Below are positions 1-64,000 of a stretch of DNA of 64,000 nt, piece after piece. The position numbers and the translations under genes are program-made. How positions within the stretch are numbered: the first letter of the stretch is position 1; each line of letters starts with the position of its first letter. The DNA is from Rhodospirillaceae bacterium (GTDB lineage Bacteria; Pseudomonadota; Alphaproteobacteria; Bin65), in NCBI GenBank assembly GCA_009840595.1, contig VXNK01000005.1:18467-82466 (forward strand). Reading direction: 5' to 3'. Below the pieces are notes generated by a model. The model was not told the origin of the DNA, did no database searches, and worked only from the letters and a program-made list of their open reading frames with translations.

Positions 1-148
1 ATTTCGGCGTCCCGTGCATGGCGATGGCGTGGCCCGAGACGATGCCGGTGACGATGCCGGGCGCCGCCGCGGCCTGGTCGGCGCGCGCCGGCGGCGAAAC
101 GGCACTCAGCAGGACCGGGACGGCCACAATCGCAACGATCCGACGCAT
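1..148 (-). CDS. yejA: N-terminus (partial, runs off window) of ABC peptide-binding protein, YejA-like
   Basis: Hand translation MRRIVAIVAVPVLLSAVSPPARA-DQ...HAIAMHGTPK: signal peptide followed by the HAIAMHGxPK motif typical of YejA; not in ORF track because truncated. Confidence 0.7.
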   Translation of the reverse strand, partial: MRRIVAIVAVPVLLSAVSPPARADQAAAAPGIVTGIVSGHAIAMHGTPK

Positions 149-227
149 GGGGCTATACGCATTCAAGCGGCGAAAAAGTAAAGGGACAGGATGCGGCGCG
201 CCGGCTGCGGGGAGACGGCCGGCCCTT

Positions 228-938
228 CTACCACGGCTCCCGGTAGGGCCGGAGTTCGACGTTGAAGCTCCAGGTGCTGCGGGGCTGGTGGGCGATGCGG
301 AAAAACTCGCCGGCGATGTCGGCCGGCTTGGCGTAGGAGTCGTCGGGCCGGTCGCCGCCCATCCGTTCGCGCACCCACGGGATATCGATCATCGCGTCGA
401 CGGTGATGTGGGCGACGTGGAGCCCTTTCGGCCCGAGTTCGCGCGCCAGCGCTTCGGCGAGGATGCGCTGGCCCGCCTTGGTCGGGGCGAAGCCGGTGAA
501 ATGCGGCTTGCCGCGCCAGGCGCCGGTGTTGCCGGTCACCAGCAGCGCTGCATCGCCGCGCTCGACCATCGCCGGCGCCAGTTCCTGCGCCGCGACCAGC
601 AGGGAGGACACGTTCACCCGGAAGGTGCGCTCGAAATCGCCGATGTCGATGTCCCGGTAGGGCGCGAAGACCGCGTAGGCGCCGTTGTAGATCGCCACTT
701 TCGGCACGCCGAGATCGGCGACGATCCGCGCGAGCGTCGCCCGCAGCGCCTCGTGATCGGTCACGTCGCAGGGGTAGGCGCGGCTGTCCGCAACGTCGCC
801 GGCGATCCGCTCCAGCCGCCCGGCCTTGCGCGCGATCATGGCGACGGCGTAGCCGCCTTCGGCAAAGCGCCGGACCAGCGCCTCGCCCGTGCCGGGGCCG
901 ACGCCGATGACGAGGCAGGCGGGCTTCGGTTCGGTCAT
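228..938 (-). CDS. SDR family NAD(P)-dependent oxidoreductase
   Basis: GVGPGTG Rossmann motif, NAG-like motif, FxxxK catalytic region, 236 aa. Confidence 0.9.
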   Translation of the reverse strand: MTEPKPACLVIGVGPGTGEALVRRFAEGGYAVAMIARKAGRLERIAGDVADSRAYPCDVTDHEALRATLARIVADLGVPKVAIYNGAYAVFAPYRDIDIGDFERTFRVNVSSLLVAAQELAPAMVERGDAALLVTGNTGAWRGKPHFTGFAPTKAGQRILAEALARELGPKGLHVAHITVDAMIDIPWVRERMGGDRPDDSYAKPADIAGEFFRIAHQPRSTWSFNVELRPYREPW

Positions 939-1237
939 GCCGCTTCCAGGGGAATTATGTCAGACAGATCGAGAGTCCTGCGAGCCTGGGCGAGATCGTA
1001 AGCGCGTTGCATGTTCATCCAGAATTCGGCTGAATTGCCGAAGAATTTTGCCAGCCGCATGGCGGTATCGACCGTCAGCGACGTCTCGCCCCTGACCAGC
1101 CGCTCGATCCGCGTCCGGGGCACGTTCAGCCGTTTCGCAAGCGCGATCGAGCTCATGCCCAGCGGTTCGAGATACAGTTGGACGAGCACCTCGCCCGGGT
1201 GGGAGGGATTTTCCATCGGGTCCGTCTTCCGCTTCAT
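935..1237 (-). CDS. higA: HigA family antitoxin (XRE HTH)
   Basis: HPGEVL...LAKRL..RIERLVRG..LT.DTAMRLAKFFG.SAEFWMNMQ..YDL signature. Confidence 0.95.
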   Translation of the reverse strand: MKRKTDPMENPSHPGEVLVQLYLEPLGMSSIALAKRLNVPRTRIERLVRGETSLTVDTAMRLAKFFGNSAEFWMNMQRAYDLAQARRTLDLSDIIPLEAA

Positions 1238-1519
1238 TCAGTGATAGTCGACGATTTCGACACGCGCCGGTCCCTGTTCGGTCCAGACGAAGCAGATGCG
1301 CCACTGGTCGTTGATGCGAATCGAGTGCTGACCGGCTCTGTCACCCTTCAATTCCTCAAGGCGGTTTCCCGGCGGAAACCTGAGATCGTCGAGGACCGTG
1401 GCAGCGTTCATTGCCGAAAGCATGGCGCGTGTCCGCTTGATCAAATCGGTAGGGAAGCCCTTGCCGTAACGATCCCGGATCGCATCCGCTGCGAGCTTTC
1501 CCCTCGTACTTACGATCAT
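1238..1519 (-). CDS. higB: HigB (RelE/ParE family, plasmid-killer-type) toxin
   Basis: [34 protein letters not shown] signature; start moved to ATG 1519 (MIVSTRGK). Confidence 0.93.
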
Positions 1520-1529
1520 GCCCAGAAAC

Positions 1530-1546
1530 GTATCATACCATGATAC
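1530..1546. promoter_or_regulatory. Palindromic operator upstream of higBA (probable HigA site)
   Basis: Perfect GTATCAT-ACC-ATGATAC 11 bp upstream of higB start. Confidence 0.7.
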
Positions 1547-1597
1547 ATTGTTGCCGGCCAAGCGCCCGGCACTCACCGGCGCGGCGGGTATACAACT

Positions 1598-2206
1598 TTA
1601 CCCCTGCCCCCGGGAATCCAGCCACATGTCGAGATAGCGGATGCGGTCGTGGCCCCAGAAGGGTTCGCCGTCGGCGACCATGTGGGGCGTGCCGAAAATC
1701 CCGGCTGCGGCGGCCTCCCGGCTGGCGTCGGCGCAGGCTTCGGCCGCTGCCGCGTCGTCCGCCGCGGCGTCGACATCGGCCGCGGAGACCCCGGCCGAGG
1801 ATGCGGCCTTCTTCAGTGTGCGCAGTTCCGTCAGATCCGCCCCTTCGGCCCAGTAACCCTGCATCAGCGCCGCGGACAGGCGGTTGGCAAGCTCCGGGTC
1901 CTGCAACCGGATGCGCCAGATCAGGTGGCGCGCCTGGCTGAGATCGCCGCGCGGGAAGGACTTGGGAATGTTGAGCGGCAGGCCGAGCAGGCCGGCGGTG
2001 CGGGTGAAATCCTTCTTGATGTAGCGGCCCTTGGCGATCGGGTTGCCGATCGGCATGTAGTCGTGGATTTTCCAGACCGCCATCAGCGAGATCGGCACCC
2101 AGTCGATGCCGCGGCCGTGTTTCGCCGCCACCCGCTGCAATTCCGCGATGCCCAGATAGGTGTGGGCGGAGGGGAGGTCGAAGTAGAGGGTGATCGGGTC
2201 GGCCAT
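1598..2206 (-). CDS. 2-hydroxychromene-2-carboxylate isomerase / GST-kappa (DsbA-like) family
   Basis: YFDLPSAHTYL N-terminus, GIFGTPHM..DGEPFWGHDR C-terminus. Confidence 0.88.
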   Translation of the reverse strand: MADPITLYFDLPSAHTYLGIAELQRVAAKHGRGIDWVPISLMAVWKIHDYMPIGNPIAKGRYIKKDFTRTAGLLGLPLNIPKSFPRGDLSQARHLIWRIRLQDPELANRLSAALMQGYWAEGADLTELRTLKKAASSAGVSAADVDAAADDAAAAEACADASREAAAAGIFGTPHMVADGEPFWGHDRIRYLDMWLDSRGQG

Positions 2207-2245
2207 GATGCGGTCCTTCCGGGTTTGCGGTCACGCGTCAGGCAA

Positions 2246-3664
2246 TCAGGCCGGCAGCGATCGCGCAACCCCTGCAATCGTGTCGAACGCGCCCGCGACA
2301 TCCTCTTCCGCGGCGTCGAACTGGCCGGCGACGAACCGGATCGCGACCCGGCCGTTGTGAACGGTCTGGGTCAGGTAGATCGTGCCGTCGTCGTTGATCG
2401 CGTCGACCAGCCGCAGGTTGAGGTCGTCCAGGTCGTCTTCCGGAACGCCGTCCGGCGCGTAGCGGAAGGAAAACAGCGAAAGGACCGGCGCGGTGACGAT
2501 CTCGAAGCCGGGCTCGGCGGCCAGCCGCGCGGCGAGGGCTTCGGTCCAGCGAACATGGTTGCGGATGCGCTGCCGCAGCCCGTCCAGACCGTAGGCGCGC
2601 AGCAGGAACCAGACCTTGAGCGCCCGGAACCGGCGGCCGAGCGTGACCGACCATTCGCTGAAATTGACGATGCCGTCCTTGCCGTGGGTCCTGAGATATT
2701 CCGGCTGGATCGCCAGCGTGCGCACCAGCGTCTCCGGCGACCGGACGAAATGCGCCGAACATTCGACCGGCGCGCCGAGCCATTTGTGCGGATTGAGCAC
2801 GATGCTGTCCGCCAGCTCCACGCCGTCCCAGAAATGCCGGTACTCCGGGCAGATCATGGCGGAGCCGGCCCAGGCGGCGTCGACATGGCTGTAGAGGCCC
2901 TCTTCCGCCGCGACGGTGCAGACGGCGCGCGCATCGTCCATCGCGCCGACCGAGGTGCCGCCGACGCAGACGACGGCCCCGGCCGGCGTCATCCCCGCTG
3001 CCCGGTCGTCGCGGATCGCCCGTTTCAGCGCGTCGACATCCATCGCCAGTGCCGCATCGGTCGGCAGCTTGACCAGGTTGTCCTGCCCGAGTCCGGCGAC
3101 CCAGAGGGCCTTGTCGATCGAACTGTGGGTCTGGGCCGAGGCGTAGATCCTGAGCGGCGGCCGGCCGAACAGCCCTTCCCGGTTGCCCTGCCAGTCGAGG
3201 GCGCGCTCGCGCATGGTCAGCACGGCGCACAGGGTGGCGGTCGAGGCGGTATCCTGGAACACGCCCTTGAAATCGTCGGGCAGGCCGACCGCCTGGCGCA
3301 GCCAGTCGACCATCCTGATTTCAAGCTCGGTCGCCGCCGGCGAGGTCTGCCAGAGCATGCATTGCGCCGCCATGGCGCCGGCGAGCTGCTCGGCGACCGC
3401 CGCGGCGGGCGCGGCGTTGGACGGGAAATAGGCGAAGAAGCGCGGATGCTGCCAATGGGTCATGCCGCCGGGGATCAGCCGCTCGAAATCGGCGAAGATA
3501 TCCGCCATGTCGTGGGCGGCCTCCGGCGGCGCATCCGCAATCGCGGCGCCGATCGCGCCGGGCGCGGTCTGCGCCCGCACCGGCCGGTCGCGCAACGTCT
3601 CGCGATAGTCGGCGCTCCAGTCCGCCGCCTTGTGCGACCAGTGGCGGAAGTCGAAGTCTTCCAT
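2246..3664 (-). CDS. Group II PLP-dependent decarboxylase (aromatic-L-amino-acid decarboxylase-like)
   Basis: THWQHPRFFAYFPS, SPAATELE, HVDAAWAG, NPHKWLG (PLP lysine), LGRRFRALK. Confidence 0.92.
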   Translation of the reverse strand: MEDFDFRHWSHKAADWSADYRETLRDRPVRAQTAPGAIGAAIADAPPEAAHDMADIFADFERLIPGGMTHWQHPRFFAYFPSNAAPAAAVAEQLAGAMAAQCMLWQTSPAATELEIRMVDWLRQAVGLPDDFKGVFQDTASTATLCAVLTMRERALDWQGNREGLFGRPPLRIYASAQTHSSIDKALWVAGLGQDNLVKLPTDAALAMDVDALKRAIRDDRAAGMTPAGAVVCVGGTSVGAMDDARAVCTVAAEEGLYSHVDAAWAGSAMICPEYRHFWDGVELADSIVLNPHKWLGAPVECSAHFVRSPETLVRTLAIQPEYLRTHGKDGIVNFSEWSVTLGRRFRALKVWFLLRAYGLDGLRQRIRNHVRWTEALAARLAAEPGFEIVTAPVLSLFSFRYAPDGVPEDDLDDLNLRLVDAINDDGTIYLTQTVHNGRVAIRFVAGQFDAAEEDVAGAFDTIAGVARSLPA

Positions 3665-3758
3665 GTCTGTATCCCGTTGTTTTCCCGCCGGTTCGGGGCA
3701 GGTCCGGTAGTGGATTGAGGCGGTACAGGTTACGCCCTGCGCCGGACGGCGGCCGCGT

Positions 3759-3827
3759 TCAGATCAGCACGCAGGTCGCGACCAGCCCGAGCACGCAGAA
3801 CAGCAGGAACATGAACATCCAGGGCAT
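3759..3827 (-). CDS. Putative 22-aa hydrophobic small protein MPWMFMFLLFCVLGLVATCVLI
   Basis: ATG..TGA, all 22 codons end in G/C, entirely hydrophobic, co-oriented between M24 peptidase and decarboxylase; weak RBS. Confidence 0.55.
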   Translation of the reverse strand: MPWMFMFLLFCVLGLVATCVLI

Positions 3828-3848
3828 CGGCCGGCTACTTCACGACTG

Positions 3849-5000
3849 CTATTTCACGACCAGGTCGAGCGGCGCCCGGGTCAGGGCCTCGCACCCCGTT
3901 CCGGTGACCGCCACGGTCTGGCCGGTCGTCATGGCGAGGCCGGCATCAGAATCGAAGATGATGATGTGGATGAAGAAGACCATGCCGGGCGCGGCCTCCA
4001 CGGCATTGCCGCGGAAGAACATCGGCCAGTCCATCCAGTTCGGCGCATAGGTCGCGCCGAGTGAATAGCCGCAGGCGTTGAGCCGGTGCGCCTGCATGCC
4101 GGCCGCGTCGATCACCCGTGCATGGGCGTCGAACACGTCGCCGACCGGACGGCCGGGGCGGAGCGCGTCCCTTGCGGCGTCGAGCGCCTCGACGGCGACC
4201 TTGTGCATCCCGACCTGCCGGGCCGGCGGCGTGCCGACGCACAGGGTGCGCATGAGGCAGGCGTGATAGCGCCGGTAGACGCCGGCGAATTCCAGGGTGA
4301 GCTGGTCCTGCGCATCCAGATGCCGCCGGCCGGTGAAATACCGGCACAGCAGCGCCTGCGGTCCCGAGCCGACGATGAATTCGTTGCCCGGATAGTCGCC
4401 GCCGCCGCGGAAGACAGCGCCCTGCATGGCGGCGAGAATGTCGCCCTCGAAGGCGCCGGGCCCGGCATGGGCGACCGCTTCGTCCCAGGCCGCATCGGCC
4501 AGTTCGGCGGCGCGGCGCACATAGGCCATCTCCGCCGGGCTCTTGACCAGCCGCAGCCGGGTCACCAGCCGGGAAGCGTCCTCGAGCCGGCAGAAACCGT
4601 CCAGCGCGGCTTCGACGGCGCGCCCGTTGTTGGCGGTCAGGCCGTAGGCCTCCCACTCCACGCCCAGCCGTTTGCCGCGACAGCCATGCCCGTCCAGAAT
4701 GTCGCGCAGTTGCGCCGCCGGGCCGGCGTCCGGCCGGTCGACCCAGATGCGGATGTCTTCGATCACGGAGGTCTGCTGCGCCTGCCGCAGGTCCGGGGCG
4801 CGGGTGAGCAGCGTCATCGTGCCGTCCGCGCCGAGATAGAGGCACTGGAAATAGACGTAGCCGAAGGTGTCGTAGCCGGTCAGCCAGAACATCGATTCCT
4901 GACGGAAGCACAGCAGGCCGTCCAGCCCGGCCTCGGCCATCGCGGCGCAGGTCCGCGCCTGCCGCTCCGCCAGTTCCGCCTCGGCAAAATGCAGCGGCAC
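3849..5000 (-). CDS. M24 family Xaa-Pro peptidase
   Basis: Creatinase N-domain (LTGYDTFGY), LRLVKSPAE, pita-bread C-domain; GTG start overlaps pgeF stop. Confidence 0.9.
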   Translation of the reverse strand: MPLHFAEAELAERQARTCAAMAEAGLDGLLCFRQESMFWLTGYDTFGYVYFQCLYLGADGTMTLLTRAPDLRQAQQTSVIEDIRIWVDRPDAGPAAQLRDILDGHGCRGKRLGVEWEAYGLTANNGRAVEAALDGFCRLEDASRLVTRLRLVKSPAEMAYVRRAAELADAAWDEAVAHAGPGAFEGDILAAMQGAVFRGGGDYPGNEFIVGSGPQALLCRYFTGRRHLDAQDQLTLEFAGVYRRYHACLMRTLCVGTPPARQVGMHKVAVEALDAARDALRPGRPVGDVFDAHARVIDAAGMQAHRLNACGYSLGATYAPNWMDWPMFFRGNAVEAAPGMVFFIHIIIFDSDAGLAMTTGQTVAVTGTGCEALTRAPLDLVVK

Positions 5001-5833
5001 TATCCGGCCTCTCCGGTCAGGCAGATCGCCGAGACGTTGCGGCCGTAATCCCGATGGCCGCGATGGGTGTTGCGCCGGTAGCTGAACAGCCTGTCCGGGT
5101 TCGCATAGGTATCGAGCCCGGTGTCGCAGACGGCGGCAAGGCCGGCGGCTTCCAGTTGCGCGACGATGTAGCCGCCCAGGTCGAATTGAAAATGTCCCGC
5201 CCGCGCGCCGGCACGGAAATACCGGGCGTTGTCCTTGTGCTGCTCAAGAAAGGGCGCGGGGAACTCCGGGCCGACTTCGTAGGAAGCCTGCCGGATGCAC
5301 GGGCCGAGCGCGGCGACAATTCGCGAGCGGTCCGCGCCGAGCCTTTCCATCGCCGCGACCGCGTTCGGCAGCACGCCGGCCAGCGCGCCTTTCCATCCGG
5401 CATGGGCGGCGCCGACCACCCGCGCTTCCGCATCCGCCAGCAGGACCGGTCCGCAATCGGCCGCCAGCACGCCGAGCCCGAGGCCCGGCCGGTCCGTCAC
5501 CATGGCGTCGCAGCGCGGCCGGGTTTCGCGGGTCCAGGGTTCCGTGACGGCGACCGCCCGGTCGCTGTGGCACTGGTATGCGGAGACGAGAGCGGTCTCC
5601 GCGACCCCGAGTTCCCCGGCCACACGCCGCCGGTTCTCCCTGACCGCGCCGGGGTCGTCGCCGGACCCCTGCCCGCCGTTCAGTGAGGCGTAGAGGCCCG
5701 TGCTGACGCCGCCCCGGCTGCCGAAAAAGCCGTGGCGGATGCCGGGCAACCCGTCCAGCGGCGGCGCCGAAGCGACCGCAAGCGCCCGGCGCACGGCGGA
5801 TATTCCTGCCCCGGTAAGCTCCACGACCGTCAC
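5000..5833 (-). CDS. pgeF: PgeF/YfiH (purine nucleoside phosphorylase, laccase-domain) protein
   Basis: HGFFGSRGGVS, QCHS, CDAMVT..GVLAADCGPVLL, HAGWKG, LFSYRR; GTG 5833 with AGGAGG 8 nt upstream. Confidence 0.92.
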   Translation of the reverse strand: MTVVELTGAGISAVRRALAVASAPPLDGLPGIRHGFFGSRGGVSTGLYASLNGGQGSGDDPGAVRENRRRVAGELGVAETALVSAYQCHSDRAVAVTEPWTRETRPRCDAMVTDRPGLGLGVLAADCGPVLLADAEARVVGAAHAGWKGALAGVLPNAVAAMERLGADRSRIVAALGPCIRQASYEVGPEFPAPFLEQHKDNARYFRAGARAGHFQFDLGGYIVAQLEAAGLAAVCDTGLDTYANPDRLFSYRRNTHRGHRDYGRNVSAICLTGEAG

Positions 5834-5969
5834 CCCCGCATCCTCCTGCCGCGCCGGTCTGCCGGCTCCGTCGCCGGCGGGCCCCGCCGCTGCACGGCGA
5901 ATGGTGCCGGATACCGCCGGCCCGTGCAAACCGGCGGGCGGCCGCGGGCCATACGCCCGTCGGCGTCGG

Positions 5970-7070
5970 TCACGGCGAAAATCCGGGCAGGGGGCCGCAG
6001 GACGGCGCGGCGACCGCCATCGCCTTGAAAGCCGTTCCCATCCCCGCCGGATCGAGCAGCCTGTCGATAGCGGCGTCGACCGCCGTTGCGTCTTCCGGCG
6101 CCGCCGACGGCTTGAGCGCCGCCCGGCGCGCTTCGACCCCCAGCGATCGCAGAAAGCCGGCCTGTTCGACCGGCCCGAGCACCGTGGCGCCCGCCTGCTC
6201 GGCCGTCATGCGAAGCCGGCCGAAATCGACGTCCACGCTCAGGTCGGTCGCCCCGATGCCGTCCAGCGGATCGACGAGCCTGTGGCCCCTGATTCCGCGC
6301 AGCGTCGACCGGCCGGCGGGAAGGTTGCCGCCGTAATCGACCAGCAGAGCGGCGCCGCCGCGGCCGACGATCCGGCGCGCCGCCTCGCGGACGAAGGCAA
6401 GGGCGTCGGGCTGAACTTCACCGATCCCGCCCGTTTCGGCCGTCTCGGGCAGCGACAGGCCGGACGCCGCGACGGCAGCGGCCGGATCGCCCATCGAATC
6501 GGCCGCGGCGGCGAAGACCAGCCGGTCGTCCTCTCCGAGCGCAACCGTCCGTTCGCGCCAGCCGTCCGGCGTCATCGCGAACTGCCGGACCGGCAGGGCA
6601 TCGAGAAATTCGTTGGCGACCAGGAACAGCGGGCCGTCCGGCAGCCCGTCCAGGCCCTCGATCCAGACCGGCGCCGCCTCGGCCAGGATCTCCGCCTGAG
6701 CGGCGCGCAAGGTTTCGTTGCTCTCGATCAGGTGAAGGCGTGCGGCGGCGGCGAAATCGGGAACGACGCGCCGGACCGCCCGCAGGGCGTCGGCCATCAG
6801 CACGCCGCGGCCGGGGCCGGCCTCGCACAGGATGCAGGGATCGGGCCGTCCGGCCCGGTCCCACGCTTCGGCCAGCCACAGGCCGACCAGTTCCCCGAAA
6901 ACCTGGCTGATTTCCGGCGCGGTAATGAAATCGCCGCTGCGCCCGATCGCCGCCGCGCTCCGGTAGTAGCCGTGCTCGGGATGCTGCAGGGCGAGCGCCA
7001 TGAACCGGGAGACCGGCATGGGCCCGGTCTGCGCGATCATGCGCCGGACCGTCCGGTCGAGCGGCGTCAC
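5970..7070 (-). CDS. NDUFAF7/MidA family SAM-dependent methyltransferase
   Basis: GYY...GDFITAPEISQVFGEL, EAGPGRG, ANEFLDALP; GTG 7070 overlaps lgt stop (GTGA). Confidence 0.9.
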   Translation of the reverse strand: MTPLDRTVRRMIAQTGPMPVSRFMALALQHPEHGYYRSAAAIGRSGDFITAPEISQVFGELVGLWLAEAWDRAGRPDPCILCEAGPGRGVLMADALRAVRRVVPDFAAAARLHLIESNETLRAAQAEILAEAAPVWIEGLDGLPDGPLFLVANEFLDALPVRQFAMTPDGWRERTVALGEDDRLVFAAAADSMGDPAAAVAASGLSLPETAETGGIGEVQPDALAFVREAARRIVGRGGAALLVDYGGNLPAGRSTLRGIRGHRLVDPLDGIGATDLSVDVDFGRLRMTAEQAGATVLGPVEQAGFLRSLGVEARRAALKPSAAPEDATAVDAAIDRLLDPAGMGTAFKAMAVAAPSCGPLPGFSP

Positions 7071-7945
7071 CCGTCGTCCGCCGCCGGGTTGACGGCGGCT
7101 GCCGCTCTGTTCCGTGCGCGCAGGATCAGCCAGATGCCGAGGGCGACCAGCGGCAGGGAGAGCAACTGCCCCATGGTGACGAAGCCGAACAGGAAGCCGC
7201 TGTCGGGCAGGAAGGCATCGGGCTGGCGGAAGAATTCCACGACGAAGCGCGCAAGCCCGTAGCCGGCGCAGAACAGGCCGGCCAGTTCGCCGGGCCGGTC
7301 GAGGGCGCCCGCCCGCCGGCGCCACAGGTTGATGACGACGAGCAGCAGCAGCCCTTCGAGAAAGGCTTCGTAGAGCTGCGACGGGTGGCGCGGCAGCGGC
7401 CCGCCGCCCGGGAAAACCATCGCCCACGGCACGTCGCTGACGCGGCCCCAGAGCTCGCCGTTGACGAAGTTGGCCAGCCGCCCGAGCAGCAGCCCCAGCG
7501 GCGCGGCGCAGGCCGCCAGATCGCCGGCGGAGAACATGTCGATGCGCCGCTTGCGGCAGAACAGGACGATGGCGAGCGCCACGCCGATCAGCCCGCCGTG
7601 AAACGCCATGCCGCCCTGCCACAGGGCGAAAATCCGCTCCGGGTTCGCCAGGTAGAAACCCGGCTTGTAGAACAGCACATAGCCGAGCCGGCCGCCGACG
7701 ATCACGCCCAGCGCCGCCCAGAACATCAGGTCGTCGACCGCCCGGTCGTCCAGGGTCCGCGATCCGGCCCGCGATCCGGCCCGCGATCCGGCCCGCTGGG
7801 TGCCGGCCAGGCGGCGCATGAACCACCAGGCGAAGGCCAGCCCGCCGACATAGGCCAGCGCATACCACCGGATTTCGACCGGCCCGAGCCGGACCAGCAC
7901 CGGATCGATCGACGGATAGGGAAGCGCGAGGAGGATCGGATCCAT
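7067..7945 (-). CDS. lgt: Prolipoprotein diacylglyceryl transferase
   Basis: IRWYALAY, GGRLGYVL, GGMAFHGG, GRLANFVNGELWGR, RHPSQLYE, RFVVEFFRQPD. Confidence 0.97.
   Translation of the reverse strand: MDPILLALPYPSIDPVLVRLGPVEIRWYALAYVGGLAFAWWFMRRLAGTQRAGSRAGSRAGSRTLDDRAVDDLMFWAALGVIVGGRLGYVLFYKPGFYLANPERIFALWQGGMAFHGGLIGVALAIVLFCRKRRIDMFSAGDLAACAAPLGLLLGRLANFVNGELWGRVSDVPWAMVFPGGGPLPRHPSQLYEAFLEGLLLLVVINLWRRRAGALDRPGELAGLFCAGYGLARFVVEFFRQPDAFLPDSGFLFGFVTMGQLLSLPLVALGIWLILRARNRAAAAVNPAADDG
7757..7796. repeat. Perfect 12-bp tandem repeat (CCGCGATCCGGC)x3.3 inside lgt, encoding (RAGS)n
   Basis: Directly visible; in frame. Confidence 0.95.
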
Positions 7946-8188
7946 CGGCGGTCAGCTACAGGGCAGCAACAGGAATCGCCGGCCGGCGCCTTGCGCGATG
8001 CATCGGCCCGCACACCGCCGTCGGGACGTTGGCCGGACAACCGGACCCGGCGGCCGGAACTACGGACGCCTTATACGTTTGAGGCCGAACGGCGGCAATG
8101 TCCGGCAGTGTCCCGGTCCGGCTTGCAGCGCCGGCGGGAAGGGGCCCGGGCGGATTCAAGAAATTTCACCTATTTTTTGCTTTTTTCC

Positions 8189-8217
8189 TTGACATTCCGA
8201 CATCTGTCTCCTATATC
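8189..8217 (+). promoter_or_regulatory. Sigma70-like promoter at left end of non-coding island A
   Basis: TTGACA-17bp-TATATC preceded by an AT-rich UP-like tract (8159-8188). Confidence 0.6.
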
Positions 8218-8321
8218 GGTTCCTGCCAACGCCCGAACTGCGCCCGAAGCCCCCCGCGGGCGTCTTTCCCGTCCGTTCCGCCCGGCAAAGCAAGGCATCC
8301 CCTTTGGGTCGGAGGATGCGG

Positions 8322-8338
8322 CATGACATTTCATGACA
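8322..8338. repeat. CATGACA x2 at 10-bp period
   Basis: CATGACATTTCATGACA; same motif is arrayed at 45639-45862. Confidence 0.85.
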
Positions 8339-8364
8339 CATCCCGGGACCGTCATCCCGACTGG

Positions 8365-8447
8365 CCGTCCCCCTCATCGCCCTCCCGACCGACCATCCCC
8401 TCATCGTCATCCCGACCGACCGTCCCCCTCTTCGTCATCCCGACCGA
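8365..8447. repeat. Three 27-28-bp tandem copies of the REP left end
   Basis: CCGTCCCCCTCATCGTCATCCCGACCGA-like units at 8365, 8393, 8420; no spacers. Confidence 0.9.
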
Positions 8448-8557
8448 AGCGAAGCGAGCGGAGGGATCTCGGCTCGATCGCGGCAATGCAACACCCCGAG
8501 TCCAGCGACGAGATTCCTCCACTTCGCGGACTGGCGTCCGCTCCGGTCGGAATGACG
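8433..8557. repeat. CGTC-type REP/MITE-like palindromic element, copy 1
   Basis: TIR CGTCATCCCGACCG...CGGTCGGAATGACG, internal stem GGAGGGATCTC/GAGATTCCTCC; right end duplicated at 8575. Confidence 0.9.
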
Positions 8558-8878
8558 GGGAGAGCACGCGGAAGAATGACGGGGAGAGAGAGCGGGGCCC
8601 GGCCCGACGTGCCGCAGCCGGGCGTTGCGGGGAGAGCGGTGCCGGGTGGTTCCGGGGAATTTTCTGCACAACGGCGCGCGCGCCGTCCGGGGCCGATTCG
8701 GAGCAGGAAAGCCGGCCAACCCTTTGTTTTCCCGGCCTGTTCGCCGAAACGGATGACGGGCGGCCGCGCAGGAGTGATGAGGACTATTATCCTTCCATGC
8801 CGTCTTTTGTGCAACACCGGATGGCATTTTTCAGCGATTACAAGGGGTTGGAGCCGAGCGGCGCAAAAAAAGGCATAA

Positions 8879-8894
8879 GAAAGACCGGTCTGTC
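8879..8894. promoter_or_regulatory. Near-perfect 16-bp palindrome (TetR-operator-like), copy A
   Basis: GAAAGACCGGTCTGTC; homolog at 45890-45905. Confidence 0.5.
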
Positions 8895-9031
8895 CAGGTC
8901 AGGAAAACGGGTCAACCTGCTGTTTTTCCAGCCCAATCTCCGGAATCTAATATTGAACAATCGCTCAAATATAAAGGGAAATAGTCCTGTTTTCCGGTTT
9001 GACGCGCGGTGCCGAACCGAACCCGCTCCTT

Positions 9032-9113
9032 CCCCGTCATTTCGACTGGAGCGCCGTCAGGCGCGTAGCAGCCTGCCCCGGACGGGTCCGGGCCTCCGGT
9101 CGAAATGACGGGG
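9032..9113. repeat. Shorter CGTC-type REP-like hairpin, copy 2
   Basis: TIR CCCCGTCATTTCGACTGGAG...CTCCGGTCGAAATGACGGGG. Confidence 0.85.
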
Positions 9114-9176
9114 TTGGAATGACGGATAAGGGATCGGCTTTGGCCGGCGCGAAAGGCCGAACCGGGACGCTGTTCC

Positions 9177-9212
9177 ATGTTCGGACCAATGTGCGAACCC
9201 ATGTTCGGGTTT
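9177..9212. repeat. Degenerate 12-bp triplication upstream of modA
   Basis: ATGTTCGGACCA/ATGTGCGAACCC/ATGTTCGGGTTT. Confidence 0.7.
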
Positions 9213-9246
9213 GGGCGTTTCGGCATTCCTGCGTATAGAAAGCGGC

Positions 9247-10032
9247 ATGAGACTCGCGACCGCCCTTGTTGCTGCCCTTCTTCTCCTTGCAACGCCGGCG
9301 CAGGCGAAGATCGGCGATAACGGCGTCATCTTCGCCGCCGCCAGTCTGAAGGCGCCGCTGGATCGCGCGGTCGCCCTGCTGGTGGCGCAGCGGCGCTGCA
9401 TCGCGCCGGGCGGCACGATCCGCGTCTCCTACGCGTCGAGCGGCATCCTCGCCCGCCAGATCCGGTTCGGGGCGCCGGCCGACCTGTTCATCAGCGCCGA
9501 TCCGCGCTGGCTCGACTATCTCGAACGCAGCGGCCGGATCGATCCGGCGGCGCGGCGCACGCTGTTCGGCAACCGGCTGGTCGCCATCGCCCACGGCGCA
9601 AAAGGACCTGCCGGGCGGCTCGAGCGCGGTTCGGCGACGGCGCGCCGCCTGGGGCGGGAGCGGCTGGCCATCGGCGATCCGGGCCATGTTCCGGCCGGGC
9701 GCTATGCCAGGGCGGCGCTTCGATCCCTCGGCCTGTGGCAGCGGGCGCGGCGCAATATCGTGCTGGCGGCGAACGTCCGCATCGTGTCGGCCTATGTCTC
9801 CCGCCGGGAAGCGGCGTTGGGCATCGTCTACGAGACCGACGCGATCGCCGAACCGCGCGTCCACATCGCCGCCCGCATCCCGGCAAGCGCCCATCCGCCG
9901 ATCCGTTACGAAGCGGCGATCGTCGAAGGCGGCGACGCGGACTGCGCCCGGAACTGGCTCGAGGCGCTGCACAGCCCGGCCTACCGCAGGATTTTCGCCG
10001 ATGCCGGCTACGGCATGCCGAAGAACCGCTAG
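9247..10032 (+). CDS. modA: Molybdate ABC substrate-binding protein
   Basis: Signal peptide, FAAASL, ASSGILARQI..GAPADLFISA, VPAGRYA, IVYETDA; start moved to ATG 9247. Confidence 0.92.
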   Translation: MRLATALVAALLLLATPAQAKIGDNGVIFAAASLKAPLDRAVALLVAQRRCIAPGGTIRVSYASSGILARQIRFGAPADLFISADPRWLDYLERSGRIDPAARRTLFGNRLVAIAHGAKGPAGRLERGSATARRLGRERLAIGDPGHVPAGRYARAALRSLGLWQRARRNIVLAANVRIVSAYVSRREAALGIVYETDAIAEPRVHIAARIPASAHPPIRYEAAIVEGGDADCARNWLEALHSPAYRRIFADAGYGMPKNR

Positions 10033-10044
10033 GGCGGCGCGCCG

Positions 10045-10752
10045 ATGTTGAGCGAAGCGGAAACCGACGCGCTGCTGCTCAGCCTGAAGGTCTCCTTCTG
10101 GAGCCTGCTGATCGCGCTGCCGGTCGCCGTCGCGCTCGGCTGGGTGCTGGCGCGCAAGGACTTCCGCGGCAAGCTGCTCGTCAACGCCTTCCTGACCCTG
10201 CCGCTGGTCTTGCCGCCGGTCGTGACCGGTTTCGTGCTGCTGATCCTGTTCGGCAGCCAGGGCTGGATCGGCGGCTGGCTCAAGGCATGGTTCGGCATCG
10301 AGATCGCCTTTCGCTGGACCGGGGCGGCGGTTGCGGCCGGCGTCATGGCCTTTCCGCTGATCGTACGGCCGATCCGCCTCTCGTTCGAAGCCGTCGACCC
10401 GCGGCTGGAGCAGGCCGCCGCGACGCTGGGCGCCGGGCGCTGGCGGCGCTTCGCCACGATCGCCCTGCCGCTCGCGATGCCGGGCGTGCTGGCCGGCGCC
10501 GTGCTCGGCTTCGCCAAGGCGCTGGGCGAGTTCGGCGCCACGATCACCCTGGTCTCCAATATACCCGGCGAGACCCAGACCCTTGCCCTGGCGGTCTACG
10601 CGCTGCTCCAGGTGCCGGGCGAGGAGAGCGCCGTATTCCGCCTGACCCTGATCGCCATCGCGATCTCGGTCCTCGCCGTCGTGGCGTCGGAAATCCTGGC
10701 CCGGCGGGCGCGCCGCGGGCTGTCTGCCACGGAGCGGGCCGGCGATGCTTGA
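10045..10752 (+). CDS. modB: Molybdate ABC permease
   Basis: LPLVLPPVVTG, FAKALGEFGATI. Confidence 0.95.
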   Translation: MLSEAETDALLLSLKVSFWSLLIALPVAVALGWVLARKDFRGKLLVNAFLTLPLVLPPVVTGFVLLILFGSQGWIGGWLKAWFGIEIAFRWTGAAVAAGVMAFPLIVRPIRLSFEAVDPRLEQAAATLGAGRWRRFATIALPLAMPGVLAGAVLGFAKALGEFGATITLVSNIPGETQTLALAVYALLQVPGEESAVFRLTLIAIAISVLAVVASEILARRARRGLSATERAGDA

Positions 10753-11854
10753 CGTCGACGTCAGGAAGCGGCTCGGCCGGACGGCGCTGGATATCCGTTT
10801 CGAAAGCGCCGGCGGGGTCACGGCCCTGTTCGGCCGGTCGGGCGCCGGCAAGACCAGCACCGTCCAGATGATCGCCGGGCTTCTGAGCCCGGATGCCGGG
10901 CGGATCGCGGTCGGCGGGCGCGTCCTGTTCGACAGCGATACGGGTATCGACATTGCCGCGCCGCAGCGCCGCGTCGGCGTCGTGTTCCAGGAAGGCCGCC
11001 TGTTCCCGCATCTGACGGTGCGCCGCAACCTGCTCTACGCCAAGGCCGCCGGAAGCAACGGCCGCTATGGCGGGGTGGTCGGCATGCTGGGCCTCGAAGC
11101 GCTTCTGGAACGGAAGCCGGCAAGCCTTTCGGGCGGCGAGCAGCAGCGCGTGGCGATCGGCCGGGCCCTGTTGTCCGAGCCCGACATCCTGCTGATGGAC
11201 GAGCCGCTGGCGTCCCTCGATGCCGCCCGGAAGGCGGAAATCCTGCCCTATATCGAGCGGCTGCGCGACGAGGCCGGCCTGCCGGTCGTCTACGTCAGCC
11301 ACCAGATCGACGAAGTGGCGCGCCTTGCCGACCGGGTCGTGCTGCTGTCGGATGGAACGGTCGCGGCCACGGGCTCAGTCGACGAGGTCTTCACCCGCCC
11401 GGACCTGATGCCCCTGACCGGCCGGTTCCAGGCCGGCGCCGTGCTGGGCGCCCGCGTCGCCGAACAGGACGCGGCCGGCGCCATGAGCCGGCTCGCCATT
11501 CCGGGCGGCAGCCTGTGGGTGCCCTCCGTGCCCCTGCCGGTGGGCAGTACGATCCGGGTGCGGATCCGCGCGCGCGACGTCTCCGTCGCCCTCGAGAAAC
11601 CGGAGCGCGTCAGCATCCGCAATATTCTGCCGGGCGCGGTCCGCTCGGTAACCGAATCCGACGGGCCGTTCCGGACCGTCGCAATTGCCGTTGCCGACGA
11701 GACCGGGGAAAGCCTTGTCGCCGCCACCGTCACGGCCAACGCGGTACGGGACCTGGCCCTGGAACCGGGCGTCGCGGTGTTCGCCCTGATCAAGTCCGTG
11801 GCGATGGACCGGCGCAGCATGGCGCTGCCGCCGCGCGACGAGATCGTGACCTGA
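10745..11854 (+). CDS. modC: Molybdate ABC ATPase with C-terminal TOBE/Mop domain
   Basis: GRSGAGKT, VFQEGRLFPHLTVRRNL, LSGGEQQRVAIGRALL, ALIKSVA. Confidence 0.95.
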   Translation: MLDVDVRKRLGRTALDIRFESAGGVTALFGRSGAGKTSTVQMIAGLLSPDAGRIAVGGRVLFDSDTGIDIAAPQRRVGVVFQEGRLFPHLTVRRNLLYAKAAGSNGRYGGVVGMLGLEALLERKPASLSGGEQQRVAIGRALLSEPDILLMDEPLASLDAARKAEILPYIERLRDEAGLPVVYVSHQIDEVARLADRVVLLSDGTVAATGSVDEVFTRPDLMPLTGRFQAGAVLGARVAEQDAAGAMSRLAIPGGSLWVPSVPLPVGSTIRVRIRARDVSVALEKPERVSIRNILPGAVRSVTESDGPFRTVAIAVADETGESLVAATVTANAVRDLALEPGVAVFALIKSVAMDRRSMALPPRDEIVT

Positions 11855-11942
11855 CCCGGACCGCGCCCGGCGCGACGACCCGGCATTTGCCGCAGGGCGG
11901 CGGCATGCCCACATGAGAGTCCGTCCGGCAGGAGGCATCGCC

Positions 11943-12227
11943 ATGCAGTCCGACAGCAAACCGATCGACGATTTCGCCCGGGTCACGACGGGCCTGCTGG
12001 GAGTCGCCGCCGGCGTCCGGGCGGAAGCGGAGGCGATGGTCAAGGCCAGGCTGCAGGCGCTGCTGGCCGACATGGACCTGGTGACCCGCGAGGAGTTCGA
12101 CGTCGCCCGCGACATGGCGGCGAAGGCACGCGACGAGCAGGAGGCCCTCGAAGCCCGGTTGGCCGAACTGCAGCAGCGCCTGGAAAAGCTCGAAAAACCG
12201 GCGCGAGGCCGCCGCAAGGGCACCTGA
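11943..12227 (+). CDS. ubiK: UbiK/BMFP accessory factor
   Basis: DDFARV...MDLVTREEFD followed by coiled coil; ATG 11943 after AGGAGG. Confidence 0.88.
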   Translation: MQSDSKPIDDFARVTTGLLGVAAGVRAEAEAMVKARLQALLADMDLVTREEFDVARDMAAKARDEQEALEARLAELQQRLEKLEKPARGRRKGT

Positions 12228-12325
12228 GCGGCCGCACATTCCGGTGCGCCGGACGGGCGGTCTTTCCCGGTACTCTACCGCGTGCAGAGACGATAAGGCG
12301 GTGCGGCAGCAGACGGCGAACCGCG

Positions 12326-12372
12326 AATCAATATCTTGTGTAAAACCTGATTTGCACAAATAAATATTGTTG
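12326..12372. promoter_or_regulatory. Tandem NrdR-box-like motifs
   Basis: AATCAATATCTTGTGT (12326) and CAAATAAATATTGTTG (12357), 31 bp apart; resemble acaCwAtATaTwGtgt. Confidence 0.5.
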
Positions 12373-12544
12373 CGAGAAATTTCATACGGTGGCAGGCTCC
12401 ACATCTGGTGGTATGCGGCCGTTCCAATACCACAAAATAAGGGTCAAGGATCGGCCGCGTGCGTTATCGCCGGCCGCGGCGGGCAGCGCCCGCATTCACG
12501 CTCCGGCTCTCTCGCTTCCGGGAGCCGCTACAGGAGAGCGACTC

Positions 12545-13045
12545 ATGTCTGGCATCGCACTCGATACCTGGACAACGCCCAACCCCCTGGACACGCTGGA
12601 AGAAATCGTCGCTGCGAACGAATGGTCGTTCGAACGCAGCGGCGACGATGAAATGGCCGTCGAGTATCCGGGCCATTGGTGCGGCTACCACATGCATTTC
12701 GTGTGGAGCGAAGATCTGAACGCCATTCATCTTTCCTGTTTCATGGACATGCGCATTCCAAAGAAGAAACTGATCGATATTTCGCAGTTGTTGTTGAAGA
12801 TAAACAACAAGCTCTGGCTGGGCACTTTCGTCGTCCCGGAAGAGGATTCGAACCCGGTCTTCCGGCACACGGTGCTGCTGCGCGGCCACCAGGGCGCCAG
12901 CGTCGAACAGCTCGAAGACCTTGTTGACATCGCCCTGTCCGAGTGCGAGCGATTCTATCCCGCCTTCCAGTTCGTGACCTGGGGCGGCAAGACGGCCAAC
13001 GAGGCGGTGACCGCTTCCCTGCTGGACACCGTTGGAGAAGCATAA
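12545..13045 (+). CDS. YbjN domain-containing protein
   Basis: NPLDTLEEIV..NEWSFERSGDDE, ECERFYPAFQFVTWGGK; alphaproteobacterial YbjN-type protein upstream of proC. Confidence 0.85.
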   Translation: MSGIALDTWTTPNPLDTLEEIVAANEWSFERSGDDEMAVEYPGHWCGYHMHFVWSEDLNAIHLSCFMDMRIPKKKLIDISQLLLKINNKLWLGTFVVPEEDSNPVFRHTVLLRGHQGASVEQLEDLVDIALSECERFYPAFQFVTWGGKTANEAVTASLLDTVGEA

Positions 13046-13056
13046 GGGGCGAAATC

Positions 13057-13881
13057 ATGGACCTTGCCGCAGCGCGCCTGTTGCTGGTCGGCTGCGGGAA
13101 GATGGGCGGCGCCCTGGCGCGCGGCTGGTTCGCGGCCGGCGCCCGCGCCGATAATATCGTCGCCGTGGAGCCGGCGCCCGAAGCCGCAGCCGCTTTCGCC
13201 GGTGGCCCGACCCCTGCCTTAGTCCGCAGCGTGGAGGAAGCACCTTCGGGTTTCCGTCCCGACGTTATCCTGTTTGCGGTCAAGCCGCAGGTGATGGATG
13301 CCGTGGTCCCGGACTATCGGCCTTACGCCGGTTCGGGCGCGGTGTTTCTTTCCATCGCGGCAGGGACGCCGATCCGCTTCTTCGAATCGATTCTGGGGCG
13401 CGACGCGCCGGTCGTCCGGTCCATGCCGAACACGCCGGCGGCCGTCGGGCGGGGCGTGACCGCTGCGATCTGCAACGCCCATGTGCCGCCGGACGGCCGC
13501 GCTCTGTGCGAAGCCCTGCTGGGCGCCGTGGGCGAGGTGGTCTGGGTAACCGACGAAGCGGAGATCGACGCCGTCACCGCCGTGTCCGGCAGCGGGCCGG
13601 CCTATGTGTTCCATCTGGTCGAGGCCATGACCGACGCCGGGATCGCCGAGGGTCTCTCGCCGGAAGCGGCCGGCGCGCTGGCGCGCGCAACCGTCGCCGG
13701 CGCCGGCGAACTGCTGCACCGCGCGCCCGAGGACGCGGCCACCCTGCGCCGCAACGTCACCAGCCCCGGCGGCACGACCGAGGCGGCGCTGAAAGTCCTG
13801 ATGGCCGGGGACGGGCTGGGCGCCCTGATGCAGAAGGCCATCGCCGCGGCGGCCCGCCGTTCGCGGGAACTGGGCGGATGA
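13057..13881 (+). CDS. proC: Pyrroline-5-carboxylate reductase
   Basis: GCGKMG, AVKPQ, RSMPNTP, SGSGPAY, VTSPGGTT. Confidence 0.97.
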   Translation: MDLAAARLLLVGCGKMGGALARGWFAAGARADNIVAVEPAPEAAAAFAGGPTPALVRSVEEAPSGFRPDVILFAVKPQVMDAVVPDYRPYAGSGAVFLSIAAGTPIRFFESILGRDAPVVRSMPNTPAAVGRGVTAAICNAHVPPDGRALCEALLGAVGEVVWVTDEAEIDAVTAVSGSGPAYVFHLVEAMTDAGIAEGLSPEAAGALARATVAGAGELLHRAPEDAATLRRNVTSPGGTTEAALKVLMAGDGLGALMQKAIAAAARRSRELGG

Positions 13882-14402
13882 GCGCTTTCGAGGACGGGCC
13901 GGAGACCGGCCCGCCGCTTCCGCCTGCAGCGCAAAAGGTCCAGGACGCCCTCGCCGCCGCCGGCCTGGCGCGCCGGATCCGCATCATGCCGGAGACGACG
14001 CGGTCGAGCGCCGAGGCGGCCACGGCCATCGGCTGCAACGTCGACCGGATCGCCAAGTCGATCGTGTTCCGGGCCAAGCGGCGCGACCGGCCGGTGCTGG
14101 CAATCGCGAGCGGCGCCAACCGGATCGACGAAAAGACGGTGAAGGCGGTTGTCGGCGAAAGGATCGGCAGGGCGGATGCGGACTATGTCCGGAGCAGGAC
14201 GGGCTTTGCGATCGGCGGCGTACCGCCGTTGGGCCATAGCGAGCCGGCCCTTGTCGTGATCGACCGCGATCTGCTGGCGCTCCCGGAAATCTGGGCCGCC
14301 GGCGGGACGCCCTTCGCGGTCTTTCCGCTCACTCCCGAAGAACTGGTCTCCGTCACCGGCGGCACGGTGGCCGACATTGCCCGAGGAGCCGGGCAGGGAT
14401 GA
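13878..14402 (+). CDS. YbaK/EbsC family aminoacyl-tRNA deacylase
   Basis: IAKSIVF, SGANRID, TGFAIGGVPPLGH, WAAGG. Confidence 0.9.
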   Translation: MSAFEDGPETGPPLPPAAQKVQDALAAAGLARRIRIMPETTRSSAEAATAIGCNVDRIAKSIVFRAKRRDRPVLAIASGANRIDEKTVKAVVGERIGRADADYVRSRTGFAIGGVPPLGHSEPALVVIDRDLLALPEIWAAGGTPFAVFPLTPEELVSVTGGTVADIARGAGQG

Positions 14403-14406
14403 ACGA

Positions 14407-15864
14407 ATGACTGGAGACGCAGGCGCGTCCGGAGCCGCCGGACCCGGCCACAATGCGCCGGCGGTCACCGTCTCGGAACTGTCCGCCTCGCTCAAACGGG
14501 TGGTCGAGGGCGAATTCAGCCGGGTCCGGGTGCGGGGCGAGATTTCCGGCTTCAAGCGGGCCGGGTCCGGCCATCTCTACATGGCGCTCAAGGACGACAG
14601 CGCCGTGCTGGACGCCGTGTGCTGGCGCGGCACGGCCGGGCGCCTTGCCGTCGACCCCGAGGACGGGCTCGAGGTCATCGCGACCGGCAGGCTGACGACC
14701 TACGCCGGCCGCTCGAAATACCAGATCGTGATCGAGGCGCTGGAAGTCGCCGGCGAAGGCGCGTTGCTGAAGCTGCTCGAAGAACGCCGGCGCAAGTTGG
14801 CGGCCGAGGGGCTGTTCGAAGAAAGTCTGAAGAAGCCGCTTCCGTTCCTGCCGAACGTCATCGGCGTCGTCACCTCGCCGGCCGGCGCCGTGATCCGGGA
14901 CATCCTGCACCGCCTGGAGGACCGGTTCCCGCGCCATGTCCTGCTCTGGCCGGTGCGGGTGCAGGGCGATTCGGCGGCCGGGGAAGTTGCCGGCGCCATC
15001 GTGGGTTTCAATGCGATCCGCGGCGATTCCGGGATTCCGCGGCCCGATCTTCTGATCGTGGCGCGGGGCGGCGGATCGATCGAGGATCTGTGGCCGTTCA
15101 ACGAGGAGGAGGTCGTCAGGGCCGCCGCAGCTTCGGACATTCCGCTGATCAGCGCGGTCGGCCACGAAACCGATACGACGCTGATCGACCATGCCGCCGA
15201 CCGCCGCGCACCGACACCGACCGCCGCGGCGGAAATCGCCGTGCCGGTGCGCAGCGAACTGGTCGCCCAGATCCTCGACGACGGCCGGCGCCTGGTGTCG
15301 GCGATGGGCCGCCTGCGGGAGGAATACCGCCTGCGCCTGGAAGCCGCCGGCAGCGGTTTGCCCGACCCCCGGTCGCTCATCGGGATCAAGACCCAGCAAC
15401 TGGACGACCGGGCCGAGCGCCTCGACCTCGGCCTGCGCAGCCTGGTCCGGGAAAAACGGTCCGCCGCCGACCGGTGCGGCGCCGGAATCCGGCCGGCGGC
15501 CCTCGTCCAGCTTGTCAATCGCCGGCGCGACCGGGCGGCCGAACTCGGCGCGCGTCTCCAGCCGCAGATGGCCCGGCGCCTGGCCGAACTGGGCGAACGG
15601 CTGGAGCAGCGCGGGAAACTGCTGGAGTCCTTCTCCTATAACCGGGTGCTGGATCGCGGCTTTGCGCTCGTGCAGGACCGGCACGGACAACCGGTCACCG
15701 ATACGGCGCAGGCGACGGCGGCCGGCCGGGTGACGCTCCGCTTCAAGGACGGCAGCCTGCCGGCGAGGATCGAAGCCGGGGACGGCGGCGCGGCGGGCTA
15801 TGCGAAGAAGCCCCGGCCTCGTTCGAAGCCAACGCCGGACAAGGATCAGGGATCGCTGTTGTAG
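14407..15864 (+). CDS. xseA: Exodeoxyribonuclease VII large subunit
   Basis: VRVRGEISGF..SGHLY, GVVTSPAGAVIRD, ARGGGSIEDLW, SAVGHETD, TPTAAAE. Confidence 0.97.
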   Translation: MTGDAGASGAAGPGHNAPAVTVSELSASLKRVVEGEFSRVRVRGEISGFKRAGSGHLYMALKDDSAVLDAVCWRGTAGRLAVDPEDGLEVIATGRLTTYAGRSKYQIVIEALEVAGEGALLKLLEERRRKLAAEGLFEESLKKPLPFLPNVIGVVTSPAGAVIRDILHRLEDRFPRHVLLWPVRVQGDSAAGEVAGAIVGFNAIRGDSGIPRPDLLIVARGGGSIEDLWPFNEEEVVRAAAASDIPLISAVGHETDTTLIDHAADRRAPTPTAAAEIAVPVRSELVAQILDDGRRLVSAMGRLREEYRLRLEAAGSGLPDPRSLIGIKTQQLDDRAERLDLGLRSLVREKRSAADRCGAGIRPAALVQLVNRRRDRAAELGARLQPQMARRLAELGERLEQRGKLLESFSYNRVLDRGFALVQDRHGQPVTDTAQATAAGRVTLRFKDGSLPARIEAGDGGAAGYAKKPRPRSKPTPDKDQGSLL

Positions 15865-16159
15865 GGGAGGCATCCGCCGGGCCGGGGTCAGTCCGGATGT
15901 CTCACCGGGGTCCCGGCTTGCGGCGCTTCCGGACATCCGATACGCCATGTGGCGGCGCCCCGATACCGCACGCCGCGCAGGCGGCCGTTTCCTGTCGTCC
16001 ATTGCAGCAATCGGGCCGAATTTCGGGATGTTGAAGCGTTTTCCGCCCAAAAGTGATACCGAAACGGTAAAATCACGCCTGTGGCCTCAACGTGACCCTG
16101 TGTGATAGGCCGCGTTGACGGGCCTGCATGCCCTCGGGAATGGCATTGGAGAAGAAAGC

Positions 16160-17011
16160 TTGGCGTCGCTGCTGCCGATCGTCGTTCTGGCAATCGTTCA
16201 GGGGATCACCGAATTCCTGCCGATCAGCTCCTCCGGGCACCTGGTGCTGACCTGGGAGGTTTTCGAGCAGGCCGGCGTGGCGTCGCGCGCCGGCACCGCC
16301 AACGAGAGGCTGACCATGGACGTGGCGGTCCACCTCGGCTCCCTCGGGGCGGTCATTCTCTATTTCTGGCGCGATGTGACACGCGTGCTGGCGGGCGGTC
16401 TCCGGCTGTTCACCGGACGCGTGACGAATGACGGGCGGCTCTTCCTGTATCTGGTCGTTGCGACCGTTCCGCTGGTCGTCGCGGGCCTGCTGGTCAACAC
16501 CCTGTTCGGCAGCGGCTGGCGCAGCGTGGAAGTCGTCGCCTGGGCGAGCCTCGGCTTCGGCCTGCTGCTGTGGTTCGCCGACCGGACGGGCCTGACCATC
16601 AGCAAGATGGAGCATACGACCTTCGGGCAGGCGCTTGTCATCGGGCTTGCCCAGGTGCTGGCGCTGATCCCGGGAACCAGCCGCTCCGGAATTGCCATGA
16701 CCGCAGCCCGGGCGCTCGGTTTCGAGCGGTCCGACGCCGCCACGATTTCGATGCTCCTGGCGATTCCAGCGATCCTCGGCGCCTCGGCGCTCTTCGGCTA
16801 CGATATCTACAGGTCGGGCAATCTCGCGCTGCAGTCCGACGCCCTGCTCGCTGCCCTGTTGGCGCTGGCCGCCGCGCTGCTCGCGATTGCCGGCATGATG
16901 GCCTGGCTGCGGCGCGCGACCTTCACGCCTTTCGCGGTCTATCGCATCCTGCTGGGCGGACTCCTGCTGTACCTGATTTACGTCGAAGGCCTGGCCCTCA
17001 AACTTCAGTAG
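16160..17011 (+). CDS. uppP: Undecaprenyl-diphosphate phosphatase
   Basis: QGITEFLPISSSGHL, PGTSRSG; TTG start after GGAGA. Confidence 0.95.
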   Translation: MASLLPIVVLAIVQGITEFLPISSSGHLVLTWEVFEQAGVASRAGTANERLTMDVAVHLGSLGAVILYFWRDVTRVLAGGLRLFTGRVTNDGRLFLYLVVATVPLVVAGLLVNTLFGSGWRSVEVVAWASLGFGLLLWFADRTGLTISKMEHTTFGQALVIGLAQVLALIPGTSRSGIAMTAARALGFERSDAATISMLLAIPAILGASALFGYDIYRSGNLALQSDALLAALLALAAALLAIAGMMAWLRRATFTPFAVYRILLGGLLLYLIYVEGLALKLQ

Positions 17012-17045
17012 GGAAACGGCAAAAGCGAAGCGGCAACCGGCAGCG

Positions 17046-17981
17046 TCAGGCCATTTTCGCCCGTCGGAACCGCCCGCGGGGACGATACTGATCCAGGTAG
17101 GTCGGCGCGATCGCTTCGGCGGCAACCGGCGCGATTCCCAAGGCCGCAAATCCCGGCGCACCTTCCTCGACGACATTGTCATCCCGGAGAAGCGCCAGCG
17201 TATCCCTGGAAAGAGGCGTCGGCACCGGCAACAGGTCGAGCAGACCGGCCAGCAGGGACAGCGGACCCATCGGCAGGGCGATCCGGGGCCGCCGCCGCTC
17301 GCACAGCGTCATCGCGAGGTCGATCAGGTCGATATGGCGATAGACCTGCGGGCCGCCGAGCTGAAACACGCCGCCCTCCGGCCGGTCCAGCGCCGCGACG
17401 GCCGCTTCCGCGACGTCGCCGACATACACCGGCTGCATTCTCGTCGCCCCGGCAATGACCGGAAAGACGGGCGAATTCTTCAGGATGCGGCCGATCAGGT
17501 TGAAGAACCGGTCTTCCTGACCGAAGATGACGGAGGGCTGGAGAACGGCCGCATCCCCGAAAGCATCGAGAACGGCCTGCTCGCCCCGGGCCCGGGCAAC
17601 GACGTATTTTGATTTCGAAGCCTCTGTCGCGCCGATGCCCGACAGGTGGACGAACCGCCGGACTCCGGCCTCCCGGCTCAGCCGGGCAACCCGGGCTGCG
17701 CCCTCATGATGGACCGAATCGAACCCGTTGCGCGACCCGTCCCAGAAGCCGACCGCATTGACGACCGCGTCCGCATCGCGAACCGCCGACAGGACCGACC
17801 GTTCGCTTCGGACATCTCCCGGCACCGGCGCGACCTGGCCGACGGCGCCCATGGGTTTCAGGAACAGCGCATTTTCCGGGTTGCGCACCGCGGCCCGCAC
17901 GATCAGCCCGCGGGCGGCGAGACGCTTCACGATATACCGCCCGACGAAACCGGAACCGCCGAAGACTGTTACCCGTTCCAT
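17046..17981 (-). CDS. Complex I NDUFA9-family NAD(P)-binding protein
   Basis: VTVFGGSGFVGRY, PSVIFGQED, QPVYVGDVA; start ATG 17981. Confidence 0.9.
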   Translation of the reverse strand: MERVTVFGGSGFVGRYIVKRLAARGLIVRAAVRNPENALFLKPMGAVGQVAPVPGDVRSERSVLSAVRDADAVVNAVGFWDGSRNGFDSVHHEGAARVARLSREAGVRRFVHLSGIGATEASKSKYVVARARGEQAVLDAFGDAAVLQPSVIFGQEDRFFNLIGRILKNSPVFPVIAGATRMQPVYVGDVAEAAVAALDRPEGGVFQLGGPQVYRHIDLIDLAMTLCERRRPRIALPMGPLSLLAGLLDLLPVPTPLSRDTLALLRDDNVVEEGAPGFAALGIAPVAAEAIAPTYLDQYRPRGRFRRAKMA

Positions 17982-18189
17982 TGCTGTCCATTGACTGGCG
18001 AGTGACAAGGCGACTTTGGAAGCCCCTTTTCCTAGACCTCTGCGGGTTGAAAAACAATGTGACGAAGCCGACATGAGAGACCGCAAAGACCGGCCGGACA
18101 TGCCGGCGAATACCGGTGCGAATCGGATTGCCGCCGAACGATCGCAACACCGTTGCGCTGCAGGAGGCCGCGCCTTGCGGCTGACGGAC

Positions 18190-18233
18190 GATTGACAGGC
18201 GATTGACAGGCGTTTGACAAGCGATTGACAGGG
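18190..18233. repeat. Four 11-bp tandem units each containing TTGACA
   Basis: GATTGACAGGC/GATTGACAGGC/GTTTGACAAGC/GATTGACAGGG, ~100 bp upstream of tRNA-Leu. Confidence 0.92.
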
Positions 18234-18333
18234 GGAAGCCGGACGGCTACCCACTGGCGCTTCGTTTCGAGCGAATGGCGACCGACCGCGGATTTGCGCC
18301 GCATGTGCGCCGGTACGGCGGGGCCGGTCGAGT

Positions 18334-18420
18334 GCCCAGGTGGCGGAATTGGTAGACGCGCAGGTTTCAGGTACCTGTGGCCGCATGGCCGTGGAAGTTC
18401 GAGTCTTCTCCTGGGCACCA
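18334..18420 (+). tRNA. tRNA-Leu(CAG)
   Basis: GCCCAGG...CCTGGGC-A-CCA acceptor stem, GGAATTGGTAGAC D-loop, anticodon arm CAGGT-TT(CAG)GT-ACCTG, long variable arm, GTTCGAGTC; 87 nt. Confidence 0.97.
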
Positions 18421-18557
18421 TTTGCGTCGACGCCGCGCTTCGGCCGACGCGGCGCGCCGCCGCCGGACAGAGCCTCCGGCCGTCCGGGCCTCTGCGGTCC
18501 GGACGGATGCAGCCGGGGCGGGCAAACGCGCGGTCGATAGCGGAGCGACAGGCGGCA

Positions 18558-19184
18558 ATGGCGGCAGCACCGGACATCCGTTTGCACCGAGGCGACCTTC
18601 CGGACGGGCTGGGCTTCAGCGGACCGGTTGCGGTGGACTCGGAGACCATGGGCCTCAATCCCGCACGGGACCGGCTGTGCCTGGTGCAGCTGTCGGCCGG
18701 GGACGGCGTCTGCCATCTCGTCCAGATTGCGAAGGGGCAGACCGAAGCGCCGAATCTCGCCGCGGTCCTTGCCGATCCGGCCATCCTGAAACTGTTCCAT
18801 TTCGGCCGTTTCGATATTGCGGTTTTCCTGCACCGGCTCGGCATCCTGACAACGCCGGTCTACTGTACGAAAATCGCGTCGCAGCTCGTCCGCACGATGA
18901 CCGACCGTCACGGCCTCAAAGACCTCTGCAAGGATCTGCTGGACGTCGAAATTTCCAAGCAGCAGCAGACCTCCGACTGGGGCGCGAAAAAGCTGGACGA
19001 CGAACAGATGCGCTATGCGGCGACCGATGTCCTTTACCTGCATCGGCTCAAGGCCGAACTGGACCGGTTGCTCGAGCGCGAAGGCCGGGTCGCGCTGGCC
19101 CAAAAATGTTTCGATTTTCTGCCCTACAGGGCAGCCCTGGATATTGCCGGCTGGGCCGAAATAGACATATTTGCTCACTCGTGA
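18558..19184 (+). CDS. rnd: Ribonuclease D (short alphaproteobacterial type)
   Basis: AVDSETMGL..RDRLCLVQLS, FHFGRFD, SKQQQTSDWG, YAATDV. Confidence 0.93.
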   Translation: MAAAPDIRLHRGDLPDGLGFSGPVAVDSETMGLNPARDRLCLVQLSAGDGVCHLVQIAKGQTEAPNLAAVLADPAILKLFHFGRFDIAVFLHRLGILTTPVYCTKIASQLVRTMTDRHGLKDLCKDLLDVEISKQQQTSDWGAKKLDDEQMRYAATDVLYLHRLKAELDRLLEREGRVALAQKCFDFLPYRAALDIAGWAEIDIFAHS

Positions 19185-19337
19185 ACCGGTTTTCCGCCGA
19201 ATTGGCCGAAACGGATCGTTTCTGTTAGGATAGACATCGGGTTCCAGAACGCGCCGCCGCCGGAAAAGCCGTGGAGACGGCAATTCCCGCCGCCTGCGTC
19301 GGCATTACCGGTCCTTGGCTCCGTTGGCGGAGAGGAT

Positions 19338-20387
19338 ATGAGACAGGCTGCACCGACTGCCGTGCCCGATGGTTCCGAACAGCGCGACGACTCCGGAACA
19401 GCGGCGGAGGCCACCGACGGCCGCCCCGATGTCGTCGCTTCCGCGCTGCGCGTTCTCGCGCTCGAAGGCAAGGGCATCGCTGCGCTGGAGACGGCCCTGG
19501 ACGGCGATCTGGGGCCCGCCTTCTGCCGGGCCGTCGACATTATCCGGAGCACGACGGGGCGGCTGGTCGTGACCGGCATGGGTAAGAGCGGCCATATCGG
19601 ACGCAAGATCGCGGCGACCATGGCGTCGGTCGGAACGCCGGCCTATTTCGTGCATCCGGGCGAAGCCAGCCACGGCGACATGGGTATAATCCGGTCCGAC
19701 GATGTGGTGCTGGCGCTGTCGAACTCCGGCGAGACGGCCGAACTCGGCGACATCATCGGTTATTGCAGCCGGTTCGGAATCGATCTGATCGGCATTACCG
19801 GCGATCCGGAAAGCGCGCTGGCCGAAGCGTCGACCGTCGCTCTGATAATGCCCCGGTCGGCCGAAGCCTGCCCGCTCGGCCTCGCGCCGACAACGTCGAC
19901 GGCCATGGCGCTGGCACTGGGCGATGCGCTGGCAGTCGCGCTTCTGGAATGCCGCGGCTTCTCCGCCGACGACTTTCAGGTTCTCCATCCGGGCGGGCGG
20001 CTCGGACGCCGCCTGACCCGGGTTGCCGACATCATGCATACCGGCGACGCCGTGCCGCTGGTCCGCCCGGACGACCGGATGGCCGAGGTTCTGATCGTCA
20101 TGACCGCACGCCGGCTCGGCTGCGCCGGCGTCGTGGACGGGAAAGGCGCCCTCGTCGGCATCATTACCGACGGCGACCTGCGGCGGCATATGGACGCCGG
20201 ACTGGTATCGCGCGAAGCTTCGGCCGTAATGACCGTCGAACCGCTGACAATCCGCCCGGAAGCCCTGGCCGCGGAGGCCTTGGGCCTGATGAATTCGCGC
20301 GAGATCACGGGCCTGTTCGCCGTCCGTGACGGCGCCCCGGTCGGTTTCGTCCATCTGCACGATTGCTTGCGGGAGGGCGTCGCATGA
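19338..20387 (+). CDS. kdsD: Arabinose-5-phosphate isomerase (SIS + CBS)
   Basis: TGMGKSGHIGRKIAAT, HPGEASHGDMG, APTTSTT, HPGG, GIITDGDLRR. Confidence 0.95.
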   Translation: MRQAAPTAVPDGSEQRDDSGTAAEATDGRPDVVASALRVLALEGKGIAALETALDGDLGPAFCRAVDIIRSTTGRLVVTGMGKSGHIGRKIAATMASVGTPAYFVHPGEASHGDMGIIRSDDVVLALSNSGETAELGDIIGYCSRFGIDLIGITGDPESALAEASTVALIMPRSAEACPLGLAPTTSTAMALALGDALAVALLECRGFSADDFQVLHPGGRLGRRLTRVADIMHTGDAVPLVRPDDRMAEVLIVMTARRLGCAGVVDGKGALVGIITDGDLRRHMDAGLVSREASAVMTVEPLTIRPEALAAEALGLMNSREITGLFAVRDGAPVGFVHLHDCLREGVA

Positions 20388-21088
20388 CCGGTGCGAGACA
20401 GCCACAGCGGCAACGGGAGGTCCGCGCCCGGCAGCGGGACGGCTATACGCGTTTCGTCAACACGATGAAATTCGCGCTGCCGAGCATGGCCTTCCTGATT
20501 GTGGTGGCCGTTCTGTTCTGGCCGAATCTCGTCAGTACCGGCAAACAGGCGGCCGACATTGCCCGGGATTCCCTGACTCCGGGCGGGCTGCGGAACTTTT
20601 CCATGGAGGGACCGGTCTTCGTTGCGACCGACGACCGGAACCGCCCCTACCGGCTTACCGCGACCGAAGCAAGCCAGGTCAGCCACACGGCAACGGTGAT
20701 TTCCCTCAAGGAGCCCCAGGCCGAAATCGAGTTGAGCGGCGATGGGCACATTCGAATCAGTGCGCTCAACGGCCGGTACAATCGCAAGAAGAACCAGTTG
20801 GCCCTGGCCGGTGACGTAAACTTCAGCGACGACCGGAAGTTCAGCATTCGAACGGCCGAAGCGACCATCGACCTGGAGAAGAAAGCGGTCTGGAGCAAAA
20901 GCCCGGTCGTCGCGGAGGGGGCCAGGGGAACCGTGGCGGCCCAGGGTTTTGAGGTCGTCGACAAAGGAATGACCGTCATCTTCACAGGCAGGACCAAAGT
21001 GGTGCTGAGCACCGGCCCCGAAGACTCCGGGACCCTTCCCCGCCAAAGCAACGGCATATCGGCAGGCATACCGGGAAGCGGCCAATGA
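20384..21088 (+). CDS. lptC: LPS export protein LptC
   Basis: N-terminal TM helix, beta-jellyroll-like composition, position between kdsD and lptA. Confidence 0.85.
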   Translation: MTGARQPQRQREVRARQRDGYTRFVNTMKFALPSMAFLIVVAVLFWPNLVSTGKQAADIARDSLTPGGLRNFSMEGPVFVATDDRNRPYRLTATEASQVSHTATVISLKEPQAEIELSGDGHIRISALNGRYNRKKNQLALAGDVNFSDDRKFSIRTAEATIDLEKKAVWSKSPVVAEGARGTVAAQGFEVVDKGMTVIFTGRTKVVLSTGPEDSGTLPRQSNGISAGIPGSGQ

Positions 21089-21945
21089 TCCGCCCTTCCG
21101 GCCTCGCCGGCTGCTGCATCCTTTCCCTGGCGCTGTCGGCGGCGATCGTGTCGCCGGGGACGCTCGAGGCGCAGAACAGCGGCCTCCCGACCGGATCGAA
21201 AGCGCCGATAACGATCGAAGCCGATCAGGGGGTCGAGTGGCGGCGCAAGGAGCAGATCTATGTCGCCAGGGGCAATGCCGTCGCCCGGCAGAAGCAAACC
21301 AGTATTCGCGCCGACGAACTGATTGCGCATTACCGCAAGTCCGAAGGGAAAAAGACGCAAATCTGGAAAGTCGTTGCGACCGGCAACGTAAACATCGAGA
21401 CCGCAAAGGAAACCGCTACCGGCGAAACGGCGGTGTATACGGTCGATACGGGCGTCTTCGTCCTGCGGGGCGGCGACCTCATGCTCAAGAACAAGTCGCA
21501 GACGATCACCGCAACCGGCCGGATCGAGTATCGGGACCGGGACCGGCGCGCTTACGTTATCGGCAACGCCAAGGTGGTCGATGGAAAAAGGATCCTGCGC
21601 GCCGACCGGTTCATTGCGCATCTGGAGGATGCCAGGGATGACAAGGTCAAGGTCCGCAGGGTGGAAGCCCGCGGCAATGTCGTCATTACGACCGAAGACG
21701 AAGTCATTCGGGCCTCGAACGGCGATTACGACACCCGGACAAGGGTTGCGGTCCTGACGGGCGACGTGAAGCTGACCCGCGGCAACAATCAGTTGAACGG
21801 CGAAAAGGCGATCGTCAACCTGCAGACCGGCGTAAGCCGAATGGTCGGGCGGATAAGCGTTCTGCTGGTTCCCGACGAAGATACGAAAACCGAAACGCCC
21901 GCGCGTGGCCGAACCGACAAGGCAAACGCAAAGGAAAACGAATAG
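21085..21945 (+). CDS. lptA: LPS transport protein LptA/OstA (long two-domain form)
   Basis: Signal peptide, PITIEADQG.EW, ARGNA, LTGDVKLTRGNNQLNG. Confidence 0.88.
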   Translation: MIRPSGLAGCCILSLALSAAIVSPGTLEAQNSGLPTGSKAPITIEADQGVEWRRKEQIYVARGNAVARQKQTSIRADELIAHYRKSEGKKTQIWKVVATGNVNIETAKETATGETAVYTVDTGVFVLRGGDLMLKNKSQTITATGRIEYRDRDRRAYVIGNAKVVDGKRILRADRFIAHLEDARDDKVKVRRVEARGNVVITTEDEVIRASNGDYDTRTRVAVLTGDVKLTRGNNQLNGEKAIVNLQTGVSRMVGRISVLLVPDEDTKTETPARGRTDKANAKENE

Positions 21946-22085
21946 GGGCTGCAATACGGGCCGTTTCGCCGTCGGCACGAAAGCGGCTGGAAGACGACAC
22001 GTTTGTAGCCCGGCAACGCTCAGGAGCCGCACGGAGTCGACCGTCGCGGTGATTTGCCCGGAACGCATCCAGAAAGGAAACCGTA

Positions 22086-22874
22086 TTGACCGGACCGATC
22101 GTCGATAAATCGACCGCCGAGTTTTCAACGGCCCCACGCCTCGTGGCGGCCAACAACGGCCTCGCCGCCGACAGTCTGGGAAAGCACTTCAAGAAGCGCC
22201 CCGTGCTGAGAGGCGTTTCCCTTGCCGTGCGGCGCGGCGAAGCAGTCGGCCTGCTCGGGCCCAACGGCGCCGGCAAGACGACCTGCTTCTACATCATTAC
22301 CGGCCTGATCCGCCCCGACGCCGGGACGATCGTGCTCGACGGCCAGGACATTACCGACCTGCCCATGTACCGGCGCGCGCGCCTGGGAATCGGCTATCTG
22401 CCCCAGGAACCGTCGATTTTCCGGGGCATGTCCGTCGAAAACAACATTCGCGCTGCGCTGGAGGTGGTCGAAGCGGACCGGGAAACCCGGGAAACCATGC
22501 TCGACGACCTGCTCGCGGAATTTTCCGTGACCCATCTGCGCCACACGCCGGCCATTGCGCTTTCGGGCGGCGAGCGGCGGCGGGTGGAAATTGCCCGCGC
22601 CCTCGCTTCGAAGCCCGGCTTCATCCTGCTCGACGAACCGCTGGCCGGCATCGACCCGATCGCCGTCGGGGATGTCCGGGACCTCGTCTCGCATCTCAAG
22701 GACCGCGGCATCGGGGTTCTGATTACCGACCATAACGTCCGAGAGACGCTCGATATCGTCGACCGCGCCTACATCATGCATGACGGCGTTGTGCTGATGG
22801 ACGGAGCGCCGAGCGAAATCGTCGGGCACGAGGATGTGCGCCGGGTTTACCTGGGCGATACCTTCCGCCTTTAG
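22086..22874 (+). CDS. lptB: LPS export ABC ATPase
   Basis: GPNGAGKTT, LPMYRRARLGIGYLPQE, LDEPLAGIDP, ITDHNVRETL; TTG start after AAGGA. Confidence 0.97.
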   Translation: MTGPIVDKSTAEFSTAPRLVAANNGLAADSLGKHFKKRPVLRGVSLAVRRGEAVGLLGPNGAGKTTCFYIITGLIRPDAGTIVLDGQDITDLPMYRRARLGIGYLPQEPSIFRGMSVENNIRAALEVVEADRETRETMLDDLLAEFSVTHLRHTPAIALSGGERRRVEIARALASKPGFILLDEPLAGIDPIAVGDVRDLVSHLKDRGIGVLITDHNVRETLDIVDRAYIMHDGVVLMDGAPSEIVGHEDVRRVYLGDTFRL

Positions 22875-22887
22875 CCCGGATGGCGGA

Positions 22888-24381
22888 ATGATGGCCGGGC
22901 CGGGCCTTTCCTTCGGTGTCCGCCAGCAGCGGAAGCTGTCACAAACCCTGACGCCGTTGCAGCATCAGTCCATCAAGCTGCTGCAATTGTCCAACATCGG
23001 CCTCGATGCCCTGGTCCGCGAGGCGCTCGAGACGAACCCCCTCCTGTCGCTGGACGAACCGGCGGATGAAGATGCGGTCGAGGCGCCGAAAATGCCGGCG
23101 CGCAGCCCGACGGCCGGCTACCGGCCGACACCGGCAGCTTCCCGCCTGTTCGGCGCCGCCGAGGGTGCATTGCCGGAAACCGGACAGCGTAGCGCGGACA
23201 CCGGCGCGCACCGCCCCGACGAACCCGGCGCGGTATCGGAAACGACGCTTCAGGACGCGCTTCTCGAGGACATTGCCTTCTCCTTCACCGATGCGGCCGA
23301 ACGGACGATTGCCATCGACCTGAGCTTCCTGCTCGACGATTCGGGTTATCTGGCCGGCGATGTTGGCGATATCGCGGCTCTCCGGGGCGTGTCCGAAGCG
23401 AAAGTGACCGACATCCTGCTGCGGCTGCAGGCGCTGGCGCCGGCGGGCCTGTTCGCCCGGAACCTGGGCGAATGCCTGCGTCTGCAGCTGGTCGACGCCG
23501 GCACACTCGACCCTCCGATGGATGCGCTACTCGACAACCTGCCCCTGCTGACCGAACGCGGCCCGGAAACCCTGGCGGCGGCGGCGGGCATCGATCCCGG
23601 CGACCTGCCGCAGTATCTGCAACGCCTGCGCGCGCTCGACCCGCGGCCCGGCCGCGCGCTGGCCGGCGCTGCGGCACCGGCGATAGTCCCGGATCTGGTC
23701 GTCCGCCCCGCGCCGGAGGCGTTCCCCCGTAGCGGCGAGTTCGCCCACCGGATCGGCCGGTGGGTCGTCGCCGTCAACCCGGAGACCGCGCCCCACCTTT
23801 CCCTGGACCGGGGCGGGCTTGCAGCGCTGCGCGCGCAGTCGAGAAGCCAGACGGACAGGGCCTATGTCAGCACCATGTCCCGGGAGGCGAGCTGGCTGAT
23901 CCAGGCAGTCCGGAACCGGCGCGCAACCGTTCTGCGGCTGGGCGTCGAGATTTTCCGGCGGCAGCAGGAATTTCTGGAGCATGGAATGGCCCGGCTCGGG
24001 CCGCTGACGCGCAAGGAAATCGCGCGCGCCGCAGGATTGCACGAGAGTACGATCAGCCGCGCGGCGAACGAGAAATACGCCGCAACGCCACAAGGTGTCT
24101 TCCCTTTGAAATTCCTGTTTTCCGGTCGGATTCGGGCTCTGGATGGCGGACCCGGCCACGCCGCAAGTGCGGTCCGTCACCGGCTGCGTATCCTGATCGA
24201 CAGGGAAACAGCGCCCCTGTCGGACGAAGCCCTCGCCCGACTGTTGCGCGCAGACGGCTACGACCTCTCGCGCCGCACCGTAACAAAATACCGTGAGATG
24301 CTGCGGATTCCCTCCTCGGTCGGGCGCCGCCGGCGCCTGGCGTACCGCCCGACCGAAAAATTTTCGGCTTGTTCGTCTTGA
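22888..24381 (+). CDS. rpoN: RNA polymerase sigma-54 factor (divergent)
   Basis: IKLLQLSN..ETNPLL, GLFARNLGECLRLQL, HESTISRA, SRRTVTKYRE RpoN box; located lptB-hpf. Confidence 0.92.
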   Translation: MMAGPGLSFGVRQQRKLSQTLTPLQHQSIKLLQLSNIGLDALVREALETNPLLSLDEPADEDAVEAPKMPARSPTAGYRPTPAASRLFGAAEGALPETGQRSADTGAHRPDEPGAVSETTLQDALLEDIAFSFTDAAERTIAIDLSFLLDDSGYLAGDVGDIAALRGVSEAKVTDILLRLQALAPAGLFARNLGECLRLQLVDAGTLDPPMDALLDNLPLLTERGPETLAAAAGIDPGDLPQYLQRLRALDPRPGRALAGAAAPAIVPDLVVRPAPEAFPRSGEFAHRIGRWVVAVNPETAPHLSLDRGGLAALRAQSRSQTDRAYVSTMSREASWLIQAVRNRRATVLRLGVEIFRRQQEFLEHGMARLGPLTRKEIARAAGLHESTISRAANEKYAATPQGVFPLKFLFSGRIRALDGGPGHAASAVRHRLRILIDRETAPLSDEALARLLRADGYDLSRRTVTKYREMLRIPSSVGRRRRLAYRPTEKFSACSS

Positions 24382-24412
24382 CAGAGCGCGTTTCAGCGGC
24401 CCGAATATCGGT

Positions 24413-25018
24413 ATGAACGTCAAGGTCACCGGCCGGCATGTCGAAGTCGGTCCCGCTTTGCGACGGCACGCTGAAACCGCCCTCGGCGAGACCGTCAGTA
24501 AATTCTTCGAACGCGCCCTCGACGCCACCGTCACATTCGACAAGCGGGGCCACGAGTTCACCGTCGATATCAAGGCCCATGTCAGCCGCGGGCTGCATGT
24601 GCTGGGCGAAGGCCGGGCGGAAGATCCGTATGCGGCGTTCAACAAGGCGTCGGAACATGTCGCAAAGCGCCTGCGCCGCAACAAGCGGCGCATCCGCGAT
24701 CATCACGCCGCGCCGCCGAGAGAACTCGAGACCCTTTCGGCCCAGAAATACATCCTTGCCCACGACGAAGAGCCCGAGATCGAGCAGGCCGATGCAGGCA
24801 CCGCAGGGAACGGCAGCGGCGAGCCGGTGGTGATTGCGGACATGACCACAGACATTGCCTCGTTGACGGTCGGAGAAGCCGTCATGCGCATGGACCTGGC
24901 GGATTTACCGGCCATGATGTTCCGGAACGTGGCCCACGGGGGGCTGAACATGGTCTATCGCCGCGCCGATGGCCATATCGGCTGGGTCGATCCGGAAGGC
25001 GTTGCCGAAACCCAGTGA
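24413..25018 (+). CDS. hpf: Ribosome hibernation promoting factor (long HPF)
   Basis: VTGRHVEVG, KRLRRNKRRI, EAVMRMDL, VYRRADGHIGWVDP. Confidence 0.95.
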   Translation: MNVKVTGRHVEVGPALRRHAETALGETVSKFFERALDATVTFDKRGHEFTVDIKAHVSRGLHVLGEGRAEDPYAAFNKASEHVAKRLRRNKRRIRDHHAAPPRELETLSAQKYILAHDEEPEIEQADAGTAGNGSGEPVVIADMTTDIASLTVGEAVMRMDLADLPAMMFRNVAHGGLNMVYRRADGHIGWVDPEGVAETQ

Positions 25019-25056
25019 TGTTTCCGGGCGCACCCGCTTTCTGCTGAGGAAGGCCG

Positions 25057-25521
25057 ATGGAAATTATCGATCTGTTGACGCCCGACAGCGTCGTACCGGC
25101 CATGAAGGCGACCTGCAAGAAGCAGGCGCTTCAGGAACTGTCGCGCTGCGGTGCAACGGCGACCGGGCTGGACGACAGGCGCATTTTCGATGTGCTGCTT
25201 GAGCGCGAAAGGCTGGGCACCACGGGCGTCGGCAGCGGCATCGCCATTCCGCACGGCAAGCTCGGCGATCTGGATCGGGTCAAGGGCGTCTTCGCACGCC
25301 TCGAGGAGCCGATCGATTTCGACGCCGTGGACGACCGGCCGGTCGATCTGCTGTTCCTGCTGCTCGCGCCGGAAGATGCCGGTGCCGATCATCTCAAGGC
25401 ACTCGCCCGTGTCTCGCGCCTCCTGCGGGACCCGGCGACCTGCGAAAAGCTGCGCGTGTCGAACAGCAGGGATGCGCTCTACGCCTTGCTGATCGAACCG
25501 GCGCCGAGCAAGGCGGCGTAA
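25057..25521 (+). CDS. ptsN: PTS EIIA-Ntr
   Basis: [38 protein letters not shown]. Confidence 0.96.
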
Positions 25522-25573
25522 CCGCCTTTCGGCGGAGCTTCACGAGGCGACGGCCGGGGTCTGCCGCCGCCTT

Positions 25574-25598
25574 GGTCGGATTCGCAATCCTGACCTAC
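25574..25598 (-). repeat. Single GTAG-tagged REP-like palindrome
   Basis: Minus strand GTAGGTCAGGATTGCGAATCCGACC: GTAG tag followed by a hairpin. Confidence 0.65.
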
Positions 25599-25606
25599 GC
25601 GCCGCG

Positions 25607-25634
25607 TTGACAGCCTCTGACGCCCGGCTACTTT
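25607..25634 (+). promoter_or_regulatory. Probable dapD promoter
   Basis: TTGACA-16bp-TACTTT ~35 bp upstream of ATG. Confidence 0.55.
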
Positions 25635-25669
25635 CCGCGGGCACATTGCCCCCATATCCGGACATCGCC

Positions 25670-26503
25670 ATGAGCCTTGCCGACCTCGCCGCCACGATCG
25701 ACGCCGCATGGGAAGACCGCGAGACGATCGGCGCGGCCACGACCGGCGCCGTTCGCGACGCCGTCGACGCCGCCCTGAACGCCCTCGACGAAGGACGGCT
25801 CCGGGTTGCGGAGAAAGGCGCCGACGGCGCCTGGACCGTCAACCAGTGGGCCAAGAAAGCGGTCCTGCTGTCGTTCCGGCTCAACGATATGCAGCCGATC
25901 GGCGGCGGGCCGGGAGCGGGCACCAACTGGTGGGACAAGGTGCCCTCCAAGTTCGAGGGCTGGGGCGATAACCGGTTCCGCGATGCCGGGTTCCGTGCGG
26001 TACCGAACTGCATCGTCCGCCGCTCGGCCTTTATCGCCCGCGGCGTCGTGCTGATGCCCTGCTTCGTCAATCTCGGCGCCTATGTCGATGAAGGCACGAT
26101 GGTCGACACCTGGGCCACCGTGGGGTCGTGCGCCCAGATCGGCAGGAACTGCCATATCTCCGGCGGGGCGGGGATCGGCGGGGTGCTGGAGCCGCTGCAA
26201 GCCGATCCAGTCATCGTCGAGGACAATTGTTTCATCGGCGCCCGCTCCGAGGTCGCCGAAGGCGTGATTGTGCGCGAAGGCGCCGTCCTGTCCATGGGGG
26301 TCTACATCGGGGCGTCGACGAAGATCGTGAACCGGGCGACCGGCGAAATCCATCGCGGCGAGGTGCCGGCCTATTCCGTCGTGGTGCCGGGCTCCCTGCC
26401 CGATCCGAACTGCGGGCCGAGCCTCTATTGCGCGGTCATCGTCAAGCAGGTGGACGCGCAGACGCGCTCGAAAACCTCGGTGAACGAACTGCTGCGCGAC
26501 TAG
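25670..26503 (+). CDS. dapD: Tetrahydrodipicolinate N-succinyltransferase
   Basis: [44 protein letters not shown]. Confidence 0.98.
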
Positions 26504-26517
26504 CCCGGCAGGAAGCC

Positions 26518-27669
26518 ATGATCGAAACGATACCCCTGGCGCAGCAACTGATCCGCCGGCCATCCGTCACGCCGAAAGACGAGGGCGCGCTCGACGTGCT
26601 GCTGGCCGCATTGGAGAGCCTCGGCTTCGCCTGCCGGCGCCTGCCCTTCGGCGACGGCGTTGGGCGGGTCGACAACCTTTATGCGCGGCTGGGAACCGCC
26701 ACCCCGAATTTCTGCTTCGCCGGCCATACCGACGTGGTGCCGGAAGGCGACCCGGCCGACTGGACCCACGATCCCTTTGCCGGCGTCGTGACCGGGGGCG
26801 TCCTGCACGGCCGCGGCGCTTCCGACATGAAGGGGGCGATCGCCGCCTTTGTCTCCGCCGTCTCGGACTTCCTGGGCGACCGGAGCGCGGACTTCGGCGG
26901 CTCGATCAGCCTGTTGATTACGGGAGACGAGGAAGGCGACGCGATCAACGGCACCCGGAAGGTGCTGGAATGGCTCGACGGGCAGGGCGAGCGGCTCGAC
27001 ATGTGCCTCGTCGGCGAGCCGACCAACCCGGAAGCCCTGGGCGACATGATCAAGATCGGCCGGCGCGGCAGCCTTACCGGCCAGGTGACGGTCCGCGGGA
27101 TTCAGGGACACACGGCCTATCCTCATCTTGCCGACAATCCCGTGCATCGGCTGGTGAGAATGCTCGGCGCGATCACCGACACGAAGATCGACGACGGCAC
27201 TGAGCACTTCCAGGCGACCACGCTACAGGTCTCGACAGTCGACGTCGGCAATCCCGCCGCCAACGTCATCCCGGCGCGGGCCGGCGCGACCTTCAACGCA
27301 CGCTTCAACGACCTCTGGTCAGGCAAAAGCCTCGAAACCTGGGTGCGTGAGCGGTTCGACGCCGCCATCGGCGATGGCGGCGTTTACCACCTTTCCGTCC
27401 GCGTTTCCGGCGAATCCTTCCTGTGCCCGCCGGGTCCGCTGTCCGACGCCATCGCCGAAGCGGCCGCGGACGAGCTCGGCCGGCGCCCGGAACTGAGCAC
27501 CACCGGCGGCACATCCGACGCCCGTTTTATCCACCGCTACTGCCCCGTTGCCGAATTCGGCGCCATCGGCAAGACCATGCACAAGGTCGACGAGCAGGTG
27601 CCGGTCGCCGACCTGGAAGCGCTGGCCCGCATCTACCGGCGTGTGCTGGACAGGATTTTTCCGGCGTAG
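26518..27669 (+). CDS. dapE: Succinyl-diaminopimelate desuccinylase
   Basis: [41 protein letters not shown]. Confidence 0.97.
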
Positions 27670-27738
27670 CCGGATGCTCCGGAACGCGGGCGGATTGGCC
27701 CCTGTCCGCGACAGCGAAAACGCGCAACACTTACGGCT

Positions 27739-28461
27739 ATGCCCGACCTGACCGAAGGTTTCGCCGCGGCTTTCCGGCTGCTGTTCGGCTTCGACGCCGA
27801 CCTGTGGGAAATCATCGTCCTGTCGCTGGAAGTGAACCTGGCGGCAGTCGTCCTGTCCTGCCTGATCGGCCTGCCGCTCGGCGGCGCGCTGGCGGTGTAC
27901 CGGTTCCGCGGCCGCAAGGCGGTTATTGTTCTGGTCAACGCCCTGATGGGTCTGCCTCCGGTCGTCGTCGGCCTGCTGGTCTACCTGATCCTGTCGCGCA
28001 GCGGGCCTCTGGGCAGCCTCAATATCCTCTTCACACCCGGCGCCATGGTGATCGCCCAGGCCATCCTCGTGACGCCCATCGTCACCGCGCTCACCCGCCA
28101 GATCATCGAAAACCTGTGGCAGGATTATCGCGAGCAGCTCACGTCGCTGGGCAGCAGCCGGCGGCGCGCCATTCCGACGCTCCTGTGGGACGGTCGGACC
28201 GCGGTGCTGACGGCAGTCCTTGCCGGCTTCGGCCGGGCGGCCGCCGAGGTCGGCGCGGTCATCATCGTCGGCGGCAACATCGCCCACCACACGCGCACCA
28301 TGACGACGGCGATCGCCCTCGAAACCGGGCGCGGCAACCTCGCCCTGGCGCTGGGCCTCGGCATCGTGCTCGTCACGCTCGCCATCCTTCTGAACGCCGC
28401 GGCGTGGATGGTGCGCGAGCGCAGCACGCCGGAAGCGGCGCTGGTCGCCGCAAGCCGGTAG
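27739..28461 (+). CDS. tupB: Tungstate ABC permease
   Basis: LMGLPPVVVGL, GGNIAHHTRTMTTAIALET. Confidence 0.88.
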   Translation: MPDLTEGFAAAFRLLFGFDADLWEIIVLSLEVNLAAVVLSCLIGLPLGGALAVYRFRGRKAVIVLVNALMGLPPVVVGLLVYLILSRSGPLGSLNILFTPGAMVIAQAILVTPIVTALTRQIIENLWQDYREQLTSLGSSRRRAIPTLLWDGRTAVLTAVLAGFGRAAAEVGAVIIVGGNIAHHTRTMTTAIALETGRGNLALALGLGIVLVTLAILLNAAAWMVRERSTPEAALVAASR

Positions 28462-28470
28462 GAGCGCCCG

Positions 28471-29193
28471 ATGGAAGCCCCGAGCATCCTGCCGCTGGCG
28501 CTGGAGGATATTTCGCTCCGCCACGACGGCCAGCAAATCCTCGACCGCATCAACATGCTGGTCGCCCGGCGGCGGACGACCGTCGTCCTGGGCCCGAACG
28601 GCGCCGGCAAGAGCATGTTGCTCAAGGTCGCCCACGGCCTGATCGCGCCGGACAGCGGCGCCGTCCGCTGGTCCGGCCTGTCCGGCGCGGCGGCGCACGC
28701 GCGCCAGGCCATGGTGTTCCAGAAGCCGGTCCTCCTGAACCGCTCGGTGCTGGCGAACATCGTGCACGCCGTCCGCCTGCAGGGCATCGCAAGGGCGAAG
28801 GCGGTCCACCGGGCGCACACGGCGCTGGACTATGTCGGCCTCGGCGACATGGCCGTCCGGCCGGCGCGCAGCCTGTCCGGCGGCGAGCAGCAGCGTCTGT
28901 CCTTCGCCCGGGCCTGGGCGCGCGATCCGGAGGTCCTGTTCCTCGACGAACCGACGGCGAGCCTGGACCCGGCGGCGAGTTGGAGCATCGAGCAGATCAT
29001 CGTCGAACTGCGCCGCGAGGGCCGGACGGCAATCCTGTCGACCCACGATCTCGCCATGGCCCGGCGGCTCGCCGACGATCTGGTTTTCCTGCACCGCGGC
29101 CGTGCACTGGAGGCCGGCGCGGCGGCACAGCTGTTTGCCGACCCGAAGACGCCGGAACTGGCGGCATTCCTCAAAGGGGAATTGCATTGGTAA
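28471..29193 (+). CDS. tupC: Tungstate ABC ATPase
   Basis: GPNGAGKS, MVFQKPV, LSGGEQQR, LDEPTASLDP; between tupB and tupA. Confidence 0.88.
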   Translation: MEAPSILPLALEDISLRHDGQQILDRINMLVARRRTTVVLGPNGAGKSMLLKVAHGLIAPDSGAVRWSGLSGAAAHARQAMVFQKPVLLNRSVLANIVHAVRLQGIARAKAVHRAHTALDYVGLGDMAVRPARSLSGGEQQRLSFARAWARDPEVLFLDEPTASLDPAASWSIEQIIVELRREGRTAILSTHDLAMARRLADDLVFLHRGRALEAGAAAQLFADPKTPELAAFLKGELHW

Positions 29194-30020
29194 GAGCGAT
29201 CGGCGCGCTCTTTCTCGCCGCGGCCATGACGGCCTCCGCCCCCGCACCGGCCGAAACCATTCGGGTCGCCTCGACGACCTCGACCGAAGCCTCCGGCCTG
29301 TTCGACCATCTTTTGCCCAAATTCACGGCGGCGACCGGCATCCGCGTCCGGGTAATCGCCGTCGGCACCGGCCAGGCGATCCGGCTGGCCCGGCGCGGCG
29401 ACGCCGACGTTCTCCTGGTACACCACCGGCCGTCGGAAGAGGCGTTCGTGCGCGAGGGCTACGGCCGGCGCCGCCATCCCCTGATGCACAACGATTTCGT
29501 CATCGTCGGCCCGGCCCCCGATCCGGCCGGCATCCGCGGTTCGAAAGACGCCGTTGCGGCGCTCGAGAAAATCCGCGGCGCAAGGGCGATGTTCCTGTCC
29601 CGGGGCGACGACAGCGGCACCCACCGGCGCGAACGCAGCCTGTGGCGGGAGGCCGGGACCGCCCCGTCCGAACGGTCCGGCTGGTACCGGGAAATCGGCG
29701 CCGGCATGGGCCGGACCCTGAATACCGCGGCGGCGATGCCGGCCTACACGCTGGTCGACCGCGGCACATGGCTGTCCTTCGGCAACCGGGGGCCGCTGCG
29801 CCTGCTGGTGGAAGGCGACAGGCGCCTGCGCAATCCATACGGCGTGATTGCGGTCAGTCCGAAGAAGCATCCGCACGTCAGGGCGGGGGCAGCCCGGCAG
29901 TTCATAGACTGGCTGGTTTCCGAAGCCGGGCAGCGCGCCATCGGCAGTTTCCGGATCGGAGGCGAGGTGCTTTTCCACCCGGTGGCGCGGCCGGCAGGCA
30001 GCCGGGCGCCGGTTCAATGA
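29187..30020 (+). CDS. tupA: Tungstate-binding protein
   Basis: ASTTSTEASGLFDHLLP, VGTGQA, NDFVIVGP, FLSRGDDSGTH; TTG start after AAGGGG. Confidence 0.9.
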   Translation: MVRAIGALFLAAAMTASAPAPAETIRVASTTSTEASGLFDHLLPKFTAATGIRVRVIAVGTGQAIRLARRGDADVLLVHHRPSEEAFVREGYGRRRHPLMHNDFVIVGPAPDPAGIRGSKDAVAALEKIRGARAMFLSRGDDSGTHRRERSLWREAGTAPSERSGWYREIGAGMGRTLNTAAAMPAYTLVDRGTWLSFGNRGPLRLLVEGDRRLRNPYGVIAVSPKKHPHVRAGAARQFIDWLVSEAGQRAIGSFRIGGEVLFHPVARPAGSRAPVQ

Positions 30021-30586
30021 CGATCTGGGAAGAGGCCAGACTGTCGGTGCGCGGCGCGATCCGCGTCCTGCGGCTCGATCCGGACGGGATAGACGATTTC
30101 AACCTGACGATGTCGGGCTACTGGCGCTCCTTCTACGCCGCCCTGTTTCTGCTGCCGCTCTATCTCGTCTATCTGCAGGCCGTGCCGATACCGAAAGGCG
30201 TCGGCGTCGGCCGCTACTGGCTGATCGAGGCGATCAACTATCCGCTGGCCTGGACTCTGTGGCCGCTGTTCGCCTTCTACGTTTGCGCCAGCGCCGGCGT
30301 GGCGCGCCGGTACACGACCTACATCATCATTCACAACTGGGCGCAGGTCCTCCTGTTCGGCGGCCAGATGCTTCTCGTCGTGCTGGCTTACGCCGTCGAT
30401 CCGGGCGGCCCTGGCGCCGGCCTCTTCGTACCGGTCTGGATTGCGGTGCTGGCCGCGGAAACCCTGATCGTCCGTCTTGCGCTCGGCGTAACCTGGCCTC
30501 AGGCGATCCTGATCGAGGCACTGTCCTTCGTCACCGCCCTGCTATTGAGCCTGGCCAAGCAATTCGTGATGATCGGCGGAGGCTGA
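30017..30586 (+). CDS. Hypothetical multi-pass membrane protein
   Basis: GC3-rich frame, several hydrophobic segments, ATGA overlap with tupA. Confidence 0.75.
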   Translation: MTIWEEARLSVRGAIRVLRLDPDGIDDFNLTMSGYWRSFYAALFLLPLYLVYLQAVPIPKGVGVGRYWLIEAINYPLAWTLWPLFAFYVCASAGVARRYTTYIIIHNWAQVLLFGGQMLLVVLAYAVDPGGPGAGLFVPVWIAVLAAETLIVRLALGVTWPQAILIEALSFVTALLLSLAKQFVMIGGG

Positions 30587-30613
30587 CGCGCCGACACCGG
30601 AAGAGCCGGCCCG

Positions 30614-31378
30614 CTACCAGCGCAGGGTCAGCCGGTCGCCGCTGATCTCGAACGACCGGAACCGCCGGAGGACGGTCACGCCCAGCAACGATATCTGCCC
30701 CTGCCGCAGGACCAGCGCCCGCTGGTTGCGGAAAGTCAGCCCGCCGACCTGGATCGAGTCCAGGACAGCGTGAGCCGCCAGAGCGGCACCGTCGGCTGTC
30801 TGCACCGGCACGGTATAGCGGAGGCGTTCGATATCGAGTCCGGCCGCGACGGCATCGGCGGGCGTAAGGGCCACGCCGGTCGCGCCGGTATCGACCAGCA
30901 TCCGCGCCGGCCGGCCGTTCAGGAATACGTCCATGAAGAAGGTGCCGCTGCCGGAGGCGCGCACGGTCAGGCTGCGCTCACCGTAGATCGCCGCACCAGG
31001 CGAAATTTCTCCCGCAACCCGCTGCCAGACCATTGTGAGTTCGTGGCGGTAGGCATAGCCGGCGACGGCGACGAGGCCGATGGCGCTCCAGGCCAGAATG
31101 GATTTCAGGATACCGCCGATCCTGTGGCGCCCCCGCACCATCAGGCCTCCGCCCAGGAAGATCAGAAGCGCAATCAGAAGGCCGGCGTAGAGGCCGTCTT
31201 CGGCCGAATCGAACACGCCGAAGGCTTCGCCGAGCAGCCAGCCGGCACCGGCCAGGCCGCCGAGGATGGCAGCGACGATGAGGAATGTCGGCAGAAGGTC
31301 GCGGATTGTGTCACCGCTTGCCGAACTGCGGTCGCGCCGGCGCTCGTCGTTGCCGCCGAAGCCCCAGGGATCCTCCAT
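30614..31378 (-). CDS. Clan AA (TIGR02281-type) aspartic protease with N-terminal TM helices
   Basis: MLVDTGATGVAL, TADG, SLLGVTVL. Confidence 0.9.
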   Translation of the reverse strand: MEDPWGFGGNDERRRDRSSASGDTIRDLLPTFLIVAAILGGLAGAGWLLGEAFGVFDSAEDGLYAGLLIALLIFLGGGLMVRGRHRIGGILKSILAWSAIGLVAVAGYAYRHELTMVWQRVAGEISPGAAIYGERSLTVRASGSGTFFMDVFLNGRPARMLVDTGATGVALTPADAVAAGLDIERLRYTVPVQTADGAALAAHAVLDSIQVGGLTFRNQRALVLRQGQISLLGVTVLRRFRSFEISGDRLTLRW

Positions 31379-31414
31379 ATCGGTTCGCCTGTCGCGGTGC
31401 GCTTCGCCTGCCCC

Positions 31415-32851
31415 TCACGCCGCTTCGGTGCCGCCGACCGTGATGGCGTCGACCCGGACGGTCGGCTGACCGACCCCGACCGGGACGCCCTGCCCGTTCT
31501 TGCCGCAAGTTCCGATCCCATGGTCGAGCTCGAGATCGTGGCCGATCATCGAGACCCGGTTCATCACCTCCGGCCCGTTGCCGATCAGCGTGGCGCCCTT
31601 GACCGGCGCGCCGACCTTGCCGCCCTCGATCCTGTAGGCCTCGGTGCAATTGAAGGTGAACTTGCCGCTGGTGATATCGACCTGGCCGCCGCCGAAATGG
31701 ACGCAGTAGAGCCCCTTGTCGACCGATTTCAGGATATCGTCCGGCGCCTCTCCGCCCGCCAGCATGAAGGTGTTGGTCATGCGCGGCATCGGATGATGAG
31801 CATAGCTTTCGCGCCGGCCGTTGCCCGTCGGCGCAACGTCCATGAGCCGGGCGTTCAGCCGGTCCTGCATATAGCCCTTGAGAATGCCGTCCTCGATCAG
31901 CACCGTGCGGCCGGTCGGTGTGCCTTCGTCGTCGATCGTGAGCGAACCGCGCCGGTCGGCCATCGTCCCGTCGTCGACCACCGTCACACCCTTTGATGCG
32001 ACCTGCTCGCCGATCCGGCCGGAAAAGGTCGAGGTCCGCTTGCGGTTGAAGTCGCCTTCCAACCCATGGCCGACCGCTTCGTGCAGCAACACCCCGGTCC
32101 AGCCCGGACCGAGAACGACCGGCATTTCGCCCGCCGGCGCCGGCACCGATTCCAGATTGACCAGCGCCTGGCGCAGCGCCTCGTCCACCTGGCCCCGCCA
32201 GCTCGCCGGCTCGAACCAGCCGTCGTAAGCCGCACGGCCGCCCGCCCCGTCGGAGCCGGTCTCCATCCGACCGTCCCGCTCGACGACGACCGAGACATTG
32301 AGGCGGACCAAGGGCCGGATATCGGCAGCACGCTGCCCGTCGCCGCGAACGATCAGCACAGCCTGCCACTCGCCCAGAAGCGACGCCGAAACCTGCCGTA
32401 TACGCCCGTCCTTCGAACGGGCGTATTCGTCGATTTCCTCGAGCAGCTTCACCTTGCGCTCGAACGGCATCTCCGTGAGCGGGTTGACCGGGGCATAGAG
32501 CGCGCGGTTCGTGCCGCGCGGGCCGTCGGCCAGCGTGCCGCTGTGCCCGGCGAGGACCGCGCGCACCGCGGTCGCGGCCCGCCCGATGGCCTCTTCGGAC
32601 AGTTCCGAAGCGTGGGCGTAGCCCGTCGCCTCGCCGGCCATCGTGCGCAGGCCGAAACCTTGGCTCTCGTCGAAGGTTGCGCTTTTCAGCCGGCCGTCGT
32701 CATACACCAGACTCTCGGACTGGGTGTATTCGAGGAACAACTCGCCGTCGTCGGCGCCGTGCAACGCGTCCGCCGCAAGGCGGTCCACCCGCGCGCGGTC
32801 CATGCCGGTCCGGTCGAAAAATAGGCTGTCAGCCGTTGCGATGTCGCTCAT
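31415..32851 (-). CDS. tldD: Metalloprotease TldD
   Basis: [53 protein letters not shown]. Confidence 0.97.
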
Positions 32852-33205
32852 GGAATTTCCGGTTCAAATCGCTCCTCTGCAAAGAATGGCGTTCGGGGCG
32901 CGCAGGGTAAAGGGGCCGCGCCGGAATTTCCCCGCGCGGCAGGGGCGCGGCGTCTCCCTTCCCGGCGCAACCGGGCATCCGCCGCGACAAATCCCGCGGT
33001 TCCGCCGCTTGCCGGGCCGCAGGGGGCTGGCTATATAGCGCGCTCTGCATCGCATTGCAGAGGGCAGCGCTGCGGCCTCCGGGTTTGCGGCGCTTTGCTG
33101 TGGCGGCCGGGCTCTGTACGGGCATGCCTCGGGCCGCCGAACCGGACGATCCGGCGCGGCGAAGATATCGACTTCAGCCGCGCGCGCCTTCAGGAGAAGA
33201 CCGAA

Positions 33206-33406
33206 ATGCCCAAGCTGAAGACCAAGAGCTCCGTCAAGAAACGGTTCAAGTTGACCGGCAGCGGCAAGATCAAGCGCAATTTCGCGTTCCGCAGCCACAA
33301 TTTGACCAAGCGGTCCACGACGATGAAGCGGACCAACCGGGGATCGACCATTCTCGACAAGTCGAACGAGAAGACGATCCGGCCGATGATGCCCTACGCC
33401 AAGTAA
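33206..33406 (+). CDS. rpmI: 50S ribosomal protein L35
   Basis: [21 protein letters not shown]; AGGAG RBS. Confidence 0.98.
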
Positions 33407-33469
33407 AGGTTTATCGAACGACGGCCTGACGCCGGTTCCCTTCCCCTTCAGAATCAAGAGGTTCGTTTC

Positions 33470-33826
33470 ATGGCGCGAGTCAAACGGGGCGTCACCAAAC
33501 ACGCCCGCCACCGCAAGATCGTCAAACAGGCCAAGGGCGCGCGGGGCCGGCAGAAGAACACCTTCCGCGCGGCCAACCAGCGGGTCGAGAAGAACCTGCT
33601 CTACGCCTATCGCGACCGCAAGGTGCGCAAGCGCAGTTTCCGCAGCCTGTGGATCCAGCGCATCAACGCCGGCGTCCGCGAACACGGCCTGACCTACAGC
33701 CAGTTCGTCAACGGCCTCAACAAGGCCGGCATCGAGTTGGACCGCAAAGTGCTGGCCGACATGGCCGTGCGCGACGCCGAGTCCTTCAAGGCGGTCGTCG
33801 ACGCGGCGCAGAAGGCGCTGGAATAG
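33470..33826 (+). CDS. rplT: 50S ribosomal protein L20
   Basis: [29 protein letters not shown]. Confidence 0.99.
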
Positions 33827-33880
33827 CCTACCGGGCGGCCCCCGCGTCTTCCGCCCCACGACCCTCTCCGGACCGGCCCG

Positions 33881-34969
33881 ATGAGCGAGCTCGATACCCT
33901 GCGCACCGAATTGCTGGCTGCGGTAGAGGCCGCGGCCGACCTGAAAGCGCTGGACGCCGCGCGGGTCGAGGCGCTGGGCAAGAAGGGGCGCATCACCGGC
34001 CGGATGAAAACGCTGGGCGGTATGGACCCGGAAGCACGCCGGGAAACGGGCCGTGCGCTCAACGGCCTCAAGGACGAGATCGCCGCCGCCGTCGAGGCCC
34101 GCAAGGCGGCGCTGGAAGACGCCGAGCTGGACGCCCGGCTGGCCGAAGAGAAGATCGACATATCCCTGCCTGCGCGCTCGACCCCGATGGGCCGCATCCA
34201 CCCGATCAGCCAGACGATCGAGGAAGTCAGCGCCATCTTCGGCGATATGGGCTTCTCGGTCGTCGAGGGCCCGGACATCGAGACGGACTGGCACAATTTC
34301 ACGGCGCTGAATTTCCCGGAAGGCCATCCGGCGCGGGAAATGCAGGATACCTTCTACCTGCCGCCCAAGGACGACGGCACGAAAATGGTGCTGCGCACCC
34401 ATACGTCGCCGGTCCAGGTGCGTACGATGATGGAGCGCAAGCCGCCGATCCGGATCCTGGTGCCGGGCCGTACCTACCGGAGCGACTGGGACCAGACCCA
34501 CACCCCGATGTTCCACCAGTTCGAGGGGCTGGTGATCGACGAAACGACCCATATGGGCCACCTGAAAGGCTGCCTGATCGATTTCTGCAAGGCCTATTTC
34601 GAGATCGACGACGTCAAGCTGAACTTCCGTCCGTCCTTCTTCCCCTTCACCGAGCCGTCGGCGGAGGTGGACATCGCCTGCAACAAGAAGGACGGCCAAC
34701 TCCGTTTCGGCCATTTCGGCGACGGCCATGACGACTGGCTCGAAATCCTCGGCTGCGGCATGGTCCATCCGAACGTGCTGAAGAATTGCGGCCTCGATCC
34801 GGAGGTCCATCAGGGCTTCGCCTTCGGCATGGGCTGCGAGCGGGTCGCCATGCTGAAATACGGCATCCCGGACGGCCGCAGCTTCTTCGAGAACGACGTG
34901 CGCTGGATGGCGCATTACGGCTTCCTGCCGCTCGACGTACCGACGCTGACCGGCGGCCTGTCGCAATAA
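33881..34969 (+). CDS. pheS: Phenylalanyl-tRNA synthetase alpha subunit
   Basis: [39 protein letters not shown]. Confidence 0.99.
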
Positions 34970-34997
34970 CCGTGCCCTGCCGGCCGGCGCGCTGCGC

Positions 34998-35753
34998 TCA
35001 GTAAATCACCCTTTCGAGATACAGCCCGCAGGCCGGGGCCGTCGCGCCGGCTTTCTTTCGGTCGGCGGCACGCAGGACCGTCGCCAGCCAGGTGACGGGC
35101 TTCTTGCCTTCGCCCACCGGGGCCAGCGTGCCAACGATGTTGCGCACCTGGTGGTGCAGGAAGGACGGCGCACGCAGGGCGATCTCGATCTCCTCGCCGT
35201 AGCGCGAAACCCGGATGTCCGTGAGTGTTTTGACCGGCGAGGTCGCCTGGCACTCCGCGGCGCGGAAGCTGGTGAAGTCGTGATGGCCGATCAGCGGCAG
35301 CGCCGCTTCGTGCATCGCTTCGGCGTCGAGCGGCCGGCCGACCTGCCAGGCTTTGCCGGCGTCCAGCGTGAGCGGCGCCCGGCGGTTGACGATCCGGTAG
35401 CGGTAGCGCCGCTCGACGGCGGAGAAACGGGCGTGAAAGCCCTCATCCACCTGCTCGGCCCCGGTCACCGCGATGGGCCGGGGTTTCAGGTGGTAGTTCA
35501 GCGCCTCCTTGATGCGAAAGGGCTCGGCCTCGCGCGCGATGTCGATATGCGCGACCTGGGCCAGCGCGTGGACGCCCGAATCGGTCCGCCCGGCGGCGTA
35601 GGCGACGGTCTGCTCGCCGCAGAACTTCTCGACCGCTTCCTCGAGGCATTGCTGGACCGAGAGGCCGTTCTCCTGCCGCTGCCAGCCGACGAACGGCCCG
35701 CCGTCGTATTCCAGCATCAGCTTGAAGCGCCGGGTCAAGACAGGCCGCGTCAC
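34998..35753 (-). CDS. truA: tRNA pseudouridine(38-40) synthase
   Basis: EYDG.PFVGWQRQ, AGRTDSGVHA, FHARFSA, HDFTSFRA, FLHHQVR; GTG start overlaps fmt stop. Confidence 0.97.
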   Translation of the reverse strand: MTRPVLTRRFKLMLEYDGGPFVGWQRQENGLSVQQCLEEAVEKFCGEQTVAYAAGRTDSGVHALAQVAHIDIAREAEPFRIKEALNYHLKPRPIAVTGAEQVDEGFHARFSAVERRYRYRIVNRRAPLTLDAGKAWQVGRPLDAEAMHEAALPLIGHHDFTSFRAAECQATSPVKTLTDIRVSRYGEEIEIALRAPSFLHHQVRNIVGTLAPVGEGKKPVTWLATVLRAADRKKAGATAPACGLYLERVIY

Positions 35754-36676
35754 GACAGAATCGTCCCGGCCGGAATGGCGAAGCCGCGCAACAGGTCGGC
35801 GGCGGCCATCGGGGCCTTGCCTTGGCGCTGCACCCGGAGCGGCCGCAAGGCGCCCGCGCCGCAGGCGACCGTTAGAGCGTCGTCCAGCACTGTTCCTGGC
35901 GAGCCGGCCCCGTCGGCGAGATCGGCACTGAGCACGCGGATACGCCGGCCGCCCGTTTCGAAGAAGGCGCCGGGCACGGGATCGAAGGCACGCACGGTGC
36001 GTTCGATGTGCGATGCGGGCTGCGACCAGTCGATCCGCGCCTCGGCCTTGTCGATTCTGCTGGCGTAGGTGTCGCCCGCCCTGGGCTGAAGCCGCGGCGC
36101 GAGATCGCCAGCGGAGTCCGCGCCGTCGAGCCAGGCCAGAGCTTCCGCGATCGCTTCGGCGCCCAGTACCGCCAGAGAGTCGTGCAAGGAACCGCCGGTC
36201 GTCGTTTCGGCAATCGGGATGCGCCGCTGCAAGAGGATCGGGCCGGTATCGAGGCCGGGATCCATCTGCATGATCGTCACCCCGGTTTCCGCGTCGCCGG
36301 CCTGGATCGCCCGCTGGATCGGCGCCGCGCCCCGCCAGCGCGGCAGCAGCGAGGCGTGGATGTTGAGGCAACCGTGCACCGGCGCGTCCAGGACCGCTTG
36401 AGGCAGGATCAGACCGTAGGCGACGACGACGGCGGCATCCGCCCCCAGCGCCGCAAAGTCCGCAACCGTGCCGGGTTCGCTGAAAGACGCCGGGGTGTGC
36501 ACCGGAATGCCCTGCGCTTCGGCCCAGGCCTGGACCGGCGACGGCCGCAGCGCCTTGCCCCGTCCGGCCCGGCGCGGCGGCTGGGTATAGACTCCGGCCA
36601 GGTCGTGCCCTTCCTCGGCCAGCGCCTTCAGCGCCGTCAGCGCAAAGTCCGGCGTGCCCATGAAGATCAGGCGCAT
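35750..36676 (-). CDS. fmt: Methionyl-tRNA formyltransferase
   Basis: FMGTPDFA, NIHASLLPRWRGAAPIQ, MDPGLDTGP. Confidence 0.98.
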   Translation of the reverse strand: MRLIFMGTPDFALTALKALAEEGHDLAGVYTQPPRRAGRGKALRPSPVQAWAEAQGIPVHTPASFSEPGTVADFAALGADAAVVVAYGLILPQAVLDAPVHGCLNIHASLLPRWRGAAPIQRAIQAGDAETGVTIMQMDPGLDTGPILLQRRIPIAETTTGGSLHDSLAVLGAEAIAEALAWLDGADSAGDLAPRLQPRAGDTYASRIDKAEARIDWSQPASHIERTVRAFDPVPGAFFETGGRRIRVLSADLADGAGSPGTVLDDALTVACGAGALRPLRVQRQGKAPMAAADLLRGFAIPAGTILS

Positions 36677-36731
36677 GGCGGTTTCCGGGGATCTGTCCGG
36701 AGCGGCCGGCCCGGCGTCCGGCCCGTCCGGA

Positions 36732-37262
36732 TCACGCAGGCGCCGCCTCTTTCGCGGCGAGCTTCTTTTCCTTCAGCAGCTTGCGCAAAATCATATTGCG
36801 CTTGAGCGCGCTGATGCGGTCGATGAACAGGATGCCGTCCAGATGGTCGATCTCGTGCTGGACGCAGGTGGCCAGCATGCCGTCGGCCTCCAGCTCGCGG
36901 ATTTCGTTGTCCCGGTCCAGATAGCGCACCCGCACCTCGGCCGGGCGCACGACGTCGGCATAGTGCTCCGGAACGCTCAGGCAGCCCTCCTCATGGGTGT
37001 TGTCATGATCCGAAACCCAGAGGATTTCCGGGTTGGCCAGCGCGTGCGGCGCCGGGGGGCTGTCCTTCTCCGAAACGTCGACCACGATCACCCGCTTGAG
37101 TACGCCGACCTGCGGCGCGGCGAGGCCAATGCCCGGCGCGGCATACATGGTCTCCAGCATGTCGTCCATGAGCCGGCGCACGCCGGCGTCGACCTGCTCG
37201 ACGGGTTTCGATTTCTTCTTCAGGCGCGGATCGGGCGCGGTCAGGATCGGCAGCAGCGCCAT
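36732..37262 (-). CDS. def: Peptide deformylase
   Basis: GIGLAAPQ, EGCLSV, QHEIDHL. Confidence 0.98.
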   Translation of the reverse strand: MALLPILTAPDPRLKKKSKPVEQVDAGVRRLMDDMLETMYAAPGIGLAAPQVGVLKRVIVVDVSEKDSPPAPHALANPEILWVSDHDNTHEEGCLSVPEHYADVVRPAEVRVRYLDRDNEIRELEADGMLATCVQHEIDHLDGILFIDRISALKRNMILRKLLKEKKLAAKEAAPA

Positions 37263-37468
37263 GGCGGTTTCACCCCGGAAAAGGCCGGTTTCAAGGGTTT
37301 TTGATCGGTTTGCAGATAGGGCCGGCGGCCGGAAAGGTCAACGAAGCGGCGCGCCGCGCGGGCTGGCACCCGATGCCCCGGCCGCCGCCGGGAATCGCCC
37401 GGACCCGCGCCGGTTTCCGCAAGAATAGTCATGGCCGCCGCACGGGCTTGTGATAGGAAGGCCGCGCC

Positions 37469-38563
37469 ATGACCGGACTGGACGCCAACACCCTGATCGT
37501 GCTGGGCGCGGTGGCCGTTCTCGCGGTGCTTGTGCTGCTCGTCACTTTCCGGAGCGCGCGCGGCCAGACCGAGATCAACACGCGCCTCAGCGGGCTGGCC
37601 GAACGGCAGGACGGCATCCGCGATTCGCTGAATGCCCGCCTGCAGGACCAGGAGCGGGCAATTTCCGAACGGCTGGAAGGCGTAACGCGGCGGGTCGGCG
37701 CCAGCCTCGAAAGCAGCACGGAAAAGACCGGCGAATCGCTTCAGAAGATCCGCGAGCGGCTGGCCGTGATGGACCAGGCGCAGAAGAAGATCACCGACCT
37801 GTCGGAGCAGATGGTCGGCCTGGAGAATATCCTCGCCAACAAGCAGGCGCGCGGGGCGTTCGGCGAAATCCAGCTGCGCGACCTGGTCGAAACGCTGATG
37901 CCGCCCGGCGCCTTCGCCTTCCAGGAGACGCTCGGCAACGGCAAGCGGGCCGATTGCCTGCTCCGCCTGCCGAACCCGCCCGGGCCGATCGCGATCGACG
38001 CCAAGTTTCCGCTGGAAAGCTGGCAGCGCCTGCAGAATGCAACCGACGAGCGGGAGCGGACCGAGGCCGGCCGCCGGTTCAGCGCCGACGTTCTCAAGCA
38101 TGTCCGCGATATAAGGGAGAAATACATCGTGCCCGGCGAAACCGGCGACGCGGCGCTAATGTTCCTGCCCTCGGAAAGCGTCTATGCCGAACTGCACGCC
38201 AATCACGCCAACGCGGTCGAGCAGAGCTTCCGGGAGAAGGTCTACATCGTCTCGCCGACGACGCTGTGGGCGACGCTCAACACCGTGCGCGCCGTGTTCC
38301 GCGACGTGCGCATGCGCGAACAGGCCCATCTGATCCAGAAGGAAGTCGAGACCATGATGGCCGATGTCGGCCGGCTTGACGACCGGGTCGGCAAGCTGGC
38401 CGGCCATTTCGACCAGGCGCGGCGCGACATCGAGCAGATCCAAACCTCGTCTCGCAAGATCGCCAGCCGCGGCGAGAAAATATCCGAACTGGACCTGGAA
38501 GAGGACGGCGGCGGCGCGCCGGCAGCGGCGCCCGGCAAGCTCCAGGCCCCGCCGGTGGAATAA
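37469..38563 (+). CDS. rmuC: DNA recombination protein RmuC
   Basis: RGAFGEIQL, IDAKFPL, MFLPSESVYAE, SPTTLWATL. Confidence 0.95.
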   Translation: MTGLDANTLIVLGAVAVLAVLVLLVTFRSARGQTEINTRLSGLAERQDGIRDSLNARLQDQERAISERLEGVTRRVGASLESSTEKTGESLQKIRERLAVMDQAQKKITDLSEQMVGLENILANKQARGAFGEIQLRDLVETLMPPGAFAFQETLGNGKRADCLLRLPNPPGPIAIDAKFPLESWQRLQNATDERERTEAGRRFSADVLKHVRDIREKYIVPGETGDAALMFLPSESVYAELHANHANAVEQSFREKVYIVSPTTLWATLNTVRAVFRDVRMREQAHLIQKEVETMMADVGRLDDRVGKLAGHFDQARRDIEQIQTSSRKIASRGEKISELDLEEDGGGAPAAAPGKLQAPPVE

Positions 38564-38696
38564 CGCCCGGGCTGCCGCTGCGCCCGCCGTACCGGCCGGA
38601 GCGGCCGGCAGGGTCGCCGCGTCGGCAAATCCCTCCCGCGCGGCGCCGGAACGGCGGCTTGCTAACGGCGGCGGACCTGCATACCTTCGCCGCGCG

Positions 38697-39875
38697 ATGG
38701 ACCATTCCCTGACCGAAGACCAGGCCCGGATCGAGGAAGCGGTCGGCGCGATCTGCGACCGGTTCGACGAAAACTACTGGCTGGAGCGCGACCGGGACGG
38801 CGGCTATCCGCTGGAGTTCCACGCCGCGATGGCCGGGGGCGGCTGGCTCGGCATCGCCATGCCCGAGGCCCAGGGCGGCGCCGGGCTCGGCATCGCCGAA
38901 GCCGCGGTGATGATGCGCCGGGTCGCGCAGTCGCCGGGCGCCATGGCGGCCTGCTCGTCGATCCATCTGAACATTTTCGGCCCCCACCCGATCGTCGTGT
39001 ACGGCACCGAGGAGCAGAAACAGCGCTGGCTGCCCGACCTGATCGCCGGGCGGATTCGGTCCTGTTTCGGCGTCACCGAGCCGAATGCCGGGCTGGACAC
39101 GACCAACATCCGGACCCGCGCCGTGCGCAACGGGCCGGACAGCAACGCCGGCTACACGGTGACCGGCGAGAAGATCTGGACATCTTCGGCCCAGGTCGCC
39201 GACTGCATCCTGCTGCTGACCCGCACGACGCCGCGCGAAGAATGCAAGCGGCCGACCGAGGGCATGACCCTGTTCTTCACCGAACTCGACCGCGAGAAGA
39301 TCGAGGTCCGGGAGATCGACAAGATGGGCCGCAAGGCCGTCGATTCGAACATGCTGTTCATCGACGGCTTGCAGGTGCCGGTCGGGGACCGGATCGGCGA
39401 GGAGGGCCGGGGTTTCGAATGTCTGCTCCACGGCCTCAATCCGGAGCGCTGCCTGGTTGCCGCCGAGGCCATCGGCATCGGCCAGCAGGCTTTACAGCGC
39501 GCTGCCGGCTATGCGAAGGAGCGCATCGTGTTCGGCCGGCCGATCGGACGGAACCAGGCGGTCCAGCATCCGCTCGCCGAGAGCTGGGCCGAGCTGGAAG
39601 CGGCCTGGCTGACCGTGCTCCACGCCGCGGGCCTGTACGACGCCGGCAAACCGTGCGGCCCGCAATGCAACGCTGCGAAATATCTCGGCGCCGAAGCCGG
39701 TTTCCGGGCCTGCGAGCGCGCGGTGCTGGCCCATGGCGGCATGGGCTACGCCAAGGAGTTCCACGTCGAGCGGCTGCTGCGCGAGGTCATGATCTGCCGG
39801 ATCGCACCGGTCTCGCGCGAGCTGATCCTGAGCCACATCGCTGAAAAGGCGCTCGGCCTGCCGAAGAGCTACTGA
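38697..39875 (+). CDS. Acyl-CoA dehydrogenase
   Basis: FGVTEPNAGLDT, GEKIWTS, LNPER, HGGMGY. Confidence 0.93.
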   Translation: MDHSLTEDQARIEEAVGAICDRFDENYWLERDRDGGYPLEFHAAMAGGGWLGIAMPEAQGGAGLGIAEAAVMMRRVAQSPGAMAACSSIHLNIFGPHPIVVYGTEEQKQRWLPDLIAGRIRSCFGVTEPNAGLDTTNIRTRAVRNGPDSNAGYTVTGEKIWTSSAQVADCILLLTRTTPREECKRPTEGMTLFFTELDREKIEVREIDKMGRKAVDSNMLFIDGLQVPVGDRIGEEGRGFECLLHGLNPERCLVAAEAIGIGQQALQRAAGYAKERIVFGRPIGRNQAVQHPLAESWAELEAAWLTVLHAAGLYDAGKPCGPQCNAAKYLGAEAGFRACERAVLAHGGMGYAKEFHVERLLREVMICRIAPVSRELILSHIAEKALGLPKSY

Positions 39876-39880
39876 GAGGA

Positions 39881-40768
39881 CTATCGGCCCTGCGGCGTCT
39901 TCCGGCTTTCGGCCCGGACGTTGAGATAGTTGCCGGCGAAGATAACGACCGCGCCGAGTGCGACCCAGATGTCGATGATCTCGGCATAGGCGAGCCAGCC
40001 GACGACCACGGCAAGCGGCAGCCGGAAGAAATCCATCGGCACGACGACGTTGGCGTCGACCAGGCTGAGCGCCCGGGCCATGCAGTAATGGGCGGTCAGG
40101 CTGCCGACGCCGACCACCGCGATCCAGCCCCAGGTCCAGCCCGCCGGCCAGACCCAGGCGTCGAGGCCGGCGAACAGCGCCAGCGGCGTCTGGATCGCCA
40201 CCATCCAGAACAGCATCGTCAGGGGCGTGTCGGTGCGCATCAGCCGGCGTGTCATGACATAGGTCGAGAAGGCGAAGCCCAGGGCGGAGAGCAGGGCCGC
40301 GATCTGGGGCATGCCGACCGGCGACAGGCCGGGCCGCAGGATGATCAGCACACCGGTGAAACCGAGAATGACGGCCGCTACGCGCACGACCGTGATCCGC
40401 TCGCCCAGGATCAGCGCCGCCAGGATCAGGGTCCAGATCGGCGTCGTGAATTCCAGCGCGAACACCTCGGCGATCGGGATCAGGGCGACGGCGTAGAACC
40501 AGGCGTATTGCGCACCCAGATGCACGACGTTGCGCGCGCCGTGGGTGGCGAATTTCTGCGTGCGCAGATGACGCCAGCCGCCGGTGAGCTGAAACAGCAG
40601 CAGGATGACGGCCAGCCCGACCACGCCGCGCCAGAACAGCAGTTGGAAGATCGTGATGTCGGCGGCGAGCTCCCGCCCCGCCACCGCCATCGAGAGCAGC
40701 GAGGTGAAGGTGCCGACCATCCAGAAGGCGACCCGAAAGATCGGCGCGAAGCGTGGGGCGGCGGTCAT
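39881..40768 (-). CDS. DMT/EamA family transporter
   Basis: About 10 TM segments, two EamA repeats, ILGERIT. Confidence 0.9.
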   Translation of the reverse strand: MTAAPRFAPIFRVAFWMVGTFTSLLSMAVAGRELAADITIFQLLFWRGVVGLAVILLLFQLTGGWRHLRTQKFATHGARNVVHLGAQYAWFYAVALIPIAEVFALEFTTPIWTLILAALILGERITVVRVAAVILGFTGVLIILRPGLSPVGMPQIAALLSALGFAFSTYVMTRRLMRTDTPLTMLFWMVAIQTPLALFAGLDAWVWPAGWTWGWIAVVGVGSLTAHYCMARALSLVDANVVVPMDFFRLPLAVVVGWLAYAEIIDIWVALGAVVIFAGNYLNVRAESRKTPQGR

Positions 40769-41004
40769 GCGGCGGGAAAATCCGGCTCGGCATCGGGAAA
40801 TGCGCCGGACGGCGCAGGCCGGAGGCCCGCCGTTGCGCCTCGCCGGCTGCGGTGGATCATCCGATACAAGAAGCCGGCCGGCAAACGATAACCGCAACTG
40901 CGGGATGCGGCGTGTTACCTTGCCCGGCCTTGCCCGGCAGCGGCGAACGGCCTACTCACCGCAGGGCAGCGGATATCGAGGCTGCATTCCGGAGGCGCAT
41001 CGAC

Positions 41005-42213
41005 GTGGCCAGGATCCTGATCGCGGGGGCCGGTATCGGCGGGCTGGCGGTGGCCGGCTGCCTGCTGCTCGCCGGGCACGAGGTGGAAATCTACGAGCAG
41101 GCGCCCGAACTGGGCGAGATCGGCGCCGGCATCCAGCAGAGCGCCAATGCGACCCATGTCATGCGCCATCTGGGCGTGCTCGACGCGCTGGAGGATATGG
41201 CCTTCCTGCCGCCGGTCACGGAATTCCGCCTGTTCGACAGCGGCGAGGTGCTGCAGGCGCTGGCGCTGGCCGCGACTCACCGGGAACGGCACGGCGCGCC
41301 CTACCTCCAGCTTCACCGGGCCGACTACCACGCCGTCCTCGCGGCGCGGATCGAGGCGTTGAAACCCGGCTGCATCCGCCTGAATGCGATGGTCGCCGGC
41401 TTCCGGGACCGCGCCGGCGGCGTCGCCATGATCCTGGCCGACGGTGCGGAAATCTCCGGCGACCTGCTGATCGGCGCCGACGGCATCAAGTCCGCCGTCC
41501 GCCGCCGGATCGCCGGCGCGAACCGGCCGGAATATACCGGCGACTCGGCCTGGCGCCTGACCGTGCCGGTCGAGCGGCTGCCGCCCGGCTTCCTGGACGG
41601 CAAATCCTCCATCTGGGTCGGCCCGGACAAGCACGCCGTGGTCTACTTCCTGCGCGGCGGCGGCCTGCTGAATTTCGTTGGCGCGGTGGAACTGGAGGAA
41701 CGGATCGAGGAATCCTGGACCCAGAAACGGCCGTGGACCGAGTTGCGGGCCGATTTCGAGGGCTGGCATCGCGATATCCTGACGATTATCGAGGCCGCCG
41801 ACCGCGACGCCTGTTATCGCTGGCCGCTGAACGTCCACCCGCACCTGGACTCATGGAGCGCCGGGCGCGCCACGCTGCTCGGCGACGCCGCCCACCCTAT
41901 GCTGCCCTATATGGCCCAGGGCGCGGCCGTCGCCGTGGAAGACGGCGCGATCCTTGCGCGCGCACTGGCCGAAGCCGGCTCGATTCCCGACGCGCTGGCC
42001 CTGTACGAGCGCCACCGCAAGCCGCGCGCGCGCCGCATCGTCGACGAATCCCGCGCCAACCGCCGCCTGTTCCACCTGCCGAACGAAGCCGCCCTGCGCG
42101 CCGCCTTTGCCGAACGGAACATGGACCGGGAGCGCTCCGACTGGCTCTACAACTACAACCCGCTGACGGTAGATCTGGATCAGGTGCACGCCGCCGCTGC
42201 CGGCTCCGGTTAG
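41005..42213 (+). CDS. FAD-dependent monooxygenase (salicylate/3-hydroxybenzoate hydroxylase-like)
   Basis: GAGIGGL, IGADGIKS, LLGDAAHPMLPYMAQGA; GTG after GGAGG. Confidence 0.92.
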   Translation: MARILIAGAGIGGLAVAGCLLLAGHEVEIYEQAPELGEIGAGIQQSANATHVMRHLGVLDALEDMAFLPPVTEFRLFDSGEVLQALALAATHRERHGAPYLQLHRADYHAVLAARIEALKPGCIRLNAMVAGFRDRAGGVAMILADGAEISGDLLIGADGIKSAVRRRIAGANRPEYTGDSAWRLTVPVERLPPGFLDGKSSIWVGPDKHAVVYFLRGGGLLNFVGAVELEERIEESWTQKRPWTELRADFEGWHRDILTIIEAADRDACYRWPLNVHPHLDSWSAGRATLLGDAAHPMLPYMAQGAAVAVEDGAILARALAEAGSIPDALALYERHRKPRARRIVDESRANRRLFHLPNEAALRAAFAERNMDRERSDWLYNYNPLTVDLDQVHAAAAGSG

Positions 42214-42408
42214 CCCGCCGCGCCATCGCGTCGACTCGCTTTTTTCCGCGATTCGCTCTATATCCCGCGGCGTTGAATCGCCTGCCAGGGTAAGCGGACG
42301 GCGTTTTTCCGACAACGGAGAGGCGTCGTCGTTTGCTTTTGCGGCAGACTTTGCCCGCCCGGCGCCCGGCAGACTCCGGCCGCCGGCCCAACCGAAGGAG
42401 ACAGGATC

Positions 42409-43605
42409 GTGATCCCGGCCCTCATGCCGACCTACCGGCGGACGGACATCGCTTTCGAGCGCGGTGAAGGCCCCTACCTTTACAGCACCGACGGCCGACG
42501 ATTCCTGGACTTCGCCAGCGGCATCGCCGTGACCTGCCTGGGCCACAGCCACCCGGCGCTGGTCGAGGCGCTCATCGAGCAGGGGCGGAAGTTCTGGCAT
42601 TGCTCGAACATCTTCACCATCCCGGGCCAGCAGGAGATGGGCGAGAAGTTCGTGCGCGATACCTTCGCCGACACCGTCTTCTTCGGCAATTCGGGCTCGG
42701 AAGCCGTCGAGCTCGGTATCAAGATGATCCGCAAGTACCACCATGCCAGCGGCAACCCGCACAAGACCGGGATCGTCTGCATGCGGGGCGCGTTCCACGG
42801 CCGGACCCTGGCGACCATCTTCGCCGGCGGCCAGGAAAGCCATATCGACGGGTTCGGCCCGGCGGTCCAGGGCTTCCGGCACGTCGCATTCGGCAACATG
42901 AACGAGCTGCGCAACGCGATCGACGACGAGGTCGGCGGCATCCTGTTTGAGCCGATCCAGGGCGAGGGCGGCTACCGCCCGGCGCCCGACGGCTTCCTCG
43001 AGGCTGTCCGCGAGACCGCCGACGAGTTCGGCCTCCTGGTCATGCTCGACGAGGTCCAATGCGGCAACGGCCGGACCGGCCGGCTCTTCGCCCACCAATG
43101 GTCGGACATGACGCCCGACATCATGGCGACCGCCAAGGGCATGGGCGGCGGCTTTCCGGTCGGCGCCTGTCTGGCGACGGAAGAGGCGGCCAGGGGCATG
43201 ACGGCCGGCACCCACGGCTCGACCTATGGCGGCAACCCGCTTGCCATGGCGGTGGCCAACGCGGTCTGGGACGTGCTCACCGCGCCGGGATTCCTCGACA
43301 ACGTCCGCATTCAGGGCGAGGCGCTGCACGCCGAGCTGCGGGCGCTGGTCGCCGATTACCCGGAGGTCTATGTCGAGGCCCGCGGCCGCGGCCTAATGGC
43401 CGGGCTGAAGCTGGCCGACAGCCTGGAAACGCGCCAGGTGGTCGATTTCGTCCGCGAGCGCGGCCTGCTCACGGTCGCGGCGGGCGAGAACGTCGTGCGC
43501 ATGGCGCCGCCGCTGATCATCGGGCGCGAGGAGATCGACGAGGCCGTCGCCCTGCTGCGCGCCGCGGCGGAGGAACTGATGGCCGAAGAGCGGGATGTTG
43601 CCTGA
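42409..43605 (+). CDS. argD: Acetylornithine aminotransferase
   Basis: [46 protein letters not shown]. Confidence 0.95.
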
Positions 43606-44584
43606 CACGGGCATCGCGCCGGACCTGGACCGCACCGCGATTGCGGCCGCCGACGCGCGGCATTTTCTCGATCTCGACTTGGTCGGACAGGCCGACCTGC
43701 GCCGCATCGTCGAGGCCGGCAAGCGCCTGAAGGCGGCCCGGCAGGCCGGTGCCCCGCCGGCGCGCCCGCTGGCCGGCAAGACGCTCGCGATGATCTTCGA
43801 AAAGCCGTCAACGCGCACGCGGGTCTCGTTCGAGCAGGCCGTCAGGCAGCTCGGCGGCGACGCCATCGTGCTGGAGCGCGAGAGCAGCCAACTCGGCCGC
43901 GGCGAGACCGTGGCGGATACGGCGCGCGTGCTCTCGCGCTATGTCGACGCCATCATGCTGCGCTGCACGAAGGAGGAAAAGCTGCTGGAGTTGGCGGCCA
44001 ACGCCGCCGTGCCGGTCATCAACGGCCTGACCGACCGGACCCATCCCTGCCAACTCATGGCCGACGTGATGACCTTCGAGGAGCATCGCGGCCCGATCGA
44101 GGGCAAGGCGGTCGCCTGGAGCGGCGACGGCAACAATATGGCGACCTCCTGGATCCACGCCGCGATGCAGTTCGGGTTCGAATTGCGGCTGGCGGCGCCG
44201 ACGGCGCTGCCGCCACCGGCCGATGTCGTGGACCGGGCGCGGGCGCGCGGCGCGCGGGTCCATGTGACCGACGACCCGGTGGAAGCGATTTCCGGCGCGG
44301 ATTGCGTCGTCACCGACGTCTGGATCTCGATGGGGGATACCGGCGCCGCCGACCATCACAACCTGCTGGCGCCCTACCGCGTCGACAGCGCGCTGATGAG
44401 CCATGCCCGGGACGACGCGATCTTCATGCACTGCCTGCCGGCCCATCGCGGCGAGGAGGTCGCCGCCGACGTGATCGACGGGCCGCAATCCGTCGTGTGG
44501 GACGAGGCGGAAAACCGGCTGCACGCCCAGAAGGGCATCCTGCTCTGGGCGCTGGCGCCCGACCTGCTGGAACAGACGCCATGA
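43595..44584 (+). CDS. argF: Ornithine carbamoyltransferase
   Basis: [32 protein letters not shown]. Confidence 0.98.
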
Positions 44585-45594
44585 CGGAGGGCGGCCCGGC
44601 CGGGTCCGCCGGCCCGGGGCTGCAGGGGGAGCCGCAGACCGATATCCTGATCCCCTTCCGGCTGGAGCGGGCGAACCTGCGCGGCCGGGCGGTCCGGCTC
44701 GGCCCCGCGATCGACGCCATCCTGTCGCGCCACGACTATCCGCCGCCGGTCGCCGACCTGCTGGGCGAAGCGCTGGCGCTCGCCGCCGTGCTGGCCGGCA
44801 CGCTGAAATACGACGGCATCTTCACCCTGCAGGTCAAGGGAGACGGGCCGGTCGGCATGCTGGTGTGCGACGTCACGTCGGACGGCGATCTGCGCGGCTA
44901 TGCCGAGGTCGACGAGGCGGCCTACGCCGCGCTCGGCACGGCGGCGCCCGACGGCCCGGTGCCGCGCCATCTGGGCGCCGGCCATCTCGCCTTCACGGTC
45001 GACCAGGGCCCGGACATGGAGCGCTACCAGGGGATCGTGGACCTGGCCGGCGCGACGCTGACCGAGTGCGCCCAGCATTATTTCCGGCAGTCCGAGCAGG
45101 TCGAGACCCTGCTTCGGCTCGGCGTCGGCCGCCCGGACGGCAGGCGCTGGCAGGCCTCCGCCCTGATGATCCAGCGCGTGCCGATGACCGGCGGGGTCGG
45201 CGGCGGGGCCCTTGGCGGGAGCGGCGCGCCGGCGGCGGACGACAGCGGCCACGCGGACGAGGACCGGCGCGAGGACGACTGGCGGCGCCTCGCCATGCTG
45301 CTCGGCACAGTGCGCAACGCCGAGGTGCTGGCCCCGGATGTCGATCCGCTGCGCCTGCTGCACCGCCTGTTCCACGCGGACGGCGTCCGGGTCTTCGAGC
45401 CGCAGGCGCTGCGCGACCGCTGCCGCTGCTCCGACGACCGGGCGGAGAATGCGTTGCGCATGCTGGACGCGGACGAACTGGCGGACATGACAATCGACGG
45501 CGCCGTGACTGTCGCCTGCCAGTTCTGCAGCCGGGTCCGGCGCTACGACGAGGCGGCGCTGGCCGCGCTGCGGGCCGGCCGGGCGGCGGCCTGA
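44581..45594 (+). CDS. hslO: Hsp33 redox-regulated chaperone
   Basis: [28 protein letters not shown] zinc motif. Confidence 0.95.
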
Positions 45595-45638
45595 TGCGGG
45601 GCCGGACAACGGGCCGGGAGTCCGCAGATACCCGGATA

Positions 45639-45671
45639 TGTCATGCCCCCGATATGTCATGAAATGTCATG
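45639..45671. repeat. TGTCATG x3 (16- and 10-bp spacing) on left flank of REP copy 3
   Basis: Copies at 45639, 45655, 45665. Confidence 0.85.
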
Positions 45672-45701
45672 ATTCGTTATGGCGCGCTCCTCCGCCCCAA
45701 C

Positions 45702-45825
45702 CGTCATTCCGACCGGAGCAGACGCCAGTCCGCGGAGTGGAGGAATCCCGTCGCCGGCTCCCGGGATTTGCAAATCCGTGATCGAGCCGAGATCCCTCCA
45801 CTCGCTCCGCTCGGTCGGGATGACG
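45702..45825. repeat. CGTC-type REP/MITE-like element, copy 3 (inverted relative to copy 1)
   Basis: Reverse complement aligns with 8433-8557 with ~17 differences by hand count, 11 of them in the central loop. Confidence 0.92.
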
Positions 45826-45835
45826 GTTTGGCTCG

Positions 45836-45862
45836 TGTCATGAAATGTCATGATTTGTCATG
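45836..45862. repeat. TGTCATG x3 at 10-bp period on right flank of REP copy 3
   Basis: TGTCATGAAATGTCATGATTTGTCATG. Confidence 0.9.
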
Positions 45863-45889
45863 TTCCGCCGCGCCCTGTCCGCTTGAATA

Positions 45890-45905
45890 GACAGACCGTT
45901 CTATC
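45890..45905. promoter_or_regulatory. 16-bp imperfect palindrome (TetR-operator-like), copy B
   Basis: GACAGACCGTTCTATC followed by 7 nt and T7-GC, the same layout as 8879-8894 on the minus strand. Confidence 0.5.
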
Positions 45906-46208
45906 CATCGTGTTTTTTTGCATTCCGGCCCCACCGTCCGAAACGCCCCGCCGGCCCGAAGTGGCGGAAAACCGCCGAAAACCGCCAGCCGGACGCCTGC
46001 CCGGTTCCGGCTCTTTGAAGGAAAAAATGGAAATAAGGAATACATTCTTTATTCTGTTCATGCTGCGTGGGATTTTTTCCTGCGTCGGGCGGGAGCCGGC
46101 GGGAACCGCAAACGCCGCCCGTTCGTCCGCAAAACCGGACAATGCCGCCCGGACGCCGATCCCGGCCTGACCCGAAACCCTCATTGGACCCCGGACGGAA
46201 CGCGGAAT

Positions 46209-46239
46209 GTTCATATAATGTTCGATTCACAGATGTCAA
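46209..46239 (-). promoter_or_regulatory. Alphaproteobacterial LexA (SOS) box overlapping a leftward sigma70-like promoter
   Basis: GTTC-ATATAAT-GTTC at 46209-46223; TTGACA on minus strand at 46239-46234, -10-like TATATG at 16-bp spacing. Confidence 0.7.
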
Positions 46240-46345
46240 GCCCTGTTGCGCCCATCGCCGGCGGCTTGCGGGACGCCGCGCTTCCCTCACGCGCCGGCCT
46301 TGCACCGAGCCCGGAGTTACACAGGCGGGATACGGCGAACGCCGG

Positions 46346-47032
46346 CTAGCGGTCCCGCGCTTCGCAGTGCTCCCGCTCCATGAAGGCGCGCAATCCCGTT
46401 GCCTCATCCTCAACGAACCGCTCGCCGGTTACGGCGAGGTTCGCCGTGCGGTCGAACCGGAAGGTGCGGAAGTCCTGCCGGAGTTCGCACCAGCCGGAAA
46501 ACATCCAGCCATCGGTCAGGTTCCAGATCGCGAGAGGGCGCACGCGGCGTCCGGTCCGGTTCCCGTCGCCGTCCCGGTAGTCGAACCGCGCGATCTGCCG
46601 CTCGCGGATCGCCCGGCGGAGCAGGGCCACATCCGGCGTTGCGCGGTTTCTGCCCTGAAGATTGAAATAGGGCGCATCGGCGAGCCGGCGCTCCTCCGGC
46701 CGGGGCATGCCGGCCTGGAGTTTCGCGCGCGCCTCGCGGGCCGCCGCCGCCAGCACCGGATCGCCGGCGCTTTCCACGAAGGAAAGGCCCACGGCAAGCG
46801 CATCGACCTGGTCGTGGGTAAACGTCACGTTGGGCAGGTCGAAACCCGGCCGCAGCAGGTAGCCGACGCCGGCCTCGCCTTCGATCGGCAGGCCGGACGC
46901 CTGGAGATGGGCGATGTCGCGATAGATCGTGCTGACGCTGACTTCGAAATGTTCGGCAAGGTCGCCGGCCCGGCTGACGCCGCGGGTCCGCATCTCGTTG
47001 ACCAGCCTGAACAGCCTTTCCGCACGTCTCAT
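46346..47032 (-). CDS. YafY-family HTH-WYL transcriptional regulator
   Basis: MRRAERLF, VSVSTIYRDIAHL, EGEAGVGY, RRVRPL..W....WCELRQDFRTFRFDR. Confidence 0.95.
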   Translation of the reverse strand: MRRAERLFRLVNEMRTRGVSRAGDLAEHFEVSVSTIYRDIAHLQASGLPIEGEAGVGYLLRPGFDLPNVTFTHDQVDALAVGLSFVESAGDPVLAAAAREARAKLQAGMPRPEERRLADAPYFNLQGRNRATPDVALLRRAIRERQIARFDYRDGDGNRTGRRVRPLAIWNLTDGWMFSGWCELRQDFRTFRFDRTANLAVTGERFVEDEATGLRAFMEREHCEARDR

Positions 47033-47047
47033 CGGTTTCGCGCCCGG

Positions 47048-47083
47048 CCCGCATTTCGACCCGGATTTCGGCCCGGCTTTCGA
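47048..47083. repeat. 12-bp triplication between ridA-like gene and WYL gene
   Basis: CCCGCATTTCGA/CCCGGATTTCGG/CCCGGCTTTCGA. Confidence 0.85.
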
Positions 47084-47196
47084 AAATGTCGGGGCACAGT
47101 CTTTCTCATTCCGCGCCTATAGCATGAGATCGGCGGGTCCCGACGGTTCCGGTGCGAAGAGTCGCTCTCCAGGTCGGCCGCGATGCCCGTGGGCAT

Positions 47197-47592
47197 TCAG
47201 TCGGCGGCCGTGGCCTCGATCTCGAACATCAGCGGCGGCAGGGCGAGCCGGGTAACGCCGAGCAGGGTCATCGGCGGCGCGGCGCCGGCAGGCCCGAAGC
47301 GCGATCCGAGAATATCGAAATGCTTCAGGGCTTCGTCCATATCGGTGGTGTAGAGGCTGAGCCGGACAATGTCGGCGAGGCCCATGCCGGCGGCGTCCAG
47401 AACGGCTTCCAGATTGTCGAGGGCGAGCGCGATTTGACGGCGCATGTCTCCCGGGTGCTGCGGGTTGCCATCGGCGTCGACGGAAGTCTGGCCCGCGCAG
47501 ATCAGGCGCCGGTTCGCTCCAACGAGCATTTCGGCCTGGTTGTAGCCGAAATTCAACGACCACGGCCAAGGGTTGACGGCTGTTCTCTTCAT
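47197..47592 (-). CDS. RidA/YjgF/UK114 family protein
   Basis: VNPWPWSLNFGYNQA, AGQTS, ALDNLEAVL, MTLLGVTRLA...FEIEATA. Confidence 0.92.
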   Translation of the reverse strand: MKRTAVNPWPWSLNFGYNQAEMLVGANRRLICAGQTSVDADGNPQHPGDMRRQIALALDNLEAVLDAAGMGLADIVRLSLYTTDMDEALKHFDILGSRFGPAGAAPPMTLLGVTRLALPPLMFEIEATAAD

Positions 47593-47642
47593 GGCTGCTG
47601 CGCCCTCGTCGACAATTCGGAGAGCGCCTGAATGACACAGGC

Positions 47643-47666
47643 CTCCCGTCACCGTGGTGGCAGGAG
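47643..47666. promoter_or_regulatory. Imperfect palindrome upstream of ridA-WYL operon (candidate WYL-regulator site)
   Basis: CTCCCGTCA-CCGTGG-TGGCAGGAG. Confidence 0.5.
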
Positions 47667-47717
47667 CTGTCGCGCCGGAAAGCGAATTACTCCGCCGGAT
47701 CGTCAAGGATCCGGCGA

Positions 47718-48581
47718 CTACGGCCCTCCGGGGCCGGTCAGGTTATAGGCGCCGCCGGGATGGGACGTGTCGCCGCCGGCCCCGCGGCGCGTCATTTCGG
47801 CGATCCAGATTTCGTCCCATTCGAGATTGGCGAGATTGACCTCCGTTCCGAGCTCCCTGACCAGCCACGCGGTCACCCTGTGCTTGTATTCCCGGCTGAC
47901 GCCCGGAAGGATGACGACCGGCAGTTCGAAGATGACCTTTTCCAGGCCAAACCGCTGCGCGATCGACCGGATCAGGTCCGCCCGGATGCGCTCGCCGGAG
48001 AAGAACTCGTAGGCTTCCAGGAACACCAGCGCGGCGCCGGCCTCGAAGCAGGCGTCGAGATCGGCCAGGACCCGGCTGTCGTCGAGCGTCCCCTCTTTCT
48101 TGCCGACCTCGCCGAGAACGCGAAGGCCGAAATCCCGGCGCGCCGAGGCGATGAGCTGCTTCTTTTCTTCCAAGCTCCAGTCCAGCAGATTGTCGGAAAC
48201 CTCGACGGCGTCGAAGCCGAGGCGCGCCAGGTTTTCGAACAGGGCCTGCACCCGGCCCTGCATGACCGCCAGTTCCACGAACAGCCCGCCCTGCGAGGTG
48301 CTGATGTCCGCCTCGCGGTAGAGGCGCAGCTTCTCGAGCAGGAGCGCTTCATCCATCAGCCCCGCGATGCTTCCCGCGATCTTCGCCATATCGATGAACG
48401 GGCCCGCCGTCTTCACGACGTCCGCCTGGTGCAGGGGCGGCAGGCCCCAATCGATCATCATGGTCAGGCCGCGGTTGCGCGGTTTCGGCTGGCGCGCCGG
48501 CATCCGGACGCCGAGAACCGTCTCGGTCGCCTGCGCCGCCGCCGAAGCTCCGGTCCCGGGTGAATTGTCCGCCGAGGGCAT
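47718..48581 (-). CDS. Phosphosulfolactate synthase (ComA)/HSA32 family protein
   Basis: KPRNRGLTMMIDWGL, FIDMAK, GFDAVEVSD, EVGKK, VIFELP, NLANL. Confidence 0.85.
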   Translation of the reverse strand: MPSADNSPGTGASAAAQATETVLGVRMPARQPKPRNRGLTMMIDWGLPPLHQADVVKTAGPFIDMAKIAGSIAGLMDEALLLEKLRLYREADISTSQGGLFVELAVMQGRVQALFENLARLGFDAVEVSDNLLDWSLEEKKQLIASARRDFGLRVLGEVGKKEGTLDDSRVLADLDACFEAGAALVFLEAYEFFSGERIRADLIRSIAQRFGLEKVIFELPVVILPGVSREYKHRVTAWLVRELGTEVNLANLEWDEIWIAEMTRRGAGGDTSHPGGAYNLTGPGGP

Positions 48582-48622
48582 GCGCCGGATTCTGTCGGGT
48601 CAGCCGCGCAGCCGCCGCGCGC

Positions 48623-49825
48623 TTAACGGGCCAGCGCGGCGATGTCCCCGTCCGCCGCCGCCCATTCGACGAGCCGCGCGACATAGCGGGCGCCGGCTTC
48701 GAGCTGGGCGATTTCGATGAATTCGTCGGGCTTGTGGGCCTGGGCGATGTCGCCGGGGCCGCACACGACGGCCGGGATGTCCGCCTCCTCGAACAGGCCG
48801 GCCTCTGTGCCGTAGGCGACCTTCTCGGTATGGTTGGCCCCGGTCAGCTTGCGCGCCAGCGCGACCGCCGGCGAGCCGGCGCCGGCCTGCATCGGCGGCG
48901 ACAGGGCCGTTACGGCTGTCTCGATGTTCGCGTCCGGCGAAACCGCCCGCATTTCCGGCAGCAGTTCACCGCGGACATAGTCGTCGAGCGGCTCCAGCAC
49001 CTCTTCCGGCCTGACGCCCGGAATCGGCCGGAACTCCCAGTCGAAACGGCAATGGCGGGGCACGATGTTGACCGCGCTGCCGCCCTCGATGACGCCGATG
49101 TTGAAGGTGGTCCAGGGCGGCGTGAAGCCGTCGTCGGTCCGCCCCGCGCGGCGCAGGCCGTCGACGATCTCCTCGATCCTGCCGATGATCCTCAGGGCGC
49201 AGACGACGGCGCTCACCGCCTCGTGCGGCCGGCTGGAATGGGCCTCCAGGCCGGTGACGGTCGTCTGCATCGCGGCGATGCCCTTGTGGCCGTCGACGAC
49301 GCGCATCGAGGTCGGCTCGCCGACCAGGACGAGCGCGGGCTTCGGCAGGTCCCGGCCCAGCCGCTCGATCAGGTGCGGCACGCCCTTGCAGCCGACCTCC
49401 TCGTCGAAGGAAAAGGCGAAATGGACCGGCGCCTTGAGGTCCGCGGCCTTCAGGGCCGGCGCCATGGCGAGCGCGATGGCGATGAAGCCCTTCATGTCCG
49501 CCGTGCCGCGGCCGTAGAGCCTGCCGTCCCGCTCCGTCAGCTCGAACGGGTCCGACGACCAGGGCTGGCCGGCGACGGGGACCACGTCGGTATGGCCCGA
49601 AAGGGCCACGCCGCCCGCTCCTCCGCCGGGGCCGTTGCCGCCGATCGTCGCGTACAGGTTCGCCTTGGTCTCGTCGGCGCCCGGCGCGAGGCGGCTCTCG
49701 ATGCCGAGGCCGTCGAGATAGTCCCGGATCCAGTCGAGCATCGGCATGTTGGACTTCGACGAGGTCGTATCGAAGCCGACGATGGTTTCCAGGATCGAGC
49801 GGATTTCGGCCAGGCGCGCGGTCAG
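48623..49825 (-). CDS. argE: Acetylornithine deacetylase (M20)
   Basis: GFDTTS, SGHTDVVP, GRGTADMKG, FDEEVGC, GEPT, AHKPDE; start inferred as CTG after AAGGA. Confidence 0.9.
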   Translation of the reverse strand: MTARLAEIRSILETIVGFDTTSSKSNMPMLDWIRDYLDGLGIESRLAPGADETKANLYATIGGNGPGGGAGGVALSGHTDVVPVAGQPWSSDPFELTERDGRLYGRGTADMKGFIAIALAMAPALKAADLKAPVHFAFSFDEEVGCKGVPHLIERLGRDLPKPALVLVGEPTSMRVVDGHKGIAAMQTTVTGLEAHSSRPHEAVSAVVCALRIIGRIEEIVDGLRRAGRTDDGFTPPWTTFNIGVIEGGSAVNIVPRHCRFDWEFRPIPGVRPEEVLEPLDDYVRGELLPEMRAVSPDANIETAVTALSPPMQAGAGSPAVALARKLTGANHTEKVAYGTEAGLFEEADIPAVVCGPGDIAQAHKPDEFIEIAQLEAGARYVARLVEWAAADGDIAALAR

Positions 49826-49829
49826 GGGG

Positions 49830-51275
49830 TTATTCCTTCCAGAAAGAGGGCAGGAACAGGACCAATACCGCAAATATCTCCAGCCGGCCAATCAGCATGC
49901 CGGCCGAGAGCAGCCATTTCGCCGTGTCGTTCAGACCGGTGTAGCTGCTCTCCGGCCCGATGATCGGCCCCAGCCCCGGCCCGACGTTGGCGATGGCGCT
50001 GGCCGCGCCGGACAGCGCGGTGATCGGGTCCAGCCCGGTCATGCCCAGCAAGACCGCCAGAAACCCGAAGGACAGGCCGAAGAACAGCAGGAAGCCCATG
50101 ACCGACTGGGCGACCTCGTCGGTGATCGGCCGGTGGTTGTAGTAGGGGATGAACACGCCGCGCGGCTGCACGAGGCGCGACACCTGGGCCCGGCCGACCG
50201 CATAGGCGACCTGGAAGCGGAAGATCTTGATGCCGCACGTCGTCGATCCGGCGCAGCCGCCGACGAACATCAGCAGGAAGAACACGGCGAAGGGAAACGG
50301 CCCCCACTTGTCGAAGCCTTCGGTGGCATAGCCGGTGCCGGTCATCACCGAGGTCACGTTGAACGCCGCCTTGGTGATCGCCGCGCCCATGCTCTCGCCG
50401 CGGTCGAACACCAGCCACAGGAAGACCAGCAGAACCGCCACGGCGAGAACGCCCAGAAACACCCGCACCTGGCTGTCCTTTGCCAGCGGGTCGAACCGGC
50501 CGCGCACGGCGTCGATGTAGAAGACGAACGGCAGGCTGCCGACGATCATGGCCCCGAACAGGATCCACTGGATCGACGGCGGATAGGCCCCGATCGAGGC
50601 GTCGCGGGTCGAGAAGCCGCCGGTGGCGATGCTCGTCATCGCGTGGTTGACGGCGTCGAACGGCGCCATCTGCGCGCCCCACAGGACGGTCGCCGTCAGC
50701 ATGGTCAGGCCGATATAGACGGCGCCGATGCCGGCCGCGAGCTGCGCGGCGCGCGGCAGCACCTTTTCCGGCGTCTCGAAGGCCTCGGTGCGGAACAGCT
50801 GCATGCCGCCGACCCGCAGCACCGGCAGGAACGCCAAGGCGAACACGATGATGCCGATGCCGCCGAGCCATTGCAGGATCGACCGCCACAGCAGGATGCC
50901 CGGCGGCGCGTTGTCCAGGCCGATGATGACCGTGGCGCCGGTCGTCGTAATGCCCGACATCGCTTCGAAAAACGCGTCGGTATAGGACATTTCGAGCTTG
51001 GAAAAAGCGAAGGGCAGCGCCGAAAAGGCGGCGATGATCAGCCAGCTCAGAACGGTGAAGGCGAAGGCCTGGCGCAGGTTGAGCCGGAACCCCTCGGCCC
51101 GGTTCGCCAGGATCAGCGAGATGCCGACGAACAGCGTCACCCCGGCCGCCTTGACGAACGCGGACCAGTCCTCTTCGCCCAGCGACAGGTCCACCGCGAC
51201 GGGCACGAGCATGATCAGGGCGAGAATCGCCAGCAGCACGCCGCAGATGAAGAAGACCGGTCGAAGATCCAGCAA
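49830..51275 (-). CDS. trkH: TrkH potassium uptake permease
   Basis: FEAMSGITTTGA, LQWLGGIGI, ATGGFS, GCAGSTTCGIK, NVGPGLG, GRLE. Confidence 0.97.
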   Translation of the reverse strand: MLDLRPVFFICGVLLAILALIMLVPVAVDLSLGEEDWSAFVKAAGVTLFVGISLILANRAEGFRLNLRQAFAFTVLSWLIIAAFSALPFAFSKLEMSYTDAFFEAMSGITTTGATVIIGLDNAPPGILLWRSILQWLGGIGIIVFALAFLPVLRVGGMQLFRTEAFETPEKVLPRAAQLAAGIGAVYIGLTMLTATVLWGAQMAPFDAVNHAMTSIATGGFSTRDASIGAYPPSIQWILFGAMIVGSLPFVFYIDAVRGRFDPLAKDSQVRVFLGVLAVAVLLVFLWLVFDRGESMGAAITKAAFNVTSVMTGTGYATEGFDKWGPFPFAVFFLLMFVGGCAGSTTCGIKIFRFQVAYAVGRAQVSRLVQPRGVFIPYYNHRPITDEVAQSVMGFLLFFGLSFGFLAVLLGMTGLDPITALSGAASAIANVGPGLGPIIGPESSYTGLNDTAKWLLSAGMLIGRLEIFAVLVLFLPSFWKE

Positions 51276-51460
51276 GGGGAATCCGCTTTCGAAAAAGGCC
51301 GGTGCCGGCCCGGCCGCTTCGCCCCGCCGGAGCCGCCTGCGCGCTACGGACTATAATCCGCCGGGCGCGGCGGGCAAAGCGGGTCCGGCCTGCCGAGTTC
51401 TTTTTCAGGAATTCCGGAGCAACGCCAGTGCGGGGGCGGTGCGGGGCGCGGCGCTTCGGC

Positions 51461-52066
51461 CTAACCGCCGTTCCCGATCATGGTCAGGAATTCGCGCCGG
51501 GTCGCCGGGTCGTCCCGGAACGCACCGAGCATGCGGCTGGTCACCATGCCGGCGCCCGACTTGTGCACGCCGCGGGTCGTCATGCACTGGTGCGACGCCT
51601 CGATGACGACGGCGACGCCGCGCGGGTCGAGCACTTCCTGCATCGTGTTGGCGATCTGGGCGGTCAGCTTCTCCTGAATCTGCAGCCGTCTGGCATAGGC
51701 GTCGACCAGCCGGGCGATCTTGCTGATCCCGACGACCCGGTTCTTCGGCAGATAGCCGACATGGGCCTTGCCGACGATCGGCACCATATGGTGCTCGCAA
51801 TGGGATTCGACGCGGATATCGCGCAGCACGACGATCTCGTCGTAGCCTTCGGTCTCGGAAAAGGTCCGGCTGAGGAAATCCACCGGATCGACGGCATAGC
51901 CGGAGAAGAACTCCTCATAGGCGCGGACCACCCTGGCCGGCGTTTCGAGCAGGCCTTCGCGGTCCGGGTCGTCGCCGGTCCAGCGCAGCAGGGTGCGGAC
52001 CGCCGCTTCGGCTTCCCGGCGTGAAGGGCGTGAAAGGTGGCGGACGACGGGTGAACTGTCGTTCAT
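51461..52066 (-). CDS. folE: GTP cyclohydrolase I
   Basis: [40 protein letters not shown]. Confidence 0.98.
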
Positions 52067-52166
52067 GGCAATGTCCCGGATGGGCGGTCATGCCAACCGC
52101 CGCGGCTCGGCAACCGGCCGGCGCCGTCGACAGAGGCGGGTGGAGCGGAGACGGGCGCGAACACGG

Positions 52167-53768
52167 CTAGATCGGCAGGGATTGCGGCCGGGAGCGCCGC
52201 CACCAGCCGACCACGAGCAGCCGCGTCACCATGATCGCCGTGAACATGGAGGTGGCCAGCCCGATCGACAGGGTGACGCCGAAGCCCTGCACCGGTCCGG
52301 AGCCGAACAGGAACAGCAGCAGCGCGGCGATGAAGGTCGTCAGGTTGGAGTCGATGATGGTGGTGAGCGCGCGGCGGTAGCCGGTGTCGATTGCCGAGAG
52401 CGGCGTGCGCCCGGCGCGGACTTCCTCGCGGATGCGCTCGAAAATCAGCACGTTGGCGTCGACCGCCATGCCGATCGTCAGCACGATGCCGGCGATGCCG
52501 GGCAGCGTCAGGGTCGCCTGCAGCAGCGAGAGCGCCGCGGCGATCAGCACCAGGTTGGTCAGCAGCGCGACATTGGCGAAAAGGCCGAACCGGCCGTAGG
52601 CCATCACGACGAAAACGACGACGAGGATCAGGCCGATGATGCAGGCGATCTTGCCGGCGTCGATCGAATCCTGGCCCAGTTCGGCGCCGACCTGGCGCTG
52701 CTCCTCGATGCTGAGCGGCGCCGGCAGGGCGCCGGCGCGCAGCAGGAGGGCCAGTTCGTTCGCCGACTGGATGGTGAACCGGCCGGTGATGATGCCGGAG
52801 CCGCCGCAGATCGCCGACTGGATCACCGGCGCGGAAATCACCTCATTGTCCAGAACGATGGCAAACGGCTTGTCGACATTGGCCGTGGTGATCTTGCAGA
52901 ACTGGCGGGCGCCGGCCGTATCGAAGCGGAACGCCACGACGGGCCGGCCGTCCTGGAAGGACTGGCTGGCGTCGACGATATGCTGGCCGTCCAGCGCCAC
53001 CTCCTCGACCAGCAGGTAACGCTCCCGGTAGCCGTCCTCGCTGTCGACCAGGATGTAGCCGGGCGGCGCTTCGGTTGTCTGCATTCCGTCCAGCGACGGG
53101 TGCAGCAGGTGGAAGGTCATTTTCGCCGTCGTGCCGATTTTCCGGCGCAGCGATTCCGGGTCCTTTTCGCCCGGCACCTGGATCAGGATGCGGTCGTCGC
53201 CCTGGGCCTGGATGATCGGATCGATGGCGCCGGTCGGGTCGATCCGCTGGCGCAGGATTTCGATCGCCTGATCCACCGTGCGGCTGGCGAGCGCCGTTCG
53301 TCCGGTGTCGGTCAGGCGCATCGTGCCGCGGCCGTCGTCGAAATCGAATTCGTAATGGGCGCTGGCGCCGGTCAGGGCGTTGGCGCTGCCGCCGAGATCG
53401 GCAACCACCTCGCGCAGGGCCTGCCGGGCGGTGTCTTCCTGGGACGGGTCGACAAGGCGGAAGGAAACCTGCCGGTCCGTGGCCCGCAGGCGCTGATACT
53501 TCACCCGGTAGTCGGCGCTGCGGAAGGCCCTGCGCACCTGCTTGCGCACATCCTGCAGGCGATCCTTGACGACGTCGCGCAGATCGACCGAATAGAGCAG
53601 GTGAATCCCGCCCTGAAGGTCGAGACCCAGGTTGAAGGTCTGGTTCGGCAGCCAGCCCGGAATCTTCTCCAGGGTACTCCGGGGCAGCGCGTTCGGGATG
53701 GCGAAGGCCAGGCCCATCAGGCAGATGAGGACGACGGCGATCACCTGCCCGCGCGAGATGTTAATCAT
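52167..53768 (-). CDS. secD: Protein translocase subunit SecD
   Basis: LGLDLQGG, AIVLD, LRAGALPAPL, LTLPGIAGIVLTIGMAVDANVLIFERIREE. Confidence 0.98.
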   Translation of the reverse strand: MINISRGQVIAVVLICLMGLAFAIPNALPRSTLEKIPGWLPNQTFNLGLDLQGGIHLLYSVDLRDVVKDRLQDVRKQVRRAFRSADYRVKYQRLRATDRQVSFRLVDPSQEDTARQALREVVADLGGSANALTGASAHYEFDFDDGRGTMRLTDTGRTALASRTVDQAIEILRQRIDPTGAIDPIIQAQGDDRILIQVPGEKDPESLRRKIGTTAKMTFHLLHPSLDGMQTTEAPPGYILVDSEDGYRERYLLVEEVALDGQHIVDASQSFQDGRPVVAFRFDTAGARQFCKITTANVDKPFAIVLDNEVISAPVIQSAICGGSGIITGRFTIQSANELALLLRAGALPAPLSIEEQRQVGAELGQDSIDAGKIACIIGLILVVVFVVMAYGRFGLFANVALLTNLVLIAAALSLLQATLTLPGIAGIVLTIGMAVDANVLIFERIREEVRAGRTPLSAIDTGYRRALTTIIDSNLTTFIAALLLFLFGSGPVQGFGVTLSIGLATSMFTAIMVTRLLVVGWWRRSRPQSLPI

Positions 53769-53830
53769 CCGAGCAAGCCCGCAACCGGTGCAAATCGATC
53801 AGGCGCACAAGCGGGTCCGGGTGCGGCGCG

Positions 53831-54229
53831 TCAGCCCCTCCGGCCGCCGAACAGGCCGCCCAGCAGGCTGCGGCGCCCGCCGGCATCGTTCGCCGCGGCC
53901 GGCTTCTGCCCCGGGCCCGCGCCCTTCTTGTTCAACACGCCCTGAATGGAATTGCGGTCGATCGACACCTTCACCTCGGGCGCGATCTCCATTTCGATTT
54001 CAGGCCCGTCGCCGGCCTTGGTGATCTTGCCGATCAGTCCGCCGCTGGTCACGATCCTGTCGTTGCGCTTGACCGCGGCAACCATTTCGCGATGTTCGCG
54101 CGCGCGTTTCTGCTGGGGCCGGATCATGAAGAAATACATGACCACGAACAGCAGGACGATCATGAGAAGAAACGAAAAATCCGGCGAACCGCCGCCCCCG
54201 GATTGGGCCCAGGCTTCCGAAACCAGCAT
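53831..54229 (-). CDS. yajC: Preprotein translocase subunit YajC
   Basis: YFFMIRPQQKR, IVTSGGLIG. Confidence 0.96.
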   Translation of the reverse strand: MLVSEAWAQSGGGGSPDFSFLLMIVLLFVVMYFFMIRPQQKRAREHREMVAAVKRNDRIVTSGGLIGKITKAGDGPEIEMEIAPEVKVSIDRNSIQGVLNKKGAGPGQKPAAANDAGGRRSLLGGLFGGRRG

Positions 54230-54443
54230 GACCGACTCCCAGATGTCTTGTCTTTGCGCCGGCGCGCCCGAAACGACGCCGTTCGCCGTATGGGCTGCGG
54301 GCGGACCGGCAGGATCGCGCCGATCGTCTGCCGGTTTGACGGAGAGGGCCGGTGCCCGATAGTGTCGCCGGGATCCGACCCGCCGCGGCGCTGTGTTTGC
54401 GGCGGCTTATATAATGTGGTGCCGGACCGATTCACACCCGCCG

Positions 54444-55301
54444 ATGACCGACCCATCCCAACGCGCGCATCTGTCGCGGATCGTCGAAGCCCTCGAAAGG
54501 CTCGCGCCGCCGACCCCGCCTGCCGCGGCGCCGGACGACGGCGACGCCTTCATCTGGCACGCCGACGGCCGGCGGCTCGAGCTAGTCGCCGACGTCAACC
54601 GGGTCGAGATCGACCTGCTGCGCGGCATCGACCGGCAGCGCGACCAACTGCTCGAAAACACTCGCCGCTTCGCCCGCGGACTGCCGGCCAACAACGCGCT
54701 GCTGTGGGGCGCCCGGGGCACGGGCAAGAGCTCGATCGTCAAGGCCGTCCACGCGGCGGTGAACGACGAAACCGCCGGCCGGCTGGCGCTGGTGGAGATC
54801 CATCGGGAGGACATCCCGACCCTTCCCGCGCTTCTGGGCCTTCTGCGCAAGAGCGACCGGCCCTGCATCCTGTTCTGCGACGATCTCTCCTTCGACGGAC
54901 AGGATGCGTCCTACAAGTCGCTGAAGGCGGTGCTGGAGGGCGGCATCGAAGGGCGGCCGGCCAACGTGATCTTCTACGCCACGTCCAACCGGCGCCATCT
55001 GATGCCGCGCGACATGATCGAGAACGAGCGCTCGACGGCGATCGCGCCTTCGGAAGCCGTCGAGGAGAAGGTCTCGCTGTCGGACCGGTTCGGCCTGTGG
55101 CTCGGCTTCCACGCCTGCGATCAGGAAACCTATTTCCAGATCATCGAGGGCTATGCCGGCCGCTACGGCCTCGACATCGGCAGGGACGCGCTGCGCGCCG
55201 AAGCCCGGGAATGGGCGGTGACCCGCGGGTCGCGGTCCGGCCGCGTCGCCTGGCAGTTCGTCCAGGACCTCGCCGGGCGGCTGGGCAAGCGGCTGGATTG
55301 A
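54444..55301 (+). CDS. DUF815 family AAA+ ATPase
   Basis: ANNALLWGARGTGKSS, FCDDLSF, LEGG, YATSNRRHL, EKVSLSDRFGL. Confidence 0.93.
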   Translation: MTDPSQRAHLSRIVEALERLAPPTPPAAAPDDGDAFIWHADGRRLELVADVNRVEIDLLRGIDRQRDQLLENTRRFARGLPANNALLWGARGTGKSSIVKAVHAAVNDETAGRLALVEIHREDIPTLPALLGLLRKSDRPCILFCDDLSFDGQDASYKSLKAVLEGGIEGRPANVIFYATSNRRHLMPRDMIENERSTAIAPSEAVEEKVSLSDRFGLWLGFHACDQETYFQIIEGYAGRYGLDIGRDALRAEAREWAVTRGSRSGRVAWQFVQDLAGRLGKRLD

Positions 55302-55307
55302 TCCGGT

Positions 55308-55943
55308 TCAGCCGACCGTGCCGCTTACCAGCGGGACGAAGCGGACGCCGGTGAGCGGTTCCTCCTCGAAACCCTCCCCGGTGCGTTCGATGCGCCAGAG
55401 GGTCTGCGCCGCGCCTTCGGCGCCGACCGGGATCACCAGGCTGCCGCCGATGCGCAGCTGATCCAGCAGGGCCTGGGGCACCCTGTCCGCCGCCGCCGTC
55501 ACGATGATGCGGTCGAACGGCGCCTGCTCCGGCCAGCCGAGCCCGCCGTCGCCGATCCGCGCCGTAACGTTGCCGATGCCCAGCCTGTCGAAGCGCTGCA
55601 CCGCCTCCAGGTAGAGGTCGCGAATGCGCTCGACGGAATAGACCCGCCGCGCCAGCCGGGCCAGGATCGCCGTCTGGTAGCCGGACCCGGTGCCGATTTC
55701 CAGCACCTTGCAGCGCCGGTCCGGCGCCAGCGCCTGGGTCATCAGGCCGACGATGAGGGGCTGGCTGATCGTCTGGTCGGCGCCGATCGGCAGGGGCCGG
55801 TTGTCATAGGCGCTTTCGCGGAACAGTTCGGGGACGAATTCCTCCCGCGGGGTTTTCTCGATCGCCGTCAGCACGTCCGTCTGCGTCACCCCGCCCTGGC
55901 GGAGTTCCATGATCAGGCGGATTTTGCGGGTTTCGGCGATCAT
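55308..55943 (-). CDS. pcm: Protein-L-isoaspartate O-methyltransferase
   Basis: QTISQP, VLEIGTGSGYQ, GWPEQAPFDRI, VRFVPL. Confidence 0.97.
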   Translation of the reverse strand: MIAETRKIRLIMELRQGGVTQTDVLTAIEKTPREEFVPELFRESAYDNRPLPIGADQTISQPLIVGLMTQALAPDRRCKVLEIGTGSGYQTAILARLARRVYSVERIRDLYLEAVQRFDRLGIGNVTARIGDGGLGWPEQAPFDRIIVTAAADRVPQALLDQLRIGGSLVIPVGAEGAAQTLWRIERTGEGFEEEPLTGVRFVPLVSGTVG

Positions 55944-55986
55944 GCGGGCGGGCGGGCGGTGGCGAAGGGCGGCGGAAAATGCGGAC

Positions 55987-56769
55987 TCAGGCGAAGGCCG
56001 CCTGCAACGTGCGTACCGTGGGGCGGTCGGTCAAATCCAGATGAACCGGCGTGATCGCGGTGTATCCTTCCGCGACCGCCGCGAGATCCGTTTCTGGGCG
56101 GTTCGGCTCCTCGTTGCGCAGCGAGCCGATCCAGTAATAGGGCACGCCGCGCGGATCCTGCCGCTCGACCAGATGGTCGCCGATCTTGCGCCGGCCGAGG
56201 CCGACGACCCGCTCCCCCCTGACCGCCGCCGGCCCGCCTGCGGGAAAATTGACGTTGATGAGCACGCCGTCCGGCCAGCCGGCCTCGACGAGCCGGCGGA
56301 TTATGTCCGGCGCAAAGCGGCGCGCGGTGTCCCAGTCCGGCCGGGCGCCGTCCTCGTAGACCTGGCTGAGCGCGATCGAGGGCACGCCCGTCAACGTGCC
56401 TTCCATCGCGGCGGCGACCGTGCCGGAATAGGTCAGGTCCTCGCCCAGATTGCCGCCCCGGTTGACGCCGGAAAGCGCGAGATCGGGCTTGCGGTCCTTG
56501 AGCAGATGGCCGACCGCCATCAGGACGCAGTCGGTCGGCGTTCCGTCGACCGAGTAGCGGCGCTCGCCGCGTTTCGTCATGCGCAAGGGCCGCCGCAGCG
56601 TCAGCGAATGGCCGGCGCCGCTCTGTTCCTGTTCCGGCGCCACGATCCAGACATCGTCGGACAGCCCGCGCGCGACCCCGGCCAGAATGTCGAGGCCCGG
56701 CGCGTTCGCCCCGTCGTCGTTGGTGACGAGGATACGCGCCTTCGAGAGGTCGGGGATCCGCCGGGTCAA
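55987..56769 (-). CDS. surE: 5'/3'-nucleotidase SurE
   Basis: [31 protein letters not shown]; TTG start overlaps serS stop. Confidence 0.97.
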
Positions 56770-58037
56770 GCGGCGATCCTGTCGATCCCGCCCATGTATG
56801 GCCGCAGGGCCTCGGGAACGGCGATCGATCCGTCGGCCTGCTGACAATTCTCCATCACCGCGATGAGCGTGCGGCCGACGGCAAGGCCCGACCCGTTGAG
56901 CGTGTGGACGAAGCGGGTGCCCTTGCCGCCGGCCGGCCGGTAGCGGGCGTTCATCCGCCGGGCCTGGAAGTCGCCGCAGTTCGAGCAACTGGAAATCTCG
57001 CGGTAGGCGCCCTGGCCCGGCAGCCAGACCTCGATATCGTAGGTCTTGCGCGCGCCGAAACCCATATCGCCGGTCGACAGCACCACGACCCGGTAGGGGA
57101 TGCCGAGGCGCTTGAGGATTTCCTCGGCGCAGCCGGTCATGCGTTCGAGTTCGGCCTCCGAGCCGTCCGGGTGCGCGATGCTGACCATTTCGACCTTGGA
57201 AAACTGGTGCTGGCGCAGCATGCCGCGGGTGTCGCGGCCCGCCGCGCCGGCTTCGGAGCGGAAACAGAGGGTGTAGGCCGTGTAGCGCCGCGGCAGGGAA
57301 CTCTCTTCGACGACCTGCCCGGCGGCGAGGTTAGTCAGCGGCACCTCCGCCGTGGGAATCAGCCACATGCCCTCTTCGGTCCGGTACTGGTCCTCGGCGA
57401 ATTTCGGCAACTGGCCGGTGCCGTAGAGCACATGATCGCGCACCAGGACCGGCGGGGAGATTTCGGTGTAGCCGAACTCGCCGGTGTGGGTATCGAGCAT
57501 GAACTGGGCGATCGCCCGCTCCAGCCGGGCCAGCCGGCCGGAGAGCAGAACGAAGCGCGCGCCGCTCAGGCTGGCGGCGGTATCGAAATCCATTTCGCCC
57601 AGCGCTTCGCCGAGCTCGAAATGCTGTTTCGGCTCGAAAGCGAAGTCCGGCCGTTCGCCGACCCGGCGCAACTCGACATTCGCCGCCTCGTCCGGCCCGA
57701 CCGGCACATCTTCGAACGGCAGGTTGGGGATCACTTCGAGCGCCGCGGTCAGCGCCGCTTCGGCCTCTTTCTGCTCGGCCTCCAGTTCGCCGAGCCGGTC
57801 CTTCATCGCGCCGACCCTGGTGATGACGTCCGCAACGTCCCGGCCCTCGGCCTTCGCCCTGCCGATATCCTTCGACAGCGCGTTGCGCTCCGATTGCAGC
57901 GTCTGCGCCTCCGTCTGCGCTTGGCGGCGGCGGGCGTCGAGCGCGGTCAGCGCGGCGCTTTCGGGCGCCAGTCCGCGGCGCGCCAGCGCGGCGTCGAAAG
58001 CATCGGGATTGTCGCGAATCCAGCGGATGTCGTGCAT
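56766..58037 (-). CDS. serS: Seryl-tRNA synthetase
   Basis: [39 protein letters not shown]. Confidence 0.99.
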
Positions 58038-58167
58038 GGCTCGAAGCGGCTCGGGATCTCGGTCGGGCGCAATTCGCTAACGCATATAGCCGCGCCCGCG
58101 CCCGACATCCACCGTCACCCGCCGGCCCGGCGAATGGGTCGCGCGCCGCGCGCCGCAGGCCGACGAC

Positions 58168-59142
58168 CTAGTCCGCCAGTTCCGCCTGCAGCGCCGCATC
58201 TTCCTCGGCGCGCTTCTTCTCGATCATCCGGGCAAGGAAGATGGAGACTTCGTAGAGCAGCAGGATCGGGATCGCGAGGCCGATCTGGCTGATAACGTCC
58301 GGCGGCGTCAGGATTGCGGCAAAGACAAAGACCAGAACGACGGCGTATTTCCGGAACCGCGCCAGGCCCCTGGAAGTTACGAGATCGACCTTGGCCAGCA
58401 GCGTCAGCACCACAGGCAGCTGGAACGCGATGCCGAAAGCGAAAATCAGCTTGATGACGAGAGAGAGATATTCCTCGACCTTGGGCAGCAATTCGATCCG
58501 CGCGCCGGTCTCGCCGGTGTTCTGGAACGCCGCGAAGAATTCCCAGGCCAGCGGCATGATCGCGTAGTAGACCATCGCCCCGCCGGCGAAGAACAGGACC
58601 GGCGTGGCGATCAGGAACGGCCGGAACGCGGACTTCTCCTTGGTGTACAGGCCCGGCGCCACGAATTTCCACAACTGGACGGCGAAGATCGGGAAGGCGA
58701 GGAAGGCCGCCGCGTAGAAGCCGATCTTGATCTCCGTGAAAAACACCTCGTACAGCTTGGTGTAGATCAGCGTGGCGTCCTCGTTCCGGGCGCGCAGGAT
58801 GTCCATCAGCGGCCGGGACAGGAAATCGAAGATATTCTCGGCGAAGTAGACGCAAACGCCGAATGCGGCCAGCAGGGCCACGACGCACCACATGAGCCGG
58901 CGGCGGAGCTCCGTGAGATGCTCCATCATCGTCATGCGATTCTGGTCGGGATCGTCTTTCGCCGGCGGATCGCCGCCCGGCGCTTCGACCTGTTCTCCGG
59001 TCGGCCCGCCGTCTTCCCCGGCCGGCCCGTCGTCCGCGTTTTCCGGCGCTGCCTCCGGTGTCTCCTCCCGTGTCTCCTCGGGTGTCTCCTCGGGGGCGTC
59101 CGGTTGGGCCTTCTTCTTCCCGGCTTCCGGGTCGTCGGTCAT
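58168..59142 (-). CDS. tatC: Twin-arginine translocase TatC with acidic N-terminal extension
   Basis: EHLTELRRRL, WKFVAPGLY, FGIAFQLP, LTPPDVISQ; ATG overlaps tatB stop. Confidence 0.97.
   Translation of the reverse strand: MTDDPEAGKKKAQPDAPEETPEETREETPEAAPENADDGPAGEDGGPTGEQVEAPGGDPPAKDDPDQNRMTMMEHLTELRRRLMWCVVALLAAFGVCVYFAENIFDFLSRPLMDILRARNEDATLIYTKLYEVFFTEIKIGFYAAAFLAFPIFAVQLWKFVAPGLYTKEKSAFRPFLIATPVLFFAGGAMVYYAIMPLAWEFFAAFQNTGETGARIELLPKVEEYLSLVIKLIFAFGIAFQLPVVLTLLAKVDLVTSRGLARFRKYAVVLVFVFAAILTPPDVISQIGLAIPILLLYEVSIFLARMIEKKRAEEDAALQAELAD
59058..59093. repeat. 12-bp in-frame triplication in tatC 5' extension (PEET/REET)
   Basis: GTGTCTCCTCCC/GTGTCTCCTCGG/GTGTCTCCTCGG. Confidence 0.9.
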
Positions 59143-59606
59143 CGGGTGCGGACCTTGCGCTTGACCGGCCCGTCGCGGCCGGAGCGGCGGCTGCTGAAGC
59201 GCGGCCGCGACCTGGCCGGCGCCTTGCGGTGCTTCGGCCATTTGTCCGCAGCATCGCCCGGGGAGACGTTGCGCCAGGCCGGAATCGGCTTCCAGTAGGA
59301 ACTGTAGTCGGGGCTGTCGGAATCGTCGTCCACGCCGGCATAGTCGAAATCGCCCGCCATATTCTCGATGGCGTTCATTTCCTCGCTCGCAGCGTTGGCG
59401 ACCTTGTCGATATCCTGCTGGAGTTTGTCCAGATCGGCTTCGCGGGCGAGGTCGTCCAGGCCGGAGCGGAATTCGCCGGACAGCGCCTTGAGCCGGCCGA
59501 TGCCCTCGGTGACGCCCTTGACGACCTTCGGCATGTCTTTCGGGCCGACGATCATCAACGTGATCACGGCGATCATCGCCATTTCCATCCAGCCGAGATC
59601 GAACAT
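59139..59606 (-). CDS. tatB: TatB
   Basis: MFDLGWMEM..IVGPKDMP. Confidence 0.93.
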   Translation of the reverse strand: MFDLGWMEMAMIAVITLMIVGPKDMPKVVKGVTEGIGRLKALSGEFRSGLDDLAREADLDKLQQDIDKVANAASEEMNAIENMAGDFDYAGVDDDSDSPDYSSYWKPIPAWRNVSPGDAADKWPKHRKAPARSRPRFSSRRSGRDGPVKRKVRTR

Positions 59607-59662
59607 CGCCCTACAACTGCGGCCCGCGCTTTCCGACCTCCGGCCCCGGCAGGAGTCCCGGA

Positions 59663-59698
59663 GCGATCTCCCTTGCGATCCCCGGTACGATCCCCGGT
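59663..59698. repeat. 12-bp triplication between tatA and tatB
   Basis: GCGATCTCCCTT/GCGATCCCCGGT/ACGATCCCCGGT. Confidence 0.85.
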
Positions 59699-59708
59699 AC
59701 GGCCGCGG

Positions 59709-59942
59709 TCAGGCTTTCTCGACCTCGTCGACCTTCGCGCCGGCGGTCTGGCCGCCCTTGCCGTCGATCACCTTGGCATCGTCGCCGCCGGCGGCGGCGG
59801 ATTCGGCATCGGCCTTCAGGCCCTTGCGAAACTGCGTGATGCCGCTGCCCAGGTCACGCATCAGGCCGGGAATTTTCCGGCCGCCGAACAGCAGGAGGAT
59901 GACAGCGACAATGATCAGGATTTGCCAGATGCTCAGGCCCAT
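59709..59942 (-). CDS. tatA: TatA
   Basis: MGLSIWQILII..LLFGGRKIP.LM.DLG.GI..FRKGL. Confidence 0.96.
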   Translation of the reverse strand: MGLSIWQILIIVAVILLLFGGRKIPGLMRDLGSGITQFRKGLKADAESAAAGGDDAKVIDGKGGQTAGAKVDEVEKA

Positions 59943-59953
59943 TCCACCTCTCC

Positions 59954-60000
59954 CCTGTCCGAATCCTGTTTCCGGATCCTGTTTCGGGTCCCTTTCCGGC
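59954..60000. repeat. Degenerate ~12-bp quadruplication upstream of tatA
   Basis: CCTGTCCGAAT/CCTGTTTCCGGAT/CCTGTTTCGGGT/CCCTTTCCGGC. Confidence 0.7.
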
Positions 60001-60071
60001 GGACCGGCCGGCATTCGCACGGTTCGGTCCGGCCGGCCGATGCGCCGTCCCGGCGCGGTTCGTTGCCCGGT

Positions 60072-61139
60072 CTATTTAGCGTTTGCCGATGGAAAAACAA
60101 ACACATGCGCCGGGTCTAGCGTCACCGCGACGCAATCGCCCTCGTGCGGCGCGCGGGCGGCCGGCGCACGGGCATACAGGGTTTCGCCGGGCCGGCCGGT
60201 AGTTTCCAGCGCAATGAGCGCATCGCCGCCGATCGGCCGGCTGCGCAAAACGCGGGCCCGCACCGCCCCGTCGCCGGCGAAGCCGACCCCTTCGTAGCGC
60301 ACGAGAATCTGGACTGCCGCGCCCGCCGGCAGGTCTCCGGCATCGACCGGTCCCCAGCCCGTGTCGATCGCGCCCGCGCCGCCCACCGTTCCGCTCAACC
60401 GGTTGGTATCGCTCAGGAAATTGGCGACGAACGGGCTTTCCGGGCGGCCGTACACAGCGCCGGGCGGGCCGAACTGCATCAGCCTGCCGTCGCGCATGAC
60501 ACCGATCCGGTCGGCGACATACATGGCCTCTTCCGGATCGTGGGTCACCACGACCGCCGTCGTCCCGGTCTCGCGCAGGACGGTGAGCAGCGTATCGGCC
60601 AGGCCGTGCCGCAGCCGCGCATCGAGGCCCGACAGCGGCTCGTCCAGCAACAGCATGCCCGGCGACGGCGCCAGGGCCCGGGCGAGCGCGATGCGCTGCT
60701 GCTGGCCGCCCGACAGGGTATGGGGGTAAGCGTCGGCGAGAGCCGATACGCCGACGCGCTCCAGCACCTCGCCGACCCGATTGCGCCGTTCGGCGGCGCC
60801 CAGGTGCTGCAGGCCGAAGCCGATATTGTCGGCCGCGCTGAGATGCGGAAACAGCGCGTAATCCTGGAACAGGAAACCGACATTGCGCTGTTCGGGCGGC
60901 AAATCGGGGCCCGGTGCGGCGCCGACCGTCCGGCCCCCGATGGCGATCCGGCCGTGCTGGATGGCCTCGAGACCGGCGACGAGCCTCAACAGGGTGGACT
61001 TGCCACAGCCCGATGGCCCGAGCAGCGCGAGGATCTGACCGGCGCCGATAGCCAGGGAAACGTCCTCCAGCGCGGTAACCCGGTCGAAGCGGTGGGTCAG
61101 CGCGTCGATGGCCAGGTCGGGGCCGGCCGGCGCCGCTAT
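60072..61139 (-). CDS. fbpC: Fe3+ ABC transporter ATPase
   Basis: GPSGCGKS, FQDYALFPHL, LSGGQQQR, VTHDPEEA; no ATG/GTG/TTG between the fbpB end and Walker A, so start inferred as ATA. Confidence 0.85.
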   Translation of the reverse strand: MAAPAGPDLAIDALTHRFDRVTALEDVSLAIGAGQILALLGPSGCGKSTLLRLVAGLEAIQHGRIAIGGRTVGAAPGPDLPPEQRNVGFLFQDYALFPHLSAADNIGFGLQHLGAAERRNRVGEVLERVGVSALADAYPHTLSGGQQQRIALARALAPSPGMLLLDEPLSGLDARLRHGLADTLLTVLRETGTTAVVVTHDPEEAMYVADRIGVMRDGRLMQFGPPGAVYGRPESPFVANFLSDTNRLSGTVGGAGAIDTGWGPVDAGDLPAGAAVQILVRYEGVGFAGDGAVRARVLRSRPIGGDALIALETTGRPGETLYARAPAARAPHEGDCVAVTLDPAHVFVFPSANAK

Positions 61140-62872
61140 GACCGCCGCGCCGCGATCGGGGCGATCTTCTCGGCCTCGCGCGGCTCGCTGCTGCGCCGCA
61201 TGGCGCGGGACAACAGGATTACCGGAAGGACTCCGGCGAGCACGATCGCGAGCGCGGAAGGCGCCGCCTCGACGAGTTGTTCGTCGGTGGCGAATTCGTA
61301 GGTCCGCAGCGCCAGCGTATCGATGCCGAACGGCCGCAACAGCAGCGTCGCCGGCAGTTCTTTCAGAACGTCGACGAAGATCAGGAGCCCGGCGGCGGCG
61401 ATACTGGGCCGGAGCATCGGCGCGTGAATGCGCCGGACGACGCCCGTCGCGCTGGCGCCCAGAGTCCGCGCGGCATCGTCCATGTGCCCGGTGACGCGGC
61501 TCAGGCCGCTGTCGATAGCGCCGTAGGAGATCGCCAGGAAGCGCACGGCATAAGCGAACAGAAGCGCGAACACGGTGCCGCTGAAGATCAGGCCGGGCGA
61601 CAGGCCGAAGACGTCCGCGCCGAGCGAGTTTATCCATTCGTCCAGGGCGGCGAAGGGGATGACGATGCCGACGGCGAGAACGGCGCCCGGCACCGCGTAG
61701 CCGAGCGCCGCCAGGCGCGTCAGCCCCCGAAACAGGCGGCTGGCCGAGCGCCGGGCGGCGTAGGCGAGGAACACAGCGGCCGCAACGGTGATCAGCGCCG
61801 CCGAGCCGGCCAGCCCGACGCTGGTGAAGGCAAGACGGACGAAGTCCGAATCGACGACCTCGGCGGCGGACAGCCATGTCCACCAGGCCAGCGCGGCTGC
61901 CGGCGCCGCAAATCCGAAAATCACCGGCGTCGCGCAGAATGCGACGGCGAGGGCGGCGCGCCAGCCGGTCAGCCGCCAGCCCGGCAGGGGCCGGTAGCGG
62001 ATCGACAGATTGTGGAACGCGGCGCGCCCGCGCGACCGGCGTTCCAGCACTAGGATCGCGAACACGAAGATCAGGAAGACCGACGCCAGCTTGGCCGCCG
62101 CGGCCGGGCTGCCGTCCGCCAGCCAGACCCGGAAGATGCCGGTCGTGAACGTATCGACGCCGAAATGCTGCATCGCGCCGAATTCGTTCAGCGCCTCCAG
62201 CAGCGCCAGCGCCATGCCGGCGACGATGGACGGCCGAGCCAGCGGCAGCGCGACCCGCCACATCGCCTGCGCCGGCGTACAGCCCAGCGTGCGGCTGACT
62301 TCCAGCGAGCAGATGGATTGTTCGAGAAAGGCCGACCGGCTGAGCAGATAGACATAGGGATACAGCACCAGGCTCAGCATCGCGATCGCGCCGGGCAGCG
62401 AGCGGATGTTCGGCGCCGGATAGTCGGCGCCCGTCCAGCCGAACAGGTCGCGCAGCCCGGTCTGGACCGGGCCGGCAAAATCGAGCAGGCCGGTATAGGT
62501 GTAGGCGATGACATAGGCCGGCATGGCAAAGGGCAGCAGGAGCGCCCAGGAAAAGAAGCGCCGGCCCGGAAAGCGGCACAGGCTGACCAGCCAGGCGGTG
62601 CCGACGCCGCCGATCAGCGTCAGCGCGCCGACGCCGGCGATCAGCCACAGCGTGTTGGCCACATAACGCGGCAGGACGGTCGACGCCAGATGCGCCCACA
62701 GATCGCCCGTCGGGACGAACAGATGCGCCAGCACCGTGGCGATCGGCAGGAGTACGGCGCCGAGAACGGCCGCCAGCCCCAGGCCCCAGACGGCATCTGC
62801 CGGGCGGCGGAATGGCAGGATTCCGGCCCGGGGCAAGGCAAACGGCGCGGCAACGGGCGAAGCGTCGGGCAC
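61136..62872 (-). CDS. fbpB: Fe3+ ABC transporter permease
   Basis: AMPAYVIAY.Y, LYPYVYL, KELPATLLLRPF..DTLA; about 12 TM. Confidence 0.92.
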   Translation of the reverse strand: MPDASPVAAPFALPRAGILPFRRPADAVWGLGLAAVLGAVLLPIATVLAHLFVPTGDLWAHLASTVLPRYVANTLWLIAGVGALTLIGGVGTAWLVSLCRFPGRRFFSWALLLPFAMPAYVIAYTYTGLLDFAGPVQTGLRDLFGWTGADYPAPNIRSLPGAIAMLSLVLYPYVYLLSRSAFLEQSICSLEVSRTLGCTPAQAMWRVALPLARPSIVAGMALALLEALNEFGAMQHFGVDTFTTGIFRVWLADGSPAAAAKLASVFLIFVFAILVLERRSRGRAAFHNLSIRYRPLPGWRLTGWRAALAVAFCATPVIFGFAAPAAALAWWTWLSAAEVVDSDFVRLAFTSVGLAGSAALITVAAAVFLAYAARRSASRLFRGLTRLAALGYAVPGAVLAVGIVIPFAALDEWINSLGADVFGLSPGLIFSGTVFALLFAYAVRFLAISYGAIDSGLSRVTGHMDDAARTLGASATGVVRRIHAPMLRPSIAAAGLLIFVDVLKELPATLLLRPFGIDTLALRTYEFATDEQLVEAAPSALAIVLAGVLPVILLSRAMRRSSEPREAEKIAPIAARRS

Positions 62873-62918
62873 GAGTCGATCCCTGCGGTCAAGCGATAGC
62901 GTGCGCCCTTAACATCGT

Positions 62919-62933
62919 TGCAAATGATTTGCA
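62919..62933. promoter_or_regulatory. Fur-type 7-1-7 iron box
   Basis: Perfect TGCAAAT-G-ATTTGCA ~47 bp upstream of fbpB; overlapping TTGCA repeat to 62941. Confidence 0.7.
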
Positions 62934-62963
62934 GTTGCAATGTGCCGCAGGATCGCGGGCGGC

Positions 62964-63686
62964 TCAACCGGGATCGGCGCCTGCTTCGGCCGGTTCCTCG
63001 TCTTCTTCGGCCGATTCCGGTTCTCCGGCATCGACCGCCGCATCGCCATCCGCCGCGCTCCGGAACGCCTCTATCGCCGGACGCTTGTCGAGCAGGCCCG
63101 AAGCCTTGAGGTCAGCGACGCCCGGAAGGTCGCCGACATTCTCCAGGCCGAAATGGTCGAGGAACGCCTGGGTGGTGATCCAGGTCAGCGGACGGCCCGG
63201 CGTCTGGCGGCGGCGGCCCGGCTTGATCCAGCCGGCTTCCAACAGCAGGTCGAGGGTGCCGCGGCTTTGCCCGACGCCGCGGATTTCTTCGATTTCGGCG
63301 CGGGTCGCGGGCTGATGATAGGCGATGACCGCCAGCGTCTCGACCGCTGCGCGGGACAGTTTCCGCACGGACGATCGTTCGATCTTGAGGGCGTCGCCCA
63401 GGTCGGGCGCGGTGCGGAACGCCCAGCCATCGCCCGCCCTGTACAGCTCGACGCCCCGGTTCTCGTACAGACCGCGCAGGATTTTCAGCGCCGGGTCGAG
63501 CTGTCCCGGGTCGGGCAGCCGGTGCGCCAGATCGGCTTCGCTGACCGGCTCGGCGGCAGCGAACAGCACGGCCTCGATCAGGCGCACGACCCGGCTGTCG
63601 GCTGCTACCACCGGCTCGCCGCCCGCCGTCCCGGCAGTCTCCTGCGGCGCGCCGCCGGAGCGTTCGGGCACTTCCGCGCCATTCAT
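62964..63686 (-). CDS. scpB: SMC-Scp complex subunit ScpB
   Basis: IEAVLFAA, AVETLAVIAYHQPATRAEIEEIRGV, PGRPLTW.TT..FLDHFGL. Confidence 0.96.
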   Translation of the reverse strand: MNGAEVPERSGGAPQETAGTAGGEPVVAADSRVVRLIEAVLFAAAEPVSEADLAHRLPDPGQLDPALKILRGLYENRGVELYRAGDGWAFRTAPDLGDALKIERSSVRKLSRAAVETLAVIAYHQPATRAEIEEIRGVGQSRGTLDLLLEAGWIKPGRRRQTPGRPLTWITTQAFLDHFGLENVGDLPGVADLKASGLLDKRPAIEAFRSAADGDAAVDAGEPESAEEDEEPAEAGADPG

Positions 63687-64000
63687 CTTGTGCGTCCGTC
63701 GCGCAGCAGGACCGGCCCGAACGGGCGGTCCTGCCGGATCTCCACGTTGCCCGACCGCGCCATTTCCAGACTGGCGACCAGCGTCGAGGCGACGGCGGAG
63801 CGCACGGTCAGGCCATCGCGCAATTCGGGCGGGAGAAAAGTTACCAGGTCCGTCCAGTCGGGCAGGTTCCCCAGCAGCGCCTTCAACCGTTCGCGCGCTT
63901 CCTCGATCGACATCAGCTCCGCCGGTTCGACAATGCGCAACACCGAACCGTCGGCCCGCTGGCGGTTCCGGGCATAGGCGCTGAGCAGATCGAACAGCGA
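63683..64000 (-). CDS. scpA: ScpA, C-terminal part (runs off window)
   Basis: SLFDLLSAY, ASTLVASLEMARSG.VEIRQ..PFGP; upstream of scpB. Confidence 0.92.
   Translation of the reverse strand, partial: SLFDLLSAYARNRQRADGSVLRIVEPAELMSIEEARERLKALLGNLPDWTDLVTFLPPELRDGLTVRSAVASTLVASLEMARSGNVEIRQDRPFGPVLLRDGRTR

Follow-up and report, generated by a model that had tools for sequence, protein, structure and literature searches.

Two gene-free islands in an alphaproteobacterial genome as probable BIME/MITE-like mosaics with built-in promoter cassettes

The window, a 64,000-nucleotide stretch of contig VXNK01000005.1 from a Rhodospirillaceae bacterium, contains two gene-free islands among its protein-coding genes. 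Island A (about 8106-9172) lies on the upstream side of modABC, and island B, which extends from about 45597 to 46325, lies between the gene for Hsp33 and a WYL gene. At least five repeat families make up each mosaic island: a promoter cassette, a core module, CATGACA arrays, a hairpin of ~125 nt, and others (Table 1). Islands A and B have three module types in common and start with different promoters. Both are non-coding, with no conserved ORF found in either. Small proteins were rejected as an explanation, with ORF start and length varying between copies and the length of the A-run varying as well; candidate micro-ORFs, read from (A/G)TGCAAAAAAA or located in the tail, likewise lack conservation.

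Table 1. Modules and boundaries of islands A and B (positions in the window)
Feature	Position	Strand	Remarks
Island A, left copy of duplicated target	8097-8105		AATGTCCGG; left edge of the island
Island A, left terminal inverted match	8106-8122	+	CAGTGTCCCGGTCCGGC; 15/17 against the reverse complement of 9156-9172
Island A, promoter cassette P5	8169-8262	+	AT-rich upstream part, CTTGAC 8188-8193, 17 nt, CTATAT 8211-8216
Island A, CATGACA array	8322-8338	+	2 units, 10-nt period; read from sequence
Island A, long REP-like hairpin	8433-8558		CGTCATCCCGACC ... GGTCGGAATGACG; 86% identical to the island B copy
Island A, degenerate GC-rich tandem copy of the post-core tail	8593-8793	+	profiles fam6 and fam8 match twice each in island A
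Island A, core module	8786-8900	+	AT-rich 5' part, A-run 8863-8871, palindrome GAAAGACCGGTCTGTC 8879-8894; nhmmer E = 1.3e-27
Island A, AT-rich core tail	8903-8989	+	..AAAACGG..TTGAACAATCGCTCAAATATAAAGGGAAATAGTCC; kept after the palindrome in long and short copies
Island A, shorter REP-family hairpin	9028-9120		GTCATTTCGAC ... GTCGAAATGAC; inverted repeat I18, about 90 nt; fam4 match
Island A, right terminal inverted match	9156-9172	-	pairs with 8106-8122
Island A, three 12-nt tandem units repeating the target	9177-9212		CCATGTTCGGAC CAATGTGCGAAC CCATGTTCGGGT; right edge of the island
Island B, promoter cassette SOS	46209-46240	-	CTTGAC 46240-46235, then GAACATTATATGAAC 46223-46209
Island B, module f7	46055-46177	-	hairpin remnant and ..GGCGAACGAGCGGCGTTTGC..; 29 copies in the genome
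Island B, core module	45886-46045	-	A-run 45921-45913, palindrome TAGAACGGTCTGTCTA about 45905-45890
Island B, CATGACA array	45836-45872	-	3 units
Island B, long REP-like hairpin	45701-45825		
Island B, CATGACA array	45640-45681	-	3 units; orientation as in the first array

The sequence GGCGGCAATGTTCGGGTTTGGGCG, unbroken in relatives with an empty site, is split at the left edge of island A in this genome, and the conserved sequence upstream of modA picks up again in the 12-nt units on the right. Copies of AATGTYCGG flank the island, with the triple 12-nt repeat on the right, and a duplication of fixed length is not cleanly defined. A similar 12-nt triplet is present at the same edge in one other genome of the genus (G004). 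The inverted match between the two termini is a weak argument for a genuine terminal inverted repeat because the sequence is not a multi-copy end anywhere in the genus; its counts stay at background level in 13 of 13 genus genomes, and the reading of these termini as a transposon end family was rejected on that ground. The flanks of island B resemble each other loosely, and no terminal inverted repeats were found there.

Within island A, partial left arms of the long hairpin lie ahead of the complete one, at about 8347-8364 and 8402-8419. The degenerate tail copy repeats with a period of about 197 (8690-8793 resembles 8887-8990), and outside this island copies of fam6 and fam8 are found only in C100 and C77. 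The profile of the shorter hairpin, fam4, overlaps the long-REP family. The core is the part that ties the islands together: an iterated nhmmer profile built from 8760-8940 detects island B at E = 3e-12 genome-wide, and the island B core scores 4e-17 in a search within the islands.

The genome under study (G000) is 98% complete, and searches across the genus covered 13 genomes. The core module is laid out as an AT-rich stretch, an A-run and then a palindrome of 16-20 bp (GACCGGTCTGTC), and its nhmmer family has 42 members in this genome. The A-run plus palindrome pattern is found 6-28 times per genome in nine of the 13 genus genomes and never outside the genus, and a reversed control pattern was never found. 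The P5 cassette (CTTGAC-N17-CTATAT) has 23 copies, 19 of which have a same-strand core 235-734 nt further downstream, and the same arrangement of P5 followed by core is seen in 43 of 48 copies taken from seven other species. The SOS cassette has 30 copies, all intergenic; most precede no protein gene, and 17 have a core downstream. Ten of the 13 genus genomes contain its exact 15-mer 12-21 times, against 0-1 times elsewhere, with a reversed control again never found. CATGACA arrays number 57 (53 intergenic), and those downstream of promoter cassettes are all co-oriented with the cassette. The long hairpin of ~125 nt accounts for 83 merged loci.

The modules are intergenic, and they recur in one order and orientation: promoter, core, CATGACA, hairpin, CATGACA. 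The long composite is present in eight of the 13 genus genomes and in none of 18 genomes outside the genus, and neither its consensus nor the short one resembles any deposited phage or plasmid. The 590-nt consensus is very highly conserved in sequence, and the spacer of the composites tolerates nested hairpin insertions of 130-400 nt. Modules are enriched between convergent genes, where they occupy 32 of 366 intergenic regions (8.7%), compared with 15 of 498 divergent (3.0%) and 58 of 1563 tandem (3.7%) regions. Segmental duplication and mixed-strain assembly were rejected as origins of the paralogs: the duplication does not extend to the flanking genes, and the families are also found in single-contig genomes.

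The two islands begin with cassettes that resemble known promoter types. CTTGAC-N17-CTATAT, as in the P5 cassette of island A, is the sigma-70 consensus of S. meliloti and precedes many real sRNAs of that species (PMC2873474); the ~40 conserved nucleotides that follow CTATAT in P5 would be transcribed. The cassette of island B fits an alphaproteobacterial LexA-type promoter. Its GAACATTATATGAAC is a GAAC-N7-GAAC direct repeat (46209-46223) that overlaps the -10 of a CTTGAC ... TATATG promoter, and GTTC-N7-GTTC / GAAC-N7-GAAC is the alphaproteobacterial LexA operator on SOS promoters (PMC3323433). Both lexA and recA of this genome carry GAAC-N7-GAAC boxes, and lexA shares the layout of CTTGAC and box. 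By its sequence, island B starts with a putative LexA (DNA-damage) operator promoter laid out like that of the genome's own lexA. A literature search for intergenic repeats or MITEs that bear LexA boxes returned nothing relevant. Other regulatory readings were tried and rejected. A sigma-54 reading of the 23-nt block at 8817-8839 (TGGC-N7-GC) is not conserved in the family alignment, an EcfG-type GGAAC-N16-CGTT at the 5' end of the core has the wrong spacing and a CGTT that is not conserved, and an FNR/FixK reading of TTGAACGATCGCTCAA has a spacing of N8, not N6.

Comparison of orthologous sites shows that the composites come and go between species. The site of island A is empty, with continuous flanks, in four relatives (G005, G012, G007 and G011), and at the site of island B in G005 only about 50 nt separate the Hsp33 gene from the WYL gene. 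Conversely, the genome under study is empty where G003, G010 and G002 have composites, and one copy (C138) is found at a shared locus in five species. Identity to the nearest copy is 90-97% within a genome, and to the best match in another genome 81-89%; copies more alike within than between genomes indicate recent spread. Some copies have multiplied after the species separated, with presence and absence at orthologous sites between species.

A link to a transposon comes from composites elsewhere. An IS5-like element with a 318-aa DDE_Tnp_1 transposase is found in eight identical copies in G012 and in one copy in G007, ends with GGATTTCTCTGCRAAAG in both, and is decayed in G003; an 8-nt hairpin loop is duplicated in two of the three copies read. 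The inverted motif of these ends (GGATTCCTCTGCGAAAGGG / CCCTTTCGCAGAGGAATCC) brackets composites in C154, C15, C90, G003 and G010, and hairpin-only units are bracketed by it as well. Units bounded by GGATTYCTCTGCRAAAG share their ends with the IS5-like elements that are intact in G012 and G007, and some composites outside the two islands are thus bracketed by the inverted ends of a transposon that is intact in two relatives. The RAYT gene that the sequence-only reading had proposed to look for did not turn up: PF01797, the profile used for Y1 transposases, has no match in this 98%-complete genome, and the same search was positive in six control genomes. IS110-family transposases are present in G000, G010 and G012.

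The explanation that we consider likely is that islands A and B are insertion-derived stacks of non-coding modules restricted to this genus of uncultured Rhodospirillaceae-like bacteria, largely selfish or neutral passengers whose promoters are probably active. The preferred order of such a stack would be a promoter cassette, optional filler, the AT-rich core with its A-run and palindrome, a CATGACA array, the long hairpin and a second CATGACA array. The modules would spread as DNA, either mobilised in trans or through recombination between repeats, rather than through RNA, because the promoter, which would itself stay untranscribed, is part of the repeated unit. If the cassettes are active, each island would emit a non-coding transcript. 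That of island A would be constitutive and head for modABC, whose conserved upstream region is split by the island, and that of island B would be LexA-repressed and antisense, in the direction of the Hsp33 gene's 3' end. Local regulatory side effects are possible even where the elements are largely passengers.

Several points count against the explanation by insertion-derived stacks. The IS5-like transposase is absent from G000, islands A and B contain no copy of the IS5-like end motif, and the inverted termini of island A do not recur as an end sequence in the genus. Gene conversion (concerted evolution) could mimic recent spread. The near-invariance of GACCGGTCTGTC and of the 15-nt LexA box, over many copies in nine or ten species, resembles functional selection more than neutral junk. 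A simple E. coli-type promoter scan flags neither cassette, because, read in that way, their -10 hexamers do not end in T. The sequence-only reading had suggested a dispersed non-autonomous element, and this suggestion is supported: all parts of the islands belong to multi-copy, gene-free, genus-restricted families, they form a recurrent ordered composite, and the copy search and empty-site comparison that it had called for gave the 42 nhmmer copies of the core and relatives that lack island A and island B at the orthologous loci.

The sequence-only reading had offered a structured ncRNA family as the other option, and a broader form of this idea is that the composites are non-coding RNA genes, some induced by LexA and DNA damage and some constitutive, in which the core is a functional RNA and the copies are kept by selection. 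Consensus promoters at the 5' end that always face the core fit this idea, as do the very high conservation of the 590-nt consensus, a LexA-box 15-mer strictly conserved over 10 species, and the CTTGAC-N17-CTATAT motif in front of many real S. meliloti sRNAs (PMC2873474). However, conserved secondary structure with compensatory changes was not found on either strand. RNAalifold gives the core consensus -2.9 and -0.1 kcal/mol on the two strands and the 290-nt GC-rich spacer -15 and -20 kcal/mol with few scattered pairs. No intrinsic terminator was found, and the Rfam scan suggested for the islands gave no match at the gathering score in the window and, for the islands and the canonical copies, nothing meaningful even at E <= 1. 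The nested insertions tolerated in the spacer and the gain and loss of loci between species also speak against RNA genes, and an orthologous pair is 85% identical where the flanking DNA is about 87% identical, a similar divergence. With weak consensus folding and no Rfam match, a structured RNA family is not indicated, and RNA genes in general are an unlikely account of the composites.

There is also a slim chance that the SOS cassette and the core together make up, in each genome, about 20-30 gene-less transcription units under LexA control, shared across about ten species of a lineage that is largely sponge-associated. Such a set could be a damage-induced ncRNA regulon or a non-autonomous mobile element in which DNA damage turns on mobilisation or the choice of copy, with the palindrome and its A-run at a fixed distance as a candidate protein site.

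The sequence-only reading had placed the two islands together as two diverged copies of one composite of 300-1000 bp, homologous end to end, and this now appears very improbable. The individual motifs are where they were described. CCGTCCGGGG lies at 8683 and at 46189-46198 on the reverse complement, and CGGAYGA(A)CGGGCGGC at 8750 and 46113-46129 on the reverse complement. The 23-nt blocks at 8817-8839 and 45970-45992 (reverse complement) differ at five positions, and GCAAAAAAA at 8863 and at 45913-45921 (reverse complement) is followed next by the palindrome in both islands. The TTGACA motifs, the CATGACA arrays and the REP-type hairpin (8433-8558 and 45701-45825, 86% identity) are also present in both. 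Islands A and B do share a promoter-like start, a core, CATGACA arrays and a REP-type hairpin, and a weak profile match joins 8672-8705 to 46205-46166 (E = 0.0075 in a 2-kb search).

What does not stand is the reading of these motifs as one colinear series. Local alignment was tested against dinucleotide shuffles. The region of the third and fourth shared blocks (8785-8905 against 46043-45880 on the reverse complement) scores 17 against 9.7 +/- 1.6, a score that none of 300 shuffles reaches, and the similarity along 8817-8894 / 45992-45890 is real. The region of the first two blocks (8560-8785 against 46260-46044 on the reverse complement) scores 13 where the shuffle mean is 13.6; this score is equalled or exceeded in 194 of 300 shuffles, and a shared 10-mer is seen in 70 of 500. 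The sharing of CCGTCCGGGG and CGGAYGA(A)CGGGCGGC is thus at chance level, as is pairwise similarity between the islands beyond the core, the hairpin and the arrays. In island A these two blocks fall in the degenerate tail copy, and in island B the second falls within module f7. The promoter blocks are members of different repeat families, and a CATGACA array and the long hairpin precede the core in A and come after it in B, so that module order differs and colinearity fails. Far closer paralogs of the islands lie elsewhere in the genome, at C100:8851-9796 for A (83%) and C153:47928-48340 for B (82%). The shuffle test and the family assignments largely refute the two-copy reading.

Least likely of all is that the modules are domesticated protein-binding platforms. 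In this reading the palindrome would be the operator of a dimeric regulator over an opposite-strand promoter (TTGAAT, 17-18 nt, TA..GT), a winged-helix response regulator would bind the CATGACA arrays, whose reverse complement, TGTCATG, is similar to half sites of the Pho box, and AT-rich parts would serve nucleoid proteins. In its favour, the palindrome has a nearly invariant right half and a fixed spacing from the A-run in nine species, the arrays keep a 10-nt phase, and on the opposite strand of the long copies and island B the palindrome sits between -35-like and -10-like hexamers. Against it, no regulator emerged as a candidate, most of the sites are found at gene 3' ends and not upstream of genes, the -35-like hexamer is poor in short copies, and the 10-nt period of CATGACA differs from the 11-nt period of Pho boxes.

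As insertion-derived stacks, the islands are best described as BIME/MITE-like mosaics with built-in promoter cassettes. The BIMEs of enterobacteria are extragenic mosaics of palindromic units of 35-40 nt, with IHF sites in the RIP/RIB type, and they bind IHF, gyrase or Pol I. Like them, the composites are extragenic, multi-copy and non-coding, combine palindromic units with short motifs in a preferred order, and cluster near gene 3' ends and in convergent intergenic regions. There is no sequence relationship, however, and the hairpin here is about 125 nt long. Further differences are the AT-rich core of 180 nt and the complete promoter cassettes, one of which includes a LexA operator, in a genome without RAYT. 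REP/REPIN-RAYT systems offer a similar picture of dispersed extragenic hairpins with adjoining arrays of short repeats. Their palindromes are imperfect and short, about 20-40 nt, and often form inverted doublets, and the repeats usually flank the RAYT gene, whereas the hairpins described here are single long palindromes of about 125 and 90 nt, with no Y1/RAYT gene in the genome and no short REP with a conserved tetranucleotide head identified.

MITEs, among them the promoter-bearing Correia elements of Neisseria, share other attributes with the composites: they are gene-free, a few hundred base pairs long, present or absent between relatives, and able to bring promoters near host genes. Some copies of the composites are bracketed by inverted repeats identical to IS5-like ends in related genomes. 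In contrast to a MITE, islands A and B lack those repeats, the transposase is missing from this genome, the units are nested and modular rather than one unit bounded by inverted repeats, and the target duplication is not cleanly defined.

Two regulatory systems also invite comparison. The exact GAAC-N7-GAAC over the -10 in island B is laid out like the genome's lexA promoter, but it belongs to a 30-copy repeat mostly without a protein gene, unlike the single-copy operator before a repair gene. The alpha-r families of trans-acting sRNAs in Alphaproteobacteria are likewise intergenic and multi-copy, with promoters of the CTTGAC-N17-CTATAT type. These families have conserved structures and terminators and are represented in Rfam, whereas the composites have no fold, terminator or Rfam match.

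With the modules now listed individually, these metagenome-assembled genomes can be masked or annotated for them, and many contig breaks can be explained. Island A separates modABC from its conserved upstream sequence, and in island B an SOS promoter points at the 3' end of the gene for Hsp33. Were the cassettes to fire, many non-coding transcripts would belong to the SOS response of this lineage, a situation that the literature searched does not describe for Alphaproteobacteria. Repeats that carry complete promoters, one of them with a putative SOS operator, to dozens of sites are a ready source of regulatory rewiring.

Islands A and B are insertions in a 4.1-Mb genome of 168 contigs (68% G+C), 85% of it coding by gene calls made from codon usage. 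The window spans C85:18467–82466. Related genomes are MAGs of uncultured bacteria labelled "Rhodospirillaceae/Alphaproteobacteria bacterium", including one that comes from the sponge Spongia. The sequence-only reading had proposed looking among related genomes for empty sites, and these exist: island A is missing from four members of the genus (G005, G012, G007 and G011), where the lgt–modA spacer is uninterrupted (...GGCGGCAATGTTCGGGTTTGGGCG...), and island B is missing from G005, where just ~50 nt separates the Hsp33 and WYL genes. In the genome under study, ~1.07 kb is inserted within GGCGGCAATGTTCGGGTTTGGGCG. AATGTYCGG copies stand on both sides of island A, whose edges form an inverted match of 15/17; in no genome of the genus does this edge sequence recur as a transposon end. 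Five further genomes (G004, G003, G010, G002 and G006) carry a rearranged island at the lgt–modA site. At 9177–9212, the sequence interrupted by island A recurs as three tandem 12-nt units (CCATGTTCGGAC CAATGTGCGAAC CCATGTTCGGGT), and a similar triplet stands at the same edge in G004; the triplet at 9177–9212 looks like a reiterated target duplication or footprint. Among the other members of the genus, G005 alone has an ortholog of the regulator gene beside island B.

Genes and other features at and around the islands and at one related locus
Feature	Position	Strand	Remarks
lgt	7067-7945	minus	PF01790; one flank of island A, divergent from modA
modA	9247-10032	plus	other flank of island A
tRNA-Gly(ccc)	15570-15646	minus	by ARAGORN; not listed by Rfam gathering-score scan
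Hsp33 gene	44581-45594	plus	PF01430; one flank of island B
WYL/HTH regulator	46346-47032	minus	other flank of island B; convergent with Hsp33 gene
Coreless P5 cassette	266-360 of L088 (C55:16800-19400)		upstream of a 79-aa ORF (phrog_831) and portal gene (PF12236, E = 1e-99; phrog_332)

Every motif listed in the sequence-only reading was found where it had been placed, and the colinear series of blocks drawn from them proved half right. Direct comparison of island A with the reverse complement of island B shows significant similarity in two features alone, the 126-nt long hairpin (86%) and the CATGACA arrays. The remaining blocks were tested against dinucleotide shuffles. Around CCGTCCGGGG and CGGAYGA(A)CGGGCGGC, similarity is at chance level (score 13; shuffles averaged 13.6 ± 2.5), and a shared 10-mer arises in 14% of shuffles. 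Similarity over the part that contains the 23-nt block, GCAAAAAAA and the palindrome is clearly nonrandom, its score reached by 0/300 shuffles. A real composite exists, yet the islands are not two copies of it: they differ in promoter cassette and module order. Each has its own paralog, that of island A in contig C100 (83%) and that of island B in C153 (82%), and the genes flanking these paralogs are not duplicates of those beside the islands.

The shared part is the core, an AT-rich module with an A-run and a palindrome. An iterated nhmmer search started from 8760–8940, a copy-number check that had been suggested, yields a family of 42 copies in the genome, including the island B core (46045–45886, minus strand; E = 3e-12). 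Long copies (27/42) comprise a 121-nt unit and a conserved AT-rich tail of ~60–110 nt; the other 15 consist of the 3′ 45 nt alone (GCAAAAAAA, 7–8 nt, TAGAcAGACCGGTCTGTCTA). The pattern of an A-run, 8–13 nt and GAMCGGTCTGTC occurs 6–28 times in each of 9/13 genomes of the genus and is absent from 18 genomes of other genera; a reversed control pattern was never found. In the youngest G004 composites (L050, L055 and L058, mutually 92–97% identical), a duplicated A-run (GCAAAAAAATGCAAAAAAACAC) lies 5′ of the palindrome. Island A also repeats the core's downstream tail as a degenerate tandem copy (8593–8793), and 46177–46055 of island B belongs to a 29-copy family. The genome has 83 long-hairpin loci and 57 CATGACA arrays, 53 of them intergenic. 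Modules lie within a few hundred bases of many contig ends (e.g., C8, C58, C92, C160, C17, C31 and C28), so they probably account for many of the assembly breaks.

Two types of promoter cassette begin the islands. The P5 cassette of island A (8169–8262; 23 copies in the genome) reads CTTGAC-N17-CTATAT, the sigma-70 consensus of Sinorhizobium meliloti (PMC2873474). The SOS cassette of island B (30 copies) has CTTGAC, ~10 nt and GAACATTATATGAAC, a direct repeat GAAC-N7-GAAC that is the alphaproteobacterial LexA site (PMC3323433). The exact 15-mer GAACATTATATGAAC occurs 12–21 times in each of 10/13 genomes of the genus and 0–1 times elsewhere. GAAC-N7-GAAC boxes are also found at the genome's own lexA and recA: lexA (C130:88–804) has a promoter of sequence CTTGAC-N9-GAACCAAAGTAGAAC, arranged like the SOS cassette, and GAACACTTGCGGAAC with further GAAC repeats lies upstream of recA (C15:20513–21556).

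The modules favour a particular order and orientation. The core lies downstream of P5 on the same strand for 19/23 P5 cassettes, and in 43 of the 48 copies fetched from seven other species. This basic unit (~590–650 nt) is well conserved over its entire length, and its GC-rich spacer often holds nested long hairpins. Downstream of the 30 SOS cassettes are the core (17), CATGACA arrays (19) and long hairpins (11), always in promoter orientation. Island B obeys a typical order of promoter, core, CATGACA, hairpin, CATGACA; the array and hairpin precede the core in island A and likewise in its paralog. One P5 without a core (C55:17065) is followed after ~150 nt by a small ORF and a T7-like portal gene, and because this copy precedes the portal gene, P5 may derive from, or be co-regulated with, a phage-like structural operon. 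Elsewhere, an SOS cassette, short core and CATGACA array immediately precede a tyrosine integrase gene (PF00589 plus Arm DNA-binding domain; L090, C101:3000–5100) and share its orientation. At another locus (L091, C74:400–1400), an SOS cassette and CATGACA array are separated by 276 nt from a downstream ORF for a HigA-like antidote of 119 aa, whose N terminus resembles a toxin-gene remnant.

The modules are neither coding nor structured RNA. Composite ORFs vary from copy to copy with none consistent, and the proposed structured ncRNA family is not supported: consensus folds are negligible on both strands, and an Rfam scan gave no match to a described family. Neither the short nor the long consensus matches deposited phages or plasmids. 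A RAYT gene, which the sequence-only reading had suggested looking for, is absent from the genome. A 19-nt motif, CCCTTTCGCAGAGGAATCC, occurs ~41–55 times in intergenic sequence, and inverted pairs of it bracket hairpin-only units and whole composites (C154, C15 and C90; G003; G010). G012 has eight identical ~1.2-kb IS5-like elements encoding a 318-aa DDE_Tnp_1 transposase and ending in exactly this motif; the ends of those in L100 and L101 (G012) and L106 (G007) read GGATTTCTCTGCRAAAG. They insert inside CCCCCTCT-N4-AGAGGGGG hairpins, and both G012 copies read adjoin a core and P5 cassette. G007 has one intact copy, G003 one decayed copy and the genome under study none. Because some composites and hairpin-only units share the ends of these elements, part of the system is probably an IS5-like MITE family. 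This reading covers only that part: the 64-kb window, islands A and B included, has no copy of the end motif.

Composites also differ in age. Some carried by G003, G010 and G002 correspond to empty sites in the genome under study, the G010 insert lying directly 3′ of a terminator, and the C138 copy is common to five species at one locus. Copies are 90–97% identical within a genome versus 81–89% between genomes, and an orthologous pair is 85% identical; some copies are thus old and others post-date the species split.

The feature is real and in kind an ordinary BIME/MITE-like mosaic. What is unusual is that it bears complete promoter cassettes, the 30-copy LexA-operated one among them, in an order conserved across a genus. 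Protein binding to the modules is suggested by how strongly the palindrome is conserved, by its constant spacing from the A-run and by the phasing of the CATGACA arrays. Each island has a predicted inward-pointing promoter: that of island B, LexA-boxed, would face the 3′ end of the Hsp33 gene, and that of island A would face modA. The lgt–modA spacer (8035–8105 and 9201–9246; ..CCTTATACGTTTGGGCCGGAACGGCGGCAATGTTCGGGTTTGGGCG..TTCCTGCGTATAGAAAGCGG-ATG) is conserved even where ModA is just ~70% identical, and probably serves as promoter or operator for modA. Because island A splits this conserved upstream sequence, it has probably rewired modABC expression.

Follow-up and report, generated by a model that had tools for sequence, protein, structure and literature searches.

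Small genes under LexA control are familiar from several bacteria, e.g. tisB/istR-1 and dinQ/agrB of E. coli and sidA of Caulobacter, where the WYL-family regulator DriD is paired with didA; LexA-controlled small RNAs also exist in other bacteria. Repeats dispersed through intergenic DNA are a second point of reference. Enterobacterial BIMEs and REP mosaics, including the RIP unit with its IHF site, are multi-copy, strictly intergenic and modular, contain long palindromes and a protein-binding site, lie mostly after the 3' ends of genes, and vary in presence and absence between close relatives. In Neisseria, the Correia elements (CREE), which are small, dispersed and non-autonomous, supply intergenic DNA with promoters and sites for protein binding, and promoter-bearing MITEs likewise carry ready-made promoters. 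Closest to the DNA considered here are the SOS promoters of the Alphaproteobacteria (those of Caulobacter, Rhodobacter and rhizobia, e.g. at imuA-imuB-dnaE2), in which a direct-repeat core with an AT-rich spacer occupies the position of the core promoter. The alphaproteobacterial LexA operator is the direct repeat GTTC-N7-GTTC (10.1101/2025.01.26.634973; PMC4211646).

The locus under study lies in a window of 64,000 nucleotides, i.e. the whole stretch of DNA that was analysed (C85:18467-82466 of the source assembly G000, hereafter the source genome, which comprises 4.1 Mb in 168 contigs at 68% G+C and is 98% complete), and consists of a non-coding island of 731 bp (island B, 45595-46325, minus strand) between two genes that serve here as context only, one for a regulator with HTH_11 and WYL domains (46346-47032, minus strand; Pfam) and hslO, encoding Hsp33 (44602-45594, plus strand; Pfam HSP33). 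On the plus strand, positions 46209-46223 read GTTCATATAATGTTC, an exact GTTC-N7-GTTC that lies 123 bp past the stop codon of the WYL gene. Read on the minus strand, the order is TTGACA (46240-46235), the ten nucleotides TCTGTGAATC and GAACATTATATGAAC (46223-46209), i.e. a -35 hexamer followed by a LexA-type operator, the direct repeat GAAC-N7-GAAC, positioned over the -10 region. The 85 bp upstream of the -35 element (46241-46325, minus strand) form the promoter-proximal edge of the island and are conserved with a second genome of the genus, G009, whilst homology with a third, G003, resumes only at about 46326. The first-pass annotation, made from the letters of the window, had described a minus-strand TTGACA promoter with an overlapping GTTC-N7-GTTC and no protein gene; this description holds, with about 610 bp of non-coding DNA downstream that is convergent on hslO.

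A tblastn search of the source genome located a single lexA (C130, about 97-801) and recA (C15), and only one LexA homologue was found. The lexA promoter reads CTTGAC-N9-GAACCAAAGTAGAAC, that of an imuA-like gene (C26) reads CTTGAC-N12-GAACAAATAAAGAAC, and recA carries the upstream box GAACACTTGCGGAAC; further GAAC-N7-GAAC sites precede a radical-SAM gene, a uvrC-like gene and a dprA-like gene. The imuA-like ORF (C26:25763) has its ATG 4 nt after its box, suggesting a leaderless or near-leaderless mRNA. Judged by these promoters, the alphaproteobacterial direct-repeat box is in use in this genome, and the concern that its regulon might employ another motif falls away. Since the lexA and imuA-like promoters share with the module the same -35 element and the same TTGAC/GAAC-N7-GAAC layout, and recA carries the box, the box at 46209-46223 fits a native LexA operator; at the level of sequence, it overlaps core promoter elements as such an operator should. 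A generic sigma-70 scan called no promoter at the box because no consensus -10 is present there, and the promoter assignment therefore rests on the conserved -35 element, its spacing, and a layout shared with the native lexA and imuA promoters. The start of the transcript is predicted at or just past the 3' end of the box, at about 46200-46208. As far as sequence can define one, this is a real gene-less promoter of the DNA-damage (LexA) type.

Within the window a bare GTTC-N7-GTTC is no rarer than chance (one found, 1.8 expected), whereas the composite TTGAC-N10-12-GAAC-W7-GAAC was found once and in none of 100 shuffles. Genome-wide, in spite of the high G+C content, the box with an all-A/T spacer (GTTC-W7-GTTC) occurs at 31 sites, 27 of which belong to one module family. 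These copies were found by the box alone and the search did not require a -35 element, yet every one of the 27 has TTGA[C/T/A] at a distance of 9-13 nt before the box. Their box spacers are ATTATAT (20 copies, giving GAACATTATATGAAC), ATTAAAT (five) and AATATAT (two), and the 10-12 nt that separate the -35 element from the box differ by 2 nt in length and have no conserved sequence. The locus is one of about 27 near-identical portable promoter-operator modules that sit in non-coding repeat islands. Exact matches to TTGAY-N9-13-GAACATTATATGAAC number 11-21 in each of 10 of the 13 genomes of the genus, the three without the module being G004, G010 and G011. All members of the genus are MAGs of uncultured bacteria that bear the label Alphaproteobacteria or Rhodospirillaceae bacterium, and one derives from a sponge. 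Six sister genera, represented by 12 genomes, had no match, and the reversed-pattern control also gave none. Thirty-three metagenome contigs carry the pattern; IMG/VR has none, i.e. no phage copies are present in that collection. The module shares its core, spacer and core-promoter position with the alphaproteobacterial SOS promoters, but differs from them in having no SOS gene and in being present as about 27 paralogous copies, with a nearly invariant box, inside repeat islands. A search of the literature found no description of LexA operators or boxes inside dispersed intergenic repeats.

Constraint on the module was assessed with a genus-wide search for the 15-mer that allowed two mismatches at any position. 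Among the genomes listed there are 31 one-mismatch variants, of which 30 are altered in one of the seven spacer positions and one in one of the eight half-site positions, a split with a probability of ~2e-9 under a binomial with uniform mismatches; this argues for selection on the LexA contacts. In the box-based search, no copy in the source genome that bears a -35 element had a changed half-site. Between the orthologous islands of the source genome and G009, the -35 element and box differ at 0 of 21 positions, whereas 8 changes are found in the 20 positions made up by the adjacent spacer and the 10 nucleotides directly downstream. A wider table of substitutions among orthologues is circular for the box, the loci having been picked by the box, and was set aside; the unbiased searches are the box-only search of the source genome and that with mismatches anywhere. 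Conservation of the -35 element and of the box spacer, which bears the -10 region, suggests that promoter function, too, is under selection. The box spacers might, however, be nearly identical because the copies descend from a recent common ancestor rather than because a -10 is required. RNA polymerase makes no base-specific contact in the spacer between -35 and -10, where the upstream GAAC is located; its invariance therefore indicates a second protein, for which LexA is the obvious candidate. That the constraint is specific to the half-sites across ten species suggests that the copies are doing something that benefits either the host or the element.

These data bear on two readings of the box. 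The first is that it matches the motif by chance, or that it is bound by some regulator that is not LexA, e.g. the repressor of a mobile element or another repressor recognising GAAC repeats; the expected number of bare motifs in the window would permit the former, and a box spacer identical in 20 copies exceeds what LexA is known to need. We regard this as most improbable: the composite pattern is missing from shuffled and reversed controls, the positions under constraint are exactly the LexA half-sites, and core and layout are those of the lexA, imuA and recA sites in a genome with one detected LexA homologue. The second is that the boxes serve mainly as LexA sinks (decoys) at the level of DNA, tripling or quadrupling the high-affinity sites and so tuning the threshold of the SOS response, with transcription irrelevant. 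Constraint on the half-sites, the lack of downstream genes, and the ratio of about 27 module boxes to a handful of canonical ones (lexA, recA, imuA, radical-SAM, uvrC-like and dprA-like) all accord with such a role. A pure decoy, however, needs neither a -35 element, which is kept at a fixed distance in 27/27 copies, nor an orientation relative to downstream modules, which is absolute (see below), and we consider a decoy function of this kind very unlikely.

Downstream of the promoter the predicted transcript would pass in turn through modules B, S and P, three CATGACA repeats, a REP-like hairpin, a second CATGACA array and the 3' end of hslO. Module B (46070-46165, minus strand; GGCGGCATTGTCCGGTTTTGCGG...GGAAAAAATCC) is a separate GC-rich intergenic repeat that also occurs independently, with a copy in the source genome upstream of a holC-like gene (C31:60-151) and five in G001, where it is often found 50-100 nt from contig ends (C51, C77, C29, C18). 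Module S (45931-46069, minus strand) combines an AT-rich patch (46020-46069) with a GC-rich part and is common to C153, C155:1906-2081, G009 and a further genome of the genus, G007; the patch is the most diverged part in the comparison of the source genome with G009. Module P (45886-45930, minus strand) consists of GCAAAAAAACAC, seven nucleotides and a palindrome, and is present in about 36 copies in the source genome. The palindrome is TAGAnAGACCGGTCTnTCTA (on the plus strand, 45887-45904, ATAGACAGACCGTTCTAT), a run of seven T lies at 45913-45919, and there is also a TTGAACGATCG block. The arms of the palindrome vary independently of each other across copies, as would be expected of a DNA site bound by a protein rather than of a hairpin; a terminator scan found no canonical terminator at P in either direction. 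Beyond P lie the proximal CATGACA array (45836-45870, minus strand; three repeats with a 10-bp period), the REP-like long palindromic repeat (45695-45831), of which dozens of copies with 75-86% identity are spread over many contigs, and the distal CATGACA array (45639-45681, minus strand), which adjoins the hslO stop codon.

Two further repeats were observed in the source genome. One, of about 190 nt, is very well conserved in at least ten copies (C6, C8, C15, C51, C90, C135, C136, C138, C139 and C168:105974) and consists of GTGTTTCCAACGATTCCAAAGGGTTAGGGC, an A-run, the P palindrome and AATTCAAAAATCAAGCGATTTCAATGACTTGG, with no SOS box. The other, module Q1 (C70:18870-19000, C9:34800-34960, C101:3340-3450 and others), is found about 80 bp past P in many composites and reads ATTGAACGATCG(C/T)TCAA, a GAAC-N4-GTTC palindrome; it resembles the Gram-positive (Cheo-type) LexA box and in most cases directly adjoins a convergent gene at its stop codon.

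For a view of the whole family, 104 non-redundant copies of the module were compiled from the source genome, G003, G009, other loci of the genus and metagenomes. Downstream of the promoter in these copies, P was found 41 times in the forward orientation and never in reverse, and CATGACA arrays 63 times forward and never in reverse; given this fixed polarity, the promoter is the head of an oriented composite. The bodies between promoter and P differ among copies in both sequence and length. Like BIMEs and REP mosaics, the composites are multi-copy, strictly intergenic and assembled combinatorially from modules that include palindromes; they also contain a putative protein-binding site, mostly follow the 3' ends of genes and differ in presence between close relatives. 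Their sequences are unrelated to those of BIMEs, and they differ in possessing a full predicted promoter with a repressor operator, in their fixed polarity, and in the lack of a RAYT/Y1 transposase. A search of the source genome for the latter (PF01797) gave no match whilst controls matched, and since the assembly is 98% complete its absence is likely, rather than certain.

The genes that follow the module give no indication of a shared function. No co-directional ORF lies within 900 nt in 72 of the 104 copies; the remaining 32 have a co-directional ORF start, in unrelated genes such as rplU, pheT and ivd, and no downstream protein family recurs among the 104 other than as orthologues. In the source genome the next gene is convergent for 17 copies and co-directional for nine, the latter being unrelated housekeeping genes that include rplU, pheT and those for two acyl-CoA dehydrogenases, an integrase and a FAD protein, at distances of at least 280 nt. 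Neither here nor across the copies does a co-directional gene of damage function lie within leader distance of the box.

Some of these neighbourhoods merit separate mention. Module copies precede rplU by 393 nt (C155:33013; the encoded L21 ends in a long tail rich in Lys and Ala) and pheT by 294 nt (C157:31474); if not insulated, they would cause damage-induced read-through into housekeeping genes. At C101:3270-5050 a copy with promoter, P, Q1 and CATGACA repeats lies 303 nt upstream of a gene for a tyrosine integrase of 474 residues, an arrangement that is orthologous in G006 (L125); the integrase may belong to a genomic island and be SOS-gated. An identical GTTCGATAAATGTTC box is present at two contig ends of the source genome (C43:2480 and C94:132), beside a fragment resembling the small subunit of phage terminase, and may belong to a LexA-controlled prophage or GTA-like region.

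A promoter without a gene that adjoins a WYL gene invites the explanation that it is the relic promoter of an SOS gene since lost from here, as the first-pass annotation suggested, or else a target of the neighbouring, DriD-like regulator. Comparison with relatives speaks against both. In G003 the WYL gene is kept (92% identity) and only 50 bp separate its stop codon from that of hslO, an empty site that contains neither island B nor any gene remnant. G009, conversely, has the whole of island B at ~90% identity with the promoter intact and no gene in it, but has neither the WYL nor the adjacent RidA-like gene. G007 carries a different island, in which the box (spacer AATATAT) abuts a 94-nt remnant of the WYL gene (window 46784-46877), and in other members of the genus hslO is followed almost directly by a comA-like gene. 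The WYL gene is present in 2 of the 13 genomes of the genus, against 10 of 13 for the module, and the two are not co-inherited. From the comparisons with G003, G009 and G007 it follows that there was no deleted SOS gene and that there is no coupling to the WYL regulator. As the module is, moreover, an orphan at most of its 104 sites, we find the relic or WYL-target explanation hardly credible.

The WYL and RidA-like genes form a two-gene indel (window 46346-47706, compared with L015, L017 and L018): both are present in the source genome and G003, the RidA-like gene is kept in G007, and both are absent from G009 and three other members of the genus. A segment of about 150 bp with 12-bp tandem repeats upstream of the WYL start (window 47043-47192) is absent from G003.

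Island B is thus a presence/absence polymorphism within the genus, and other islands behave similarly. At least 10 of the 14 copies in G009 are at loci where the source genome also has a copy, and G003 has islands where the source genome has 46-54 bp, so that presence and absence are reciprocal; shared loci together with filled and empty sites indicate that the islands are old, mostly stable, and gained or lost as blocks. By eye, neither TIR nor TSD was visible in three filled/empty pairs, the boundaries of which are blurred by divergence. The module resembles Correia elements and other promoter-bearing MITEs as a small dispersed repeat with a ready-made (here predicted) promoter and a putative site for a protein. 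It would differ from them in lacking TIR and TSD, and does so in that its promoter appears to be repressor-gated and that most copies face no gene.

We next consider what the promoter might produce. An unrecognised small protein, e.g. a division inhibitor similar to SidA or DidA, or a type I toxin, possibly translated leaderless from the ATG within the box, had been envisaged in part by the first-pass annotation. The ATG inside the box at 46209-46223 does open a frame of 118 codons, the imuA-like gene offers a near-leaderless parallel, and the small damage-induced proteins SidA and DidA of Caulobacter provide a precedent (PMC4211646). Across copies, however, the frames that open at the box ATG or at an ATG just after it run from 3 to 118 codons, are unrelated to one another and Arg-rich, and yield no shared peptide; orthologues have no conserved frame. 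Pfam searches of ORFs inside the island gave no matches, and the 65-codon ORF of the island starts within the AT-rich patch of module S, the part least conserved between the source genome and G009. The peptide reading is consequently not borne out, and we judge a small protein extremely improbable.

A locus-specific regulatory RNA, induced by damage and with its own function, either as an sRNA or as an antisense transcript to the 3' end of hslO, accords with the conservation of promoter and whole island at ~90% between the source genome and G009, with the existence of LexA-controlled small RNAs in other bacteria, and with the direction of the promoter, which faces hslO with no terminator predicted between the two. 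The properties of the putative transcript fit it less well. The fold of the 329-nt predicted transcript is no better than that of shuffled sequences (z = -1.05), RNAalifold on 16 copies with P and Q1 gave energies of 0.0 in the forward and -1.8 in the reverse direction, i.e. no consensus structure on either strand, and an Rfam search of 45500-46450 at a permissive threshold returned only noise. Moreover, the body is a patchwork of repeats that are found elsewhere (B, S, P, the arrays and REP), varies between copies from promoter to P, and is lacking in G003. A regulatory RNA with a function specific to this locus is accordingly unlikely; a damage-inducible non-coding transcript is possible, without there being a locus-specific sRNA gene. 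The locus resembles tisB/istR-1, dinQ/agrB, sidA and DriD/didA in being a short, putatively damage-inducible unit that lacks a classical repair gene and, here, has a WYL gene next door, but differs from them in the lack of a conserved peptide, RNA fold or co-occurrence with WYL.

The explanation that we favour, and think probable on the strength of the sequence comparisons, is that the locus is a LexA-gated orphan promoter from which an oriented, mosaic array of intergenic repeats, one of a genus-specific family, extends, and in which either damage-gated transcription or LexA occupancy is what has been selected. The module reproduces the layout of the native lexA and imuA promoters and is dispersed in about 27 copies per genome, as the head of gene-less mosaics of B, S and P modules, CATGACA arrays and REP hairpins. 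In undamaged cells LexA bound at the box would block RNA polymerase; upon DNA damage, RecA-stimulated cleavage of LexA would free the promoter, and a non-coding transcript would start just past the box and cross the island in the direction of the hslO 3' end. That LexA binds and represses, that damage induces, and how far this transcript runs are inferences from sequence. As the transcript would contain neither a conserved ORF nor a conserved fold, the selected feature would be the act of LexA-gated transcription, or occupancy by LexA, and not a product.

A more specific version, which we offer tentatively and do not expect to hold, is that the composites constitute an undescribed class of non-autonomous, oriented intergenic elements with their own LexA switch, for which damage-gated transcription through P, CATGACA and REP sequences is the selected activity. 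If this were true, such transcription might license the gain or loss of the islands themselves, much as integron integrases and ICEs are gated by LexA, or antisense transcription of, or read-through into, about 27 unrelated neighbours might wire housekeeping loci into the SOS response.

For this locus, these results mean that neither an SOS gene nor a peptide is hidden in the island and that no circuit links a WYL regulator to LexA, and SOS regulons deduced from motif matches alone are unsafe in genomes of this kind. If LexA does bind the modules, most of the LexA operators in these genomes would be located at gene-less promoters, about 27 compared with a handful of canonical sites. The reshaping of regulatory networks by the dispersal of repeats is well known from the transposable elements of eukaryotes; here, again if LexA binds, a bacterial transcription-factor network would have been reshaped in the same manner.
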